Below the pieces are notes generated by a model that worked only from the letters and a program-made list of their open reading frames with translations, was not told the origin of the DNA and searched no databases. A stretch of DNA of 64,000 nucleotides from IMG/VR virus record IMGVR_UViG_3300010282_000004, positions 64,001 through 128,000 of that record; one strand, given 5' to 3'. Position 1 is the first letter of the stretch. Every line of letters begins with the position of its first letter. The DNA is from a virus. Lineage: Duplodnaviria; Caudoviricetes. Made by a program: the position numbers and the translations under genes. This document shows, piece after piece, positions 1 through 64,000 of this stretch.

Positions 1-1
1 A

Positions 2-235
2 TGTCCAAAGGATGTAATATTTCAGGGATCAAATGATGGTTCTAATTGGACGGATATAATTTCATTTGAATTTTGTCCTAGTGCAGCTATGGGTATTACT
101 AAAACAGTACAGATACCAAACCCTTCTCAATATTTATATTACAGATGGTATGAAGAAACTGTAAACGCAGATTACGGTGTAATTACCGTTCTTGATGTTA
201 CGTTTGAAGGTGGTGCAATATCTGAGACATGGTAA
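2..235 (+). CDS. 3' end of a tail-associated protein with an F5/8 type C (discoidin)-like carbohydrate-binding domain (partial)
   Basis: Frame 2 is open from the window edge to TAA 233-235 and contains FQGSNDGSNWTDI, typical of F5/8C domains; tail context. Confidence 0.6.
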   Translation, partial: CPKDVIFQGSNDGSNWTDIISFEFCPSAAMGITKTVQIPNPSQYLYYRWYEETVNADYGVITVLDVTFEGGAISETW

Positions 236-256
236 AAAAGAAAATAAATAATAACT

Positions 257-291
257 ATAGGATAGTAGATTCACCTCTACTATCCTATTTT
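257..291 (+). terminator. Intrinsic terminator
   Basis: ATAGGATAGTAGA / TCTACTATCCTAT hairpin followed by TTTT. Confidence 0.7.
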
Positions 292-295
292 CATA

Positions 296-682
296 ATGGA
301 GGAAATTAAAATGAGTGAAACATATACTGATTTACCGTATACAAAATTTCCAGAAGATCAGGAAACTTTAATTACTTATCAGAACGTTGACAGTTCTAGT
401 AAAAACATTGTAGATACATATCTTGGTTATATGAGTCGTGGAGAATTTTCTGAAGCACAGACATACTACAATCAACATGCAAGCGTTTTGAATAAAATTA
501 TTATTAATGAGAATACAATTAATACATTACTACAGTCTATTATTGCTCTTGAAAGGATGTTCGCTAATGACATAACAGGATACATTAATAGAGTAACTAA
601 CAACTTAGTTCCAATCGAAGTTGTTAACTCCCTACCAGCAACAACAGAGTCAGGTAAATTGTACCTTGTTCTTGAATCTTAA
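296..682 (+). CDS. Phage tail-region hypothetical protein (probable start ATG 311)
   Basis: GGAGG RBS before ATG 311; C-terminal VVNSLPATTESGKLYLV motif is common in tail-fibre accessory proteins. Confidence 0.6.
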   Translation: MEEIKMSETYTDLPYTKFPEDQETLITYQNVDSSSKNIVDTYLGYMSRGEFSEAQTYYNQHASVLNKIIINENTINTLLQSIIALERMFANDITGYINRVTNNLVPIEVVNSLPATTESGKLYLVLES

Positions 683-696
683 TAGGGGGTGATTTA

Positions 697-2007
697 ATGC
701 CTTTTATATATAATAATGGAATTGGCAATAAGGTTGGTAGTTTAATTTATAATGATAATGGAACAGAAAAAAGAGTTATGTATGCATATATGGGAGATGG
801 ATCTAGCGGACAAGAGGTTTATCGTGGTGGAAACTGGGTAACATATTGTATAGACATGGGAGATTTATTAAATCCCATATATGAAGTAGTTTGGAGATGG
901 ACTGGTGAGAACGTACTTCAGAACTTAGGCTTTACACCTACTAAAGAAGATTACGAGTTTATGGGATGGAGTCATTCGGATGAACCATGTACACCTAGTG
1001 GCGGTGGTTTGTATACAGAACTCACTATGATTGGCGACCCAATTACAATATATGCTAACTTTAAGAAAAAAGTTACTGTAACTTCTTATGTGTATGACGC
1101 TGCTAATCCACATTTTAGTAGAAATAACGATGATTATATTGTGTATAACAATGGTAACGAAGAATATCCAAAGTTTACTATATCTTCTGTTACAATGCCA
1201 AACTATACATTCAAGGGTTGGGCAACAGGTGTAAGTCCATATGAAACTATAACATATGACAGTATTGTAAATAGAGAATTTTCAAGCAATACTACGGTAT
1301 ATGCGATTTATCATCGTAATACAAATATGTTATACGGATATTCAATTAATGGTACTGTAACTAGATTAGAAGGTGCAGTTGCTATTAATGCAAATAATAC
1401 AGAACTTATAGGATACCCAATTTTAACAATTGATGATCCTTCTAAACCAGAAGCCTCATTCTTGGGATGGAGTACTGATGGCACAAGAAATATAGCATAT
1501 GCACATATAACAAATATGCCAATTTTAAACAACAATATTATGTTCTACTCAGTGTTCAAATATGGTGATAGTCCAGATCCATTAGATCCCACTCAGACAC
1601 GTAGGATTATTATAAATGGAGACCATCAGCAAGAAGGACGAATTGATGGAAATGATTCAAACACTTGGCTAAGATTGTATGATGAAAATGGAAATGAACT
1701 TTCTTATGACTGCTCAATGTTTGAGAGAGTCGATGCATCAGGAGTCTGCTCTTTGGATCAAGGTGTTGGATTATATCTTAGAGAAACTTATGGTGGAAAT
1801 CAGAGCCATGACGGAAATGATGGTAGTGAGCCACCTATAGATAAACACGGTATGCTTAATGGAACATTCGGAAATGTTTTATTGGAACTTCCTGAGTCTG
1901 GAACTACTACATTGTGTGTTGGTGTTATGAGCAATAGTATTGCTTATGTATCAAATGTAAATGTTAATGGTGGAGTCAGACTTATTGGACGTACAACTGT
2001 AGGTTAA
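697..2007 (+). CDS. Virion-associated protein with InlB B-repeat (Flg_new)-like repeats
   Basis: Three F-x-G-W repeats (PTKEDYEFMGWS, NYTFKGWAT, ASFLGWST); GGGGG RBS. Confidence 0.6.
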   Translation: MPFIYNNGIGNKVGSLIYNDNGTEKRVMYAYMGDGSSGQEVYRGGNWVTYCIDMGDLLNPIYEVVWRWTGENVLQNLGFTPTKEDYEFMGWSHSDEPCTPSGGGLYTELTMIGDPITIYANFKKKVTVTSYVYDAANPHFSRNNDDYIVYNNGNEEYPKFTISSVTMPNYTFKGWATGVSPYETITYDSIVNREFSSNTTVYAIYHRNTNMLYGYSINGTVTRLEGAVAINANNTELIGYPILTIDDPSKPEASFLGWSTDGTRNIAYAHITNMPILNNNIMFYSVFKYGDSPDPLDPTQTRRIIINGDHQQEGRIDGNDSNTWLRLYDENGNELSYDCSMFERVDASGVCSLDQGVGLYLRETYGGNQSHDGNDGSEPPIDKHGMLNGTFGNVLLELPESGTTTLCVGVMSNSIAYVSNVNVNGGVRLIGRTTVG

Positions 2008-2020
2008 GGGAGGTGTATAA

Positions 2021-2611
2021 ATGAAAAAGAATGTTATTTTAATTCAAGGCGATAAGAATCTTATCGTAACACAGATGCGCCCTATTTTCCAGAAAGAAAA
2101 TAGAGCCGACTATATTGACTTCTTAATTGCGGATGATTTCGCAGGAGATGTTACAGACTACTTGGCAGTTCTTCAGGTTATCCTCCCGGACAATGAGACA
2201 GGTGGTCAGACAGGAAAGCTTAGATATATGGACTTTGAACCTGAACAGTACAAAGGAAGATATGTCATGAGACTTCCTATCACTACTACTCTAACTGATA
2301 ATTATGGTGAAGTAAAAATGCAGTTTATCTTTGTTAATGCAGTTAATGAAGAACTTGTTAAGACTTCGCAGTGTTCTATTCTTGTTGAGAAACAATGGTA
2401 CAGTGGAAGTATCATTGATGACGATGACGATGGATATGATGTATTGGATGATATCAATCAGCAGTTAGAAGATTTAAGAAATGATAAACTTGATAAACAT
2501 TTTAACTATGACCCTGAGAACAACACATTGCAGTTCTTTGTGAATGGTTCTGCTATTCCTACGATTATCAGATTGGATGATAACGTAACATGGTCTAGTT
2601 GGGATGTATAA
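2021..2611 (+). CDS. Baseplate upper/BppU-N-like tail adaptor protein
   Basis: IFQKENRADYIDF N-terminus, beta-rich body, position ahead of fibre genes; GGGAGG RBS. Confidence 0.45.
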   Translation: MKKNVILIQGDKNLIVTQMRPIFQKENRADYIDFLIADDFAGDVTDYLAVLQVILPDNETGGQTGKLRYMDFEPEQYKGRYVMRLPITTTLTDNYGEVKMQFIFVNAVNEELVKTSQCSILVEKQWYSGSIIDDDDDGYDVLDDINQQLEDLRNDKLDKHFNYDPENNTLQFFVNGSAIPTIIRLDDNVTWSSWDV

Positions 2612-2630
2612 GTGGAAAGGAGGCTGAGAG

Positions 2631-3305
2631 GTGGCAGACGAAAGAAAGCTTGTTCTCAAGAGTATAATTTGGTCTGATTACAATACACTTGTAAACAATA
2701 ACACTCTTGACCCTAGAACATTATATTTCATTACAGATAAAGGATTCCTATACACACACAATAAGTTGTATTCCGGGAAATATGAGTTTTACTCCTCTCT
2801 CCCACTGAATCCTGAACTTAATACTTTATATATAAATGAAAATGATTTGTCGGCTATGATATGGGATGGAACTGATTGGGTTGAAACGGCTAAAGGGTAT
2901 TCACTGTCTGTAGACGAGTACAGTACACATGATACTGTACCCACATCTAAAGCAGTGTACGACTTGGTTTCTACTTATACTCCGAGTGGTGGTACGTCAG
3001 TACATATAGATACCACTGCAAATTGGAATGCTCAGTCTACTCTGATCGGTCAACGTGGACATATTTATATATATTCTGATAAAGATATTATTGATGGAAC
3101 TGCTATCCCTGCTATGAAAGTTGGGGATGGTAGTTCTTATTTAATAGATAATCCTTTCGTAGATGCTAATACAAAAGAGGTATATGACCATGTAACAAAT
3201 ACTGATATTCATATTACATCTTTGGAAAGGGAATTTTGGAACAATAAGGTAACTTGTTTCATGTCTGATAATGACAATGAGACTTTGGTATTTAGTAAAG
3301 ACTAA
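2631..3305 (+). CDS. Tail fibre-associated protein
   Basis: VPTSKAVYD and TTANWN...GHIYIYSD...MKVGDG motifs typical of fibre/Mtd-N-like adaptors. Confidence 0.55.
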   Translation: MADERKLVLKSIIWSDYNTLVNNNTLDPRTLYFITDKGFLYTHNKLYSGKYEFYSSLPLNPELNTLYINENDLSAMIWDGTDWVETAKGYSLSVDEYSTHDTVPTSKAVYDLVSTYTPSGGTSVHIDTTANWNAQSTLIGQRGHIYIYSDKDIIDGTAIPAMKVGDGSSYLIDNPFVDANTKEVYDHVTNTDIHITSLEREFWNNKVTCFMSDNDNETLVFSKD

Positions 3306-3323
3306 GGAAGGAGGAATAATTAA

Positions 3324-4295
3324 ATGCCAGATATTTCGAAAATTACGTTACCAAGTGGTACGACTTATGATATTAAAGATACTATTGCGAGACAGATGTC
3401 AGGTGGTGGTGTTGTATTTATAGGAGAGGTTACTCCAGAGACTGCTATTACAGATTTACAAGATTGCAATCCTATCTACCTTCTTCCTAAAACTGTTGAA
3501 GAACCAGACGGTCATCCTCATACTCCTGCTCAGAATGAAGCGGTATTTAAGGGGGAAATTGAATATGTTTATGATGGTTCTATTTGGCATAAGTTTGGTG
3601 ACAGAACTGGATTAGGTGATATGGCTTTGGCTGATACTGCAAGTGCGTCATATACTCCTGGCGGTAGTGTTAATTTGAGCGGTACGACTGATACGTTGGA
3701 AGTTGGTGTAGCATTGTCAGGTACTGCAACCTATACACCTAGTGGTTCTAATGCAGATTCGGCAGTAACAGGCTCATGTACTGTAACTGCTAGTGGCTCA
3801 ATCTCTGTTGGTTCTGGTACTACAAACTATACTCCCGGTGGAACTGTATCTGCTCCTACAATTAGCGTTGACAGTGCAGGTGCTACAGATACTGTTAATA
3901 GTGCTACCGCTAAAACTGTAGTTACGGATATGAGTGTGGCAGCACCTTCATCTACTCAGGCTACTGGTGAGTTAGTTTATATGAGTGTAGCAAATGAGAC
4001 TCTTACATTCCAAAAGTTTGTTGAGACAACAGGGGACTCAATTACTACTACTGCAAAGACTGTAAAGACAGGTGATGCATCTTATACCGCATCTACTCCT
4101 ACATTCAGTGGTACGGCAGTTGATCTTGAATTCACAGGTACATCTGCTAGTGGAACTATTAGTGGTACTGCCGCTGGTCAGACGTTCAGTGGAGATGCAG
4201 TTAGACTTGAAACAGAGTCAGTTACTATTCCAGATACTGCTACGTTCACAGGAACAACTGCTAATATTACGGTATCCCCTGATCCCATCTCTTAA
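3324..4295 (+). CDS. Thr/Ser/Gly-rich tail fibre protein
   Basis: Repeated YTPxG and TFxGT motifs; N-terminal ISKITLPSGTTYDIKD. Confidence 0.65.
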   Translation: MPDISKITLPSGTTYDIKDTIARQMSGGGVVFIGEVTPETAITDLQDCNPIYLLPKTVEEPDGHPHTPAQNEAVFKGEIEYVYDGSIWHKFGDRTGLGDMALADTASASYTPGGSVNLSGTTDTLEVGVALSGTATYTPSGSNADSAVTGSCTVTASGSISVGSGTTNYTPGGTVSAPTISVDSAGATDTVNSATAKTVVTDMSVAAPSSTQATGELVYMSVANETLTFQKFVETTGDSITTTAKTVKTGDASYTASTPTFSGTAVDLEFTGTSASGTISGTAAGQTFSGDAVRLETESVTIPDTATFTGTTANITVSPDPIS

Positions 4296-4310
4296 TGAGG
4301 GGGTGATTGG

Positions 4311-7136
4311 ATGCCTACAATAAAACAAATTAAAACTCCTGACAATACAACTTATGATATTCATGGAGTGGATGATACGGCTTATCATACGGATGATACT
4401 GAATTAACAAGTGCTAGTAGTTTGGCAAATAGTGATTATATTCCAATATATGATACATCTGATACCGCTAGTAAAAAGTTTAAAATATCAAATCTTGTAA
4501 CTAGATTAAAGACATTATTAGGTCTTGGCAACGCAGCATATAAGGATATCAAACATACATACGATTCAAGTAATGAAGATGCAATTTCTGGAAAGGGTGT
4601 AGCTGATGCCTTGTCTACACTTCCAGAGCCTATGATATTTAAAGGTAGTCTTGGAACCGGTGGTACTGTTACAACTCTTCCAACTGCATCTAGTTCTAAT
4701 AAAGGATATACATACAAAGTTATTACGGATGGAACGTATGCATCACAGTCTGCTAAAGTTGGTGATACATTTATCTCAGATGGAACTACTTGGGTACTTA
4801 TCCCATCTGGTGATGAACCTAGTGGTACTGTTACGTCCGTAAAGATTAACGCAACATCTCCTATTGCAGTTAGTAGCACATCTGCCATTACGACTAGTGG
4901 CACAAGAACAATAAGTCATGAAACGAGTGGTGCTACCGCAGGTAGTTATGGTGACAGTGGGGATCAAACTCCTACATATGGTGGAACATTTAAAGTGCCA
5001 TATATTACTGTAAATGATACTGGTCATGTAACCGGGATTAGCGCACATACTGTTAAGATTCCTTCTAGTGATAATACAAATACCACATATACTTTTGCAT
5101 ACGGAACAAATCAGTTTACAGTTACTCCTAGTGATGGATCTGCATCTACAATTAAAGTAACACCTCAGTTAAAGATTGACGGTATTACTAGCGATACAAC
5201 AGATAAAGAAATTAACTGTTATGGTGAATGTTCTACCGCAGCTGGCACTGCCGCAAAGACGGTTAGTATAACAAAAGGAACTTTTGCTTTGGCTACTGGA
5301 TCTAAAGTTATTGTTAAGTTTACTAATGCCAATACTGCGAATAATCCAACTTTAAATGTTAATAGTAAGGGTGCTAAAAATATATTCCACAATGGAGCAA
5401 GAATTACAACAGGAACAAATAAGGCATTGTTAGCAGGCACTGTTGAGTTTGTATACGATGGTACACAGTTCCAGTTAGTAGGCAACTATATTAATACAGA
5501 ATATACCGCAGCATCATCCGCACCCGGAAAAGTTGCATCCTCATCGTCAACAGGAACAAGTACGGATTATGCTAGGGCAGACCATACACATGGAATTGAT
5601 CTGGCAACTGGTGATGCTAATGGACAAGTTAAAATTGCCGGTACAAATGTTGACGTAAAAGGTCTTGGAAGTAATGCTTATACATCAACATCATATTTAC
5701 CATTAGCTGGTGGAACTGTAACCGGTACACTTATTCTATCAAGGACACAGGATGCAAGTGGTACACAAAATAACAAGCCGGCTCTTATAGTTGGTGGAAC
5801 AGATACTCAAGGACATATCGAGATTGATAGCAATGAGATTATGGCAAAATCAAATGGAACAACTCCAAGTGGTTTATACCTAAACTCTGATGGTGGAGTG
5901 GTTCAGATTAATAGTGGTATCAAGTTTAAAAAGAAAACCACTAATGCTTTATACACCGGATCTGGTACTGCCGGTAGCACATCTGCTGATACAACTCCTG
6001 TTTGTACTCCTGCTTTGTGGACATATAATACTGGTCAATCATTGGAAGATGGAGATGTTATATGTATAAAGATTCCAATAGCTGGTCATGCCAATGGTGT
6101 GGCATTGTCAGTAGATAATGGAACTACATATAAGCCAGTTATAGTAGGGAACTCAGGTGCCTCATTATGTACAACACATTATGGTAATGGAGTATATTTA
6201 ATGCTTGTATATGAAGCAAATACAAGTGTTAGTGCTTATCCAGCGGAAGGTGCTACTGCAAAATCAAGTATAAAAGGAAATTGGCGAGTTGTTAATTATC
6301 GTGATACAAATACAGATACGTTGGTGAAACAAACAGAGATGTCAACTGCAAATACATGGAGAAGTTTGTGTTGGGCAAGCACAAATAATGCAACAGAGGC
6401 AACTGCCCAAGTATATAAAAGTACAGGTTTATCTGCACATTTTCAAACAGTTGGTGTGGCAAATACAGAAGGTATTGTAAATCTTGCAATTGGAAATAGC
6501 AAGGATAAAACTGCTGATGGTAATTATACTGGTAGATTATATTTATATAATGTGGTTGGAAGTAGGCATACAATATCGCCTAGCGCATCTGTGGTCGATA
6601 TATCATTGGCACTCCCAAACAAAAGCGGTACTATAAATACAAAATATGGAAATAGTTGCTTGATAGGAAATCAGTCAAGCACAGTTGACGCAAATATGAG
6701 ATGGTATAGAGTTGCAACATGGGAAGTATCTACTAAAAATATAGATGTGTCTTCAATGATTGCAGTTAGCAATACATATACAAATGGCTCTACTGCAAAT
6801 CAATGTGCAGGATTGCTTTATGTCCATTTTAGACAAAGCGATTTAGGGACGTGTCAACATGCGAATTTAAATTTTGTATCTAATAAAGGATTTAATACAC
6901 AACATTTTAAACTCGTTTGGAAGCCATCGGATGATCCTACAACCACTGGTATAGATGGACTTACATGTGCTTTGTATACATATATAGATGTAAGATATTT
7001 AACAAGACGTTTTACATTTTTAGATGATGGTTATAGAACAAATACGGCTGAAGTTGCAACATATTATGATAATACAACTAGGGAAGTAGAGCCTACAACA
7101 TCACAGGGTTGGACAAGTGGTGTTTATGCAAGTTAA
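4311..7136 (+). CDS. Long tail fibre / receptor-binding protein
   Basis: 941 aa, T/S/G-rich; YGECSTAAGTAAKTV, YARADHTH and YLPLAGGTVTG fibre motifs; last gene of the + strand module. Confidence 0.75.
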   Translation: MPTIKQIKTPDNTTYDIHGVDDTAYHTDDTELTSASSLANSDYIPIYDTSDTASKKFKISNLVTRLKTLLGLGNAAYKDIKHTYDSSNEDAISGKGVADALSTLPEPMIFKGSLGTGGTVTTLPTASSSNKGYTYKVITDGTYASQSAKVGDTFISDGTTWVLIPSGDEPSGTVTSVKINATSPIAVSSTSAITTSGTRTISHETSGATAGSYGDSGDQTPTYGGTFKVPYITVNDTGHVTGISAHTVKIPSSDNTNTTYTFAYGTNQFTVTPSDGSASTIKVTPQLKIDGITSDTTDKEINCYGECSTAAGTAAKTVSITKGTFALATGSKVIVKFTNANTANNPTLNVNSKGAKNIFHNGARITTGTNKALLAGTVEFVYDGTQFQLVGNYINTEYTAASSAPGKVASSSSTGTSTDYARADHTHGIDLATGDANGQVKIAGTNVDVKGLGSNAYTSTSYLPLAGGTVTGTLILSRTQDASGTQNNKPALIVGGTDTQGHIEIDSNEIMAKSNGTTPSGLYLNSDGGVVQINSGIKFKKKTTNALYTGSGTAGSTSADTTPVCTPALWTYNTGQSLEDGDVICIKIPIAGHANGVALSVDNGTTYKPVIVGNSGASLCTTHYGNGVYLMLVYEANTSVSAYPAEGATAKSSIKGNWRVVNYRDTNTDTLVKQTEMSTANTWRSLCWASTNNATEATAQVYKSTGLSAHFQTVGVANTEGIVNLAIGNSKDKTADGNYTGRLYLYNVVGSRHTISPSASVVDISLALPNKSGTINTKYGNSCLIGNQSSTVDANMRWYRVATWEVSTKNIDVSSMIAVSNTYTNGSTANQCAGLLYVHFRQSDLGTCQHANLNFVSNKGFNTQHFKLVWKPSDDPTTTGIDGLTCALYTYIDVRYLTRRFTFLDDGYRTNTAEVATYYDNTTREVEPTTSQGWTSGVYAS

Positions 7137-7152
7137 CAAATAATTATTTACT

Positions 7153-7188
7153 ATGGGAAGATCATTTATTTGGTCTTCCCATTTTTTT
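7153..7188. terminator. Terminator between convergent genes
   Basis: ATGGGAAGA / TCTTCCCAT hairpin plus T-run. Confidence 0.65.
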
Positions 7189-7497
7189 GCTTTCTTCTAA
7201 TCTATTGGTAATCTCATGTAATATATCGTTTAATTCATTTAGTTGTCGCATGTCAAGTAAATCTACACTTACATTAATCTTAATCGATTTTGGTTGTTTT
7301 ACCATTGATAAATCAATTAACTTTGAGTAAAGACAACTTCCGGTTACTATCTCTGCTATCCTGCCAGCAGGCATAGAACCTTTTGGTCGATGCTTATTAT
7401 ATACTTTCTCACTTAAATAATCTACTTCAAGTGTTTCTTTGATTGTATTATAATTTGTTATGAACATATCTAAATAGTACTGTTTATCGGCATTCAT
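7162..7497 (-). CDS. Hypothetical protein
   Basis: 111-aa ORF with AGGAG RBS, downstream of the integrase. Confidence 0.55.
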   Translation of the reverse strand: MNADKQYYLDMFITNYNTIKETLEVDYLSEKVYNKHRPKGSMPAGRIAEIVTGSCLYSKLIDLSMVKQPKSIKINVSVDLLDMRQLNELNDILHEITNRLEESKKMGRPNK

Positions 7498-7567
7498 GGC
7501 TATCTCCTGTCATGTTCTCAACTACCGATAATCATCCCCATGACTATTAGGAGTTGAGAACTTTACT

Positions 7568-8938
7568 TTATACATTAAACTTAACATCTACAACGTCATC
7601 TGTTATCTTGATTTCTTTGATTATCCTAGTAACAATATTTCTTTTTTCATTCATTGTCAGACTATCCCAAATGTTTCGTATAGAGTTTAGGGACTTGATT
7701 GTATCTCTTCTTATACTATTAGACTCAGATCTGTTCTGCTCTTCTAAAATCTTTTCGTCTATGTCTTCAAGTTTTTTCTTTTGCTCAGTTATAGAATCCA
7801 GCAACACTTCACTGTCATCATCTGAGTATAAATCATATAAACGTTTTAGTTTTTTTGTTATTGCTATCCTTTGTTGTTCTAATAGTGATAGAACATCTAT
7901 CTCTTCTATATTATATTGTTTACTATTACTATTATAATTGTCAGCAAATTCAAACATTGCTGATATAATATTATCCTCTATCTCTTTCGCCCAAAGTTTC
8001 TTTTGTGTGCAGTTTGGGTCTTTAACCATATAAGGTTTGGTTATCTGCTGAGAGTAGCAAACAAACTTGCAGACCATTTTATCAGTCTTACTCCATTTTT
8101 GGTATCTCATCCTAGCACCACATTTGCCACAGTAAACAAGACCTGTTAATAAATGGTCAGACCTAACGACAGATGATGTCGATCTACGTTTCATTTCTTT
8201 CATTGCATTATCATACATTTCTTTGGAAATAATAGGCTCATGTTTACCGCAATATTCTACACCATTGTATTCTATAATGCCGTAATATGTTTTCCTCTTT
8301 AATATTTGCCTTATAAATATCTCGTACTTTAAACCAAGTAAGTTTGCTATATCTTGTTGGGACATACCATTCAAATACAGTTGAAAAATCTGTACAACTT
8401 TTTCGGCATCTTCATTTGGCACAAGTATTCCTTGGTTAGAATCATAGTCGTAGCCGAATGGTATCTTGCCACCACCCATCCATAGACCTGACTTAACTCT
8501 TTCTTTCATACCTATCCTAGTTCTCAACTTAATGTTCTCACGTTCTAGTTGTGCAAATGCTGATAAGATTCCTATCATAAGTTTACCGGTTGGACTCGTT
8601 GTATCTATACTTTCATTTAAGGACACAAAGTCTACACCATTCTCATTGAATACATCTTCTATAAGATACAGTGTATCTTTCTGTGATCTGCTTAGTCTGT
8701 CTAACTTAAATACAATAACACATGATATTTTATTATTAGAACAATCTGATATCAATCTTTGTATCTCAGGACGGTTGATCGTACTACCAGAGTATCCACC
8801 ATCTATATAGTATTCATAATCTTTCATACCCTTTGCTATACAATATGCAGTTAGTTGTTCCTTCTGAGCATCGATTGAGTATCCTTCTTCTGCTTGAGCA
8901 TCTGTTGATACTCTAATGTATATGGCCGCTTTCTTCAT
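7568..8938 (-). CDS. Large serine recombinase (phage integrase)
   Basis: YIRVST catalytic Ser, FKLDRLSR, recombinase domain, Zn ribbon CGKCG, coiled coil; start MKKAAIY after AGGAGG. Confidence 0.95.
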   Translation of the reverse strand: MKKAAIYIRVSTDAQAEEGYSIDAQKEQLTAYCIAKGMKDYEYYIDGGYSGSTINRPEIQRLISDCSNNKISCVIVFKLDRLSRSQKDTLYLIEDVFNENGVDFVSLNESIDTTSPTGKLMIGILSAFAQLERENIKLRTRIGMKERVKSGLWMGGGKIPFGYDYDSNQGILVPNEDAEKVVQIFQLYLNGMSQQDIANLLGLKYEIFIRQILKRKTYYGIIEYNGVEYCGKHEPIISKEMYDNAMKEMKRRSTSSVVRSDHLLTGLVYCGKCGARMRYQKWSKTDKMVCKFVCYSQQITKPYMVKDPNCTQKKLWAKEIEDNIISAMFEFADNYNSNSKQYNIEEIDVLSLLEQQRIAITKKLKRLYDLYSDDDSEVLLDSITEQKKKLEDIDEKILEEQNRSESNSIRRDTIKSLNSIRNIWDSLTMNEKRNIVTRIIKEIKITDDVVDVKFNV

Positions 8939-8964
8939 AACCTCTCCTAAAAAAAAGTAAAAAA

Positions 8965-9000
8965 ATGGGAGAACAAGATTATAAAATCTCATTCTCCCAT
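8965..9000 (-). terminator. Intrinsic terminator upstream of the integrase
   Basis: ATGGGAGAA / TTCTCCCAT hairpin with U-run on the minus strand. Confidence 0.6.
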
Positions 9001-9062
9001 ATATTAACATATAGTTATTTGTTTTTCAACCACGACTTATTGGTTTGGTTGTTTGTAGAAAT

Positions 9063-9581
9063 TTATCTACCTGTACTTCCGATTCCACCATCACGTCTTT
9101 CACGAACATCGTCAGCATATGTGATACCAAATGGAACAAAGATACCCTGTGCAATCTTATCTCCAGCTTCTACGTTAAATGTTTTATCACCTCTGTTAAC
9201 AAACTTAAGCATAATGTGTCCTTCGTTGGCACTGCCAAAATAATCACTGTCAATAATACCTACTGTATTAACTAACTGAACACCATACTTAAATCCAATG
9301 CTACTTCTAGGAACTACCATTAACACATAGTCTGAATCCATGTAGCATCTAATACCAGTTGCAATCTTAATCGACTCACCCGGCTCCAATGTAAAATCAA
9401 TAGGTGACACGAAATCATATCCTGCACTACCCATTGTACTTCTTTCTGGAAGCTTAACGTCCTCAAGCTCTACTCTAAGTTCTTCAAACTCTTCTGAGCC
9501 ATTTTCTACCAATCCATTCGCTCTGTCAGTAATATACTGATCCAATGATACCTTTTGAAAGTCTGCCACTCTACTCTGCAT
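9063..9581 (-). CDS. dut: Trimeric dUTPase
   Basis: SAGYD, PRSS, GIIDSDY, IAQG and RDGGIGSTG motifs I-V. Confidence 0.95.
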   Translation of the reverse strand: MQSRVADFQKVSLDQYITDRANGLVENGSEEFEELRVELEDVKLPERSTMGSAGYDFVSPIDFTLEPGESIKIATGIRCYMDSDYVLMVVPRSSIGFKYGVQLVNTVGIIDSDYFGSANEGHIMLKFVNRGDKTFNVEAGDKIAQGIFVPFGITYADDVRERRDGGIGSTGR

Positions 9582-9768
9582 TTTGTTCTGTCTCCTTTTT
9601 TTCTTCTACAATTTTTGATTTGTTTTCACATGGAATACACTGACCATAGTAATATTCCTTGTCTTTGATTGTGCAATAAACCTTGATAAGTTTTTTGCTA
9701 TGTTCAATTACATTGCCATATCTGCAATTCTCACAGTCCTTACCAGCTATGATCAAAACTTGCACCAA
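9571..9768 (-). CDS. Small Cys-rich hypothetical protein
   Basis: CxxC...C...CxxC; overlaps neighbouring genes. Confidence 0.5.
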   Translation of the reverse strand: MVQVLIIAGKDCENCRYGNVIEHSKKLIKVYCTIKDKEYYYGQCIPCENKSKIVEEKKETEQNAE

Positions 9769-10081
9769 CCTTTCTGTACTCTTTTAAAATATTCTTCTTG
9801 ATAATGTCAAGAACAGGTGTGTAATCACCATATTCATAGAAGTAATAAGGTGCATACGCTTCTCCTGTTTCACGATTATAAACGTTTACTTCCAATCTTC
9901 CTGAGTTTGAATGTAAAGTAAACTCACAATCTAAGATAACTTTCGTACCATTCTTATATCTATATACCGGGAACCTATGTATGTATACTGCATAACCATA
10001 GTCGGATGATAACTGCCTATTGTAAAACCAATAGTGTTCTTTGAGATAATCTCTTGTAAGTTCTTGAGTAATTTTAATCAC
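9740..10081 (-). CDS. Hypothetical protein
   Basis: 113-aa ORF with GAGGTG RBS. Confidence 0.55.
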   Translation of the reverse strand: MIKITQELTRDYLKEHYWFYNRQLSSDYGYAVYIHRFPVYRYKNGTKVILDCEFTLHSNSGRLEVNVYNRETGEAYAPYYFYEYGDYTPVLDIIKKNILKEYRKVGASFDHSW

Positions 10082-10136
10082 TCCGCATGCACCTCACTTT
10101 CTTTATATATTATTATTCTCTATCTATAAATTTTTG

Positions 10137-13100
10137 CTATGAGAATCTTTCGTGTTTAACTCTCATCTCAACTTCTTGTTGCTTTCCTTTATTAAATGCG
10201 GATTTATAATCACCAGTTAAATATCCAGTGACCCTTCTTAGTCTTCTTATATCTTTGCAGCCACACATAGGACATTCATCTCCAATATCATCTGTATAGC
10301 CACAGTTATTACACATATCATTTGGGATATTGACTGCAAAATACGGCACATCTTTATCCATTGCATATAAAACAATAGTTTCAAGTGCATCTAAATTATT
10401 CTTTACACTTCCAGCAAGTTCTACATATGTGATGCATCCTGCTGAACTGTATCCTGTCAATTGGCTTTCGATATCTATCTTTTCAATAGGTGTCATCTTT
10501 TTCCAGACAGGAACATGCATTGAGTTAGTAAAGAATTCTTTATCTGAAACATTAGGAATAACTCCATATTGCTCCTTAAACTTTTTCATTGCAGTGTAGC
10601 ATAAATTTTCGGCTGGACTGTAATATACTCCAAAGTTTAATTTATACTTCTCTTTGTACTCTGCGCATCTATCTTTAAATAATTGTTCAATCTTCTTTGC
10701 CAGATCCATACCTCTTTCTTCAGTATGGTCACAACCAATTAATATCTGAAGTGTTTCAGCAAGTCCTAACTGACCAACTGCCAATGTACCATGCTTTAAT
10801 GCTGAACGAATTCCTTCTTCAGGAATGTATCCTTCCATAGTACCATTCTCATACATAAATTTCGCAGAGTCTGGAGATTGACTGCATATCCATTCGAATC
10901 TTTCTATTAACTGATCCTTGGCATCTTTAATAGCCTTATCAAGAATGGTCATAAAGTTATCAACAATATCAGAACCATCCTTGTCAGATTTTTCTTTGGC
11001 TTCCATAGCCAATGTTGGCATAATAATTGTTACTGGGCATATGTTTCCTCTACCGTCCTTTAACTGCCCAAATCCATTAATATCCCAACCATTTGCAGTT
11101 CTACACATGTTTGCCCGATGTCACCATCGGCACTGACTATATCTTCTATCTTTCGATAGCCTTCCGCTTCGAGTTGGTACTCATCTCCAACCCTACTCCC
11201 TTACATTCATCAGGGATAGTCGATACAGGTTTTGCATATTGTTTGGTCAGATATATTCAAATTCATAGTTATAATTATTATTTTTAACACCTTTCAAAAT
11301 CGAGGTGATTGTTTTCCTATTAAGTTGAAGTTCTTCTGCACACTTCCTTATACTATTAAATTCATATACATGACCATTCATTTTATTTGTTGCTTTTACC
11401 GGACATTCTTTTTTCGATTTATATAAATTTTTATCATACGCTTCTTTTGTATTGTATTTATTATTACACCACTCTAAGTTTTCGATATTGTTATTTAATT
11501 TGTTACCATCTATATGATTAACTTGTGGCAGATTATCTGGATTTGGGATTAATGTTTCTGCTATTAATCTATGTACTCTTTTATAATATCTTTTACCATC
11601 AACCCTAAATCCAACCATATAGTATCCAACATTGTCTATCCACTTACTTAACTTAATTACCCTATCAGTGTTGAATACTTTATAAATCTCAAAATCGTCT
11701 TCATTGACGTATATATCCTTGTATTTGGTTTCGACCATTGTATTCCCCCTATCAATGACCGAAACAATATGCAACTTCCCACGGTCTCAACTACGAGAGT
11801 CCTAACCGTTAGCATGAATTAATTAGTCTATATTAATTAATTGTTTAGTATATAAATCGAGATCACAATGTCTCCAATCATCATTGATAATAAAAACGAT
11901 ACAATTATCCTTTAATTGGGCAATTTCAAAAAAATTATCTTTTAGATTTATTTCATTGACTGATTTCATCATCCCATATACATGTTGTAGTGGGAAATAT
12001 TGAATATAACTAAACATTACAATTCCTCCTAATTAATTCACACACCCACGAGTAGTGGTTCAAAAGGTTTTACATGAGCTAAGTTTGCGCTTACCCATGG
12101 TACTAAAGTACGTTCTATAATCATTCCTATCATATCCAGCATTACCGCTCCAATCACAGTTAGCATAATTTGGATATAATCTTTGAGATGTAGATCTAAG
12201 AGCTAACCTAAATAAATCATAGTTAGGATCTCCCGGATGCTTATTAACACCTTCCATTACTTGGAAGATTCCACATGGAAAGATGCTAGTCTTTCTCATC
12301 TTACCAATACCTTTAATACTTCCTTCAAGTAATGCTTTTGTCATCAATCTTCCCTCTGGCAACGTACAAGTGCCATAGTTAATACTTGTGAATGGAAGCT
12401 GATTTCCTGACCTTGATTGAAGTGTATTAAGATTATGATACAGGCCTTCAACCGCTTGTTGTGTTTCTTTAAGTGTCATATCAATTGCATAGTTATATGC
12501 CCTCATGTGTTCATTTAACAACCCACACTTAACATTCTTATCATCACCACAATCCATTGCATCACTTGGTAATTCGATAGATGTTTCTTCAGGTATAATA
12601 TGAGAAAAATCTTTGTCCCATCTATACGGCTGATCCTCTATATACTTCAATCCATCTTTGAAATGTTTCCAAAAACTCTTTCTTACATATGGAACTGATA
12701 CCCAATCTAAGCAATTTGCACTTACTCCCAGTGCAGCCTTTATGTTTCCATAAAGCCTGACTATATCTTCTATTACATAAAAGTAATAGCCTTGCACTTC
12801 CCTCTGCGGAATTTCACCTGCAGGGTACTCTACTCGCTTCTTCGCATATCTCTATGCTATGCTTTCGATAGTCGATACATTTGGAAATGTTAATGTATAT
12901 CTGTTATATTCTTTTGTCTTATTTGACGGATGTAATGATTTTTGTGATATTGTATTATTTTTCTTTCCAAAATATTTTGCTGCATCATCATTATCATTGA
13001 ATGTTCTTACTAATTTGCCATTATAATAACATTCTAAGTAATAATCCTTCATTCCATCGCCTGTAATAATTTTCTTTAGCAAACAATAATCGTAATATAT

Positions 13101-14433
13101 ATCATTTTTTCTTATTATTCTTATATAGTGTCCTGGAATATTATATTTTCTTGTTACTTCCCCTATTGATAAACAATAATCATATTGGTTGTTTTCGTTG
13201 TCATATACAATTACATTAACTAAGTTAGGGTTATTTTCTCTTCTGGCTAAACCAGTTTTCCAAGCGTGTTTCGTATTTTCTATAGGTGTAATTATTTCTA
13301 AATTATCTACATTATTATTGTGTTTATTGCCATCTATATGATTAACAACATGATCACTGTCTATCTCTCCTATAAATTGTTCAGCTACTAATGTGTGGAT
13401 TCTAACATATTTCTTCTCTCCATTAGAACTAAGAACAACTCTATAATATCCGTCTTTATCTTGCCCATATATTACTTTTCTTGGGTTATTTATATCCGTT
13501 TTTCCTTGCGCTCCTTTGACGAATATACTATATAATATTCCTGTTTTTGTTATATAATAATTATCGTTGCACTTTAATTTATATGCTATTTCATTGTTAA
13601 TAGAGATTTGTTCCATTGAAACTCCTTTCTATTAACATTTCCAAACACGGTATTACCATATCCATAAAGGACTTAGGTTCTCTTACCACCTTAATCTTTC
13701 GATTTAGTTGACCGTTAGCCTCATAATGAGACACCCTAGATTTCTAGGTTCACAAGGTTTAAATTCGGCAGAGAATTTTACCGAACTGTTGCAAGCTTTG
13801 CAACTGTGCTATAACTGCAACTAATTGTAATTCAGTATTTACACTATTCGCAGGACGAACATCTGTCTGTCTTGTATTAAATCCATTAGCAAGTAATTTT
13901 GCATATGGTATTGTTAAACAATTATGACTTCCAACTGCATACGATCCAAGGTCATGTGTATATATTCTATTATTAATATGATTGTCTCTTGCTTTTTTTG
14001 ACATACAATTGTCTAACGCAAATTGTTTAAGAACTGTTTCATTAGCTTCTCCCATTCTTCCACCGAATGACTTTTCATCAACGTTAGCATTTTGGTTTTG
14101 AACATTGTCTGCTCTTAATTTCTCGGCAACATCCATCATTACTTTCGTTTTCTTTTCTCTGATGCTTGTCCTATTGTTTCTATATAATATGAAACATTTT
14201 GCAACATCCTTCCTGTTGCTTGCCATAAGTTTGTTTTCAATTAAATCCTGTATGGTCTCAACACTAATTTCTTCTACTTCATTTTCTTCAATTGTGTTTG
14301 CGATCTCTCTCGCCTTATCTTTTGCATACTGAGTCACTTCATTGTCAGTCTCTTTAAAAGCACTGATAATGGCATTCTTAATCTTTTCCTTGTCAAAAGC
14401 GACCTTTCTGCCATCTCTCTTAATAACTTTCAT
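10137..14433 (-). CDS. nrdD: Class III anaerobic ribonucleoside-triphosphate reductase in 3 exons (13780-14433, 12093-12728, 10137-11105; about 752 aa spliced)
   Basis: N-terminal ATP-cone (VIKRDGRKVAFDKEKI); joins give QSLQQFG|GVSA and FSTMG|CRTANG in frame; C-terminal CxxC...CxxC and RRVTGYL glycyl-radical motif. Confidence 0.95.
11247..11738 (-). CDS. Intron-encoded HNH homing endonuclease (HNH_3 plus NUMOD1-like C-terminus)
   Basis: VHRLIAETLIPNPDNLPQVNHIDGNKLNNNIENLEW. Confidence 0.9.
   Translation of the reverse strand: MVETKYKDIYVNEDDFEIYKVFNTDRVIKLSKWIDNVGYYMVGFRVDGKRYYKRVHRLIAETLIPNPDNLPQVNHIDGNKLNNNIENLEWCNNKYNTKEAYDKNLYKSKKECPVKATNKMNGHVYEFNSIRKCAEELQLNRKTITSILKGVKNNNYNYEFEYI
11823..12017 (-). 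CDS. Second intron-internal ORF of unknown function
   Basis: 64 aa with GGAGG RBS, enclosed by an inverted repeat inside intron 2. Confidence 0.55.
   Translation of the reverse strand: MFSYIQYFPLQHVYGMMKSVNEINLKDNFFEIAQLKDNCIVFIINDDWRHCDLDLYTKQLINID
12729..13779 (-). ncRNA. Group I intron 1 of nrdD
   Basis: P1 TTCGGT/GCCGAA with U.G at the splice site; GCTAACGG, AATACCGTG, TATCGACTATC and AAGATATAGTC motifs; ends CACTG; removal restores QFG|GVS. Confidence 0.9.
12852..13616 (-). CDS. Intron-encoded HNH homing endonuclease
   Basis: IHTLVAEQF...VNHIDGNKHNNNVDNLE; AAAGGAG RBS. Confidence 0.9.
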   Translation of the reverse strand: MEQISINNEIAYKLKCNDNYYITKTGILYSIFVKGAQGKTDINNPRKVIYGQDKDGYYRVVLSSNGEKKYVRIHTLVAEQFIGEIDSDHVVNHIDGNKHNNNVDNLEIITPIENTKHAWKTGLARRENNPNLVNVIVYDNENNQYDYCLSIGEVTRKYNIPGHYIRIIRKNDIYYDYCLLKKIITGDGMKDYYLECYYNGKLVRTFNDNDDAAKYFGKKNNTISQKSLHPSNKTKEYNRYTLTFPNVSTIESIA

Positions 14434-14446
14434 TGCCGACATCTCC

Positions 14447-14845
14447 TTAATTAAATTGTTCCAAGTCTTTTTCTAACCTATCAATCTTTTTCTGATGTAG
14501 TTCTACAAACTTCATCATTCGATCACTCATCTTCTTAAGTAACCAAGCAACTTTAAGATATCTGTCATACATCTTCTGATGATACTTCAAAGCAGCTTTG
14601 GATTCACAGATTGTCTTCCCGGTCTTTTCATCGAACTCATCTTCTTTATCACATGTAGCCGTAGCATCTACAGTACAATCTGTAGAATACCACATAGGCT
14701 TGCCATAAGAATAATGAAGAATGTATGATACAACTTCCTGTGCAAGTTCATCTTCTGAAGATAACTCTTCGGAGATTCCTTTATATCCACCTGCATTAAT
14801 AAAAATTTTCCCATTATGTTTGTCAACTGCAAATCTACAAACCAT
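14447..14845 (-). CDS. Hypothetical phage protein
   Basis: ATCDKEDEFDEKTG motif; operon-coupled. Confidence 0.55.
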   Translation of the reverse strand: MVCRFAVDKHNGKIFINAGGYKGISEELSSEDELAQEVVSYILHYSYGKPMWYSTDCTVDATATCDKEDEFDEKTGKTICESKAALKYHQKMYDRYLKVAWLLKKMSDRMMKFVELHQKKIDRLEKDLEQFN

Positions 14846-14849
14846 ATCC

Positions 14850-15431
14850 CTACCTATCCTTTCCTAGTCTTTCTAAATGATTTCTATATACTCTTTCGAT
14901 TTTTTCTGCCATATCAAATGGTGAACTCCACCAATCAGCCACGTACCAATCAACAAGACGGTTAATAATTTTTTCATTGAAATCTTCTTCATCTGCCATC
15001 AATCTCCTTTTAACTTCATCCTTATTATCTCCACGTTTCTCAAGTCTTCTACGTAATTCAAAATCTGGAACGTCAATATAAAAGGCAATCATTGGAACTT
15101 TCAACTGTCTTAACGTAGCCAATCCATCAGGATTAACAATAAGAACCTGATCCTTGTCAGATTTCAAATCTTCATTTGCAGTGCCATATAACCACTTATC
15201 TCCACCATTAACGTAGTATGATGTTGTTTCTGCAAAGAAGTGTGATTCATTAAGTTTATTAAATAAATCTTTATCAATATAATGATATGTAATATCATCC
15301 TCTTCACCCGGTCTTTTAGGACGAGTTGTATAAGTAACAATACGTTCAAATCCTAATTGCTCAAGATAATAGAGTAATGTTGTCTTTCCACTACCAGATT
15401 TTCCACAAATTGCTAATAGCATAAAAGACAT
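14850..15431 (-). CDS. gmk: Guanylate kinase
   Basis: GKSGSGKT P-loop, YTTRPKRPGE, YGT. Confidence 0.9.
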   Translation of the reverse strand: MSFMLLAICGKSGSGKTTLLYYLEQLGFERIVTYTTRPKRPGEEDDITYHYIDKDLFNKLNESHFFAETTSYYVNGGDKWLYGTANEDLKSDKDQVLIVNPDGLATLRQLKVPMIAFYIDVPDFELRRRLEKRGDNKDEVKRRLMADEEDFNEKIINRLVDWYVADWWSSPFDMAEKIERVYRNHLERLGKDR

Positions 15432-15449
15432 CGCCTCCTTTCATTCCGT

Positions 15450-16196
15450 TTAAATTTGATCAGATTCTCTATTGATAAACAATAAGTTTTCAGCATAAGG
15501 CAATGACTTCGCCCATTCAATAAACTTATGCCACTCAGACAACTTATGTCCTTCTCTCTGATCGCACATATTTAAAATGTTTTCATAATTCATAGTTACT
15601 GTTCTTTTCTGCAACCATGATTCTGGAAGTAATCTTATAAGTTCTTTCCAATAATATTTTGATACCGATACAAAATGTTTTCTTTAACTGCAAGTAATAT
15701 CTTCTCTCTTTGATGCATCAGCATATTCGATTGCTCTTTTCCTTAAAGTCTCAAGATGACAAATCATTTCTTCCCAGATGTCACACATGAGATTATCTAA
15801 GTTATATGGCTGACGGTCATACACTAAAAGGTTTGGTTCATAATCTTCCATTTCAAAACATTCCATTGTAATAGGTGTACTTAAAAGTTTATGCATAGTA
15901 CTTGTTGAGTTTGCAGTCGTACCAACTTTATATGTATCAAATTCTTTCCACCAATAGATTGGAGCAGTGATATCAACACTTGCAGTAACCTGACGAAGAA
16001 ACTTTCTATGCTCTGATCCTGCTTTAATCAGATTCTGTGCAAGCTTTAAATCTTTTTCACCAACAACAAAACCATTGGAGTTGTCATTTGTGCTATCACT
16101 TTTATCCCATGATTCAAGAGGGTTTCTCATTCCTCTTAATGCACCTTTAATATTAAAAACTTCTGTATTCTCAAATTTCATTCCATCTATTCCCAT
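15450..16196 (-). pseudogene. Divergent ThyX-like (FAD-dependent thymidylate synthase-related) phage gene interrupted by one in-frame TAA at 15684-15686
   Basis: HRKFLRQ...ITAPIYWWKEFDTY...STMH; the same frame continues after the TAA with YWKELIRLLPESWLQKRTVTMNY...HKLSEW to TAA 15450. Confidence 0.7.
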
Positions 16197-17080
16197 CCTT
16201 TCTTTATATAGAAGTTATGCGCCCCATCATTACAAACCTTCTTATATTTAAGTACTCCATTGCTATCAAAGAACAAAGCATTACCAACTTCTGAACCACC
16301 AATCTCGTAGGCATATTCACATGCAAGAACAGTTAAGTCTGAAACTGTAACTCTTTTGTATCTTCCACTTGAATAAGTTGAGAACTGTTTCTTTGCTCTA
16401 AGTACATCTCCTAAATTATTAGGAAAGTGTTCGCTTTTTACTCTGTTTAAAATGACTGTAGCCACATTAACCTTCTGCTCAAATGTATGTTCATCTCCGA
16501 TTTCAGCCTGTACAATTCTGAAGAATAAATCTAAATCATCAGCACTGAAGTCTTGATATAACTTTCCTTCAATCCCATAATCCTCTCTGTTATATAAAGT
16601 AACTACATCGCCACCACTAACAGTTGTTGCAGTAGTAGGTTCTGCCAGGATAGATCCTGAGATAGTAGGAAGTTCCTCTTCTTTCTTCTTAAGCAATTCA
16701 GCAGCCTTTCTTTCAGCTTCTTCCTTTTCTTTCTTTGCTTTCTCCATAGCAAGTCTTTCTTTGCGAAGTTGCTCAATCTTTCTAAGTTCTACCATTGCGA
16801 TTGTCTGTTTAATTTTTTCAACTTGGTTGTTGTAATAATTAAGTCTGGCAATTCTTTGACGAATTAAACCAGACTGTCTAATCAATTCATTTTCTGTAAT
16901 ATCTGTTATCACCGAAAGTGATTCTCCAATTTCTGATCCTTTTGTTTCTTCCTGTTCGTCCTTTGTTTCTTCCATATTAGTTTGTGTTTCATCATATTCC
17001 CTATAATTGGAATAAGTTACGATGAATGTTGCCATAGCCAAGCATAAAAACATCATGACTATTTTGTGTAATCTTTTCAT
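16187..17080 (-). CDS. Cell wall hydrolase, SleB/Hydrolase_2 family, with N-terminal membrane anchor and coiled coil
   Basis: RIVQAE...VATVILNRV...FPN...V...QFS...ALFF...HNFY. Confidence 0.85.
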   Translation of the reverse strand: MKRLHKIVMMFLCLAMATFIVTYSNYREYDETQTNMEETKDEQEETKGSEIGESLSVITDITENELIRQSGLIRQRIARLNYYNNQVEKIKQTIAMVELRKIEQLRKERLAMEKAKKEKEEAERKAAELLKKKEEELPTISGSILAEPTTATTVSGGDVVTLYNREDYGIEGKLYQDFSADDLDLFFRIVQAEIGDEHTFEQKVNVATVILNRVKSEHFPNNLGDVLRAKKQFSTYSSGRYKRVTVSDLTVLACEYAYEIGGSEVGNALFFDSNGVLKYKKVCNDGAHNFYIKKGWE

Positions 17081-17104
17081 GTTTGCTTATCCTTTCTAGT
17101 TTTT

Positions 17105-17349
17105 TCGTAATCGGCTTATATGGAGAGCCAATGGTGTTTAGACTCTCCTACTTGACAGAACACTATCACTTGGGGCATAGATGGAATTCTAAAGTGATAG
17201 TATTATTTGACCGCCATACGGATTACAATCTCCGCTAGTTCCAGGACTAGGTAAAATTAACTACCTAAAAAAATTTCTTATGCAATAAATTGTTAATAGT
17301 TACATTGGTAAACTAATGGCGGTTAGCTCACCATATAAACCGATTACGA
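17105..17349 (-). ncRNA. Candidate structured RNA upstream of the wall hydrolase
   Basis: About 24-bp terminal stem plus several nested stems; no ORF. Confidence 0.55.
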
Positions 17350-17357
17350 TTTTGTTT

Positions 17358-17600
17358 TTACAAGAGCTTATATAAATCGTTTTCTGCCCTTGTATATTCT
17401 TTTTCAAATACATCCTTATATACTTTCCCATCTTTAAATCCAAGAAGAAGAAACGTATTGTAGAATGGCTCTAACTGATTGTTGCTATAATACTTCCCAA
17501 CATTGTCAGATTTAAGTTCACCTAAACGGCTAATAAGTCTGAATGAATCAATCTTCATCCTGTAGTACTCTTTCAAAATTTCCTTTTTACTTTCAAACAT
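17358..17600 (-). CDS. Hypothetical protein
   Basis: 80-aa ORF with RBS. Confidence 0.55.
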   Translation of the reverse strand: MFESKKEILKEYYRMKIDSFRLISRLGELKSDNVGKYYSNNQLEPFYNTFLLLGFKDGKVYKDVFEKEYTRAENDLYKLL

Positions 17601-17638
17601 TGTTATGCCCTACCTTTCTGATGTCTCTATAAGTTGTG

Positions 17639-17845
17639 CTATTTTGCATTGATACCTTCACAGTATTCTCTGAAGTATTCGATCATTGAACCTTCTTCCG
17701 GGAAAAACAAATCTACACCCTTCTCTGTAAATAACCATCCAAAGAAGTTCGAACACATTTGTCCGAAACGTAGGTCGTTCAAATACTTCTTGTGCAGCTC
17801 ACACATATCCTTATAAAAAGCATCTAATCTTTCTGGATTTCTCAT
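17639..17845 (-). CDS. Conserved small phage protein (MRNPERLD...DLRFGQ type)
   Basis: Recognisable phage motif DLRFGQ...DLFFPEE. Confidence 0.65.
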   Translation of the reverse strand: MRNPERLDAFYKDMCELHKKYLNDLRFGQMCSNFFGWLFTEKGVDLFFPEEGSMIEYFREYCEGINAK

Positions 17846-17969
17846 TTTTCATACTGTCCTTTCTTAATTCTAGTCTACGAGGTTTCCTCACTAGAGGAAT
17901 TATCTGACAATATTATGTGTCCTAGTTTTCTAGTGCCAACAACATATTGTATTGTTTTAGGTGTACATA

Positions 17970-18545
17970 CTAGAACTCTTTCTTGCCAATTAATTTGTTT
18001 ACTATTTCAATAACTTTTTCTTCAGCAATACTTAACTTAACCCGGCTCTTATCAACCACTTCACTGTATGCAGTGTTAAGTTCTTCTAATGCTTTAATAT
18101 TGGATTTATAATCGTTAATCATTGATTCATTATCAGCAATCAAAGCCTTATAAGTGTTGGCTTCTTCTTTTACTTCAGACTCTGTTGTATGAAGTACTTC
18201 ATTGGCTCTTTCCAAACTATCAAGCATCTTATTAACGTAGAGTTTATTGAATTCATCATCTAAGCCAAGATCGACTTTGTATAATGTGATAACAACACTA
18301 CTGTTCACGTCAGCCAATACGATCCAACAATCTTTAACAAACACTGATATGATTGTTTGTTTTTTGTTTTCTTTAGTCTGTTTCCCACAATAAATTATCT
18401 GACCAAACTCAATCATCTTGTTGATGTCTTCTTTAATCTTCGATTCGTTTTCAAGAACATACCGGTTAACATCTACTTTATGATCTCTGTCCATGATACG
18501 TTCTGCATAACGTTCCATGGCATGCTTTGATATGTTGTATTCCAT
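17970..18545 (-). CDS. Hypothetical protein with N-terminal SKHAMERY motif and C-terminal coiled coil
   Basis: ORF track; AAGGAG RBS before MEYN. Confidence 0.6.
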   Translation of the reverse strand: MEYNISKHAMERYAERIMDRDHKVDVNRYVLENESKIKEDINKMIEFGQIIYCGKQTKENKKQTIISVFVKDCWIVLADVNSSVVITLYKVDLGLDDEFNKLYVNKMLDSLERANEVLHTTESEVKEEANTYKALIADNESMINDYKSNIKALEELNTAYSEVVDKSRVKLSIAEEKVIEIVNKLIGKKEF

Positions 18546-18640
18546 ACGTACTCTCCTTCCTACAAACAAAAAATAACTATGCGGATGGATTGTCCATCAC
18601 ACATAGTTATTCTCTGTTTTTTTTATTTTTATTTATTTTT

Positions 18641-19129
18641 TTAGTAATCTACTTTGATTATTTTTGATAAATCAATTTTTGTATTTGGTTCTTTAATAAC
18701 GTGTATGTTATTTTTAAATAGATCTTCTCTAAACTTTTTCGGTTCAATCTCTTTCAGTTCTTTTTCCAAATCTTCCACTGTCATTATTTTCATTTTTTGA
18801 CTCAATGCTCTTTCTAATTCTAACTTAGACCCATTAGACTTATTCCAACCGGGAATCATGTAGATAATTTCACACATGTCAAGCAGTTTATAGTCAATCT
18901 CCATATACTCATCATAACTCATGTCTGTTGGCAATATGTCATTCACTTTTGCTGGGTTGATAACAGAATAACCAAGGTCTTTTAGTTTGGTTTCTGCATT
19001 GTAAAAATTTTCTTTATAATCAGGCACTCCTGTAATACCGCCACTGATGTAAACTCTTTTGCCATAAGAGCCATCGCATAGTCTATCTATTTTGTTAATT
19101 GATGCAAGATCTTCTTTCCTAATACTCAT
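18641..19129 (-). CDS. DUF4406-like protein (nucleoside deoxyribosyltransferase-like fold)
   Basis: VYISGGITG...VINPA...YM...IYMIPGW.KS.G..LE. Confidence 0.75.
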   Translation of the reverse strand: MSIRKEDLASINKIDRLCDGSYGKRVYISGGITGVPDYKENFYNAETKLKDLGYSVINPAKVNDILPTDMSYDEYMEIDYKLLDMCEIIYMIPGWNKSNGSKLELERALSQKMKIMTVEDLEKELKEIEPKKFREDLFKNNIHVIKEPNTKIDLSKIIKVDY

Positions 19130-19132
19130 ACA

Positions 19133-19744
19133 TTATTCCCCCAACCACTTCTTGAATACATCATAATAATTACTACCACTATTGTTCGTTCCGTATAACT
19201 TTTTACAAATGGCCATAGCCAATCCTTTCTCAGGATCAAATTTTTCCTGCTTGCCCTTGCCATTCTTGCCAGCTTTAACTATTGTCTTTGTATCGTCTTC
19301 CCAAATTACAATTGTAGCCGGGTCGCTGAAGATTACTTTCTTGATATTTGGAACAGTATATGCTCCAATGTTTTTTAAAGGAATACTTATTATTGTATTG
19401 CCACCCCATGTAATATCTAACTCTATAGATAAATTTTTATCTCTATTCTCACGTTTGTAATTTTGTTCATAATATTCAAGTTCATGTTGCTTTAAAACAC
19501 AATTCATTATAGTACCAAAACAACCATATTCAACACCACAATTATAATCTACAGTTTTTATATTATATTTACCAACTGTATCACCAATACTATATTTATT
19601 TAATTTATTTAAATGATCTATACAAAATGTTTTCTTAATTCCAGTGGAAACATCAAATGCTATAGCATCAAGATTTGAAACTTTAGCAACCCTGAATACT
19701 CCGTTTAAGCACTTATGTCTAACAATATCTCCAACCTTAATCAT
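19133..19744 (-). CDS. Phage protein with conserved C-terminal domain
   Basis: IKKVIFSDPATIVIWEDDTKTIVK...FDPEKGLAMAI. Confidence 0.65.
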   Translation of the reverse strand: MIKVGDIVRHKCLNGVFRVAKVSNLDAIAFDVSTGIKKTFCIDHLNKLNKYSIGDTVGKYNIKTVDYNCGVEYGCFGTIMNCVLKQHELEYYEQNYKRENRDKNLSIELDITWGGNTIISIPLKNIGAYTVPNIKKVIFSDPATIVIWEDDTKTIVKAGKNGKGKQEKFDPEKGLAMAICKKLYGTNNSGSNYYDVFKKWLGE

Positions 19745-19762
19745 CTTCTTGATCCTCTCTTT

Positions 19763-20098
19763 CTATAAAATAGGTCTCCCATTTAAAACCTTATCAATAT
19801 CAACCATCATCTGATCCATATCATCTTTATTTGACATAATATATCTATAAGTATCCTCTCCATTATACATTTCGTAGTAAGGCACATCTACACATCCAAG
19901 TACCCCATAGCAGTCAAGATACACAGATACATGTTTATTATTATAACTAATCCAAAATCTAGCCATAGCACCCATAAACGGTGGAATAATTTTCACTTCC
20001 CATTCCGGTTTAAAGTGTAGTGCTGGAATACAATTACACCAAGTTTCCCATTGTTCTTCTTTTTCAACTAATCTTCTACTATCATATGAGTTAATCAT
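19763..20098 (-). CDS. Hypothetical phage protein
   Basis: IPALHFKPEWEVKIIPPF...VSVYLD; GGAGG RBS before MINS. Confidence 0.6.
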   Translation of the reverse strand: MINSYDSRRLVEKEEQWETWCNCIPALHFKPEWEVKIIPPFMGAMARFWISYNNKHVSVYLDCYGVLGCVDVPYYEMYNGEDTYRYIMSNKDDMDQMMVDIDKVLNGRPIL

Positions 20099-20576
20099 AA
20101 ATATCCTCCTCATTTTCTTCATCATTAATTTCGAAAGTGTAATGTGTTCCTGGTACATTAGATGTTTTATCACCAACCGTAAATGATACATTAACATTTT
20201 CTTTGTTTACTTTTATTTCTTTTACAGTTGTAAGTCTATTGATATTAAATTTTCTACATATCATTTCAATCTCTTTTTTATGATTAACAAGGTATTCCAT
20301 AATGTCATTTATGATTTTAATTTCAGTGTTATCAATACCATAGTCTGTTGGATTAAATATTTTTCTATACTCATCATCTGGGATATATGCAAATTCATCT
20401 ACAGATGAATATATAATTGGGATAATCGTTTGATCTTCTTCCTTATCAATGTACTCCCCATTTGGCGAATACTCCAAATATACCTTAACATCCCACTCAT
20501 TAACCTCAACTTTCAAGTAATGTTCATTGTCTTTGTGTTTAATTAAAATGTTTGCAATGTCTTCTAGTAAGTTCAT
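20091..20576 (-). CDS. Hypothetical protein
   Basis: 161-aa ORF with AGGAG RBS. Confidence 0.6.
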   Translation of the reverse strand: MNLLEDIANILIKHKDNEHYLKVEVNEWDVKVYLEYSPNGEYIDKEEDQTIIPIIYSSVDEFAYIPDDEYRKIFNPTDYGIDNTEIKIINDIMEYLVNHKKEIEMICRKFNINRLTTVKEIKVNKENVNVSFTVGDKTSNVPGTHYTFEINDEENEEDIYD

Positions 20577-20640
20577 ATAACTATTCTCCTTCCTTATAAT
20601 TACCTAATATTTAATTCTCTGTTTTCTAATGAGATAAATC

Positions 20641-20863
20641 AAAAAAATAGCAGTGTGCATTACACACACCGCCAAATGAAAAGAGGTTTAAATATTGGAT
20701 ACGAAAAAATAAATATGAAAAACAAAACTAAGTGGTCGGGCAGAGCCTTTCACTCTTGCAGCACCCTTGCCAAGTTCAGGTACTTATTACTAAGTCGATT
20801 ACCTTGCTGATCGAGGGAATATTATTGTCTTGAATGTGTTTATCTTTCACCACCGACCACTTT
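20641..20863 (-). ncRNA. Candidate small RNA with its own promoter motif and terminator
   Basis: Follows AGAGAATA (20871-20878); AAGTGGTCGG/CCGACCACTT closing stem; GCGGTGTG/CACACTGC plus U-run terminator at 20641-20673. Confidence 0.5.
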
Positions 20864-20881
20864 AATATATTATTCTCTGTT

Positions 20882-21262
20882 TTAATATCTTTCATCATCT
20901 AAAATTTTAATAATACCACTTTCTTCCATATCGAATAGTCTATCTCTTAATTCTTCATTGCAATTATCAACTTCTTTTACAAATATAACATTGCCATTTT
21001 CAAATTCTTTTTTACATTCATTCATCAATTCAGTTTCATCATCATAAAAACATCCGTCCATTTCATCAAATGATCTAAATAGTTCTCCTCTGCTATCCTC
21101 TGGATAATAATCATCACTCTTTAACATAGACATAATTGTTTCACCAAAATCTTTAAGGAATGGATATTTATCAACTGTATCCTTATCAATCGGATCTTCA
21201 TTAAAACTTATAATAAAACTACTACTACTAGAATTTGTTACAAAATCTGTTCTAACCTTCAT
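20882..21262 (-). CDS. FVTNSSSSSF-tag protein 3
   Basis: Starts MKVRTDFVTNSSSSSFII. Confidence 0.8.
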   Translation of the reverse strand: MKVRTDFVTNSSSSSFIISFNEDPIDKDTVDKYPFLKDFGETIMSMLKSDDYYPEDSRGELFRSFDEMDGCFYDDETELMNECKKEFENGNVIFVKEVDNCNEELRDRLFDMEESGIIKILDDERY

Positions 21263-21435
21263 TATTCATCTTCACCTTCTTCGTCTGGAATTGGAATACT
21301 ATATTCAATTTCTGCACCACAATTACAACAATGCAACACATGGACAATACCTTCACCTTCATAGCAGAAATCCTCAAACGTAAAGTCATTATCCCAAATT
21401 ACTGTCCGGCAACCACAATGAAAACATTCATACAT
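21262..21435 (-). CDS. 57-aa Zn-ribbon protein (not in the ORF track)
   Basis: MYECFHCGCRTVIWDNDF...LHCCNCGAEIEY; GAGGTG RBS; TAATG overlap with the next gene. Confidence 0.7.
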   Translation of the reverse strand: MYECFHCGCRTVIWDNDFTFEDFCYEGEGIVHVLHCCNCGAEIEYSIPIPDEEGEDE

Positions 21436-21450
21436 TTTTATCTCACCTCA

Positions 21451-22173
21451 CTATCCCATATGATTACAACTAAATCTACTAACATCCATCAACTTATTTA
21501 CTACATAGGAAGGAATATTCCCACTTTCAGAGCTGACACACACTTTACCAAGTATATATAATGGTGCTTGTTCTTTTGTAATATTTAATTGCTTGGTTTT
21601 ATATTCAACTTCATCTTCGTTAAAATACCAATATAATATATCTTCTTTGATATCTTTATCTTTTATTTCATTAACACCATATTTCCCATAATGCAAAATG
21701 TCTACATCACTATTCCCAAATTCAAATATTGTAAATGGTGCATGTGGGAAATATTTATTATCAGACTTACTCATCTTATCAATCCAATATCTCTCATAGT
21801 TTTTATATGTATTACACTTTCTCCATTCATCTTCATACAAATAATCTAATGTGTTTACACCAAACATCTTATCCAATTTTAAATCAAGTTTGAATATTGC
21901 AATTTTATCACTTTTTTTATCTTCATACATATCTCTATCATACATAATTTGATAATACATATTATCACTATTGCCAGTTAGTTCAAACCTTGCTTTCGGA
22001 TCTATATTATCCTTTATGTAATTAAAAGCCTTGTTTAACTGTATTACATATTCTGCATAAAGCTTTTTAATCATCTGATACACTGACTCTACTGTAATAT
22101 CAGTATAGTCCTCTCTACCAATAATAAAGCTGCTTGAAGATGAGTTTGTTACAAAATCTGTTCTAATTTTCAT
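21451..22173 (-). CDS. FVTNSSSSSF-tag protein 2
   Basis: Starts MKIRTDFVTNSSSSSFII. Confidence 0.8.
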   Translation of the reverse strand: MKIRTDFVTNSSSSSFIIGREDYTDITVESVYQMIKKLYAEYVIQLNKAFNYIKDNIDPKARFELTGNSDNMYYQIMYDRDMYEDKKSDKIAIFKLDLKLDKMFGVNTLDYLYEDEWRKCNTYKNYERYWIDKMSKSDNKYFPHAPFTIFEFGNSDVDILHYGKYGVNEIKDKDIKEDILYWYFNEDEVEYKTKQLNITKEQAPLYILGKVCVSSESGNIPSYVVNKLMDVSRFSCNHMG

Positions 22174-22182
22174 ATCTTCCTC

Positions 22183-22668
22183 CTAGTCACAATAGCCACG
22201 TTCATAAGGTATGTCCCCGAAATATTCTTCGATTGTATTCCAATCGTATCTGTATTCACCAAGATTATCTACAATGTAATGATGATCATATTTTGTAATA
22301 TCTTCTTTACTCTCAGGGGCTTCTTCGTAATGATTTTTAAAACCACCAAAATACTTATCATTACGTAAATAGTATGGATTATCTGGTGTTGCTTTGCCAA
22401 CGTAATAGTTACCAGCTACACGTAAATACTCTGGATAATCTTCATCGAAGTCCATATGCTTAACCTTATATTCTTTCTTAGGTTTCTTCTTGGATTTGTT
22501 ATCCTCATCTTCGTCATAATCATCACCATAGTCATAGTATAAGTCATTGTATTCTTCATTAGCCATATCAATTAACTTCTTAATCAGTTTACCAAATGTA
22601 ATGTTTTTGGTATCAATAATAAAACTTGAACTACTACTGTTTGTTACAAAATCGTTTCTAATTTTCAT
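22183..22668 (-). CDS. FVTNSSSSSF-tag protein 1
   Basis: Starts MKIRNDFVTNSSSSSFII; ATGA overlap with the rSAM stop codon. Confidence 0.8.
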   Translation of the reverse strand: MKIRNDFVTNSSSSSFIIDTKNITFGKLIKKLIDMANEEYNDLYYDYGDDYDEDEDNKSKKKPKKEYKVKHMDFDEDYPEYLRVAGNYYVGKATPDNPYYLRNDKYFGGFKNHYEEAPESKEDITKYDHHYIVDNLGEYRYDWNTIEEYFGDIPYERGYCD

Positions 22669-23747
22669 AGTAAATTTTTCTCCTTTCTATCACACAATAC
22701 AATATTTCTTCTTATAGGGCATCCACCCATACACTCTCTTCTATTTGGGCATTCACTACAAGAATTTCTAAAATGACTTCTAAAGTCATCGAATTGTTTA
22801 CTATTCCATGCATTCTGAATTGTGTCATTGGAAATGTCATATGCCCATCTAAGTTCTTGATTGTCAAAGCTGCAAGGAATCATCTTCATATCAGATGTAA
22901 TATAACAAGACCAACGTCCACCCTCACAAGTATCGAAGCTATCATGGTTAATGTTTTTAGTATGGTTAATAAGTCCAGGAATGCTACATGAATCAAATCC
23001 GATTCCAAAATCAAATGTCTTTGTATCAATGAGTTCAAAAAATCTTTTAACCTTATCATCATTTACATTCAAGACATTTGCAGTACTTCCTTGACCAACA
23101 TCTTTATGTAATAACCAAATAACATTTCTAATACCATTTGGAAAATCATTTTTTTCAAGCCTTTCAATAGCCTCATCAATAGAGTTATTACCAAGGACAT
23201 AATGAATATTTGTTCTTACACCAGCTTTAAGCAACAACTCAATTGCTCTATAGGTATGCTCTTGTCTATACCAACTGATTGCAACTGCACCACAATACTC
23301 CTTACAAATATCAGCAATTCTTTCTGTAAAACCAAGACCTGATGATGTAAAATTCGGAACAATACCACATCTTCTTGAGTATGCTAATATCTCTTCAAAG
23401 TTTTCGTGCTGATCTACATCACCACGACCACCAAGGGCAAATGTATATGTTTTATTAACACATTCATCTGCAATCTTTTTAAAGTTTTCAAATGTCATAT
23501 TTGGCATTTTTGTTCCGAGACCATTTTGGTAACATTGCACACCGCCTTTAATGCATAACCCACTACAACCATGGATGCAATGTCCCATTATCCCTATATC
23601 AATTAACTCAGGAAAGTCAGCCATAAAAGGATCTACACCTGTGTCCTTACCATTCTCATCGATGACACCAGATCTCATATAGAACCCGGTCTTTGGATTA
23701 AACATTGATACAAAATTATTTTTTTTATCTATCTTCTTTATCATCAT
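22665..23747 (-). CDS. Radical SAM/SPASM-domain protein with a non-canonical Cys motif
   Basis: GHCIHGCSGLCIKGGVQCYQ, ALGGRGD, SPASM CEGG...IPCSF...CSEC...CMGGCP. Confidence 0.88.
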   Translation of the reverse strand: MMIKKIDKKNNFVSMFNPKTGFYMRSGVIDENGKDTGVDPFMADFPELIDIGIMGHCIHGCSGLCIKGGVQCYQNGLGTKMPNMTFENFKKIADECVNKTYTFALGGRGDVDQHENFEEILAYSRRCGIVPNFTSSGLGFTERIADICKEYCGAVAISWYRQEHTYRAIELLLKAGVRTNIHYVLGNNSIDEAIERLEKNDFPNGIRNVIWLLHKDVGQGSTANVLNVNDDKVKRFFELIDTKTFDFGIGFDSCSIPGLINHTKNINHDSFDTCEGGRWSCYITSDMKMIPCSFDNQELRWAYDISNDTIQNAWNSKQFDDFRSHFRNSCSECPNRRECMGGCPIRRNIVLCDRKEKNLL

Positions 23748-23979
23748 ATAAACTTCTCCTATAAAAACTTACATTATTAAAATATTTGTTTTCATTAATA
23801 TATAATGGGTAGTTGTTTTTAACATCATACATTGCTCTATTACCAAAGTTTATAATAAACTCTGGTGCTTCATTAATCATTTGAGATAATATCTCATCAA
23901 TAACTTTATCTAAAATTTTAAATTGAAATTTCCTATCATTAACAATATTCTGCAACATTTTAAATCCTTCTATCATCAT
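23725..23979 (-). CDS. Hypothetical protein
   Basis: ORF overlapping both neighbours. Confidence 0.45.
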   Translation of the reverse strand: MMIEGFKMLQNIVNDRKFQFKILDKVIDEILSQMINEAPEFIINFGNRAMYDVKNNYPLYINENKYFNNVSFYRRSLYDDKEDR

Positions 23980-24373
23980 ATACTATCTCCCTATCACTCT
24001 TGCACCCATTTAATGCCCACGTTAAATTATCAATAATCTTAAGAATATCGCTTTCTTCGTATACGACAAAATAACTATTTTCATCATAATCATGATCACA
24101 TGTGTCGGTTGTTGTTTCACTGATTGAATTTTCTAATAAAATATAACCATCTTGTCTGTCCATTTTAACTTCAACATAATCTAACATGTGTAAAACACAA
24201 CAAAAATGACCACTATTTTCAGAAAAATAACCATCTTCAGTATGACCACATAAAATATTTAATCCATCAATGTCCATATCACCATTATATTTACCAAAGT
24301 TATCATCTACAATTTGACTAAACACAGTTCCATTTGGCATATGTGCTAATTCTTTTATGTTTACTATTTTCAT
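23960..24373 (-). CDS. Hypothetical phage protein
   Basis: MKIVN.KE...MP.GTVFS start; RBS. Confidence 0.6.
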   Translation of the reverse strand: MKIVNIKELAHMPNGTVFSQIVDDNFGKYNGDMDIDGLNILCGHTEDGYFSENSGHFCCVLHMLDYVEVKMDRQDGYILLENSISETTTDTCDHDYDENSYFVVYEESDILKIIDNLTWALNGCKSDREIVYDDRRI

Positions 24374-24903
24374 AAATTGTTCTCCTCAATATACTTTTCT
24401 AATATTGTAAACTTTTCTTCCAATTTATTAAATCTTTCTCTTCTCTCTTTAATACGTTCTTCTTTCTCACGTCTAATTTCATCTTCAACTTTTTGAACAT
24501 GCTCCATGTTTTCGTACTTATATTGAGCAATCTTATCTGCAAAAATTTTCTTTGCATGTTCTTCATCTTCTGCTAATAAACTAATAGAATATTCGCCATT
24601 ATGATTAAAATGCATTTCGTTATTTTCATACCATTCAAATGGGTTACTCCAAGGTTTTTCAAGAGATTCTCTAGTAATATAAATTTTTCCATCAAATTTC
24701 CTACGACAAAAGAACCCAATTTTACCACGATACGTTTTCTTCATGTCTCTTAAATCAATCTTAACCTCATCAGTATCAAACTCTGTTATTGATGCATCTG
24801 GACATACATAGTCAACATACTGCTTTGCAATCTCATAGTTGTCTGTAACATGAGAAACATATCTATCAGAATATTCTCCAACTTCAATCACATATACTTT
24901 CAT
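24370..24903 (-). CDS. Hypothetical protein, paralog of 24884-25321
   Basis: Shared N-terminal domain. Confidence 0.6.
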   Translation of the reverse strand: MKVYVIEVGEYSDRYVSHVTDNYEIAKQYVDYVCPDASITEFDTDEVKIDLRDMKKTYRGKIGFFCRRKFDGKIYITRESLEKPWSNPFEWYENNEMHFNHNGEYSISLLAEDEEHAKKIFADKIAQYKYENMEHVQKVEDEIRREKEERIKERRERFNKLEEKFTILEKYIEENNL

Positions 24904-25321
24904 CGCTCATTCTCCTTTTTTCTCTCAATTGTTTCCTAAACTCTGCAATCATTTTTTCTTCTTCAATATAATCGTTCATCATCTTCCTGAATTTCTTCTC
25001 AGCTTCTTCTCTATCGTTTGCAAAAATATGACCAATAGCAGTTCCACCATTAACACTAAACATATCGTTATCTATATCATCATCAGAAATACCTTCATTT
25101 TTAACAACAATAGGAGAATGAGGTTCTCTAGTACATTTATATAACTTTTTACCATTATATTTTTCTATAACTGGATCAACCTTTTCACATACCTTGTCTG
25201 AATCAAATTCTTTTATACTTGCATCAGGTCTAATATACTCAATAAATTTTTTTGCATATTCATAATCGTTAGTAATATAACGGACATCACCATAATAATT
25301 CGTTATTGCATATAATTTCAT
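24884..25321 (-). CDS. Hypothetical protein, paralog of 24370-24903
   Basis: Shared N-terminal domain. Confidence 0.6.
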   Translation of the reverse strand: MKLYAITNYYGDVRYITNDYEYAKKFIEYIRPDASIKEFDSDKVCEKVDPVIEKYNGKKLYKCTREPHSPIVVKNEGISDDDIDNDMFSVNGGTAIGHIFANDREEAEKKFRKMMNDYIEEEKMIAEFRKQLREKRRMSDESICD

Positions 25322-25584
25322 TCTTCATACTCCTTAAATAAAATTTTAACTGGCCAACAACAACACATATTACCTTTCTTAATAACCTCTTCGTAATCAG
25401 TACCCGGAAATGGTATATTATAAACCATAACAAAATCTGGACTGAACCAATCTGATTGGGTATGCAGCTTTCTAACCTTATTATTAATCACACGACAAAT
25501 ACTGTTGTTGCAAATATCCTCATCGGCTATTAAATTTATTATCTCTTGCTTATAACAATCTCTTCGTGATTTCCAAACACTCAT
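25318..25584 (-). CDS. Hypothetical protein
   Basis: RBS; coupled to neighbours. Confidence 0.5.
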   Translation of the reverse strand: MSVWKSRRDCYKQEIINLIADEDICNNSICRVINNKVRKLHTQSDWFSPDFVMVYNIPFPGTDYEEVIKKGNMCCCWPVKILFKEYEE

Positions 25585-25598
25585 TCTTTTTCTCTCCT

Positions 25599-25895
25599 TT
25601 ACACAACAACCGCACCGGGATTCTTTTTTCTTAAATCAATATCACGTCTACAGTCCTCAATAGAATTAAAATAATATGGAGATTGCAAATAACTAACATA
25701 TTTATTCTCTTCAATCCTATAAATCTTATGTCCGTTGTATGTTTCAGCAACCAAAAGTTCTTCAAAATTACTTCTGCATCCAGAATGACAAAATCTAAAT
25801 GTTTCTCCTTTAATTATAAGTTTAGGAAATGTTTTAATTTGATCAACCATTTTTATGTCATGCTCTTTACCACAATATCTACATTTAATAACCAT
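25599..25895 (-). CDS. Hypothetical Zn-finger (TRASH-like) protein
   Basis: CRYCG...FCHSGC; AAAGGAG RBS. Confidence 0.55.
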   Translation of the reverse strand: MVIKCRYCGKEHDIKMVDQIKTFPKLIIKGETFRFCHSGCRSNFEELLVAETYNGHKIYRIEENKYVSYLQSPYYFNSIEDCRRDIDLRKKNPGAVVV

Positions 25896-25954
25896 AATAA
25901 ACTCTCCTTTCAACAAACACACAATATGTATCTATCTAGTTATTCCACAAAAAT

Positions 25955-25990
25955 AAAAATGAGATACAGAAAAACTGTATCTCATTTAAA
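25955..25990 (-). terminator. Terminator after recD2
   Basis: AAATGAGATACAG / CTGTATCTCATTT hairpin. Confidence 0.75.
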
Positions 25991-25991
25991 A

Positions 25992-28277
25992 TTATTTATC
26001 ATATTTAATAGATAACCATGTGTTTCTACTATTATGACTTGTTCTTATACATTGTAAGAACGCCTGTGGCTCTGCCAATAACAAACATCTTTTCTTTGCT
26101 CTTGTAATTAAAGTATAAAGCATACAATTATCAAGCAATGCATAATGTGTATTATCAATGATACCAATTACTGTTTTATATCCACTACCTTGGCATTTGT
26201 GACATGTAAGTGCATAAGCTAAATCAAGAGCAGACGTTTCATTAATGGTATATTCAACAAACTTTGAGCCACCATTAGTATCATTAAACTTTACGACACA
26301 ATATTTGCTATTATGGTTCTTGTCCTTATTATGAATCTCCACAATGTATCCGATCTCGCCATTGAACACGTTCTTTTGATAGTCATTTACAGTCTGCATT
26401 ACCCTGGCACCAAGCTTAAATGTATTCTCGTAGTTACCAATCTCTTCTTTAACATTCCCAAGTAACTGTTCTTGTAAGAACTTATTGATTTCAAATGTAG
26501 AATTAAGGCAATTTGACTTTCTTGGAACAATGATTACCACATTTTCAAGTCCATCAGTCTCAACCGTTTTTAAGAACGTTTTCGTTGCAATATCAAATAG
26601 ACTCTGACGATTGGTACGAAACATGTAGAACATATCTTGCAGTTCACCACGAACAATCTTCGGTTCAAACGTTCCCCCAAGAGGATTTTTATTCTCTCTT
26701 ATTACATTGGCATCCATGAGAATCCCGGATTTCTTTGCTTGTCTCATAGGCTCTGTAAGTTTGCTAACTACCTTATTGCCAAGTAAGTCTATAATATCAG
26801 AAAATACATTGCCATATCCAATAGGCGGTAACTGTTTATGGTCACCTGATATAATGATTCTAGTCTTGTCATCAATGGCCTCTAACCAATTAAGGAATAA
26901 CCTAGCATTAACCATAGAACCTTCGTCCAAGAAAGCAACATCTACAATCATATGATTATCTTTATTGAATGTAAATGTATTTAACCCCATACATCCTAAT
27001 GTTCTATGGATTGTCATAGCAGGATATCCTGTAGCTTCAACAATTCTTTTGGCAGCCATTGCAGACAATGCACATGCAGATACAGAATGCTTGTTCTCAC
27101 AATAAGCTTTAATAATACCTCTCATTAACGAACTCTTACCAACACCAGCCTTACCAGTAATAACACTAACTGGTCTATTAAGACATGTATTGATTACATT
27201 TTTTTGTTCTTCTGTATATTCAAAGCCTTGTTCTTCTTCAGCTTTCTTAATGCCCATATCATTCTTTTTAGGATCGAGTACAAAACTACAATCTAATTTA
27301 GACTTATTATACAAAATGTCAACAATCTTACATTCAACATCATAGTAATATTTCAATCCAATTTTATCATCCTTTATATATAAGAAGTCGTTGTTCTCTA
27401 AAAGCCACTCAAACTTATCACTACATTCAGTAACTGTGTTATCAATAGCTTCTTTAAGAATATCTTTTGATACCCATGTATGTCCGTCACTCTCACCAAT
27501 CTCCTTTAAATAATATGTTACAAATGCAACAAGCCTTTCAGGAGACTGAAGAAGTTGTGGTTTAAGTTTAAGTGCCAATCCATCAATCTTACGAAAACCT
27601 AATCCAGAAATACGTGTCATAACATATGGGTTTTCTTCAAGTTGTTGTTTAAGCAATGCCGGGTTAGGCTCATCAGTAAGCAACTTCCTAATCATATTAT
27701 ATGTAACACCTAATGGTTTTAACATAATAATGATATCAGAAATAAGGTAGTTATTTAAAATTGTTTCCTTAATACGTTCCCATGTCGCCTTGCCAACACC
27801 TTTAACTTTATTGTAGTCAATATCCTTAACCTCTCCAGAAGTCACATCATTTACAATATTAGGATATGCTTTAGTAAGGTTTACTGCCAAACTCTCACTT
27901 ATTAAAGATTTGAGAAACATAATCTGATCCTCTTCTGTCTGTGGTGCAAGAGCATAAATAGCAATAGGAACGTATTGGTCACCATAAGTCTTATCATACT
28001 TATAAGTGGCTTTGATAGTATACTTCCCACCTACTACTAACTCTTGCATCTTCCCGGACAGAGATGAAAACTTCTTTTCTACATCTGACTTATTATCAAA
28101 TGGTGTAGCAGTTTCTTTTGTATAATGAGGAATGTCATCTTCAGTGGAGAACAAATATGCTCCCCACGAAGAATCTGGATTATAGTATTTCTGATATGTG
28201 ATTGTGGCATCAAACTTTATTACTTCATCATTAGTTGTCAACTCTTCGCACCTCTTTCTTTCATTTGGGCAACCCAT
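25992..28277 (-). CDS. recD2: RecD2-like SF1B helicase
   Basis: HhH motifs, GKAGVGKS, DEGSM, GDHKQL, AYALTCHKCQGS, LYTLITRAK. Confidence 0.9.
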   Translation of the reverse strand: MGCPNERKRCEELTTNDEVIKFDATITYQKYYNPDSSWGAYLFSTEDDIPHYTKETATPFDNKSDVEKKFSSLSGKMQELVVGGKYTIKATYKYDKTYGDQYVPIAIYALAPQTEEDQIMFLKSLISESLAVNLTKAYPNIVNDVTSGEVKDIDYNKVKGVGKATWERIKETILNNYLISDIIIMLKPLGVTYNMIRKLLTDEPNPALLKQQLEENPYVMTRISGLGFRKIDGLALKLKPQLLQSPERLVAFVTYYLKEIGESDGHTWVSKDILKEAIDNTVTECSDKFEWLLENNDFLYIKDDKIGLKYYYDVECKIVDILYNKSKLDCSFVLDPKKNDMGIKKAEEEQGFEYTEEQKNVINTCLNRPVSVITGKAGVGKSSLMRGIIKAYCENKHSVSACALSAMAAKRIVEATGYPAMTIHRTLGCMGLNTFTFNKDNHMIVDVAFLDEGSMVNARLFLNWLEAIDDKTRIIISGDHKQLPPIGYGNVFSDIIDLLGNKVVSKLTEPMRQAKKSGILMDANVIRENKNPLGGTFEPKIVRGELQDMFYMFRTNRQSLFDIATKTFLKTVETDGLENVVIIVPRKSNCLNSTFEINKFLQEQLLGNVKEEIGNYENTFKLGARVMQTVNDYQKNVFNGEIGYIVEIHNKDKNHNSKYCVVKFNDTNGGSKFVEYTINETSALDLAYALTCHKCQGSGYKTVIGIIDNTHYALLDNCMLYTLITRAKKRCLLLAEPQAFLQCIRTSHNSRNTWLSIKYDK

Positions 28278-31200
28278 GTATTATAGAGTTTAACCTTTTC
28301 CACAAAGAAATGATTGCCCTCTCTCTTCCTACCAAGCATAGCCAAACAATTGCCCTTTTTAATATATTCTCCATATTCTTTTAATTGGCTCGACCAAATT
28401 GTAGCTTCTATAATTCCACTTGGTGTATATAAATCTAAGTATGCAAACTGATTGCCGTTCTTATCCTTCTTTCTTTTTATGTCTACAATCACACAAAACA
28501 AAGTAATCTTCTCGTTATCCTCTACATCGTTCCATTCCATCTTTGTATACTTATATGCATCCTCTAACGGATCATTTGTAAGGAACATTGACAATGTATC
28601 AAATTCCCACATATATTCATCCCTAGCATACTTGTCTCTAAACTCTTCCATATGTGCTTTAAATCTTTTCTGTTGGTCTTCATCAAACATTTTCTTTCTT
28701 ATATTATTATAGTCGTTAAGCAGTTTGTCTTTATCTACTTTCTTACCATCCTTGTAGTCATCAACGTTAATACCATATTGCAATAACTTTGAGTATGGCG
28801 ATGGAACAGATGCTACAGGTTTAAACTCTCTCTTATCAAATATGTGAGCGGCATATTTTTGTAATGATGCAACCTTGTTTTTTGTTGGGATTGCTCCTGC
28901 TTTGATAAGGGTAACAATTGCAGTCTTATCATTCACTTTATCAGTAAAATCATTAAAACTAGTGTATGGTCTATTTTCAATAATATTTTTAACAATAGAC
29001 TCACCAAGTCCTTTTACCGCCAACAATCCAAATAATATCTCATTCTTGTCAGGAAGTGCAGTAAACTCCATATTTGAAATGTTTACATTTGGTGGAGATA
29101 CTTTAATTCCTAATCTCTTACAGTCATTAATCACAATACTAATCTTTTCAACCTTATCGCTCTTAGATGTTAACAGTGATGCCATGAAATAAATTGTGTA
29201 ATGTGTCTTTAAATATGCCGTGAGATATGATAATAATCCGTAAGCAACTGCATGGCCTCGATTAAAACAGTACGAGCTTTGCTTTAATAGTAATTGCCAA
29301 ATCTCAATTAATTGTTCATTAGTCCAACCTTTCTCAGACAAACTCTTTGTAAATCTTGACTCAAGTTTTGCCATAACATCTTTTTGTTTTTTCCCCATGC
29401 TACGTCTCGCATTATCCACTTCATTTTCAGGGAAATTTGCATACCTAAAAAGTTGCAATGCCTGCTCTTGATACAACAAAACATATTGTGTTTTACCAAA
29501 TATTGTTCTTAAATCTTCGTGCAATACAGTTGCATCTTCTGGATGCAATTTATTTTTACAGTAGTCTGGAAAACTATCTTTGGTTCCAGGTCTGTTTGCA
29601 GCATTTACAACAATGATATCCTCTACATTGTCTGCTTGAGCTTCTACACACATCTTCTTTGCTTCGGCAGACTCCATCTGGAAGATTCCTACTGTATTAC
29701 CTTTCTTATATACGTTGTCAAATACCTCTTTATCACACAAATCTAAGTGATTAATATCGACATCTTCCCAAGTAATACCTGCCATCTTAAGTGCATCATC
29801 AATAATATCCAATGTTTCAAGACCAAGGTAGTCCATCTTAATAAGTCCTAAATCATCCATTGCATTGTGCATCTCAAGTTCGATCATGATATTCTTTTCT
29901 GAATCGTAGCACAAAGGACAGTAGTCTGTTATTGGAGTCGGTGTAATCAAAGTCCCGGCTGCATGTCTTCCCATAGACTTTGGAAGTCCTTCAACATCCA
30001 TAACGTATTTAAACCACAATGGGAATTTATTATAAATGTCTTCAAGTTTTTTGTTCTTGCTCAAGATATCTTTAAGCAATACATCCTTTTCTTCTTCCTC
30101 TCCCAAATCATTTAATGTTTTAATAGTAGGAATCATCTTTGCAACTTCGTCCCTCATTGTATAAGGAATCTGCTGATAGTACGGAGAGTCTTGCTTTTCA
30201 TTGAGAACTTTTCCAATATCTCTGATAGCAACCTTTGTACTTAATGTATTAAATGTTGCAATAGGAGCAACGTTCTCCTTTCCGAATAACTCTTCAGAAA
30301 TTTCCACCATTTCTTTTCTACGTCTTTTTGAGATATCCCAATCATAATCAGCCATAGATGTTCTGCCCAAATTTGCAAATCTTGAAAAATCAAGATCCCA
30401 TCTAACACTATCTATCTGTGTTACATTAAGCATAAATAAACATAAACAGTTAGCACCAGATCCTCTTGAATATCCCAAAGGAATTCTTCTTTTTCTAGCT
30501 TCTTTTGCAAGCATATATAACATAATGAAATAATCAGTGTAGCCAACTGCATAAAGAACCGGGAGTTCTGTTTCTAATCTATGTATTCTTTTCTCTTGCT
30601 CTTCTTTGCTCATACGTCCAAACTTTTCATCAAATGTACTGAATACTAAATGCCTAAGATATTCTTCATGGTCTTCATATCCACCTTCAATATTAACTTT
30701 TGGCATGATATTCCCTTTGTTTAAACCAATATCAATATCTTCAATCATATCAGCAATATGATTTGTTTCTTCAATGCCAGCTTTGATAATATCTTCTGAG
30801 AAGTTTGACGACATTTTTTCATAGATTTCATCTTCTGTTTGAAGATAACAATCTGTATAACTTTCTCCAACCTCTCTACTTTCTCCGATTTCAACAAACA
30901 TCGCATGTGAATCCAACAAACTATCACTAAGCATATGAGCATCTGTCGTTATGATATATGGGAGTTTATGTTTGATCGCAAAGAAATGAATCAAACTATT
31001 TGCATACATCTGAGCATCTGTTGAATGAGACTGTAATTCACAAACGACATAATCAAATGTGCCCTGTAATTTTTGAAAGAATTCCCAAGCCTTATCGTCT
31101 TCTCCCATAACAAGATATCTACTAAGTCTTCCTGCTTGACATGCCGTAGAACAAATAATTCCTTTACCAAGACCATGCTCTTTGATATAATCAATATCAA

Positions 31201-31558
31201 TTCTAGGTTTCTTATAAAATCCGTCCGTCCTTGAAATAGAGGTAATCTTAATCAAGTTCTTATAACCCTCTTGTGTCTTTGCTAGAAGTATCAAATGATA
31301 TCTTGGCTGATAATAATCTTTTGTGTCGGCTTTTTCACTCATATCATCAACTTCATATACTTCGTTACCAATAATTGGCTTTATATCATTTTTCTTACAC
31401 TCTTTAACAAAATCTACAAATGATGACATACTTCCATGATCGGTCAATGCCATTGCTTTATGTCCGTTATCTTTTGCAAACTTAACTGCTTGCTCAACAG
31501 TTAGAATAGAATCGAGTAGAGAACCTTTGGCGGTATGTAAATGTAAATGTGTAAACAT
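28238..31558 (-). CDS. dnaE: DNA polymerase III alpha subunit
   Basis: PHP domain HLHLHT..SLLD, ALTDHG; RGSG; DYDWD catalytic motif; FNRGHAVAY; C-terminal OB fold. Confidence 0.97.
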   Translation of the reverse strand: MFTHLHLHTAKGSLLDSILTVEQAVKFAKDNGHKAMALTDHGSMSSFVDFVKECKKNDIKPIIGNEVYEVDDMSEKADTKDYYQPRYHLILLAKTQEGYKNLIKITSISRTDGFYKKPRIDIDYIKEHGLGKGIICSTACQAGRLSRYLVMGEDDKAWEFFQKLQGTFDYVVCELQSHSTDAQMYANSLIHFFAIKHKLPYIITTDAHMLSDSLLDSHAMFVEIGESREVGESYTDCYLQTEDEIYEKMSSNFSEDIIKAGIEETNHIADMIEDIDIGLNKGNIMPKVNIEGGYEDHEEYLRHLVFSTFDEKFGRMSKEEQEKRIHRLETELPVLYAVGYTDYFIMLYMLAKEARKRRIPLGYSRGSGANCLCLFMLNVTQIDSVRWDLDFSRFANLGRTSMADYDWDISKRRRKEMVEISEELFGKENVAPIATFNTLSTKVAIRDIGKVLNEKQDSPYYQQIPYTMRDEVAKMIPTIKTLNDLGEEEEKDVLLKDILSKNKKLEDIYNKFPLWFKYVMDVEGLPKSMGRHAAGTLITPTPITDYCPLCYDSEKNIMIELEMHNAMDDLGLIKMDYLGLETLDIIDDALKMAGITWEDVDINHLDLCDKEVFDNVYKKGNTVGIFQMESAEAKKMCVEAQADNVEDIIVVNAANRPGTKDSFPDYCKNKLHPEDATVLHEDLRTIFGKTQYVLLYQEQALQLFRYANFPENEVDNARRSMGKKQKDVMAKLESRFTKSLSEKGWTNEQLIEIWQLLLKQSSYCFNRGHAVAYGLLSYLTAYLKTHYTIYFMASLLTSKSDKVEKISIVINDCKRLGIKVSPPNVNISNMEFTALPDKNEILFGLLAVKGLGESIVKNIIENRPYTSFNDFTDKVNDKTAIVTLIKAGAIPTKNKVASLQKYAAHIFDKREFKPVASVPSPYSKLLQYGINVDDYKDGKKVDKDKLLNDYNNIRKKMFDEDQQKRFKAHMEEFRDKYARDEYMWEFDTLSMFLTNDPLEDAYKYTKMEWNDVEDNEKITLFCVIVDIKRKKDKNGNQFAYLDLYTPSGIIEATIWSSQLKEYGEYIKKGNCLAMLGRKREGNHFFVEKVKLYNTWVAQMKERGAKS

Positions 31559-31615
31559 ATCTGTATCTCCTTTTAATTAATTAAAACGAGTGCCGTTTCC
31601 GACACTCATTTTTTA

Positions 31616-33367
31616 TTACCAAACGAAATCATCATCGTCTTCTACTGTATTATTCTCTGTTATTTCTAAATCGGATATTGTAATTTGCGGTGTTCTTACT
31701 CCATCATGTTCATTTATCCCTGGCTTACCAACAACTGTAATAACAATACTGTCGTTATCAGACCAAGCATAGTTAATCCAATCATATAATGGATCGCCAT
31801 CCTTACATTTAAACCGAATAAACTTTACATCATTAATGTAAAATGACATCGTGTCTTCTGTCTTACCGAAAATACTAATATCATTCTTGTTAAGTCTGAT
31901 ATTTTCTACTGCAAACATAGGTTCAGGAATACCTTGACCAATTAAATACTTTGTGTTTTCAAACTGAATGACATCTTTAACCGATACTTCTTCAGAATCC
32001 AATATATCATCAACATAAAAGGTACTATCATATACAACATCTTTCAGCATATTATTAAACTTATCATTAGCCTTATCTTTATCAGAGACTGCAAAGTTTA
32101 AAATACCAAAAGCATTTGCATGACCTTGACCATTTAATATGTCTGTCTGGTTAACTACGTCCTTAAAACTATCAATAGGTGAATTGTCAATATTTCTAGC
32201 AGAACCACCAAACCTATCTTCGTTTTGGACAAGTAACAAACATGGCCTATTGTAGTATTCAGTGACCCTTGAACTTACTACACCAGTAAGACTAGGCGGT
32301 ATAATATCTGTAACATCTACAATAATAACCTTATCTGTATTATCTTTTGGATCTCCAATGCTCTCTATGATTTCTTTTAATGCCTTATCTCTCATTTTAT
32401 CTTGTCTTGACTTAGCATTCTTAGAAAGTCTGGCTGCTCTATCATAGATTGATTCTTGGATAACCTCTGCAGGTTTATCTTTTGTTGCTCTCTTCTTATA
32501 TTCAAATGATTCATCTGTTTGGATGAATGCCCTAAATAATAAATCCCTCTCTTCATAACTACCAATCCTTATACAACCGTTTATAACCGGGGTAATATTA
32601 TATTGAACATTGTGAATTGTGACTAATCCTTTCATTGAAAACTCTTGAGCATTGATTAGTGCCTGAAAGCATTTATTATTAATAGATTTTAACCCCAAAT
32701 CCACGTAGTACTTAGTCTCTTCTGACCTCATATCCATTACGTCAGAAATGTTTGCCAATGCCACTAAATCTAATTGATTATCTGCAAGTTCTTCCCAATA
32801 GTAATCGTCAAGAGACTGTAAGAACTTATAAACAATTCCAGCTCCACAAAACTCTTTGTTCGGATATTTTGGACTCATCTGATTATTTACAATGATTGCA
32901 TACGGATTATCACATTCGCTTTCATGATGGTCTAAGATAATAACCTTAATGCCTCTGTCTGACAAATCTTTACACTGTTCTGTATCGTTTGTTCCACCAT
33001 CAGGTACGATTAATAATTTTGTATCATCTGGAATATCAACACCATTTAACCCATGAGCCTTTTTTTCATGCAAGATATAGTCTATAGGATAGTCACTATC
33101 CATTGACTTAATATAGTTGTACATCATAGCTGCCGAACAATAACCATCTACATCTTCATCAACTAGAATAGAAATCTTTTCTTTGTTTTCAAATGTTTTA
33201 GCAAACAATTCTGTTGCATAACCAATGTTGTCTAAAAGAGTATAATGGTTTGTTACACTTTCATCTAAAGATAAGTACTTAGAAGGATCGGCAATTCCTC
33301 TATTAAAGAGGAACTGCTCAATCATATTATTTTTTTTACCATTGTTTGGATACAATTTATATTTCAT
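31616..33367 (-). CDS. recJ: RecJ-like DHH ssDNA exonuclease
   Basis: DEDVDG, ILDHH, GSAR, GHANAFG. Confidence 0.85.
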   Translation of the reverse strand: MKYKLYPNNGKKNNMIEQFLFNRGIADPSKYLSLDESVTNHYTLLDNIGYATELFAKTFENKEKISILVDEDVDGYCSAAMMYNYIKSMDSDYPIDYILHEKKAHGLNGVDIPDDTKLLIVPDGGTNDTEQCKDLSDRGIKVIILDHHESECDNPYAIIVNNQMSPKYPNKEFCGAGIVYKFLQSLDDYYWEELADNQLDLVALANISDVMDMRSEETKYYVDLGLKSINNKCFQALINAQEFSMKGLVTIHNVQYNITPVINGCIRIGSYEERDLLFRAFIQTDESFEYKKRATKDKPAEVIQESIYDRAARLSKNAKSRQDKMRDKALKEIIESIGDPKDNTDKVIIVDVTDIIPPSLTGVVSSRVTEYYNRPCLLLVQNEDRFGGSARNIDNSPIDSFKDVVNQTDILNGQGHANAFGILNFAVSDKDKANDKFNNMLKDVVYDSTFYVDDILDSEEVSVKDVIQFENTKYLIGQGIPEPMFAVENIRLNKNDISIFGKTEDTMSFYINDVKFIRFKCKDGDPLYDWINYAWSDNDSIVITVVGKPGINEHDGVRTPQITISDLEITENNTVEDDDDFVW

Positions 33368-33371
33368 ATCA

Positions 33372-34397
33372 TTACCTCAACTTATATATATTATTCTTAA
33401 CCAACTTAACCCATTTTTCAGGATTATCTGTAGGGGACTCATGACCTATAAGTAAGTTATCCTCATCAAACATATAATAAATAGGAACGTTATCCGGGAA
33501 TTTATCTGCCAATTGTTCGTACTCAGACTTTTGAACATCTTTGTCAAAACAAAAGATAATCTCTGCACCAAGCCTTATAAGCATTTCAATTTGATGTTGA
33601 GATACTTCCTTACCACCAGTTGCGACACAGTTCTTATATCCATATGCCCATCCTTGTTGCACTGCTTTTTCAGATTCAACAACATATACTTTACCAATAC
33701 TCTTAATATAATCTATTGTTATGTTAAGTCCGTAAAGTATCTTTGACTTGCTACAAGACTCTATGTACACATACTTGTTATATCCTTCAGGGACTTCTCT
33801 ATTGAAGTATCTCCCCTTTACACCTACTAAATCACCAATTTCTGATCTAATTGGGATTGTGTATCTGTTTGTCTCCTCATCAAATCCTATCTCAAATTTC
33901 ATTTGTGTTTCATAATCTATGTTATCCTCTGCAAATAAGTCATTCACATAAGGTTTATAGTAAGTTAAGATTTTCTCACTAATCGGAACTAAAGGTTTAT
34001 CATCATCCTTAGTACTTTCTGTACTCATTCCGTTTATCATTTTTAATATTTTAAAGCTCATTGGAGTTTCTTCATCAAAGTTGTGATAATATGAAACCCC
34101 AATTTCTGAGCATATCATTCTCAAAGTGTCTACGAAATTCAAACCTTTAGTATAAGATACCAAATCTATAAGGTCTGTCGCTCTAGCGATACTTGTCATC
34201 TGTCTTGTGTAATTAATGCAAATTAGTGGTTCTGAATTGTAAATCACTATAGCATTATTGTTATCCCCGGTTGCATTGGCACATGTCCAATAACCATTTG
34301 CCGTATGATACTTTATATGGTGACATCCTATTGACTCTAATATTTGTTCAACATATCTGTTTTCATAAATGTAAGTCTTTAACTCACGGATATCCAT
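33372..34397 (-). CDS. DNA primase (TOPRIM)
   Basis: IPIR...VGVKGR, VVESEK, FCFDKD; next to the helicase. Confidence 0.85.
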   Translation of the reverse strand: MDIRELKTYIYENRYVEQILESIGCHHIKYHTANGYWTCANATGDNNNAIVIYNSEPLICINYTRQMTSIARATDLIDLVSYTKGLNFVDTLRMICSEIGVSYYHNFDEETPMSFKILKMINGMSTESTKDDDKPLVPISEKILTYYKPYVNDLFAEDNIDYETQMKFEIGFDEETNRYTIPIRSEIGDLVGVKGRYFNREVPEGYNKYVYIESCSKSKILYGLNITIDYIKSIGKVYVVESEKAVQQGWAYGYKNCVATGGKEVSQHQIEMLIRLGAEIIFCFDKDVQKSEYEQLADKFPDNVPIYYMFDEDNLLIGHESPTDNPEKWVKLVKNNIYKLR

Positions 34398-35956
34398 TAG
34401 TCACCACCGCCTGACTTTTTAATCAGGTAGCCACATTCATTCCAAACATTGTAGTCTAAGTTAATTTCAAGCAATGGAACAAATTTCTTATTACCACCTC
34501 TGTTCTTGTCTACTACAATAGCAAAGTATTCCTTCGACAAATCTAAGTCATTTGGTACAGGATCTCCCCAATCATCTGGAGATACATACTGATATTTGTG
34601 ATAATCTTCACGTCTTAAAGCCTTACCAATCATCAAATGGTCTGCCACATGTTTAATCTGTTTAGCATTAGCAATGTTATTACTGCTCAGATTAAAGATA
34701 TCAGTAAATACAGTTTCATCTGTAAGCTGGAATACTGACCAACAAAACATCTTTAATTCTCCCATCAACTCTTTAATCTTTGTGGCAGTCTGCTTGATTG
34801 TTGACCATTCATCAGTACGGAATCCCTTTAATGTATCATAGGCACAGTACTTAATATCACTAACCATCTTAGCCTTTCTGAACTCGAACTCCAATGTTGT
34901 GTCTGAGTAGTCAGAACTTACATCCTTAAACAATAATTTTCCTTCTTTGTTTCTGTCAATCCATTCTGTGACTTTAAGAATATTATTGAATTCGTCTGAT
35001 TCATTAAGAAGTCTCTGTTCAAATTCTTTTTCAGTTTCAATCCACGTTCCATCTTCCTCATTAATTTTTCTACGGATGATTTCATTATTTCTATCTCTAT
35101 AAACACCAAGTACAATCTCTCTTTCAGGTTTCTTCATGTGAACACCATGCAGATCTTGGAAGTACTTATTGTTTACTACAGTTGTAATAAGACAATTCTC
35201 AAGGTCTTCTTCATCCATCTCATTACTCAATAATAAGAACTTCTCATTCTTGACCAATGTAATGTAGGCAGCTAATAACATAAGGTTTCTTGACTTTCCT
35301 GCATTACTAAGGAATCCATTAAATACAACCTTTCCGGGTCTGCAGCCTCTAAACATTTCATTTAAGATAGGCCATGGCATTTCCAATCCCATATCAGGAA
35401 TGCTAAGATATTTCTTAATATGTGAACTTGTATTGTTTGTAAGTTCAACTGCATCAGCACCTACGTTAATGATTGTATGAATCTTGTCTGCTTGCACCCT
35501 TATGATTCTGTAGATGTCACCTGCAGTCATCTTTTCAAAGTTCTTGTTCTTAAGAATCTTATTGATCGGATAACCATTACGTTCATACTCTCTAAGTAAT
35601 GAATACTTCTTTACGATGTCGAAGTAATTCCTACAATCATTCTCATCTGCCAAGTCCATGAACTGTTTAATTGTCTTCCAACCTTTATACTTTTTATAAG
35701 TTTCTAATCTCTCAGGATTCTGAGACATAAATGTGTTAACCTTAGTCTCATCAATATCTTGAGAAAACTTTAAATAGTAAATTTCAAAACTGTCATAAAA
35801 GAACTTTACTACCGGGTCTGAGAAGTCATACTTACTTCTCACAAAACTACCATAAGTAACAAATAAATCTGTGCTTTTAAGTAAAGCACCTAAGAAACAA
35901 ATCTCTGCCTGAACATTGACAGTTGAAATATTCAGTTCTTCATCCATGCTGACCAC
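34397..35956 (-). CDS. DnaB-like replicative helicase
   Basis: Walker A NAGKS, SNEM, YDTLK, FQL, DKNRGG. Confidence 0.85.
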   Translation of the reverse strand: MVSMDEELNISTVNVQAEICFLGALLKSTDLFVTYGSFVRSKYDFSDPVVKFFYDSFEIYYLKFSQDIDETKVNTFMSQNPERLETYKKYKGWKTIKQFMDLADENDCRNYFDIVKKYSLLREYERNGYPINKILKNKNFEKMTAGDIYRIIRVQADKIHTIINVGADAVELTNNTSSHIKKYLSIPDMGLEMPWPILNEMFRGCRPGKVVFNGFLSNAGKSRNLMLLAAYITLVKNEKFLLLSNEMDEEDLENCLITTVVNNKYFQDLHGVHMKKPEREIVLGVYRDRNNEIIRRKINEEDGTWIETEKEFEQRLLNESDEFNNILKVTEWIDRNKEGKLLFKDVSSDYSDTTLEFEFRKAKMVSDIKYCAYDTLKGFRTDEWSTIKQTATKIKELMGELKMFCWSVFQLTDETVFTDIFNLSSNNIANAKQIKHVADHLMIGKALRREDYHKYQYVSPDDWGDPVPNDLDLSKEYFAIVVDKNRGGNKKFVPLLEINLDYNVWNECGYLIKKSGGGD

Positions 35957-35961
35957 TCCTT

Positions 35962-36642
35962 TTAGTTGAAAATATCATCAACCAAATCATCGAAGTCAAA
36001 TGTATCTCCACTTTTATTTTCATTGGATTTAACAACATTCTTATCTACGATAGGTCTGATTGATGTCGTATCATAGTTATTTTTGATACGTTCTACTTCT
36101 ATTATTCTCTGTTTTTCAATCCAATTAAGGTAACTATCGTACTTGCCAATCAATACTGCTAAGTCGTAGTTAATTTTTTGAATAGGATCAAGATATTTAC
36201 CTTCATGTTCCATCTTGTTATGCATTTTATCTAATGCAGCCATCTGTCTTTTCCACATATCAAGAAGGTGTTCTGGTGGTATACCTCTAGTCATATCCTT
36301 ATATGTTCCATTATATATATCATCCAACTTATTCCAGACGTAATATGGAATGTTTGTTGGGTTATATTGTTTTACAATAAACCTATATACTAAATCCTTA
36401 TTAATCATAGGCTTAAAGTATTTAACTGTATCAGCACTTAATTCATCTATGCTATTAAGCAACTTAGTGTATTTTTCAACAGTGTCTTTTCGTTTTGATT
36501 GCATCTTCTCTTTACAAAGATTGGCGAAACAATCCTTATGATATGTCTTTTTATCACAATAAATCATTTCGCCAATCGCATGTTTTGTAATTTGAAGAGT
36601 ATCACCACAACAAGCACACTTTCTTGTCAGTGACTCTTTCAT
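35962..36642 (-). CDS. Zn-finger replication-associated protein (possible helicase loader or initiator)
   Basis: CxxC...HxxC; immediately upstream of the helicase. Confidence 0.5.
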   Translation of the reverse strand: MKESLTRKCACCGDTLQITKHAIGEMIYCDKKTYHKDCFANLCKEKMQSKRKDTVEKYTKLLNSIDELSADTVKYFKPMINKDLVYRFIVKQYNPTNIPYYVWNKLDDIYNGTYKDMTRGIPPEHLLDMWKRQMAALDKMHNKMEHEGKYLDPIQKINYDLAVLIGKYDSYLNWIEKQRIIEVERIKNNYDTTSIRPIVDKNVVKSNENKSGDTFDFDDLVDDIFN

Positions 36643-36673
36643 ATTAATTACCTCTGTTTATTTAACCAACTTG

Positions 36674-37837
36674 TTAACCAATAACTTCAATAATCTTCTT
36701 AAGCTTTTCTACATCAGTTTCATTCTTGAATGTAGTAGGAAGTCCAGCTTTAGTAAGGCTATCCTTAACCTTTGTCTTGTCTACCGGGGAAAGAGCAGCA
36801 ATCTTTTCCTTGATAGTAGCCTTGAGTGTTGCGACTTCATTTTCAGGAGAAGGTGTAGGATCAGAAGGTGATACATTAGATACAGGCTCGCCAACACTTC
36901 CCATTACCTCTCTAGTATATAAATCCTGCTCTACTTCTACAGATTTAACCAAGTCGTTCTTTACTACAAATACCTTATTGTTTGCAGTTTTATCAATGAT
37001 CTTCTGCCAATCAAGAAGGGTAGGATCTTCAATAATCGAATTATCCTCATGTACATGAGTTCTATCCTTTTCTACATGAGCGCAAACCTGACCGTCTTCA
37101 TCACGGAACATTCTAATTACAGTCTTTGCATTATATCCCATATCCTTAAATCCATCAGGTATTTTCTTTCCAGTAGATACACTATTAACACTTCCATCAG
37201 AACCTTTTACAGATTCTGTTTTATCTTTTTCTCTTGCAGTTACAATATAATGTACTCCAGATGCAGCCAAATCAAGGATTAAGTTCTGACCTTTGTAGTT
37301 AATCACCTGATAATCACGAAGTTCCATTCCTGAACCCTCAATCTTAACTAACCTTGCATCTCCAATAAGACCTGCAGCATCTGCCTTAACCTTATTTCTC
37401 TTTTTAGAGAATTCAACCAATCCCTGTTTTGCAGTCAAATTAAGAATTGTAGAACCATCAATAACAATAGCATCTGCTCTAAAAGGTTCTCCATCTGCAT
37501 CAACCAATACAGTTTCAGTTTCATTTCCTTCGTCATCAAGTTCATAAATATCTTCGTGATTCTTAACCTTTGAAATATACTGTTCTACTTCAGCTAATGA
37601 CTGAGTATATACAATGTAAATATTTCTAAGGTCAATACCTTTTTCTTCAAGTTCTCCAAGATAATCATCAATAGATCCTGTTTCAGGGTCAAGATACAAT
37701 ACTCTAAACGGTTTACCATCAGGTCTTTTAAAGTATGCGAACTGCATTGCCATTGTTGACTTTCCTGTGAACTGCTCGCCATAAATGAGCATACCAATTT
37801 TACTCTGTGTTGCTGATGCAACTCTTGCTTTTGCCAT
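36674..37837 (-). CDS. AAA_24 / Sak4-like ATPase
   Basis: YGEQFTGKS, YLDPETG, IVIDG, EKDRT; next to SSB. Confidence 0.75.
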   Translation of the reverse strand: MAKARVASATQSKIGMLIYGEQFTGKSTMAMQFAYFKRPDGKPFRVLYLDPETGSIDDYLGELEEKGIDLRNIYIVYTQSLAEVEQYISKVKNHEDIYELDDEGNETETVLVDADGEPFRADAIVIDGSTILNLTAKQGLVEFSKKRNKVKADAAGLIGDARLVKIEGSGMELRDYQVINYKGQNLILDLAASGVHYIVTAREKDKTESVKGSDGSVNSVSTGKKIPDGFKDMGYNAKTVIRMFRDEDGQVCAHVEKDRTHVHEDNSIIEDPTLLDWQKIIDKTANNKVFVVKNDLVKSVEVEQDLYTREVMGSVGEPVSNVSPSDPTPSPENEVATLKATIKEKIAALSPVDKTKVKDSLTKAGLPTTFKNETDVEKLKKIIEVIG

Positions 37838-37972
37838 ATTTATTATCTCCTTTATATTTTATATTTATTACTTTATTAATATATCTCTCACATTTTATGA
37901 GCGAACCATTACAGTTCGCCCATATTGTATGTATCAAAGAGCGAGTCCTAATAATCCCCACTCTAATTTAGA

Positions 37973-39034
37973 TCAATCCCACGCTACGTCATCATCTGAA
38001 TCGTCAAGCTTTGCGTCTCCCCACTCAGAATCTGAGTCAGTACCAAAACTTGCTTCAGCATTCTTAGCCTTGTTAATCTTTGCAATAGCTTCAGTAATGT
38101 TCTTCTCTGTGTATGTGTCCTTGTCGATTGAGTCACCTGCGGCACCTGTGATAACAAAGATTCTTCTAGTAGGTGCAGTAACCTTTGTTGCCATAGGATC
38201 AGCTTCACCCCACTCATCAACCTCTTCAACGACCTCTGTCTGTGTCTCACTTACAATATGGCCATGAACTTTGATTGCATTGTAAGGCTTAAGTGCAGTC
38301 CTGAATGTCTTAGCCAACTTGGGATTCTCAATATAAAACTGAACATCCTCGATACTTCCCCAATTAATAATCTTTGCAAGAACAATGAACTTGCCAGTAG
38401 GCTTATCGTTACTATCTTTTTCCTGCTCGATTCCCATGAATACAATAACCTGATTGAAGTCGTTCTGTGACTTATAGTCACTAGCTTCAAAATCACAGTC
38501 TGCACACAATGAAACCTGATTAGGAACTAACTTGGTTGTCGTTCTCTTTTCACCATTGTTTGTAACGAAACTACTGTAATCCAAATTACCACGAATAAAT
38601 ACAGACTGACCATCTTCCAAGTTTTCTTTGATTTCAACACAAGCATCGTAATCAGTTAAAATCTTCTTGTCGTTTACAACCTTACCAGTCTCGTCTACCT
38701 TCTTCTTTACTCCGATGTTCTTTCCAATCATACGGTAACCTTCACGATTAAACTTGAATCTCTCTGCCCAAGATACTCTCTGAGTATCACCCTTCTCACC
38801 GGGTTTATCAGCTTTCTTAGTGAAGTAAACCAAGTCCTGCTCGATACCCTGCATGTTAACATAGAGAGTCTTTCCAGTATCATAGGAAACACCGAAGTTA
38901 ACAATCTTCATATCCTTTTTGTTTTTTGTTTCGATCTCTTTGTCAAATCCGTCTTTTTCTGTACCAGAAACAATTCCTTTCAACTGAAATGAACCTTTTG
39001 TTTCAGGCAAATCAAATAATCTTTCTCTAGACAT
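37973..39034 (-). CDS. Phage single-stranded DNA-binding protein (SPbeta-like)
   Basis: OB-like beta architecture, acidic C-tail ending DDDVAWD, replication context. Confidence 0.7.
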   Translation of the reverse strand: MSRERLFDLPETKGSFQLKGIVSGTEKDGFDKEIETKNKKDMKIVNFGVSYDTGKTLYVNMQGIEQDLVYFTKKADKPGEKGDTQRVSWAERFKFNREGYRMIGKNIGVKKKVDETGKVVNDKKILTDYDACVEIKENLEDGQSVFIRGNLDYSSFVTNNGEKRTTTKLVPNQVSLCADCDFEASDYKSQNDFNQVIVFMGIEQEKDSNDKPTGKFIVLAKIINWGSIEDVQFYIENPKLAKTFRTALKPYNAIKVHGHIVSETQTEVVEEVDEWGEADPMATKVTAPTRRIFVITGAAGDSIDKDTYTEKNITEAIAKINKAKNAEASFGTDSDSEWGDAKLDDSDDDVAWD

Positions 39035-39080
39035 TTTGTTTTTCTCCTTACTTTAATTAATTTTATTTTGTTAATAGGTT

Positions 39081-39227
39081 ATATACTGTTAAGATTGTTA
39101 ACAGTTTTGGCAGGCACCCAATAGGGTGTCCACAAAATCTAATTTTGGAGGGTTTTGAACATGGATCTATGAGAAGAGCCATCAAATATTAGATGCCTGT
39201 CAAAACTATCAACAACCTCACAGTATA
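39081..39227 (-). ncRNA. Candidate long-hairpin small RNA or 5' leader
   Basis: About 34-bp terminal stem with G.U pairs favouring the minus strand, directly after an AGAGAATA motif. Confidence 0.5.
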
Positions 39228-39263
39228 TTATTCTCTATTTATTTTTAGATTTTCGGCAAATTT

Positions 39264-39566
39264 TTAATTTTTTGCCGATGTGCTATTGTGCCAAAATGCA
39301 TTACAGTAATCGGATACTGTAAAATGATACTCCTCATATTCAGTTCTCCACTCATACAATAAAACTGCATAGATCATTGCAGAGAATAAATTAAGCATGC
39401 TCAGATCAATTCTATCTTTCATTACATTCCCATATGTAAACTGTAATGATATAATCATTGATACTGTAAAGAACGAAATATGCCAGTAATAACATTCAAC
39501 TTTAGTTTTAAACTTCAGTTTGTTTACAATACTTTTAATTACCTTCATTGGCATCCTCTCTTTCAT
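39264..39566 (-). CDS. Membrane hypothetical protein
   Basis: Two hydrophobic segments. Confidence 0.5.
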   Translation of the reverse strand: MKERMPMKVIKSIVNKLKFKTKVECYYWHISFFTVSMIISLQFTYGNVMKDRIDLSMLNLFSAMIYAVLLYEWRTEYEEYHFTVSDYCNAFWHNSTSAKN

Positions 39567-39717
39567 TAATCCGATTCAACTCGTTTCTAATGTCTTCAAG
39601 TTCCTCAGATATTAACTGTAGTTCTGTTAGGTGCTTGAGGTATGTCAGTGAAAGCATTGGAGCTATCACCAATACAATAACCAACAAACCGAAAGCACAA
39701 GCTGCAATCACTTCCAT
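39535..39717 (-). CDS. Small membrane protein
   Basis: N-terminal TM segment; AAGGAG RBS. Confidence 0.55.
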   Translation of the reverse strand: MEVIAACAFGLLVIVLVIAPMLSLTYLKHLTELQLISEELEDIRNELNRINEREDANEGN

Positions 39718-39757
39718 TTTGCTATTCTCCTTTTTAATTGACGTGCATTAATTATTT

Positions 39758-41793
39758 TTAAATTCCTTCATTCACACTTCTTTCCAAACATTTCTTGAAT
39801 GCATCATATGCAATCTCAATACCTCTAAGTTCATCATTGTTATTAATCCCGGTGCTACTGAACCTCCCACGACTAAAGTCGTAGGGTTCTCGTTTCACAT
39901 ATTTCGTAACCTACTTTCTCCACGAGCAGATGCGATAGTTCCTACCGCCATAAATATGTTAATTAAACAATTTTTAAACCTTCATTTAGTATATTCGTTG
40001 CAGCATTAACATCTCTGTCATGATGAGTACCACAATTAGGACATATCCATTCACGAACACCTAAATCTTTTGTTTCCTTATTTATATATCCACAACAACT
40101 ACAAGTTTGAGAACTTGCATACCATTTGTTTATCTTAACTACTTTCTTTCCGTACCAATCTGCCTTGTACTGAAGTTGTCTTGTAAACTCATACCATGAT
40201 ACATCTGAGATTGACTTAGCGAGTTTATGATTCTTGACCATATTACTTACTTGTAAATCTTCAAGGCAGATAATATCATTCTCCTTAATTAAGTTTGTTG
40301 ACAACTTCTGTAAGTAGTCTTTTCTTTGGTTCGCAATATGTTCATGTATCATAGCCACTTTAATTCTTGCTTTGTTATAACGATTACTGCCTATTGTTTT
40401 TCTAGACAATTCTCTTTGTAACTTAACAAGTTTGTTAAATGACTTCTGTAAATACTTAGGATTTTCATATTTCGTACCATCAGATGATATGGCAAAATCT
40501 TTTATTCCTAAATCCAATCCAACACTTTTACCAATTTTAGGTAATTGTTCAATCTCAACATCTGTACAACAGATAGAACAATAATACTTGCCAGATGGTT
40601 CTTGAGATATAGTTGCATTCACGATTCTTCCTTGAGGAATATGTTTATCTCTTGTTTTAACATATCCAAGTTTAGGTAATTTAATTGCTTTACCTAAAAA
40701 TTGTATGTTATTATTTATATAAGAGGTTCTATAAGAGTATCTATGAGTTTTCTTTGACTTAAACTTTGGATATCCAAATCCACTCTTAAAGAAATTTTTA
40801 TATGCCTGTTCCAAGTCTTTTAAAGTGTTTTGTAATGCACATTTATCAGAAATCTGAAGCCATTCATGTTCTTTCTTTAATGAAGTGAGATCCTTACTAC
40901 ATTGGTTATATCCAAAATTTTCTTTTGTCTCTTCATAGATTTCTATTCTTTTAGCCAAATAGTAGTTATACACAAATCTGCAATTACCAAATGTTTGTGC
41001 TAAAAGTGCTTTTTGTTTTTTGTTAGGATATATACGATATTTATATGCTTTTTCCATATCAATCCAACTTTCTACAAAAATAACAGACTGTTTGTTACAA
41101 TATGTTATTCCACGTTTTTTCAAAAACTTTTTCAAAAAAAAACGAAAAAAGTTGAATTTAATTAACATATTTATGGTGGCTGATACTATTGCATCAACCT
41201 ACAACTTTAACCATTTTAGAGGTTGTCGTTCTTTTACGATTCGCTATTTCGTAAACAGTTCTCTAAGGAACACCCCTTACTTTTCAGTAAGGCACAGACT
41301 ATATCTTATCCATGTGTAGTAAAAACTACATTTAGGCGAAACCACTTCGGCATGCTTATGCCTACTCCCCTCAGGAGGGATAGTCGTTGAACGTTCTCCT
41401 ATTCGGAGCTTCGCTGCTGATTACCAATTTTTGTAGAAAGCACTTAGGATTTAACCATATGCCATATAATTACTTTTTTCTGCTTTCGCAACATTCACAC
41501 TTAGGCTTATTTCATCCTTATGTTGTAGTGTAATTATCTTTAAGGTATTCCAGCAATTCAGTTTCTTTATTGGACGATTTCTCGCCACTATGCACAGATT
41601 TCTCTATGCACTAACTATTGTTTTGTCTAACTCATGACTAAAGTCACGAGTGTGCGACAAAATTTCTAATCAAATCAATTTCCTTTGTTACATCTGACAG
41701 AAGTTTGATACAATACTTCTGATTTGATAGCTTACAATACTTTTCAAGTAATGCCTTGAATTCATCAACATCTACTTCATTTTTGTTCAACAT
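39758..41793 (-). CDS. 74-aa hypothetical gene interrupted by the IStron (exons 41669-41793 and 39758-39857)
   Basis: Join gives ...[38 protein letters not shown] in frame; AAGGGAG RBS. Confidence 0.75.
39858..41668 (-). mobile_element. IStron: group I intron fused to a non-autonomous IS200/IS605 element (tnpB only)
   Basis: Inserted after TTGAT and ends TTCAG; subterminal hairpins CTCGTGACTTTAGTCATGAG and CCTACGACTTTAGTCGTGGG; group I core AATTGCTGGAA / AATCAGCAG / GTTCAACGACTA / AAGATATAGTC at 41285-41565. Confidence 0.88.
39963..41057 (-). CDS. tnpB: TnpB RNA-guided endonuclease
   Basis: KAYKYRIYP start, RuvC GLDLG / LEDL / DRDVNAA, Zn finger. Confidence 0.95.
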
Positions 41794-41806
41794 ATTATTC
41801 TCCCTT

Positions 41807-42133
41807 CTAAATGTAAGCCAACCATTTATCCTTTTGATCAATCTTGATTCCAAATTTTCTTCTTACTCTTTTACGTTTTCTTGTATTCTTTGGTTCATAT
41901 TCGTAATAATTGCCCTTGTCCACACTCCATTTGAGAACCTTATGTCCCCTTTTAATATCTGGTATGAAACCATCAAAGACATCACTATAACATTGTTCAA
42001 CTGTATACCCACATCTATTACAATATCCATGTCTTTCTACTATTCCATAACATTCTTCAGCATAGTGTTTGTACCTGTATTTATCTGAATTACAAATTGG
42101 ACATCTATTTGTCTTTGCCAACATCTTCGTCAT
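41807..42133 (-). CDS. Zn-finger hypothetical protein
   Basis: CPIC...CNRC; RBS. Confidence 0.55.
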   Translation of the reverse strand: MTKMLAKTNRCPICNSDKYRYKHYAEECYGIVERHGYCNRCGYTVEQCYSDVFDGFIPDIKRGHKVLKWSVDKGNYYEYEPKNTRKRKRVRRKFGIKIDQKDKWLAYI

Positions 42134-42354
42134 CCTCACTATCTCCACCTGCCAACAAAGCACCAAGAAATACTCCACATCCAAATGCACATAAACACTT
42201 CAAAGCTACTTCATAAACTGCAAGTCCCATGTTTTACAACTCTCCTTTCTTTTTAATAGAAAACTTTCTAAGATATTATTCTCTAAAAATAAAAAAAACA
42301 GATCACAATTTTTAAATTGTAACCTGTTTTTGTTTACAAATTAAATTATTTATT

Positions 42355-42543
42355 TTACCTATAACAATAAGCCTTATTTCCACATGTTGGGCAAGTACAT
42401 TCTGCCACAATTCCATCGTGCATATAGGCCATCTGATCTGCTGCTTTATACTCTCCGTATTCTGCAATGAAAACACAGCCACACTTATTACATTCGAATT
42501 TTCTTTCAATTAATTTAGTTTCACCCGGTTTAATAATCTTCAT
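42355..42543 (-). CDS. Small Zn-ribbon phage protein
   Basis: MKIIKPG...FECNKCGCVF...CPTCG. Confidence 0.65.
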   Translation of the reverse strand: MKIIKPGETKLIERKFECNKCGCVFIAEYGEYKAADQMAYMHDGIVAECTCPTCGNKAYCYR

Positions 42544-42547
42544 AACC

Positions 42548-42754
42548 TTACGTCCTTCCTGTTATAAACACAACAAAACTGTAACACGACAACACAATAA
42601 TATGACTGATCGCACAAACCTTAGAATACGTTTTAAGTTCAATCCAAATGTGTGTAAAGAAATAACTCTCTGATGTATTAATTAAATCTTTAATAGATGC
42701 AATCAGCCATATCATATAAATAATTCCAACTACAATTATAAGTATGTATCTCAT
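42548..42754 (-). CDS. Small membrane protein
   Basis: Two TM segments. Confidence 0.5.
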   Translation of the reverse strand: MRYILIIVVGIIYMIWLIASIKDLINTSESYFFTHIWIELKTYSKVCAISHIIVLSCYSFVVFITGRT

Positions 42755-43060
42755 TTAATTATCCTCATTATCACTCTCATCATCTTCATTACAAAAAATA
42801 TTATTAGAATAAGGCTTAACATCTGCCCAGGCAGAAACACCTGTCATCTCCATGTTATAAAATGGAGTTTCAATATACCATCCCGGTCTTTTTTTAAATT
42901 TAAAATTATATTCATCGACTTCATATAGATTTTTTGAAAAATAATATAGTTCAATAGATGTATCTTTATCACATCCAACTGTTACAAGATATCTGCCATC
43001 CTTATCTGGAAGGCTTTCCGAAACAAGATGCCAATTAATTTCATTCTTCATCATCTTCAT
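42755..43060 (-). CDS. DUF551-like phage protein
   Basis: WHLVSESLP...YLVT...VSAW. Confidence 0.65.
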   Translation of the reverse strand: MKMMKNEINWHLVSESLPDKDGRYLVTVGCDKDTSIELYYFSKNLYEVDEYNFKFKKRPGWYIETPFYNMEMTGVSAWADVKPYSNNIFCNEDDESDNEDN

Positions 43061-43435
43061 CTATCTCCTCATCTTCATTATCGCAATCATACTCATCCCT
43101 ATCATCAGGATCGTAATCATCATGGTCATCCATATAGGGTCTTTCAGTTAAATTAAACCAATTAATTAACTCCCATCTGTCAATAAGTCCGTGATTGTAT
43201 TCAGCATAAGCACTCATTCTTTAACCTCACTTTCCTGTGATTTAATTTCTGTCTTATATGGGCATTCTTTCTCGTCACAACACCATTCCCACCATATATC
43301 CTCTATATATGAATTTTCACACGATAAACATGGTTCATCTATTAAACCTTCCTCATCCAAAAACATACGGGCCATTATTCCTCATCTCCTCTATATTCCC
43401 AAAATATACACTCACTTCCATCTTCGTAATTCAAC

Positions 43436-44722
43436 TTGAACCTCTCATGACTAAAGCCACGAGATTCTTGGGAACAGTAGACCAACGTCCACTTATTAAC
43501 CAAGCTAACCCGGCAGTTCCTGCCGTTATATTTTTAACTCTAAGTTACATTCAATATTCTTAATCCTTCGTTTAGAATATTTATTGCTGCATTTACATCT
43601 CTATCATGATGTGTATTGCAACAAGGGCAAACCCATTCCCTTACAGAAAGATCTTTTGTATCCTTGTTTACATATCCACATACATTACATGTCTGAGAAC
43701 TTGCAAAGAACTTATCTACTTTTACAACCTGTTTGCCATACCAATTTGCTTTATATTCAAGTTGCCTTACAAATTCTGACCATGATACATCTGAAATAGA
43801 TTGTGCGAGTTTATGATTTTGAATCATATTTTTTATTTGTAAATCTTCAATGCAGACAACATCATTGTATTTTATAATGTTTGTGGACAATTTATGTAAA
43901 AAGTCCTTTCTTTGATTTGCTATATGTTCTTGTAATCTTGCCACATTTATTCTTGCTTTATTACGGTTTGAACCACCTTTTGTTTTTCGAGATAATTCTC
44001 TCTGTAATTTAACAAGTTTTTTAAGTGATTGCTTTAAGTAATGAGGATTAGGTATTGACTTCCCATCACTTGTAATACAAAATTCCTTTATTCCTAAATC
44101 AATACCTATTTCACTATTTGTTTTAGGCAATGGCTTATTGTCTACATCAGTACAACATAATGAAACGTAATACTTGCCATTCGGTTCTTGAGATATTGTT
44201 GCACTAAGTATTCTTCCCTGTTGGATCAACTTGTTTTTTGTTTTTACCATCCCTAATTTAGGTAATTTAATATACTTATAACAATATTCTATGTTGTTAT
44301 TATTACATTTACTTTTATAAGAAAACTTGTGAGTTTTCTTGGTTTTAAACTTAGGGTAACCGGTATGCTCTTTAAAGAATTTTTGATAAGCATTATCTAA
44401 ATCTTTAAGTGATGATTGCAATGCAGTAGCATCAACTTCTTTAAGCCATTCAAGTTCTTTTTTAAGTTGTGTTAAATCACTTGAACATTGATTGTATGTA
44501 TAAGATTCTTTATTACTTTTATATCTTTCAATACGTTCTGCAAGATATTTATTGTATACAAATCTACAACAACCAAACGTTTTGGCTATTAAAACCTTTT
44601 GATTTTTATTTGGATATATTCTATATTTATATGCTTTCTCCACATTGCCACCTCACTTTCTTTTAATATTTATTGTGCCAATTCATTCCATGACTGAAGT
44701 CACGGGTGTTCTTGGTCTATTT
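43436..44722 (-). mobile_element. Non-autonomous IS200/IS605-family element (tnpB only)
   Basis: Hairpins CCCGTGACTTCAGTCATGG and CTCGTGGCTTTAGTCATGAG; right end TTCAA; left end after TTTAT (exact junction uncertain by a few nt). Confidence 0.8.
43540..44643 (-). CDS. tnpB: TnpB RNA-guided endonuclease
   Basis: RuvC GIDLG / IEDL / DRDVNAA intact; Zn finger. Confidence 0.95.
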
Positions 44723-44738
44723 ATAAACCTTCATAATA

Positions 44739-47700
44739 TTATTCTCCAATCTTTTCTTCATGTTCTTTATATAACCAATCAATCAACATATCATAACAAC
44801 TCTTACCAATATTTTCTGTGGTAAAACACTGCTGATGGTACGACTCAATTGGGCAACCACTACAATCCATTGAACTGTGTAACTTTGCCAACTTCTCAGG
44901 TGTCATAATTGACATAACATATTCGTAGTTAGTCATTCGATTCATCCTCTTTCCCAATAATCTGGTCTTCCCAAACTTCTTCTTGATTATCATAACCGAC
45001 CTTTACTCTGTATCTAATACCTTTGCGAGTAATTGTTATCATAGAGATAGTACCGGTTGCAACACCGTAGTAGCAATTACACAACACTGTATCATCTAAA
45101 TTATATTTAGTTGTCATTACTATTCCTCCTGAAATCTTTTATTTATTTCTATTTCTTTCTCTTCCAGAATCTCTTTGATAAATTCTATTTCAGTTTCTGA
45201 AAGTTTTACTAATGCAATCCTATCTTCAGATCCGTTTATAGCATCTTCTAAGGCAATGATCAGGTTGCTTAATGCATCCTTGTATGCTTGTGAGATATCA
45301 TCATAACAAGGCCTTGTATCTAGTAAACTAAAATCATTCATGCCTATACCTCACTTTCCTGTGGCTCTATATCTTCAATTTCCACCGCAGTTCTTACAGC
45401 CATAAGCAAACATTCTAGCATTCGTTTGCCTTCGTCTGACAGATACTTTTCGATACACTCAGCACACATTTCGTATCCGTCAAGATAAGCTTTCTGTTCG
45501 CCTTTTGTTCGTAATGTCATTCCTTATCCTCACTTTCTGACTTACTGTGACAAAATTCATACGCAGGGCATTCTTCTACGCACTCTTCATATTCCATACA
45601 CACTTCATTAAGAGTGGGTCTATTATCTTCCAAATACGCTTCCATTTATTCCTCACTTTCTTCCTTTGGTTGCCACTTGTCATTCCAAGAACAACATCCA
45701 CCACATTCATCATCCATTGTTGTTGTGTCATAGCCATTTTCATAATTCCTTCCAAACTTGCAAGTGTTACATTCATGTGGTTCTACACCTTTTTCCTCAT
45801 CAGATTCAATAAGTGGCTCTCCGTTAGCAATGATACTTTCAAACCTTGACAAATCCCTAGGAAAATTTTCTTTTCTTTTTAATGCAATCTTGTATTCTCT
45901 TTCATCAATATCAATCACTAATTTCATTCTTATCCTCACTTTCTGCCTTGTACTACTTATTAAACACTTGCTTTAATGAAAAATTCATTGTTCCATATTT
46001 ACTTTTTTTCAAATATTGATATCCATATTCAACTAAAGCACCAATCAATGTGGAACAATAATAATGAAAAGGCTGACCTTGGCAACAAACAATTACATCG
46101 AACTTTGGATTTTTACATTTTCTTTTTGTCATCCCTATTCCTCACTTTCCTGTGGATCAACCATCATCGCATTGCAATTCGGACAATAATTAATAAATTG
46201 GCTTGAATGTGGGTCATATTCTTTGCTACATTCAGAACATTTACAATGTGGTATGTTTTCCGTGTACCACTCATGTTCTTTTTGTTCATACCACCTTACC
46301 CAATGCCCTATCTTCTGCGGATTGACGGAAGGTAAAACCTCATAACATTCTTTCAGCAACTCTTTATAGTTTTCGACTGTTCTATCCTCGTCAAGAACAT
46401 TATCCATATCATCCAATGTTTCAATCACCGCTTTTCTGCTCACTGCATCTTCGCAAGGCTCTTGCTCTAATGCTTTGATTGCCATTTCCATAGATTCTAA
46501 ATCTTTTTCATCATCTTCGCTTATGTGCTTGGAATCAAAATAAAATGCTCTCATTTCTTGCAATGTATTTGTTAACCTATTTAATGCCTCTTCCCTTGTA
46601 ATCATTCCACATCACCCCCATACAACAACAAATTGTCTATTGCGATCAGAAATTCGTCTAATGTCATATAATCGTGACCAATTATTTTCTTCTTTAATGC
46701 CCTAAGATATGGCTTAATAACTTTCTTTTCTGTAATAGTTGTCATTGAATCTATTGCCTGCTTTATATCCTTGCCAGAGTATATACATTCATCCGTTTCT
46801 AAATTGAAAACATATTGTATATGTGACTTGTCTATGAATTCTTTGTTTGTCATTCCCTATCTCCTTCCATTCAATTATTTTCCAAAATATACCCAAAATT
46901 TATAATTAGAAATTTTAAGAACCTCAGATTTAAGTTCTTTTATTTTATTGTTGTTGCTGACATATATCTCGATTTCATTTGATACTAGAATATCAGCACC
47001 AAGTTCAGGATATAAAGACACCAATGTGAATGCATCATCATCTGGACTTACTTTGACGACTATATCCTTCTCATATTCCATATATTTATTTACTGTGTTT
47101 GACACCCTTTCTTCAATCAATGCGTTCTCTTCTTCATACATGGCGATCTGTGCCGGAATAACATATTTGCATTGGTGGATCATATATGAGTTATATCCAA
47201 ATATAAATAGTGCAATCATTACCATTGCTAGTGGTAGTAATGTAATATCACCATCCCAACCTGCCGCTGCAAAGAATATAAACAAAGCAACACTTATAAC
47301 AAATATCAATATAGCCATAATTATTTTTCTCCTTTCAATGCCTTATCCATTTTATGTTCTTCAATAATTTCTTTCAAAAATTTACAACAGTCTTCACAAA
47401 CATTTCCATGAATATCATTTCCAAATCCATTTTTTGATTCAATAATATTTCCACATATACAACATGGAATTCCTATTTTAAAGTTTGCTATTTCATCTAT
47501 ATTCATTCTTAAAGTACCCATATCTAGTCCCCACTTTCTGCCTTGTATTTGTCGATAATATCGATAATAACTTCAAGTATAATATCCTTGCTTACCATAT
47601 TGAACAATAGATTGTTTTTTGTTTCCTTTATCTCGGATCTTATCTCGTCAAGTATACCTGTTTTTGTCTTCTGAGGATTGACTGATGGTAAACAATCCTC

Positions 47701-50700
47701 AACAAATTCTGTTACAGTCATATCTGGAGCATGAAATCCATAATAAATCATTTGCTCTTTTACTGACTGTCTACTCACTGCATCTTCGCATGTCTCTTTT
47801 ACTGAAGGTTTGGCAGCTGCAACTCCGTCTTTATATCCAGTGTGATATATCTCAGCTACCAATTTATTTTTATCCTCGTCAAATATAATTCTTGCCATTA
47901 TTCCTTATACCTCACTTTCTACTTTGTACTTGTCTAAAATATCAATGCACCTTTCCATCCCGTATCTGAAATCATCTTGTGGAATACTGTCTAAAACATC
48001 TTCACAATCCTGTCCTAAATACTCTACTTTGTATCTTTCAAAATCAGCATAAGCACATTCTTTTTCCTCAAGTATTTCTGCTCTTATCTTATCAAGAACA
48101 TCTTCCTTCTCTAATGCTTTGATTGCCATGTCATAAAATGATTTTTCTATGAGTGTGGCTATGTATTCATTAGAATTTTTAGGACAATTTTTTAAATGAT
48201 TATCACAAAAAATCCTACGACGAAGCTTAAAAAATCCTATCGCCAATCCTCTTTCTTCTCTTGTCATTCTTCTGTACCTTCTTCCATTCTCACTACCGAA
48301 AATGTTACTTCCGTATTAAGTTTTAGATTCAAATGAGGAAATTCCAATATAAACGATAAACAATCCGTATTATCATTAGCGCATATATCTAACAGATTAG
48401 CCATATCTTTCATGAAACCCTCACTAAATTCATAATCTATTTCTTTACGTTCAAATTCTTCGTTCATTCTGCACCTTCTTTCGGTTCAAACTTTGGTTTG
48501 TAAATATAAATCAAATCAAAATCTTCAATATATTCTATTAAAGTCGCATCTTCATGTTCCGTTCTATGTTCTGTTCTAACAAACACATCTGCATCTTGTG
48601 GCATTTGTTGTAGTTTATTAATCCATTCTTTTACTGTCATTCCGCACCACCTCTTATCTAAATTTTGTTTAACGTATGCAATCTTTCCAAATCGTAAATA
48701 GAAAAGCAATGACTATTTGTTTCATATACTGTTCCATTGTCTAAGACTATTTTAATGGAATCATCTGGAAATTCATCTATGCTTACTATATGGTTTGGAT
48801 TTACTTGGTGAATAGTTACTTCGTTACCTTCGTATTCATAAAATTTAATCATCATTCTTCTGCACAACCTTTCATCTTCTCTAACACTTCTACTATTTGA
48901 GGGAATGTTCTTCCGGTCTTTTTTAATTTTGTTTTATAGTGATAAGAACAACGTTCACCATTTGAATCGAAACCCATGATATATTCATTTTTAACAATAC
49001 TTGTAATTACAAAAACTCTATCAAGGTAAACAACTTCATCTCCAACCTTAATCTCTTCATCCTTCTTTTTACGTTTCTCATATTCTTTTATCTTAGCTAT
49101 TGCTTCTGATGCGGAATATTTGTTTATTACTTCGCAAGAATATTCATATTCCTCTGGTTCATATTCGCCATCATTGGTACAAATTAATCCACATGACTTT
49201 AAGTTTTCAATAGTCATATCAGCTGCTATCTTCTTGGCGCATTCCCATGCTAAGTTTAACCCACGTTCGTAACTTGCATCTATTAATGTTTTATACATTT
49301 TGCTTGGGTTTTCATTCTCAAGGATTGATATAGCCTGATCAATTACGAACTTAGCACTATCACATGAAATACCGTCTATAAATGTTGCATTAATAATATT
49401 AACTTCTTCAAGACTATTTTTGATTTCCTTTAACATTTCAATACACTCATCACGTCTTTCCATTTTTAATTCTCCTCACATATATTTTTAGTCTTTAAAA
49501 TAATATATTTTGCATTTTCAAAAGCATCTTGATGTTGTTCAGAAATTTCAAGACTAAAGATTCCATCTGATGTTGGGTTTAAAGGCAATTCAAACTCGCC
49601 AATCTTCGTATCTCCTAACATAACATCAAATTTATTTGATAATTTAAATTCATTTAGCATTATTCAATGACCTTTCTTGATTATTATTTTTACATTCATT
49701 TATAAAATCCAAAATGTAATTACAAGCATAGTCACTCTCGCTGCTACTTGGATTCACATCTAGCATAAAGTGACGTATTTCTTTTGCTATTGTATCTAAT
49801 GCATCTATGCATCCTTTTTCATACTGATTTCTGTCATATTGTAAGGCTTTTACCAATTCGTTCTTGTCAATCTCATAACCCATAGCCTGATTTACTTGAT
49901 ACATTACTCTGTCTTCTTCATCAATGACCATTTTAGAGACTATATCTCCAATAACCTTATTAATTGGACTTTCAAACATATTTTATTCCTCACTTTCATT
50001 ATTCATTTCACATTCACACGAAAAATAAAATGTCATATCCTCTGGATATATCCCTTCGTTTTTCATTATTTGAATTTGATTGTAATAAGCCACAAGATCA
50101 TGAATAGAAATCATTGTGTTATTTGCATCTTCAAGTTCCACAATGTCTTCTGAATGCTCTTTGTATTTTATTTTATTTTCTACATTGTTATTCTCCATTA
50201 TTTTTTTACCTACTTTCCACAATATAGTATGTACCCTCAATCAAACCTAAACTGCTCTTCTCACTGAAAGTCCATGTTACCGGGACTTCATCTTCCGTCA
50301 TAGGTCTTGTGAGAATCCAAAGATTATCATCTTTCCAAGTTACTTCTTCTAACTTTTGCCCAGGCTCTAACTCGTACTCAGCAGATCCACCCCAATGCTT
50401 CACTCTTGAATTCTTTGTGCATCCACTTTGCAGAGCCACAACAATAATAAGAATCACTGTAGGGATTAATAATAGCTTTGTTCTGTTTTTGTAGTTCTGT
50501 GTGTTACAATTTTCTTTTGTTTTAATCATTGTTCTATTCTCCTATTTTTTGAAAGTATTCGCTTTACCACCATTCACTTGATGCTTTAATGCAAACTCTA
50601 TATGGTAGATCACTTGTACTTAACGTATCTCTTGCAATAGTAAGAGCTTCTATATCATCATCAATCGGAATATCAATTCCAACTCCGTTTGTTTTACAGA

Positions 50701-51242
50701 TTTTATATGTGTCAATCATTCTGTCAATATGTTCAATAGCTTTCACTCTTGTCATGCTGCTATCATTGTTGATAAGATATTTATTTGATCTATTCTTACT
50801 CATCGCATCAATAGCTTCGTCAATCACTTCAGGAAAGTCTGTGTAACTCTTCAGACTTTCCAACATTTCAGTTTTAGTCATGCCGTTAGGCAATTTATTT
50901 TCCATTCTGTTCATGATTTAATCTCCTCTCACAGTCAAATGCTCCCATCTGATATCCTTCCTTCCAACCATCAGCAAAACATACTGTGTCCCATTCAATC
51001 TTACCTACAATATCTGCACTAACTTCATCATTTGCGGTTTCAAGATTCTTAATATAGCCTTCAAGCCTGTTATTAATCATATCTTTTGCAATAAGTAAAC
51101 CTAAATTCTTCCCCTGATCAAAGTCATCGTAAGGATAGGTCGTTAACCTATCCTCGATTTCCTTCATTGCAATTTGAACAGTGGCAACTAAACCAAGAAA
51201 AACCTTATTATCAATCTTTTCTATTTCCATATTGCTCACCAT
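44739..51242 (-). other. Array of more than 20 tightly packed small hypothetical phage ORFs
   Basis: Contiguous minus-strand ORFs with RBSs and shared peptide modules; includes membrane protein 46875-47318 and lipoprotein-like ORF 50206-50529. Confidence 0.7.
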
Positions 51243-51250
51243 TTCCTTTC

Positions 51251-52390
51251 TTAAGCCACCTTCTCAATCCCAAGGAAATCCTTGAGAAGAGATTCGATGT
51301 GATTAATCTTTGCAACTACAAGACTCTTGTCTTTGGTAGAACGTCTACCTTCCAAATCGTCATAAGACTTTTCACCAATGACAACACTGTGAAGTTCTTC
51401 TACAAATTTAGTCATGAACTCAGCAAAATCATCATCGTTTTTTCCGTACTTCTTATAACGACTGAACACTGAGAACCAAATGAATGATTCCTTATTTGTA
51501 AACAGACCTTCGTTGCTACCGTCAACCAGATCCTCAAGTCTTGTAAGTGTGTCATTCATATCATCAAACTGTTCCAATGTTGCATTGTCACGGATATAAG
51601 CACATGTATCTTCCTGATTAGTCTTCCAATCATCAATAAAGTTTGCTGCCATAATAGACTCACAGATAACTCTATCAATGTTTCCGTTAACACGGCCATT
51701 CTTTCCGTACTCACCACAATCTGTGAAGAAGTCATGATTAGCAAGATCCTTAACTTCCTTTGCAAAATCTTCACCAAGATTGATGATTCCCTTCTGAGTC
51801 TTGTTCATAGGTCTGCCAGCATTATATCTAGCAATGTGATATACAATATCCTCTGAAGGACAATTCATATATAATGTGCAATCAAAACAGTATTCCATGA
51901 TTTTATCCTGAAGTTCTTCAGGCAACTGAGAATATGATTTGTTTGCAATATCAAACTCTCTCCACTCCATTACCGGGATTCTATCCTCATCAACAACATA
52001 GTTTCCGTCTTCGTCCTTTAACTGTGTCTGATAAGAAATAATATTTCTTGTTACTTTCTTTGAAACCTTGAATGCATCATGTACGTAATTGTAAACAGTA
52101 GTACATCTCTGTTTGCCATCAAGATTCCAAATGATATAAGTTCCGTTAACAACCTGTTCAGCCAATACAATTGCAGGAATAGGATTGCCTTGGATAATAT
52201 CAGAGATAAAGTTACCCTTTGTCTTGTTATCCCACTGTTCAGCTTCTCTCTGATTGGGATGATCGAATCTGATAGTCTGCTTGTCAATCTTCTTTATAAT
52301 AGAAGAAACAGAATATTTCTCCATCTTGCTCTTTTCAAATGTCTGTGTGTTGTTATTGTTCATGTTCATGTTTGTGTTTGTGTTTCTCAT
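51251..52390 (-). CDS. DUF262 (GmrS/ParB-like fold) protein
   Basis: QRE..QWD...FI..I..G.PIP...LDGKQR...YN.G. Confidence 0.8.
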   Translation of the reverse strand: MRNTNTNMNMNNNNTQTFEKSKMEKYSVSSIIKKIDKQTIRFDHPNQREAEQWDNKTKGNFISDIIQGNPIPAIVLAEQVVNGTYIIWNLDGKQRCTTVYNYVHDAFKVSKKVTRNIISYQTQLKDEDGNYVVDEDRIPVMEWREFDIANKSYSQLPEELQDKIMEYCFDCTLYMNCPSEDIVYHIARYNAGRPMNKTQKGIINLGEDFAKEVKDLANHDFFTDCGEYGKNGRVNGNIDRVICESIMAANFIDDWKTNQEDTCAYIRDNATLEQFDDMNDTLTRLEDLVDGSNEGLFTNKESFIWFSVFSRYKKYGKNDDDFAEFMTKFVEELHSVVIGEKSYDDLEGRRSTKDKSLVVAKINHIESLLKDFLGIEKVA

Positions 52391-52415
52391 AATTCATTGC
52401 CTCCAAATCTTCTTA

Positions 52416-53009
52416 TTAATATGTACAGTTACTAAGTAAAATACGATTGTTAAATGTTTTCATTCCATTCATACAAGTACGGAATCTCTTTTCTGTCATG
52501 TTTAAAATCTTTTTGATTGCATCAAAGTCATATCCTTGGATGATTAAGTCTACAATTGCAATCTGTTTCTTTGAAAGTCCTGAAAGAAACCTATCAAAGT
52601 TTGTGTTACCACTCAGTTCTTCAATTTCTTCTGTCACATCAAAATCTGATTCAAGAACTTCTGCATATGTTCTTTCAGATCCGTCAGCAACCGGGGCATC
52701 AATGCTTGTGATCAACTGAGAAGGAATTCTTTTCTGTCTGTTTCTTTCCGTAATATATGTTTTAAACTTCTTGCTAAGACAACCATAAAGGAAGTTTTCA
52801 AACTTGATCAGGTTATCTAAGGAATACTCTTCGTCATAATCTCTTGCAGCTTTCCATAATGTTTCATTTGCTATGGAATAGAAATCATCATAGTCTGCAT
52901 TGCTTACTCCACCATACTTTGCTATCAGTGGATAACTGATTCTTTTCAATCGAGCCATGTTGTTTTCACTATACTTGTTACAGATTTCTTTAACTTTTGC
53001 TTCGTTCAT
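52416..53009 (-). CDS. Phage-encoded sigma-70 family (SigH-like) factor
   Basis: Region 2 DDFYSIANETLWKAARDYD...F..F...C...RNRQKR; SIDAP; region 4 HTH (LSKKQ...GY...I...L). Confidence 0.75.
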   Translation of the reverse strand: MNEAKVKEICNKYSENNMARLKRISYPLIAKYGGVSNADYDDFYSIANETLWKAARDYDEEYSLDNLIKFENFLYGCLSKKFKTYITERNRQKRIPSQLITSIDAPVADGSERTYAEVLESDFDVTEEIEELSGNTNFDRFLSGLSKKQIAIVDLIIQGYDFDAIKKILNMTEKRFRTCMNGMKTFNNRILLSNCTY

Positions 53010-53186
53010 TTTTAAACCCTCACCTTCATTAATAGTTGAATTTTGGCAACAAAGAACCAGACCATCTAAAAGTTATACTTTTAACAGTTTATTCTCCGTT
53101 TCTTATTAAGTTGTGTTTGGAAATTACTTCTGATCCTTTCTTGATATTTAAGAACTTAGAATTTAAGATATGTGAACAACAGTTCG

Positions 53187-53377
53187 TGTTGAAATTTTTC
53201 AGTAAAAAGTTTATAATGTACTTACAAAGACTATAGAAACTTTTCAGTAGACAAATTTCAAAATGCGTTTATTCTCTATATCTTATTTTATTGTGCCGAA
53301 TCTTTTCTGCAACTCTATATCCTATTATACAGAAAGATTTCTGCATGTCAATACTTTTTTGTAGAATATTTTCTACA
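53187..53377. promoter_or_regulatory. Immunity switch: five 18-bp operator-like repeats and two face-to-face sigmaA promoters
   Basis: Repeats at 53187, 53232, 53294, 53328 and 53360 (best TGTAGAA-N4-TTCTACA); rightward TTGAAA-17-TATAAT (53189-53217); leftward TTGACA-16-TATAAT (53351-53324). Confidence 0.7.
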
Positions 53378-53392
53378 GAGAGGAGTGATTAT

Positions 53393-53743
53393 ATGTCGAC
53401 CCTATATGAAAAGGTAGAAACGTTAAGAAGAGAAAAAGGAATCTCTCAAAGAATATTAGAATCAGAACTTGGTTTCTCTAATGGTTCTATTTCTAAATGG
53501 AAAAAAAGCACGCCAACCATTGATCGAATTCAAAAGTTGGCGAACTACTTTAATGTTCCTGTTGAATATTTAACTGATACCGGGTTAACTAAGATTGTTA
53601 ATGCTTATAATACTCACATTATAAAAGAACAAGAAGAAGCTGATGCAAGAGTCAAGGAGTTATTTGATCTATATGAGAAAGCAACTCCTGAAACTCAAGA
53701 AACAATAATTGCTTTCTTAAAAGCTTCTCTACGCAAGTCTTAG
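53393..53743 (+). CDS. Xre/CI-like HTH repressor
   Basis: LRREKGISQRILESELGFSNGSISKW...PT...KLANYFNVPVEYL; AGGAG RBS. Confidence 0.9.
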   Translation: MSTLYEKVETLRREKGISQRILESELGFSNGSISKWKKSTPTIDRIQKLANYFNVPVEYLTDTGLTKIVNAYNTHIIKEQEEADARVKELFDLYEKATPETQETIIAFLKASLRKS

Positions 53744-53804
53744 ATTCTTCATCTGCATTATTAAATAAGTAAATAAATTGTAATAATTTTAAATCCCTAT
53801 CCAT
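53652..53804 (-). CDS. 50-aa peptide convergent with the repressor and resembling its C-terminal domain
   Basis: GGGGG RBS; FIYLFNNADEESKTCVEKLLR aligns with repressor LFDLYEKATPETQETIIAFLK. Confidence 0.45.
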   Translation of the reverse strand: MDRDLKLLQFIYLFNNADEESKTCVEKLLRKQLLFLEFQELLSHIDQITP

Positions 53805-53938
53805 AAGCAATACCCCCATATATTTCTTATGAGATAATAATACCACTTTTTGAGTACTATATAAAGTTCTTTATACGAAAAGACCGTTCGACTTTTGTTC
53901 CATTTCTGTTCCACACAAGAAACAATTGGAGGATTTTA

Positions 53939-54529
53939 ATGACTACTACAAGAGATATTATCATTAAACTAAAAGAAGTCAGAGAAGAAAAGAACTTATC
54001 TTTCAACGACATCATTTCTCTTATGGAAAAAAATAACGATTATATAGCAAAATCAACATTATCCAGGGTATTTGCAGAGGGATCTGAAGAGCATACAAAT
54101 TTTAAATATGAAGAAACAATTCGACCAATTGCAAAAGCTCTCTTAGATATTGAGAATATTGAAGATGATGATACAATGGACATCAAGGCAATGAAATCCC
54201 TTCTTAAATATAAGATGGAAAAGATAAATGAACTTGAGATCCAAGTGTCAAGATTAGAATCTCAGTTGGATAAAGAACAGATTAAGCACCACCAAAAGTT
54301 GGAAAAAGAAAGAGAACAACATAGAAACAGTATAGAGTTCCTTAAGCACCAGATCGAACTTGAGGACAAAAGAATGGATTGGCTTCTTGAATCTGTGTTT
54401 AAAAAGGATGAGCAGCATGGAATATTGCTCGAACAATTTATCTCTAACCGGGAAATGCTACAAAGAATAATAGATGATTTGCCTTGTGGAAGTTGCGACA
54501 ATAAGGGCTGCCAAGGATTGGAAATATAG
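53939..54529 (+). CDS. HTH plus coiled-coil regulator
   Basis: LKEVREEKNLS...KSTLSRVF; long coiled coil. Confidence 0.7.
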   Translation: MTTTRDIIIKLKEVREEKNLSFNDIISLMEKNNDYIAKSTLSRVFAEGSEEHTNFKYEETIRPIAKALLDIENIEDDDTMDIKAMKSLLKYKMEKINELEIQVSRLESQLDKEQIKHHQKLEKEREQHRNSIEFLKHQIELEDKRMDWLLESVFKKDEQHGILLEQFISNREMLQRIIDDLPCGSCDNKGCQGLEI

Positions 54530-54602
54530 AAAATATAAGAATCGCAAAAAGGCCCTAAGACGAATTTTAAAATATTAAAATACGGAATTTAAAAATGGGC
54601 AT

Positions 54603-54643
54603 AAAAAAAATGCGGTTAGCCACAATTAAGTGACCAACCGCAT
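54603..54643. terminator. Terminator between convergent genes
   Basis: ATGCGGTT / AACCGCAT hairpin with A8 tract. Confidence 0.65.
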
Positions 54644-54700
54644 CTGTAAAATATCATATTATAATAGGAAGAAACTCTATTTTGCAATTCCGTTTATAAA

Positions 54701-55711
54701 TTAATCCTTGATTCCATGCATCTGTTTTGCAAGCATTTCAGTTGCATTCATTCTATCATTGTTATCTACCATCGCATACTTTCTTGTTGTTGCCGGAGAT
54801 TTGTGTCCAAGTGTTTCTGCTACAATATAAATATCTCTTGTCGCCCGGTACATATTTGTAGCACATGTACTTCTAAGTTTGTGAGGTGTAATGTGTTTAT
54901 TGATTCCATTTGTATATTTATTTACAATATATTGAATGGATCTTACATCCATTTTTTCTTTTCTATTTGATATAAATAAATATCCACAATCATTACTACC
55001 TTTTAAAAGTTCCTTTCTATGCCTAATCCATGTATGTAATAGTTCTATTGTCTCATCATCAAGATATAATTTCTTTTCTCTTGCCTTATCAATTACATAT
55101 ATACATTTCTTATCGAAGTCTATATCTTCCATTGATATTTGACTTAATGCAGTAACACGAACGCCTGTCATAATTGGAATTTGGAATAACAATAAATCTC
55201 TATACATCCATGGTTTTTGTCTTGCCCTTGCCCTACTGCTCCCTGTTCCAGATAAAATATTATTTTTTACAATACTATATTCCTCTGGCTCAAGAAAAGT
55301 AATTTCATTATCTCCAACATTTGGCCTTTTAATTCTCTTGCCATCAAATGGATTGTCAGTTATAATATTATTATATTTAAGAAATGTTGTAAATGCATTT
55401 ATGTAGCAATATAGATTTGCTTTTGCATCATCACGTAACTCTTTATTGTCATCAAAATATTGTATCTCAGACATAAACTGTTGAATTACTCTTGGACTAA
55501 TTTTGTTTAGTTTTTCATTGTTAACACTATTAATATTTCCATTTGAATACCAATTAAGAAATCTTATTGCACTATCAATATAAATCTTTTTTGTCTTATA
55601 TGTTTTTTCATTTAAGTAATAATAGTAATCCATAAGAAATTCCGGCATGCCACTTATTTTTTCTCTTATTTTTTTCTCTTCCCTAATCTTATCTTCAATA
55701 CGTCCTCTCAT
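54701..55711 (-). CDS. Tyrosine recombinase (XerC/D-like)
   Basis: TGVRV, HKLRST, LGH, TTRKY: catalytic residues intact. Confidence 0.92.
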   Translation of the reverse strand: MRGRIEDKIREEKKIREKISGMPEFLMDYYYYLNEKTYKTKKIYIDSAIRFLNWYSNGNINSVNNEKLNKISPRVIQQFMSEIQYFDDNKELRDDAKANLYCYINAFTTFLKYNNIITDNPFDGKRIKRPNVGDNEITFLEPEEYSIVKNNILSGTGSSRARARQKPWMYRDLLLFQIPIMTGVRVTALSQISMEDIDFDKKCIYVIDKAREKKLYLDDETIELLHTWIRHRKELLKGSNDCGYLFISNRKEKMDVRSIQYIVNKYTNGINKHITPHKLRSTCATNMYRATRDIYIVAETLGHKSPATTRKYAMVDNNDRMNATEMLAKQMHGIKD

Positions 55712-55834
55712 AATTTAAATCCTCCTTATAATATTATTCTTTAAAAATTATCTTTATATAAATAAAAAGACCAATCAATTGTACCGACCCCCAAAAGTTA
55801 GACCAAAATCTAACGATTGGAGGTCGGTATTTTT

Positions 55835-56413
55835 ATGTCTAAACATTCCTATGAATTTAAGAAACAAGTAGTCATGGAGTATCTTAATGGTAACGGTGGA
55901 ACCCATTATCTTTCTAGCAAGTATGACCTTGGCTCAAATTCTCAACTTAGAAAGTGGATTGCAGCTTATAAAAAATACGGAGACGAAGGACTAAAACGGT
56001 CTCGAAAAAAAGAAACTTACTCTTTTGAAAAGAAACTTTATGTAGTAGAGTTATATCTATCAAGCGAGATTTCATATCAAGATTTGGCAATACAAGAAGG
56101 CATAACCAATCCAAGCATGATTGCGATCTGGGTTAATCGTTATAGAATTGCTGGTCCTGATGCTTTGAGACCTCGTAAGAAAGGTCGAAAGAAAACTTTG
56201 GATAAACATAAGATAGAAAATCATAAAAAAGATACTGAAGAAATAACTGTTGATACAAGTGCTGAACATGTAAAAGAATTAGAAGACGAGCTTCTTAAAC
56301 TAAGAATCGAGAATGCATTTTTAAAAGAACTGAGGAGACTGCGTTTAGAGGACGAGGCAAAAACGAGAGAACGGCGCTCATCATCAGCAGCCTCCGAAGA
56401 GAGTTCAAATTAA
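55835..56413 (+). CDS. IS3 OrfA (tandem HTH)
   Basis: YSFEKKL..V...; LRIENAFLKEL. Confidence 0.9.
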   Translation: MSKHSYEFKKQVVMEYLNGNGGTHYLSSKYDLGSNSQLRKWIAAYKKYGDEGLKRSRKKETYSFEKKLYVVELYLSSEISYQDLAIQEGITNPSMIAIWVNRYRIAGPDALRPRKKGRKKTLDKHKIENHKKDTEEITVDTSAEHVKELEDELLKLRIENAFLKELRRLRLEDEAKTRERRSSSAASEESSN

Positions 56414-56436
56414 AAGACCTTCTCTCTTATACAGGC

Positions 56437-57255
56437 ATGCCTAAAGCTACATACATGTATTGGCAAAAACGGTTTGATAGAGAAAATCCTGACAAAGAAA
56501 TTGAAGAAAAGATTCTTGAAATACGTACGATTAATAAGGATTATGGTTATCGTCGTGTATTAGGCGAATTAAAAAATCAGGGATATGCTGTAAACAAGAA
56601 AAAAGTACAGCGCATAATGCAGAAACTTGGGTTGCAAGTCACTTCATTTACACGTAAGAGCCGTAAATATAGTTCATACAAGGGCAAGATTGGAACAGTC
56701 GCACCTAATCGTATAAGAAGACGCTTTAATACACATATTCCTCATCAGAAGATCACTACAGATACTACAGAGTTTAAGTATTACGAAATTGATGCTAAAG
56801 GTCATATGATAATGCATAAGCTTTATTTAGATCCATATATGGATATGTGTAATGGAGAGATCATCAGCTATGGAATAGCAAAACAACCATCTGCTAAAAA
56901 TGTAATGGATGCTTTGGAACAGGCAATAGTCGTAACATCTGATTGTCCATATCGCAGAACTTTTCATTCTGACCAAGGTTGGGCTTATCAAATGAAAGCT
57001 TATTCTCATCGCCTTAAGGAAGAACGAATCTTCCAGAGTATGTCTAGGAAAGGGAACTGCCACGATAATTCAGTCATGGAAAACTTTTTTGGCTTGCTCA
57101 AACAGGAAATCTATTATGGAGTTGTTTATTATAGCTACGAAGAATTGAAATCTGAAATCGAACGATATATAAAGTATTACAATGAACAAAGAATTAAAGA
57201 GAAACTAGGATGGCTGAGTCCTGTTCAATACAGGCTTCGCCTCTTGGCTGCATAA
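56437..57255 (+). CDS. IS3 OrfB DDE transposase (frame open upstream to at least 56341; probably expressed by -1 frameshift)
   Basis: TTDTTE, HSDQG, DNSVMENFFG.LKQE; candidate slippery T TTA AAA near 56320. Confidence 0.9.
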   Translation: MPKATYMYWQKRFDRENPDKEIEEKILEIRTINKDYGYRRVLGELKNQGYAVNKKKVQRIMQKLGLQVTSFTRKSRKYSSYKGKIGTVAPNRIRRRFNTHIPHQKITTDTTEFKYYEIDAKGHMIMHKLYLDPYMDMCNGEIISYGIAKQPSAKNVMDALEQAIVVTSDCPYRRTFHSDQGWAYQMKAYSHRLKEERIFQSMSRKGNCHDNSVMENFFGLLKQEIYYGVVYYSYEELKSEIERYIKYYNEQRIKEKLGWLSPVQYRLRLLAA

Positions 57256-57332
57256 AAAAAGCGTAGCAGCCATAAAACTGCTACGCTTAAAAAGTCTAAC
57301 TTTTGGGGGTCACATCAAATTGATTAGTCTTT

Positions 57333-57995
57333 TTATAATTTGTATTTAAGTTTATATTTATTTTTATATTTATTGTTTGTTAAAAAAGAATAAATATAAT
57401 TCTGTTGTTGCTCCAGCAATTCTCTACTAACAGTTATACCATACATATCACAATGATCTAATGCCCACTGTGTAGCTAAATATTCCTGTTCAACTCTCCA
57501 CATATATGATAAGTTTGTTTCTATATGACCTATCTCATGTAAAATTGAGAACAAATCAATATTATTAGGATTTTCTATACATTTTAATTTCAAATAAACT
57601 TTTTTATTAGTTATTTCTGCATATGCATAATAATTTTCATTTGATTTTGCTATTATGTCATCTAACTCATCATTCATTTTTTCTATTGTATTATCAACAA
57701 CATTGAGTGTTATATGTTTATAGTCTGACAGTATTTTTCTTAATATTATATTGTTTATTTCTCCATTATATTTCTGTGGTACCACATACAGTTTATGAGC
57801 AATTTTATCCATTGACTCAACCACAAATTTAATTGCATCCTTATCTATATTTCCATTATCATTTACTAAATATTTTTTCATACCATCATACTTATCTTTT
57901 TGTAACAATTGAGATAATATAATTGTTTTATTGTCAATATTATTACCTGCCATATAAAGCATAACATTTAAATAAAATTCAAATTCTTTACTCAT
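57333..57995 (-). CDS. HEXXH zinc metallopeptidase-like protein (ImmA/IrrE-like)
   Basis: LHEIGH...EQEYLA..WA. Confidence 0.6.
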   Translation of the reverse strand: MSKEFEFYLNVMLYMAGNNIDNKTIILSQLLQKDKYDGMKKYLVNDNGNIDKDAIKFVVESMDKIAHKLYVVPQKYNGEINNIILRKILSDYKHITLNVVDNTIEKMNDELDDIIAKSNENYYAYAEITNKKVYLKLKCIENPNNIDLFSILHEIGHIETNLSYMWRVEQEYLATQWALDHCDMYGITVSRELLEQQQNYIYSFLTNNKYKNKYKLKYKL

Positions 57996-58015
57996 TATTA
58001 TAATTTCCTTTCTTT

Positions 58016-59368
58016 TTAAATATTAATCTGTTGAATACCAAAGAACTTTAAAAGTTCTGGATAATCATCTTTAACGTCTTCTATATTTTCTATTTTAAAT
58101 TTTATATTAGCAATATCTTTTATGTTTATTAAATCTCTTCTGTCACTTTCGTTTTCCATATATTTTCTATCTAAAATTAAATTTCCCCATTTTTTGCAAA
58201 TTTTATTTTTAATCTTAAGCATTATTTCTTTTTCATCACGCTCCCTCTCTTCGTACATTTCACGTTTTTTCTCTGCAACTATATATTTATATGGCGTCTC
58301 TTTCTCTTTGATTATATTCATTATTATTTGTTCTTCAGTAGTCCCATATCCATATTTTTTCATTCTATTTTTAAATGCACACTCTGACAATTTTTCATAA
58401 TCTTTTTTATAGTAATATAAATGAATTTCTTTTTTACCTTCATAAACTTTCATTATGCATCTATCTAAGAAATTTTCTATCTTTTTATATACAGTGTCGT
58501 ATGAATTAAAATCGCTAATTTTCATATAATGTAATGCTTTGAGTTCACATCTATCACCACGGACAAAATAATCCATTAACCCACCACCAACAATTAAATA
58601 ATACTTTCTTCCAGTATCAACTTCCGTATAGTAATATAATGGATCGTTAAAATTATATTTGCAGTATTCGTTCTCATGTAATTTTACCTTGCTTAAATAT
58701 CTGTTTAAACTTTCTTCGTCATATCTATAATTTCTATTAGCCAAATCGCATATTTCACCTTTATCATGCTTTTGATTTATTTCATCATAGAATCTATTGT
58801 TCCAATATTCTTCTTCATCAAACTTGCCTGTGTCATTTACCATCCAATTTCTATACTCGTAGTCCATGAATATAATAATGTTGCCATCTTCATATAATTT
58901 TCCTTTTACATACTTATACCCATTGTAAACTCTACTTCTGAATGTTACAATTTTATACTTCTTTCCAGTACTTATATCAAAATATTCGTATCCATTTTTG
59001 TTATAACTATAACCAAATAATTTATCTTTAGTTTTTACATTATATGCCTCAATTTTATTTAATAACTTTTCTCTTTCCTGCTGGCTAAGGATTTTGTCAA
59101 CTTCTTCTTGTAAGCTTCCATTATAATAATCAATAATAACTTTTCCATATGTTCCATCTGGTTCTTCTGATACTAAACAATCATGCCCATCTACATTCTT
59201 ATGACCAACAAACATATTATCATATTTTAATCTTCCATATGCATCACGATACACATGAGATCCGTTTGATAATGCCTTATTTCTATTTTCGTTTGTCTTT
59301 TTACTGTCTTTAACTTTTTGTTTCACAGATAAAGCTCCGCCAGTTAAGAAGTACAAAATATCTAACAT
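58016..59368 (-). CDS. Hypothetical K/Y/N-rich protein
   Basis: 450-aa ORF; internal repeat YFDISTGKKY / YTEVDTGRKY. Confidence 0.6.
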   Translation of the reverse strand: MLDILYFLTGGALSVKQKVKDSKKTNENRNKALSNGSHVYRDAYGRLKYDNMFVGHKNVDGHDCLVSEEPDGTYGKVIIDYYNGSLQEEVDKILSQQEREKLLNKIEAYNVKTKDKLFGYSYNKNGYEYFDISTGKKYKIVTFRSRVYNGYKYVKGKLYEDGNIIIFMDYEYRNWMVNDTGKFDEEEYWNNRFYDEINQKHDKGEICDLANRNYRYDEESLNRYLSKVKLHENEYCKYNFNDPLYYYTEVDTGRKYYLIVGGGLMDYFVRGDRCELKALHYMKISDFNSYDTVYKKIENFLDRCIMKVYEGKKEIHLYYYKKDYEKLSECAFKNRMKKYGYGTTEEQIIMNIIKEKETPYKYIVAEKKREMYEERERDEKEIMLKIKNKICKKWGNLILDRKYMENESDRRDLINIKDIANIKFKIENIEDVKDDYPELLKFFGIQQINI

Positions 59369-59386
59369 ACTATTATCTCCTTTCTA

Positions 59387-60289
59387 TTATTTAATTATAC
59401 CACGTTTTTTAAATTCACAGATAGCAAAATCAATAATGCAGGTATACTCACCTTTTGTTACATCTCTATCAATTCCGTTTTTATCATAATTTGTATAAGT
59501 CCCACTATATAATATGTATACAAAACCGTCTTCACATAATTTTACATCAACATATTCATTACTATCAAGTCTAATAGACATATACCATTCTTCTGTTTCA
59601 GCTTCTTCATTCCATATGCTTGCAACTCTCATATTTATCTCTCCTTCCATTCAACGATCTTAATCGCATCAACCTTGCAGTTCTTCATTACACTTAATTT
59701 AAATCTTGCATTCCGTAAGTCGTTTGCTATAACAACATCATTATGAAGTTTTCCTTTATACTTATACGCCAATTCATATTGTGCTAAACTATTCTGTTTT
59801 AAATTAATACTACTACAATTCATATTATTTCTCCCTTCAATTAATTAAAAATCTCCGTCATCAATAACTAACATACCCAAATCATGCGCGTTTCCATATT
59901 CATCATGCCTTTCACCATTATGATAATAAGCTAATGGAAAGTAACCATCTGGACAACCAATAAGTATAGGGGTGTCTAATGAAATATTCTGCTCTATACA
60001 AAAATTAATTAAATCATTCATTGTTATTGGAACATTTCCTTCTTCCAATCCACAAATAATATCACCTTTCTCTTTCATAGCATTAATCAAATTGATATTT
60101 AATTCATCAATTGTACTCATATCTAATCTCTCCCTTCTAATTCATTTCTAACTCTCTGTTTAAATCTTTCAACTAAATCAATGTATCCTTGGTTTGTAAC
60201 CTGAATATTTTTTAAATCTTCCGGCTTAACTAATACACCATTTACATAACAATTAAATACTAATGGTTTTATTTCCTTTGTTCTTCGCA
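59387..60289 (-). other. Four small hypothetical ORFs
   Basis: Coupled minus-strand ORFs with GGAG RBSs. Confidence 0.55.
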
Positions 60290-60354
60290 TAATATGCTCC
60301 TTTCCTAATAAGAAACGATGAAGCCACAATTGTGACCTCATCGTTGTATGTTTG

Positions 60355-60984
60355 TTATTTAAGTTTCTCTCTAATATGTTTTTCTCCATTATTCTTGTAG
60401 CATCTAAGACATGATGCACAACTTCTACCGCCACAGTTTATTTCAATATTGTTTTCAGAAATTGTTTTCTTGTCATATACTGTGAACACCTTATCTATGT
60501 ATGGCATATTACTTATATCAACTTCCTTATTAAGGAACAGACTTGATACAAGTATCTGTAAGTTCTTTGGCTTTTTATCTGCAATCTTTGCAACAATGTG
60601 AGGGTTCTTAGTCCAAAGTGCAAACTTTGTTCCCTTGTTTTTCTTACAAATATTGAAATAGTTTTCAAGCTGGATCTCATTGTGCAAATCTCCAAAGGCC
60701 TCAAATCTAAAATATTTACTGTTAATAACAGGAAGCTCATCCTTTTTAAGAATTCTGCTTGTTAAGATTTCTGCATTCCGTTCATAGCAAGGACTCATCT
60801 GTTTGTACATCTGCATCATTCTTTGTGCATAACATTTTTGACAAACACTTCCAGGGATCTTTGAATATCTCTCGCAGTTAGCATTGGTCTTGCAGCTAGT
60901 ACTAATGCTGCACATTCCTTTCATTTTTCCAGTATGGTTAGTTGTGATGTGAAGTTCGTTGTTCATAATTTCATTTGCTTTCAT
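60355..60984 (-). CDS. Gp88-like Cys-rich phage protein (degenerate radical SAM-like)
   Basis: TGKM...S....C...C......VC.KCYA, YFRFEAFGD, FALWTK, C-terminal C..C..CY. Confidence 0.65.
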   Translation of the reverse strand: MKANEIMNNELHITTNHTGKMKGMCSISTSCKTNANCERYSKIPGSVCQKCYAQRMMQMYKQMSPCYERNAEILTSRILKKDELPVINSKYFRFEAFGDLHNEIQLENYFNICKKNKGTKFALWTKNPHIVAKIADKKPKNLQILVSSLFLNKEVDISNMPYIDKVFTVYDKKTISENNIEINCGGRSCASCLRCYKNNGEKHIREKLK

Positions 60985-61056
60985 AATTTTGATCTCCTTT
61001 GTTCTTTAAAATTTGTTTATTTGTTGTTCAATATTCAGTTGTATGCATTAAAAAAC

Positions 61057-61506
61057 TCACACTGCTTCTTGTGTGAGTTCTCTAACTTCATCTTCAGTTA
61101 AAATTCTGATTGGTTTTAACCATTCAGATAAATACCAGATGCCTTGTGGTCTTTCATACTCAACAACATTCATTGCCTCGCATTCCATCCACACTCTTCT
61201 TTCACCACTCTTTAGCTGATCTGCTATCCAACTTGCTTCCGGCAACGGACATGAATGCCAACCACCAATTGGATTCTCGCTATCAGTTCCATTAATGCTT
61301 CTAGGTGCAAATCCCTTTGTAGGATGATATTCAGATTGCATCCATTCACCAAACTCAAATGGTTTCTTGTTATCAATAAACAGTGGATAATACTTACCAT
61401 CATTAAGTACTCTAACTTTCTTATAAACGATCTTTGTTCCTTTCATATTCATTACCTCACTTTCATTTGCATTGTTTGTTGCTACATTTGTTCTTACTTC
61501 ACTCAT
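61057..61506 (-). CDS. Hypothetical phage protein
   Basis: GKYYPLFI...PTKGFAPR...GWH motif. Confidence 0.6.
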   Translation of the reverse strand: MSEVRTNVATNNANESEVMNMKGTKIVYKKVRVLNDGKYYPLFIDNKKPFEFGEWMQSEYHPTKGFAPRSINGTDSENPIGGWHSCPLPEASWIADQLKSGERRVWMECEAMNVVEYERPQGIWYLSEWLKPIRILTEDEVRELTQEAV

Positions 61507-61580
61507 TGTTTTAATCTCCCTTTTGTTTAATAAAAAAGGAAGTCCATGTTTCAGGACTTCCTTGATAACGTGTTCTATAT

Positions 61581-61856
61581 TTAGTTTTCAATTTGTTTAA
61601 TATCATTGTATGGAACTGCATAATACTCTATTGAATAATCATTAAACATATTAAATCCACAAAATCCATTTGAATCAATTACTTCAAGATCATATACATC
61701 TTTTGTGCCAAAGCTAAAATTGTCTGCATCTTCATTTCTGTCTTCTTCTATAATTTCAATAATATAATTTTGTGCTTCTTCTCTTGTACCAAATATTTTT
61801 CTTATAAAGAATTCTCCATCACTTCCAAATGCAGTAATAATATAAGTTTTTTTCAT
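61581..61856 (-). CDS. Hypothetical protein
   Basis: RBS; own terminator at 61532-61563. Confidence 0.55.
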   Translation of the reverse strand: MKKTYIITAFGSDGEFFIRKIFGTREEAQNYIIEIIEEDRNEDADNFSFGTKDVYDLEVIDSNGFCGFNMFNDYSIEYYAVPYNDIKQIEN

Positions 61857-61922
61857 AATTTAATCTCCTTTCTTATTTAAAAAGGAGTGGCATACATTTT
61901 AGTACACCACTCAAAATATTAA

Positions 61923-62858
61923 CTATGCACTAAGCACTACATCTAAGGCACGATCAAGCATCTTATTTCCATCGATTGTTTTAAGAAATTTGTTTTCCTT
62001 GTAGTTTGCAGTTCTTCTAAAGGGTTCAATGTGAGTTGTTGTATCTGCAACTGCCTGAATCAATCTTGCTCCAGTCTTATCTAACATGATTAAATCAGGA
62101 GCATCATTATATCTTCTGATAATATCTAACTGTATTACCTTAGCATTCTTAATTTGTGTTTCAGTCATCTTACTCTCGTCAATAGGAACAATATCATTAA
62201 CCATTCTTCTAAGAGAGATGTCGTTTAACTTAACCTTATACAGATCTTCGAAAGTTTCTTTTGTACTTTCCATATAAGCATGAGCAAGTTTTAATGTGTC
62301 ACTTGCATCATTTAACTTTGAGTTAATGTTTCCTGTATGTCTTGTAGACCATGTTCTACTTGCATTTCTCATTGCCATATTCAATGTGTTTTGGCATACA
62401 ACTCTAACAGGTGTCATAGCAACTCTAACAGAACCACTTCCATCATGTGTATTTGTAAATACTACATATGGATCTACCTTATCACCAAGAATGGTAAATT
62501 CATCTGGAAGTAATGCTAACAACCAAATTGTTCTTCCACCATTAAGCGATCCGGCAGTTTCATATCTTACACCTTCTCCAAGAAGAGAGTCTGTAAAATC
62601 AAATGCATCTCTGTTCTGTACAATCTGATATCTGTCACCTACAATACCAAGTGGCTTTCCGTCAACATCTCTTATGTTTACATAATTGCCAGGAATTTGG
62701 ATTCCATTTTCTGTGTAGATGTTCTGTCTTTCTACATTCCAATCAAGTCCTGCAAGTCTAATTGCATCTGCACTTGTTGGTGCTTCCTTTACAATAATTC
62801 CCATTCCATGCCACGGTGTTACTCTTGTTGAATACATTGTTTCTACGTTTGCTGCCAT
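61923..62858 (-). CDS. DUF932 family phage/plasmid protein
   Basis: MAANVETM...PWHG...AGLDW.V...YETAGSL.GG...HDGSG...TPVRVVCQNT. Confidence 0.85.
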   Translation of the reverse strand: MAANVETMYSTRVTPWHGMGIIVKEAPTSADAIRLAGLDWNVERQNIYTENGIQIPGNYVNIRDVDGKPLGIVGDRYQIVQNRDAFDFTDSLLGEGVRYETAGSLNGGRTIWLLALLPDEFTILGDKVDPYVVFTNTHDGSGSVRVAMTPVRVVCQNTLNMAMRNASRTWSTRHTGNINSKLNDASDTLKLAHAYMESTKETFEDLYKVKLNDISLRRMVNDIVPIDESKMTETQIKNAKVIQLDIIRRYNDAPDLIMLDKTGARLIQAVADTTTHIEPFRRTANYKENKFLKTIDGNKMLDRALDVVLSA

Positions 62859-62994
62859 AATTTTTTCCTCCTAAAAATTAGATTCGTTTATTAATCGTTC
62901 CATATTCAGTTGTATGCATGAGATTAAAGTGTATTGTTAAAATAAATCTTTCTTAATATAATTCACCTTGCATAACTTTATTCTCCTTTTTTGT

Positions 62995-63612
62995 TTATTC
63001 AAATGCCCATTTTGCAACTTGTTTATATGCATGTTCCATAAGATGCTCGTGTTTATCATCGTCTATCATTTTGGTTATTGCTATCTCACATTCTTTTTTG
63101 AATTTATCAAATGAATTTGTGATTGGAACTTCAATATTTGCATCGAACATAGTGTATGGGAATCCATTATAATTTCCATAATGATCATTTTCATCTTCAT
63201 CAATATTGGTGCAATATGTATTTGTATATAAATACCATGCACTTAAATCTAATGTATGCTGAAACTCAATACTTAAATCTCCAACACACACTTTTCCATA
63301 GAAATCAGATCCGTCAGTATTTTTAGTTAAATGATCAATCATCATTTCTGCCCATTCACTTTCTGTCATTGCCCATACAAACTCAAGTTTTTCAACATGT
63401 TGACAAACTTCTTGGCAAAAGATTACATCATCATTATCAAATACATGTAATGTATATTCATCATCTTCTGGTTCTCTATGTAGTCCAATTTCAAGGAATC
63501 TATTTGGTGTGTATTCAATTAATCTTCCGTTCTTTGACCACTCACCTGGTTTAAGTTCTCTCCAATCAGGGAACATTTCCTGTACAGAATCATCAACACT
63601 AATCTTTCTCAT
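62995..63612 (-). CDS. Hypothetical protein
   Basis: 205-aa ORF with RBS. Confidence 0.6.
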   Translation of the reverse strand: MRKISVDDSVQEMFPDWRELKPGEWSKNGRLIEYTPNRFLEIGLHREPEDDEYTLHVFDNDDVIFCQEVCQHVEKLEFVWAMTESEWAEMMIDHLTKNTDGSDFYGKVCVGDLSIEFQHTLDLSAWYLYTNTYCTNIDEDENDHYGNYNGFPYTMFDANIEVPITNSFDKFKKECEIAITKMIDDDKHEHLMEHAYKQVAKWAFE

Positions 63613-63614
63613 AC

Positions 63615-63887
63615 TTATTTACCTTCCTTTCCAATAATCTCGTTCCAAATGTTCATACCATCTTCACTGGTAATTTTTCCTTCAAGTTCCAATACTGTAA
63701 GAACTCCATTCCAAAATGCCAATGCAACTTCGTTTGGATTCTTAACATAAAACTGCATCAAATCATAACCGGGTCTCTTACATAAATACTTCCATACTTC
63801 ATTCCATGTTTTCATATTATTATTCCTCACTTTTTTTAATCTAAAAGGGAACCCATATAATGGATTCCCTTTTGTTATCAGTTCCAT
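63615..63887 (-). CDS. Hypothetical protein (probable start at MKTW)
   Basis: GAGG RBS before the internal Met. Confidence 0.5.
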   Translation of the reverse strand: MELITKGNPLYGFPFRLKKVRNNNMKTWNEVWKYLCKRPGYDLMQFYVKNPNEVALAFWNGVLTVLELEGKITSEDGMNIWNEIIGKEGK

Positions 63888-64000
63888 ATTCAGTTGTTAG
63901 TATTAAATTTCTTTTCGAAGAATACATCCCATTCTTCATCGCTTATTGATACAAGGCTATCAAAGTCAAGCCATTCAAGCTCAAGTCTAATAAACTCTTC

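Follow-up and report, generated by a model that had tools for sequence, protein, structure and literature searches.

The window we analysed is a stretch of 64,000 nucleotides from a viral record of 147.6 kb that belongs to a large gut-type phage. On its minus strand lies the gene for a radical SAM/SPASM enzyme of 360 residues (22665..23747), assigned from Pfam, NCBIfam and PHROG profiles and from an alignment of its cysteines. Three more genes follow on the same strand, each for a small acidic protein. The first encodes tagged protein 1, an acidic protein of 161 residues with 20 full-length homologues (22183..22668); the second, tagged protein 2, of 240 residues, whose family recurs in related enzyme loci (21451..22173); and the third, tagged protein 3, of 126 residues, for which we have a match to phrog_7397 and an AlphaFold model (20882..21262). 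The initial annotation had the enzyme gene overlapping the first of these open reading frames through an ATGA, and the coordinates, lengths and N-termini of all three bear it out: stop and start share the string ctATGAaa, with an AGGAG 12 nt upstream. What the three proteins have in common is how they begin. Each opens with a version of the same peptide, which we call the tag: MKIRNDFVTNSSSSSFII (codons 1-18 of the first gene, 22615..22668), MKIRTDFVTNSSSSSFII (22120..22173) and MKVRTDFVTNSSSSSFII (21209..21262), all on the minus strand, found by motif matching and checked codon by codon. Their common form is MK(I/V)RxDFVTNSSSSSFII, and these three copies, all inside the window, are the only ones in the whole record.

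The serine codons of the tag run AGT AGT AGT TCA AGT in the first copy, TCA TCT TCA AGC AGC in the second and TCT AGT AGT AGT AGT in the third. The copies thus differ across both the TCN and AGY codon boxes, as had been noticed at the outset, so conservation is at the level of the peptide and not of the DNA. A reading of the tag at the RNA level was set aside because of this codon variation, and a signal-peptide reading because the sequence is rich in serine and its hydrophobic run merely short. The general form is MK-h-R/K-x-D-F-V-T-N-S-S-S-S-S-F/Y-h-h at the extreme N-terminus, and it is far beyond chance: 278 real matches against none in reversed six-frame translations of the same 1.5 Mb of related loci. 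Aspartate occupies residue 6 in 256 of 295 motif matches, with G6 and S6 as the variants in enzyme loci; our tag count for viral loci rests on a relaxed motif, since demanding D6 leaves 35 of 80 loci tagless. Residues 19-22, immediately after the tag, are variable. A profile search with the tag returned 23,573 matching protein clusters (50% identity), and in nearly all of the best 150 of these matches the tag begins at residue 1.

Two terminator-like hairpins on the minus strand frame the genes. One, with a 12-bp stem and a run of T (20648..20674), sits about 200 nt past the last tag gene and is probably the end of the transcription unit. The other, predicted after a helicase gene (25957..25987), is probably the upstream boundary of a unit comprising six small open reading frames, the enzyme and the tag genes. 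A C4 Zn-ribbon-like frame of 57 residues (21262..21435) separates tag genes 2 and 3 on the same strand; all its Pfam and NCBIfam matches fall below threshold. The initial annotation was right to place it inside the operon, but membership of the system does not follow, as none of 80 related enzyme loci has a homologue. The Zn-ribbon gene is a bystander and not a conserved component. The six small upstream frames were rejected as parts of the system on the same grounds, and across those 80 loci we found no other operon gene conserved with the enzyme.

The enzyme is not a textbook radical SAM protein. Its cluster loop, C57-x7-C65-x6-C72 with a lineage-specific C61, departs from the canonical Cx3Cx2C loop that holds a [4Fe-4S] cluster, and PF04055 (Radical SAM) finds no match in it; a close homologue (P0128) has a precomputed PF04055 match. 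In a distant clade of the family (34-39% identity) the equivalent place is taken by the canonical C-x3-C-x2-C, other clades have Cx5Cx3C and the phage RB43 has Cx7Cx2C, from which we take the window loop to be a homologous but expanded three-cysteine site. The remainder of the SAM core is where it should be. The GGxG motif is ALGGRGD (104-110), and L105-G106-G107-x-G109, P131-N132-x-T134-x-x-G137 and G153-A154-x-A156-x-S158 are invariant in 42 diverse members. The SPASM domain is recognised by PF13186 (27.5 bits, cut-off 21.5) and TIGR04085 (28, cut-off 27). C254, C274, C292 and C333 are invariant in the family and C330, C339, C343 and C352 are present in the clade of the window enzyme, giving the full C-terminal SPASM set; in the distant clade this region is truncated to a Twitch-like form with four cysteines. 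Residues 20-339 match phrog_7293, a group of phage proteins of unknown function (E=3.4e-25). Against the PDB, the family profile finds SkfB best (6efn, E=1.3e-5) and PqqE next; a search with the single sequence gave only spurious PPR-repeat matches, which we discarded. None of the characterised maturase families compared claims the enzyme. With the anSME model TIGR03942 it reaches 15.2 bits where 349 are required, and PqqE (TIGR02109, 15.9), mycofactocin MftC (TIGR03962, 20.2), the tungsten-cofactor maturase (TIGR04317, 31.1) and the StsB sactipeptide maturase (NF045574, 17.0) all lie below equivalog or exception cut-offs of 265-625 bits. Neither Pfam nor NCBIfam finds an RRE-like or other extra domain; the 360 residues hold core and SPASM only.

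Beyond the tag, the three proteins look unrelated, as first proposed: BLASTP finds no similarity among them, and family profiles align over the first 24 columns only. The wider set of tagged proteins, which we refer to as cargos, falls into 37 BLAST clusters, and with the tag removed not one of 136 cluster pairs reaches an hhalign probability of 90%. The candidate substrates are small (46-240 residues) and acidic (median pI 4.6); Pfam gave nothing credible for 38 cargo representatives, and we found no common motif among the cargos outside the tag. Members of the tagged protein 1 family (alignment A2) share an invariant G-Y-C-D in the C-terminal part as well as a YDHHY motif. The AlphaFold model of the protein (pLDDT 74) places residues 12-19 as a strand within a sheet, with residues 1-12 below 50, and Foldseek finds no fold match for it in the PDB. 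The family of tagged protein 2 is present in 27 of the 80 related enzyme loci; it has no Pfam match, and its look-alikes in the Atlas are viral hypothetical proteins only. In tagged protein 3 the phrog_7397 match is confined to residues 1-31, and the only invariant columns of its family (alignment A3) are those of the tag. Its model (pLDDT 81; residues 1-11 below 50; strand 13-20) suggests a generic alpha+beta, ferredoxin-like fold. Foldseek found no PDB match for this model either, and the generic ferredoxin-like matches of a wide VIA search (best Z 6.0) were dismissed as within the noise range.

The link between tag and enzyme is genetic and runs in both directions. Going from tag to enzyme, 85 of 98 tag-bearing IMG/VR viral records have the enzyme (44/49 and 41/49 in two batches), and among records with a completeness of 90% or more the figure is 16 of 16; the 13 without it are all incomplete. 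Had the tagged proteins mostly occurred without the enzyme, the idea of a joint system would have suffered, and the opposite proved true. The 58 tags of the first batch share the enzyme's strand without exception; 51 are downstream of it, and 13 abut its stop codon. In the other direction, tags lie within 10 kb of the enzyme at 73 of 80 viral loci; the 278 tags there are all on the enzyme's strand, 276 of them downstream within 7 kb, and in 4 of the 7 tagless loci the downstream DNA runs for under 1.5 kb. A locus carries several different cargos (3-6), and the window follows the pattern, with its three tags at M1, directly downstream and on the enzyme's strand. For bacterial loci the figure is 68 of 80, with 96 of 97 tags on the enzyme's strand, about half of them upstream, and a single tag gene adjoining the enzyme is common in bacterial contigs.

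Clusters of tagged proteins turn up in phages from the gut and the rumen, in genomes of Clostridia and in cultured T4-like phages whose hosts are Klebsiella, Enterobacter, Cronobacter and E. coli, the T4-like tag carriers including RB43, KP15 and Miller. Among cultured phages, the enzyme is present in RB43 (CCL97631.1), with 2 tags (CCL97581.1 and CCL97586.1), and in Vibrio phage D479, with 5; T4, RB69, RB49, KVP40 and 44RR2.8t, T4-like all, have neither enzyme nor tag. These tags came from a profile search of individual records, a tblastn of cultured phages with the 21-residue tag having returned no match because so short a query was run with low-complexity filtering. Tag and enzyme genes need not be neighbours: 20-24 kb separates them in RB43.

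Co-folding brought the two partners together. With tag residues 1-35 and the enzyme, three runs gave ipSAE values of 0.83, 0.84 and 0.90 against 0.02 for the best control, with at least 76% contact agreement and a partner pLDDT of at least 65; the tool's mark is reached by 58 of 80 solved complexes and 2 of 110 mismatched pairs, and the values are model confidence, obtained with our own alignments and with ligands riding along, which fall outside that calibration. The co-fold check proposed at the start was run and passed with its controls (0.84 against 0.02). In the model the tag enters the conserved barrel end-on. K2-R4 add a beta-strand that pairs with both enzyme residues 21-25 and the SPASM segment 269-272, D6 sits opposite K/R178, and F7 reaches the floor of the partial TIM barrel, where it packs beside N132, G153 and A154, which belong to the SAM ribose and adenine motifs. 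Interface positions are invariant or at least 90% conserved in 32 of 56 cases, compared with 45 of 304 elsewhere (p=1e-10). The window enzyme departs from near-invariant interface positions through N207R, A208N and K248G, changes common only to a small subclade, and its activity could, judging from sequence, be altered by them. Residue 178 also co-varies with the tag: sets of tags with G6 only are found solely with enzymes lacking K/R178, in three lineages (the L160 clade and L198, both with T, and RB43/D479, with Q), while one T178 lineage retains D6. The D6 and K/R178 covariation rests on about three events. One feature of the models is in conflict with another. Tag residues 12-20 contact the enzyme in the co-fold, yet in the monomer models of two cargos they form a confident core strand, the first of the fold, leaving only residues 1-11 or so hanging free.

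What might the pair be doing? With somewhat better than an even chance, we favour a single enzyme that serves many substrates. On this reading the radical SAM/SPASM protein would recognise the N-terminal tag of unrelated small acidic proteins and leave a radical-derived change in it. The tagged proteins, encoded downstream in the enzyme's operon, would be translationally coupled to it; the enzyme would bind the extreme N-terminal tag and thread it end-on toward the SAM site; and the 5'-deoxyadenosyl radical would take a hydrogen atom from the invariant F7-V8-T9-N10 stretch, or from a serine, leaving a covalent change there. Candidate chemistries are epimerisation, in which nearby C152, a non-cluster cysteine, might serve as hydrogen donor and which leaves mass unchanged; an aryl-C-beta crosslink of the three-residue cyclophane type, from F7 to T9; or oxidation of serine. 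Since residues 12-20 touch the enzyme but become strand 1 of the cargo, it may act on a nascent or unfolded N-terminus or use the free residues 1-11 only. That covalent modification falls inside the tag we rate a toss-up, and direct binding of enzyme to tag in cells, any chemistry and a biological role are things we infer. The initial annotation had proposed a phage-encoded post-translational modification system built on a portable tag. The system as such draws support from the linkage, the unrelated cargos and the co-fold; its particular chemistries, and the tag as the modified site, do not.

The tag may instead be a docking handle and nothing else, with the chemistry happening elsewhere: the target may be the cargo itself, or a small molecule or nucleic acid to which the cargo brings the enzyme; or else the tagged proteins may be interchangeable specificity or regulatory subunits. 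We regard this as unlikely, while giving it real weight. Linkage and co-folding speak of partnership and not of modification, the leaders of RiPPs act as handles, the altered site in characterised RiPP systems usually lying outside the conserved N-terminal piece that provides the handle, and 3-6 different cargos per locus would suit interchangeable adaptors. Against this, cargos with no shared motif outside the tag are unlikely to have a common modification site elsewhere, the co-fold sets F7 against the SAM-binding motifs and not in a peripheral recognition domain, and the enzyme has no RRE-like domain that could hold a leader, just core and SPASM.

A tag with a function of its own, in capsid sorting, as a degron or as an assembly signal, with the enzyme merely sharing an accessory cassette, strikes us as improbable. 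It would fit the distance between tags and enzyme in RB43, and it would echo T4, whose capsid-targeting sequence is a short portable N-terminal piece on small, diverse, fast-evolving internal proteins; that signal is not known to have an enzyme partner. It fares poorly with the bacterial contigs in which a single tag gene adjoins the enzyme, with the co-occurrence in all 16 near-complete records, with the controlled co-fold and with the D6/K178 covariation, and no cleavage motif of the prohead-protease type follows the tag, residues 19-22 being variable. Some T4-like phages carry the present tag too; its sequence is another one, and it also occurs in bacterial contigs together with the enzyme. 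Least probable by far, in our estimation, is that all three genes descend, as diverged paralogues, from one fold whose best-conserved core strand is the tag, the enzyme linkage being hitch-hiking. True, residues 12-20 are beta-strand 1, followed by a helix, in both AlphaFold models. The topologies then part company, one running beta-alpha-alpha-beta-alpha-alpha-beta-alpha-beta and the other a strand, a long helix and a five-strand meander; profiles match over the tag alone, the residues that vary least (6-13) fall largely within the stretch that the models leave unstructured, and the family of tagged protein 3 is invariant nowhere else. The three proteins do not, then, share a single fold.

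Seen from the preferred reading, of one enzyme acting on many tagged proteins, several known systems come close to the module, each differing from it in some respects. Radical SAM/SPASM enzymes mature peptides (RiPPs) or single protein families such as sulfatases and quinohemoprotein subunits. Like anSME/AtsB, the present enzyme lacks an RRE and would work on whole proteins at a short motif containing serine (or cysteine there), with the peptide inside the barrel between core and SPASM domain, here as a predicted co-fold. The anSME motif, C/S-x-P-x-R, is internal and confined to the sulfatases, whereas ours is fixed at residue 1 on dozens to thousands of unrelated families. RiPP maturases with SPASM or Twitch domains (SkfB, PqqE, SuiB, CteB, MftC) share the arrangement of an enzyme gene beside substrates with a common N-terminal recognition sequence. 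In contrast to their short peptides, the candidates here are acidic proteins predicted to fold; the locus has no RRE or other leader-binding domain, no protease, no exporter and no conserved neighbour gene, only the first 16-18 residues are conserved, placed by the model in the active site, and the enzyme misses all NCBIfam equivalog cut-offs by more than 300 bits. In the FxsB and triceptide systems, too, a radical SAM/SPASM gene lies beside variable proteins that keep a short peptide constant at one end and within it an aromatic-x-Ser/Thr triplet, to which F7-V8-T9 and S15-F16 of the present tag correspond. The FXSXX-COOH proteins of FxsB carry their conserved FxSxx piece at the C-terminus, with genes in VMAP/vWA-MoxR conflict systems (Kaur et al. 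2020, PMC7159879); ours is N-terminal, phage-borne and without such neighbours. A chemistry common to triceptide systems and the present module is a conjecture.

Common as the module of enzyme and tag is among phages and gut bacteria, we came across no account of it in the literature searched. One enzyme family is tied to an N-terminal tag of 16-18 residues that heads at least 23,573 clusters at 50% identity. Should the tag be modified, this would be a widespread uncharacterised protein modification, a portable tag with biotechnological potential and a way into a large group of small acidic phage proteins whose function is unknown. In its broadest form the proposal, to which we give slightly less than an even chance, is a general modification system of phages and mobile elements, in which one radical SAM/SPASM enzyme would install an epimer, a cyclophane-type crosslink or an oxidised serine within the first ten or so residues of thousands of unrelated small effectors and so give all of them one chemical trait, for instance resistance to proteases, a reactive warhead or a docking group. 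Radical SAM enzymes would then have a new way of choosing substrates, and the chemistry might be new as well. Our guess is that the cargos serve as host-takeover or anti-defence effectors, since they are hyper-diverse as well as small and acidic and lie in an early-type region. The module is directly testable: RB43 and its relatives carry both enzyme and tags in laboratory hosts.

The initial annotation proposed a phage-encoded post-translational modification system with a portable peptide tag, and the gene arrangement behind that proposal is real. The gene for a 360-aa radical SAM/SPASM enzyme comes first (22665-23747, minus strand), followed on the same strand by tag protein 1 (161 aa, 22183-22668), tag protein 2 (240 aa, 21451-22173), a Zn-ribbon-like ORF of 57 aa (21262-21435) and, last in order, tag protein 3 (126 aa, 20882-21262). 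The enzyme's stop codon and the start of tag protein 1 overlap as ATGA, preceded by AGGAG, and minus-strand terminator-like hairpins (25987-25957 and 20674-20648) flank the transcription unit. The three tag proteins begin MK(I/V)R(N/T)DFVTNSSSSSFII; neither the window nor the rest of the virus record holds a further copy of the tag. Its serine codons alternate between TCN and AGY boxes from copy to copy, which argues that selection acts on the peptide and not the DNA, as had been claimed.

The source record is 147,594 bp long and 83% complete, the window being its bases 64001-128000; GC content in the window is about 32%, and the minus strand carries nearly every gene. Near the operon lie an exonuclease V/Dda-like helicase (25992-28277), a nucleoside 2-deoxyribosyltransferase-like gene (18641-19129) and an endolysin-like gene (16187-17080). 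The enzyme's closest bacterial homologues come from animal-gut genomes of Lachnospiraceae and Oscillospiraceae, so the phage host is probably a member of the gut Clostridia. Upstream of the enzyme, in its transcription unit, two adjacent ORFs of 145 and 177 aa (24370-25321, minus strand) are paralogues (33% identity, E=1e-14), and neither matches a PHROG family. The same unit holds two small, Cys-rich, Zn-ribbon-like ORFs, at 25599-25922 (minus strand) and the one at 21262-21435.

Tag and enzyme travel together, whichever of the two is used as bait. A back-translated tag pattern found at least 117 IMG/VR DNA stretches, whose whole parent records were then searched: among the matches listed, the enzyme was present in 44/49 and 41/49 tag-bearing records and in all 16 that were at least 90% complete, and the 13 records lacking it were all incomplete (1-80% completeness). 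All 58 tags of the first batch lay on the enzyme's strand, again among the matches listed, with 51 downstream of it, 53 within 10 kb and 13 abutting its stop codon. Starting from the enzyme profile, tags occurred within 10 kb in 73 of 80 viral loci, and in four of the seven tagless loci the downstream sequence ran for under 1.5 kb. The 278 tags across viral enzyme loci, typically three to six per locus, were all on the same strand as the enzyme, and 276 lay no more than 7 kb downstream of it; reversed translations, used as a control for the motif, gave no match. Bacterial loci carried a tag in 68 of 80 cases, typically a single one directly upstream or downstream (96/97 on the enzyme's strand). 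Homologues of the remaining operon genes, both Zn-ribbon-like ORFs included, are absent from the 80 related viral enzyme loci. Together with the linkage counts, this makes the enzyme plus its tagged genes the conserved unit, mobile between otherwise unrelated phage backgrounds.

In the enzyme itself, Pfam and NCBIfam detect only the SPASM domain, marginally over threshold; it falls hundreds of bits short of every named radical SAM equivalog in NCBIfam, and the PHROG family that matches it (phrog_7293, E 3e-25) has no assigned function. Among solved structures, profile comparison ranks SkfB (E=1.3e-5) closest, followed by PqqE. In an alignment of 52 homologues drawn from related loci, the SAM-binding core motifs are invariant, and the spacing of the three cluster-loop cysteines (residues 57-72 of the window's enzyme) differs by clade (loci L034, L045, L061, L106 and L199): one clade, 34-39% identical and with a truncated C terminus that is Twitch-like with four cysteines, keeps the canonical Cx3Cx2C; intermediate clades have Cx5Cx3C; the window's clade, with a complete SPASM cysteine set, has Cx7Cx6C; and the enzyme of phage RB43 has Cx7Cx2C. 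On both counts the family reads as a bona fide radical SAM lineage, albeit a divergent one. It is also a large one, with more than 4,500 clusters of homologues at 90% identity. The tag is unchanged despite this variation in loop spacing and C terminus.

Could the tag simply be the first strand of a fold that all its bearers share? We refer to the remainder of each protein as its cargo. Beyond the tag, BLASTP finds no similarity among the window's three proteins, and when the protein-1 and protein-3 family profiles are compared only 24 columns align, which bears out the initial description of the cargos as unrelated. The 212 distinct complete tagged proteins from the fetched loci (46-240 aa, median 138) fall into 37 BLAST clusters, the window's three each in a separate one; once the tag was stripped, none of 136 hhalign pairs from the 17 larger clusters reached 90% probability, and no cluster representative has a Pfam domain in its cargo. 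The cargos are acidic, with a median pI of 4.6 (below 5 in 79%). AlphaFold models based on family alignments speak partly for the shared-strand idea. In protein 1 (pLDDT 74), residues 1-12 score below 50 and a β-strand at 12-19 leads into a long helix and a five-strand meander; in protein 3 (pLDDT 81), residues 1-11 score below 50 and a strand at 13-20 opens a ferredoxin-like α+β arrangement. No PDB structure matches either model significantly. The strand is thus there, but the single fold is not: the disordered start followed by a strand predicts a bipartite tag, with eleven free N-terminal residues, MKxRxDFVTNS, and a Ser-Phe-Ile-Ile segment that would form β-strand 1 in two different folds. 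In the protein-1 family (22183-22668, minus strand; residues 127-161), an invariant C-terminal G-Y-C-D together with the conserved motif Y-D-H-H-Y-(I/V)-x-D-N hints at a metal or active site within the cargo itself.

A 30-column tag profile matched 23,573 representatives of 50%-identity clusters among 1.84 billion proteins (E<=1e-3), and nearly all of the best 150 of the 23,573 matches begin at residue 1. Aspartate sits at exactly residue 6 in 256 of 295 motif occurrences in the fetched loci. The most invariant positions, with either enzyme clade, are F7-V8-T9-N10-S11-S12-S13 and S15; G6 occurs in one gut-phage clade, and G6 with S9 in T4-like phages. Some database proteins (P0141, P0144 and P0145) carry two tags each, one at residue 1 and one internal that starts with a Met of its own. 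Each resembles a pair of adjacent tagged genes read in one frame, which could reflect stop-codon loss, read-through or an alternative genetic code.

Co-folding the enzyme (42-row alignment) with tag residues 1-35 of the protein-3 family, SAM and three 4Fe-4S clusters gave ipSAE values of 0.83, 0.84 and 0.90, against 0.02, 0.02 and 0.00 for three controls, with contact agreement of at least 76% between runs and a partner pLDDT of at least 65. In calibration the mark was attained by 58/80 solved complexes and 2/110 mismatched pairs, a calibration outside which custom alignments and ligands fall. There is no solved homologous complex, which makes it unlikely that the model merely reproduced a known structure. 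Tag residues 1-23 contact the enzyme in the prediction: K2-R4 pair with enzyme residues 21-25 and 269-272, and F7 contacts G21, N132, G153 and A154. The interface is enriched in conserved positions: 32 of its 56 residues are invariant or at least 90% conserved in the family, against 45/304 elsewhere (odds ratio 7.7, p=1e-10), an enrichment partly expected from active-site conservation.

Across 139 enzyme loci, position 178, at the predicted interface, alone separates D6 from non-D6 tag sets. In 104 loci K/R178 accompanies D6, in 26 (two separate tree lineages) T178 accompanies G6-only tags, and in two K178 accompanies S6; a third G6 lineage, RB43 and Vibrio phage D479, has Q178, and one further lineage of four loci combines T178 with D6. 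Tags with Gly for D6 occur only with enzymes missing a basic residue at 178. This covariation is compatible with a D6-K178 contact, although it comes from some three events only. The window's enzyme departs from its family at near-invariant (96-98%) predicted interface positions (K178R, N207R, A208N, F211W and K248G), and its tags are nonetheless canonical. A 94% identical homologue, P0021, has all five substitutions, and the next relatives (P0022-P0024) have some of them and otherwise other residues there; this looks like lineage-specific divergence, not decay.

Computation supports the phage modification-tag interpretation to the extent that it can, and the system is a variant of radical SAM protein/peptide maturation whose unusual logic pairs a single enzyme with many tagged proteins. 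In the best-supported reading, the enzyme would bind the tag's N terminus end-on and present the F7-N10 stretch to SAM. A covalent change may be made within that stretch, given its invariance, its predicted position and the lack of any other common cargo motif or separate recognition domain. Epimerisation is one candidate reaction, because C152, a non-cluster cysteine conserved at 92%, adjoins the residues that touch F7; a cyclophane-type crosslink and Ser oxidation are others. That the cargos are small, acidic, hyper-variable and encoded in an early-type region invites the speculation that they are host-takeover or anti-defence proteins. Our literature search found no paper with the tag motif or describing the enzyme-tag system; the FxSxx system (Kaur et al. 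2020) differs in having a C-terminal motif, where the tag here is N-terminal, and a different gene context.

Among cultured phages, 171 of 50,697 records have an enzyme homologue, at about 28% identity: T4-like phages of Klebsiella, Enterobacter, Cronobacter, Citrobacter and E. coli (RB43, RB16, KP15, Miller) and one Vibrio jumbo phage. The tag profile finds five tags in the complete D479 genome and none in T4, RB69, RB49, KVP40 or 44RR2.8t, from which the enzyme is also absent. In the complete RB43 genome (HE981739.1) it finds two, 20-24 kb from the enzyme CCL97631.1 (92310-93455) and on the same strand: CCL97581.1 (68052-68519) and CCL97586.1 (71936-72448), with the N terminus MKIRSGFVSNSSSSSF (loci L199/L286). 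All three are annotated 'protein of unknown function', and they make RB43 a ready laboratory model for the enzyme and its tagged proteins.

Follow-up and report, generated by a model that had tools for sequence, protein, structure and literature searches.

A tnpA-less group A IStron in a temperate ruminant-gut phage and the empty alleles of the gene that it interrupts

In IStrons a single RNA/DNA sequence serves three selfish functions, which are transposition, self-splicing and RNA-guided homing. Elements of group A are inserted after TTGAT and have the terminus TCAG (PMC4227781), while for the CdiIStron TTGAT was identified as TAM and the splice sites were found to coincide with LE and RE (10.1101/2023.11.20.567912). 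Both sources agree with what the first-pass annotation of the DNA studied here had given as established for CdISt1-type IStrons (insertion after TTGAT, splicing out of RNA, cutting of the empty site by TnpB). For CboIStron splicing and RNA-guided cleavage were experimentally shown. Spread of tnpA-less IStrons by intron homing, including transfer between co-infecting phages, has already been proposed, and according to a 2026 review it awaits experimental validation (PMC13565253). The IStron class as such, phage IStrons (CbISt3/4, group B) and the TTGAT TAM of IS605 TnpB are likewise in print, these points being covered together by PMC4227781, PMC8612924 and PMC13565253; a limited literature search found no publication on group A IStrons specifically in phage genomes.

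The locus described here shares with CdISt1 and the CdiIStrons of Clostridioides difficile and relatives the insertion after TTGAT, the TCAG end, subterminal hairpins, a group I intron at the 5′ side, an IS part that follows the GAACGA motif past domain 9, an AU-rich inverted-repeat stem around the ORF, a retained tnpB with lost tnpA and, by prediction, splice sites identical to the transposon ends. Compared by published features, it differs from them in its residence in a phage genome instead of a bacterial chromosome, in the lack of any tnpA remnant and in a TnpB whose clade, in the present analysis, is made up of phage records alone. Group B elements CbISt3 and CbISt4 of Clostridium botulinum phages c-st and D-1873 (PMC4227781), as well as CboIStron, are likewise phage-borne IStrons with TnpB. 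The TnpB-omegaRNA system of ISDra2 from Deinococcus radiodurans (PMC8612924) is similar in an end-to-end TnpB match, catalytic residues, TTGAT as target and TAM, and a guide RNA (predicted here) that extends out of the right end into flanking DNA; unlike the element studied, ISDra2 has TnpA, contains no intron and does not require a terminal G. Phage introns of the T4 td/I-TevI type are also self-splicing introns with a nuclease gene that are polymorphic among related phages, and for them, as for the present IStron, spread is expected by homing in co-infection. In contrast to I-TevI, however, the nuclease considered here is predicted to be RNA-guided, with its target taken from the flanking exon.

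The analysed stretch of 64,000 nucleotides (hereafter the window) corresponds to bases 64001–128000 of a viral IMG/VR record, which is linear, has a length of 147,594 bp and is estimated to be 83% complete. The carrier, about 148 kb in size, is a phage of the ruminant gut. It encodes two integrases, of the serine and tyrosine types, and is therefore temperate. The sequencing runs that share segments with the region come from gut metagenomes (cattle, goat, rumen), and no RNA run was among them. No megablast match to the 12-kb neighbourhood was obtained in the phage collection. Genes near the IStron match phage replication families (DNA polymerase phrog_405, RecJ-like exonuclease, DnaB-like helicase, primase, Sak4-like annealing protein and SSB-like protein). 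Contigs of four public runs (X1–X4) were compared with positions 36500–46500 of the window. In the X3 and X4 relatives segment 37837–37936, located between the genes of the Sak4-like and SSB-like proteins, is represented by approximately 800 other letters, and this points to a further insertion/deletion polymorphism in the replication module. The main features of the locus are collected in Table 1.

Table 1. Positions of the IStron, its parts and neighbouring features in the window.
Feature	Position	Strand	Basis or remark
Whole IStron, 1811 nt	41668..39858	(-)	Rfam core, tnpB, contigs of runs X3/X4 skipping exactly 1811 nt
TTGAT (target site of IS605 and predicted TAM of TnpB; also provides the 5′ exon strand of P1)	41673-41669	(-)	
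Left-end structure: outer stem TTTTGTC/GACAAAA enclosing the subterminal hairpin, in P1 loop	41621..41662	(-)	compensatory changes
LE hairpin CTCGTGAC-TTTAG-TCATGAG	41650-41631	(-)	
Internal guide sequence UAGUUAG, pairs with exon UUGAU + intron UA (P1)	41611..41617	(-)	RNAalifold
Group I ribozyme core (P2-P9)	41615..41275	(-)	Rfam RF00028
Inverted-repeat stem, 5′ arm, loops out tnpB	41155..41181	(-)	duplex -29.6 kcal/mol, z -7.9
Inverted-repeat stem, 3′ arm; covers tnpB stop codon and 5′ arm of guide-RNA stem 1	39943..39969	(-)	
tnpB, 364 aa, RuvC D/E/D and CxxC..CxxC intact	41057..39963	(-)	
Predicted scaffold of the omegaRNA with three stems, of which the RE hairpin is the last; ends in terminal G (omegaG) at 39858	39950..39858	(-)	
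RE hairpin CCTACGAC-TTTA-GTCGTGGG	39885-39866	(-)	
Guide TAGCACCGGGATTAAT of 16 nt (predicted), with which exon 2 starts	39842..39857	(-)	length inferred from ISDra2 TnpB
Exon 1 of 74-aa gene, ATG 41793, 41 codons + 2 nt	41669..41793	(-)	
Exon 2 of 74-aa gene, stop codon included	39758..39857	(-)	
Second element: intron-less tnpB-only IS605 relative, after TTTAT, ending TTCAA	44722..43436	(-)	
Large serine recombinase-type integrase	7568-9010	(-)	
Tyrosine integrase	54701-55711	(-)	

The first-pass annotation had placed at 39858–41668 an element preceded by TTGAT and ending with TTCAG, with IS605 hairpins at both ends, a full group I core and an intact tnpB but no tnpA. Every part of this anatomy was recovered, the coordinates exactly. 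The element begins with TAGAAATTTT and ends with GGAGGTTCAG (terminus TTCAG, final G at 39858); read further inwards its start is TAGAAATTTTGTCGCACACTCGTGACTTTAGTCATGAG and its finish is CCTACGACTTTAGTCGTGGGAGGTTCAG. The pentanucleotide TTGAT is uninformative alone, as its 329 occurrences in the window equal the chance expectation. Both subterminal hairpins, LE and RE, are conserved in relatives with compensatory changes. Since TAG begins the element and exon 2 alike, the deletion alone leaves an uncertainty of up to 3 nt in the boundary. Its register is fixed by the family rule xxGAT/TA...TTCAG/, which holds for six of six IStrons, and by three contigs of run X2 that lose likeness exactly at 39858. 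Interpretation of the TAG repeat as a target duplication or a P10 requirement was rejected, since there is no such repeat in five relatives. A contig of 1955 nt from run X1 spans 41673..39857 with 7 differences in 1817 nt and continues with 139 nt unlike the flank of the window. Together, the X1 and X2 contigs fix the right boundary and show that close copies sit in other contexts.

A six-frame search of the whole 147.6-kb record for the Y1 (HUH) transposase TnpA (PF01797) gave no candidate, while controls were positive. The IStron is non-autonomous: Y1 TnpA, by which an autonomous IS200/IS605 element is recognized, is absent. By all sequence-level features tested the element is a group A IStron of the IS200/IS605 type, similar to CdISt1.

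TnpB contains Pfam domains HTH_OrfB_IS605, OrfB_IS605 and Cas12f1-like_TNB and matches ISDra2 TnpB (8BF8, 8EXA, 8H1J) over residues 2–361 with E 5.8e-109. The RuvC triad, composed of D in GLDLGIK, E in LEDL and D in HDRDVNAA, is retained in its 364-aa ORF, as is the zinc finger with both CxxC pairs. The right ends of 10 elements, which included IStrons and their intron-less relatives, adopt a common three-stem fold with compensatory changes in 18 of 26 pairs, and this is how an omegaRNA scaffold ending in the RE hairpin is predicted to look. The letters of the putative guide TAGCACCGGGATTAAT occur in the phage record only once and are preceded there by GTTCAG, not by TTGAT. The role of TTGAT as TAM is a prediction assumed from the insertion site and from ISDra2.

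The upstream part of the element matches RF00028 over model positions 1–253 of 253 with a score of 71.8 bits (threshold 50; E 1e-17). This score was obtained by scanning 2.3 kb; an Rfam scan of the whole window (1–64000) at the gathering threshold returned nothing and missed the core, since default filters hide the intron in long inputs. The intron is probably a self-splicing one of group IA2 type; the Rfam model applied is generic. For the left ends of the six IStrons, including the present one, RNAalifold predicted a P1 formed by exon UGAU and intron UA with the internal guide UAGUYA and with a U·G pair, to which in the window TTGAT contributes its last U, at the 5′ splice site in all six. 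The loop of this P1 holds the IS605 hairpin, and P2 was also predicted, with compensatory changes. A point against the reading preferred below is P10, which pairs only minimally with exon 2 (2 bp). The motif GAACGA was read near 41230, and the IS part lies downstream of domain 9.

An AU-rich inverted-repeat stem flanking the ORF is a described feature of IStrons (Tourasse et al., PMC4227781). In the element of the window the stem enclosing tnpB comprises 24 bp, and in five of the six IStrons a stem of 24–33 bp was predicted between the post-core region and the region of the tnpB stop codon (z from -8 to -13), its sequence differing from element to element. Wide search spans gave non-significant energies for four relatives, and the stem was resolved in narrower ones; in L005, the element of a Clostridioides phage considered below, it was found with neither. 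The inverted-repeat stem overlaps the 5′ arm of omegaRNA stem 1, in line with publications in which splicing and maturation of the guide RNA are antagonistic (10.1101/2023.11.20.567912; PMC13521648). As it covers both the tnpB stop codon and omegaRNA stem 1, the folds required for splicing and for the guide RNA would compete at a second place, the other one, already in print, being the 3′ terminal stem.

The IStron lies in sense orientation within a 74-aa gene of the early region. Exon 1 ends with ...GAA ATT GAT TTG AT at 41669, the frame resumes at 39857 as T AGC ACC GGG..., and joining of 41669 to 39857 gives an uninterrupted ORF of 74 aa. By chance alone an open frame on joining is expected in about one case of three, which makes it weak evidence by itself. 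In a collection of 5.8 billion proteins, however, three uninterrupted full-length homologues (P0001–P0003) were found with 97%, 89% and 89% identity at 100% coverage, and all of them read ...KEIDLIS(T/A)GINNNDEL... across the predicted joint. Moreover, contigs from X3 (147,895 nt) and X4 (837 nt), two different cattle-gut studies, join 39854 to 41666 and thereby skip exactly 1811 nt; the joint is offset by 3 nt because both the element and exon 2 begin with TAG. For the restored gene the three full-length homologues and the contigs from two studies are decisive at the level of sequence. The first-pass annotation had claimed that removal of the element exactly restores a 74-aa gene and had named in advance a different junction in empty alleles of related phages as an outcome that would speak against it; homologues and contigs alike carry the predicted junction.

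Empty alleles are present in the same habitat as the IStron-bearing phage. At the protein level those of the P0001 type preserve Ile-Ser-Thr-Gly-Ile-Asn over the codons of TAM plus guide. Two of the three empty-allele proteins (P0002 and P0003) have Thr replaced by Ala at guide position 5, and in P0002 there is also a change of Ile to Leu in the codon completing TTGAT, which would remove the TAM. Based on these substitutions one can assume that some relatives are susceptible to cleavage and others resistant, so that TnpB would probably fail to cut some of the empty alleles in nature. The 74-aa protein has no lead in Pfam, PHROG or ESM-Atlas and is absent from five large IMG/VR contigs with related elements. 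An alignment search with it over viral, metagenome and genome contigs gave no related loci, and exact and degenerate DNA patterns over the junction and exon 2 gave no hits in viral or metagenome contigs. Two variants of the host protein, P0005 (59 aa) and P0004 (123 aa), were registered in other metagenomes. One of them, which diverges after residue 32, may represent a further interrupted allele, and in the other there is a fusion with the gene for a 60-aa membrane protein that lies downstream.

Of the full-length relatives in the phage collection, the nearest is an element of Clostridioides phage ES-S-0173-01 that carries no annotation (L005; 71.7% nucleotide identity, 67% for TnpB). Among 52 IMG/VR loci with related TnpBs a homologous upstream intron was found in four (L009–L012), in two of which it is confirmed by Rfam, and these four together with L005 make up the five other IStrons from phage records. 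All six elements start with TA right after (T/C/G)(T/C)GAT and end with AGGTTCAG, and all lie in sense orientation inside ORFs that can be restored: removal of the element gives one long reading frame of 597 aa in L005 and of 356, 439, >1436 and 451 aa in L009–L012, respectively. The terminal base is G in six of six IStrons versus A or C in several intron-less relatives. A second related copy of the group I intron was observed in L010 (4450–4807), about 730 nt downstream of the IStron (nhmmer E 6e-48).

The phage itself carries another tnpB element, 1.8 kb upstream of the IStron in an apparently intergenic position, whose TnpB is 68% identical to that of the IStron; a check for an intron in it was negative. 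In the X3 relative this second element is located at another place, while its site is occupied by 1758 other letters. A quick maximum-likelihood tree was built for 79 TnpBs, taken from the window, L005, L007–L058 and L060–L110. The six TnpBs of IStrons and four of intron-less elements formed in it a clade composed of phage records only (SH-aLRT 97). Elements with and without the intron alternate there as sister pairs, which requires a minimum of four intron gains or losses. Bacterial TnpBs were searched for by exact peptide words in one genome per species, and the clade is thus phage-only among the TnpBs found. The nearest of the bacterial proteins are at most 58% identical to the TnpB of the window, whereas phage-borne ones reach 72%. 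A related intron was absent from all 51 nearest bacterial loci, and no donor element was seen in bacterial genomes.

Taken together, we consider it highly probable that the locus is a non-autonomous group A IStron that would combine splicing with TnpB-guided homing into empty relatives, the functional steps being those that we infer from its anatomy. The intron would splice out of the mRNA with the joint GATTTGAT/TAGCACC and restore the 74-aa protein, so that the insertion should cost the phage little. Some transcripts would instead be processed to an omegaRNA, composed of scaffold 39950–39858 and a guide of about 16 nt from exon 2, and loaded on TnpB. The complex may then cut the empty allele, in which TTGAT is followed by TAGCACCGGGATTAAT, while the occupied allele should be safe, and the phage should not cut itself, because its own guide sequence follows GTTCAG. 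If IStron-bearing and IStron-free relatives meet in one cell, either by co-infection or by superinfection of a prophage carrier, repair of the break could copy the IStron in, and failed repair would destroy the rival genome. Since the phage encodes no TnpA, movement to new sites, which the other flanks in X1 and X2 suggest, depends on a Y1 TnpA supplied in trans, plausibly by the host during the prophage state. That the guide is directed at IStron-free relatives, with homing or competition as the outcome, is plausible since catalytic residues are intact, the guide-RNA scaffold is conserved and empty alleles occur in the same habitat.

The same anatomy may be read otherwise. Host TnpA acting in trans could have brought the IStron during the prophage state as a stranded passenger, which is tolerated by splicing only, its TnpB playing no role in spread from phage to phage, so that the polymorphism would reflect nothing else than insertion and vertical descent. 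We regard this as rather unlikely, though deserving serious weight. The phage record contains no tnpA, two integrases of a temperate phage give access to host transposases, and the near-identical copy with another 3′ flank in X1, as well as several flanks in X2, form a pattern that needs transposition, not homing. A mere passenger, however, is hard to reconcile with tnpB and the omegaRNA scaffold being intact and conserved in all six phage IStrons, and the nearest bacterial TnpBs found (≤58%) are more distant than phage-borne ones (up to 72%), with no donor element seen in bacterial genomes. Far more dubious is an inactive or decayed ribozyme, in which case the 74-aa gene would be dispensable and simply disrupted by a plain IS605 insertion, its open frame on joining being a coincidence. 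The one-in-three prior for such a frame and the absence of a known function for the product (no Pfam, PHROG or ESM-Atlas lead) allow for this scenario; against it there are the full-length group I core above the Rfam threshold, the conserved P1 with its U·G pair, the sense orientation of all six family members in ORFs restored by their removal, and G at the end of all six versus A or C in several intron-less relatives, which makes it very improbable.

A further reading, with the same anatomy as homing, is the use of TnpB-omegaRNA mainly as a weapon of exclusion, when IStron-free relatives that co-infect or superinfect the cell are destroyed to the benefit of the carrier, with little conversion. 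Where genomes have diverged too far for gene conversion, homing nucleases still bring their carrier a competitive advantage (PMC13565253), and the X3 and X4 relatives differ by 3–6% in the flanks. Yet flanks with 94–97% identity are ample for recombinational repair, and the target is a small, accessory-looking ORF, so we find this explanation improbable. Splicing combined with TnpB-guided homing remains, therefore, our preferred reading.

The finding leaves the picture of what an IStron is unchanged; its value lies in the natural filled and empty alleles and in a hint of a phage-resident lineage with modular gain and loss of the intron. Filled and empty alleles in closely related natural phages make a convenient test case for IStron homing, in which co-infection crosses would give a direct readout of super-Mendelian inheritance, and the small, apparently dispensable host gene is easy to manipulate. 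Going further, one may tentatively suppose, with somewhat more doubt than confidence, that there is a phage-resident lineage of IS605-type TnpB which has repeatedly gained and lost the intron, and that RNA-guided homing alone carries its tnpA-less IStrons from one temperate gut phage to related ones, the exon-derived guide retargeting itself at each new site. If this were true, the present locus, with natural filled and empty alleles in one habitat, would provide the first system for measuring RNA-guided intron homing between viruses. The interleaving of IStrons and intron-less elements in one phage-only clade of TnpBs also bears on the origin of IStrons.
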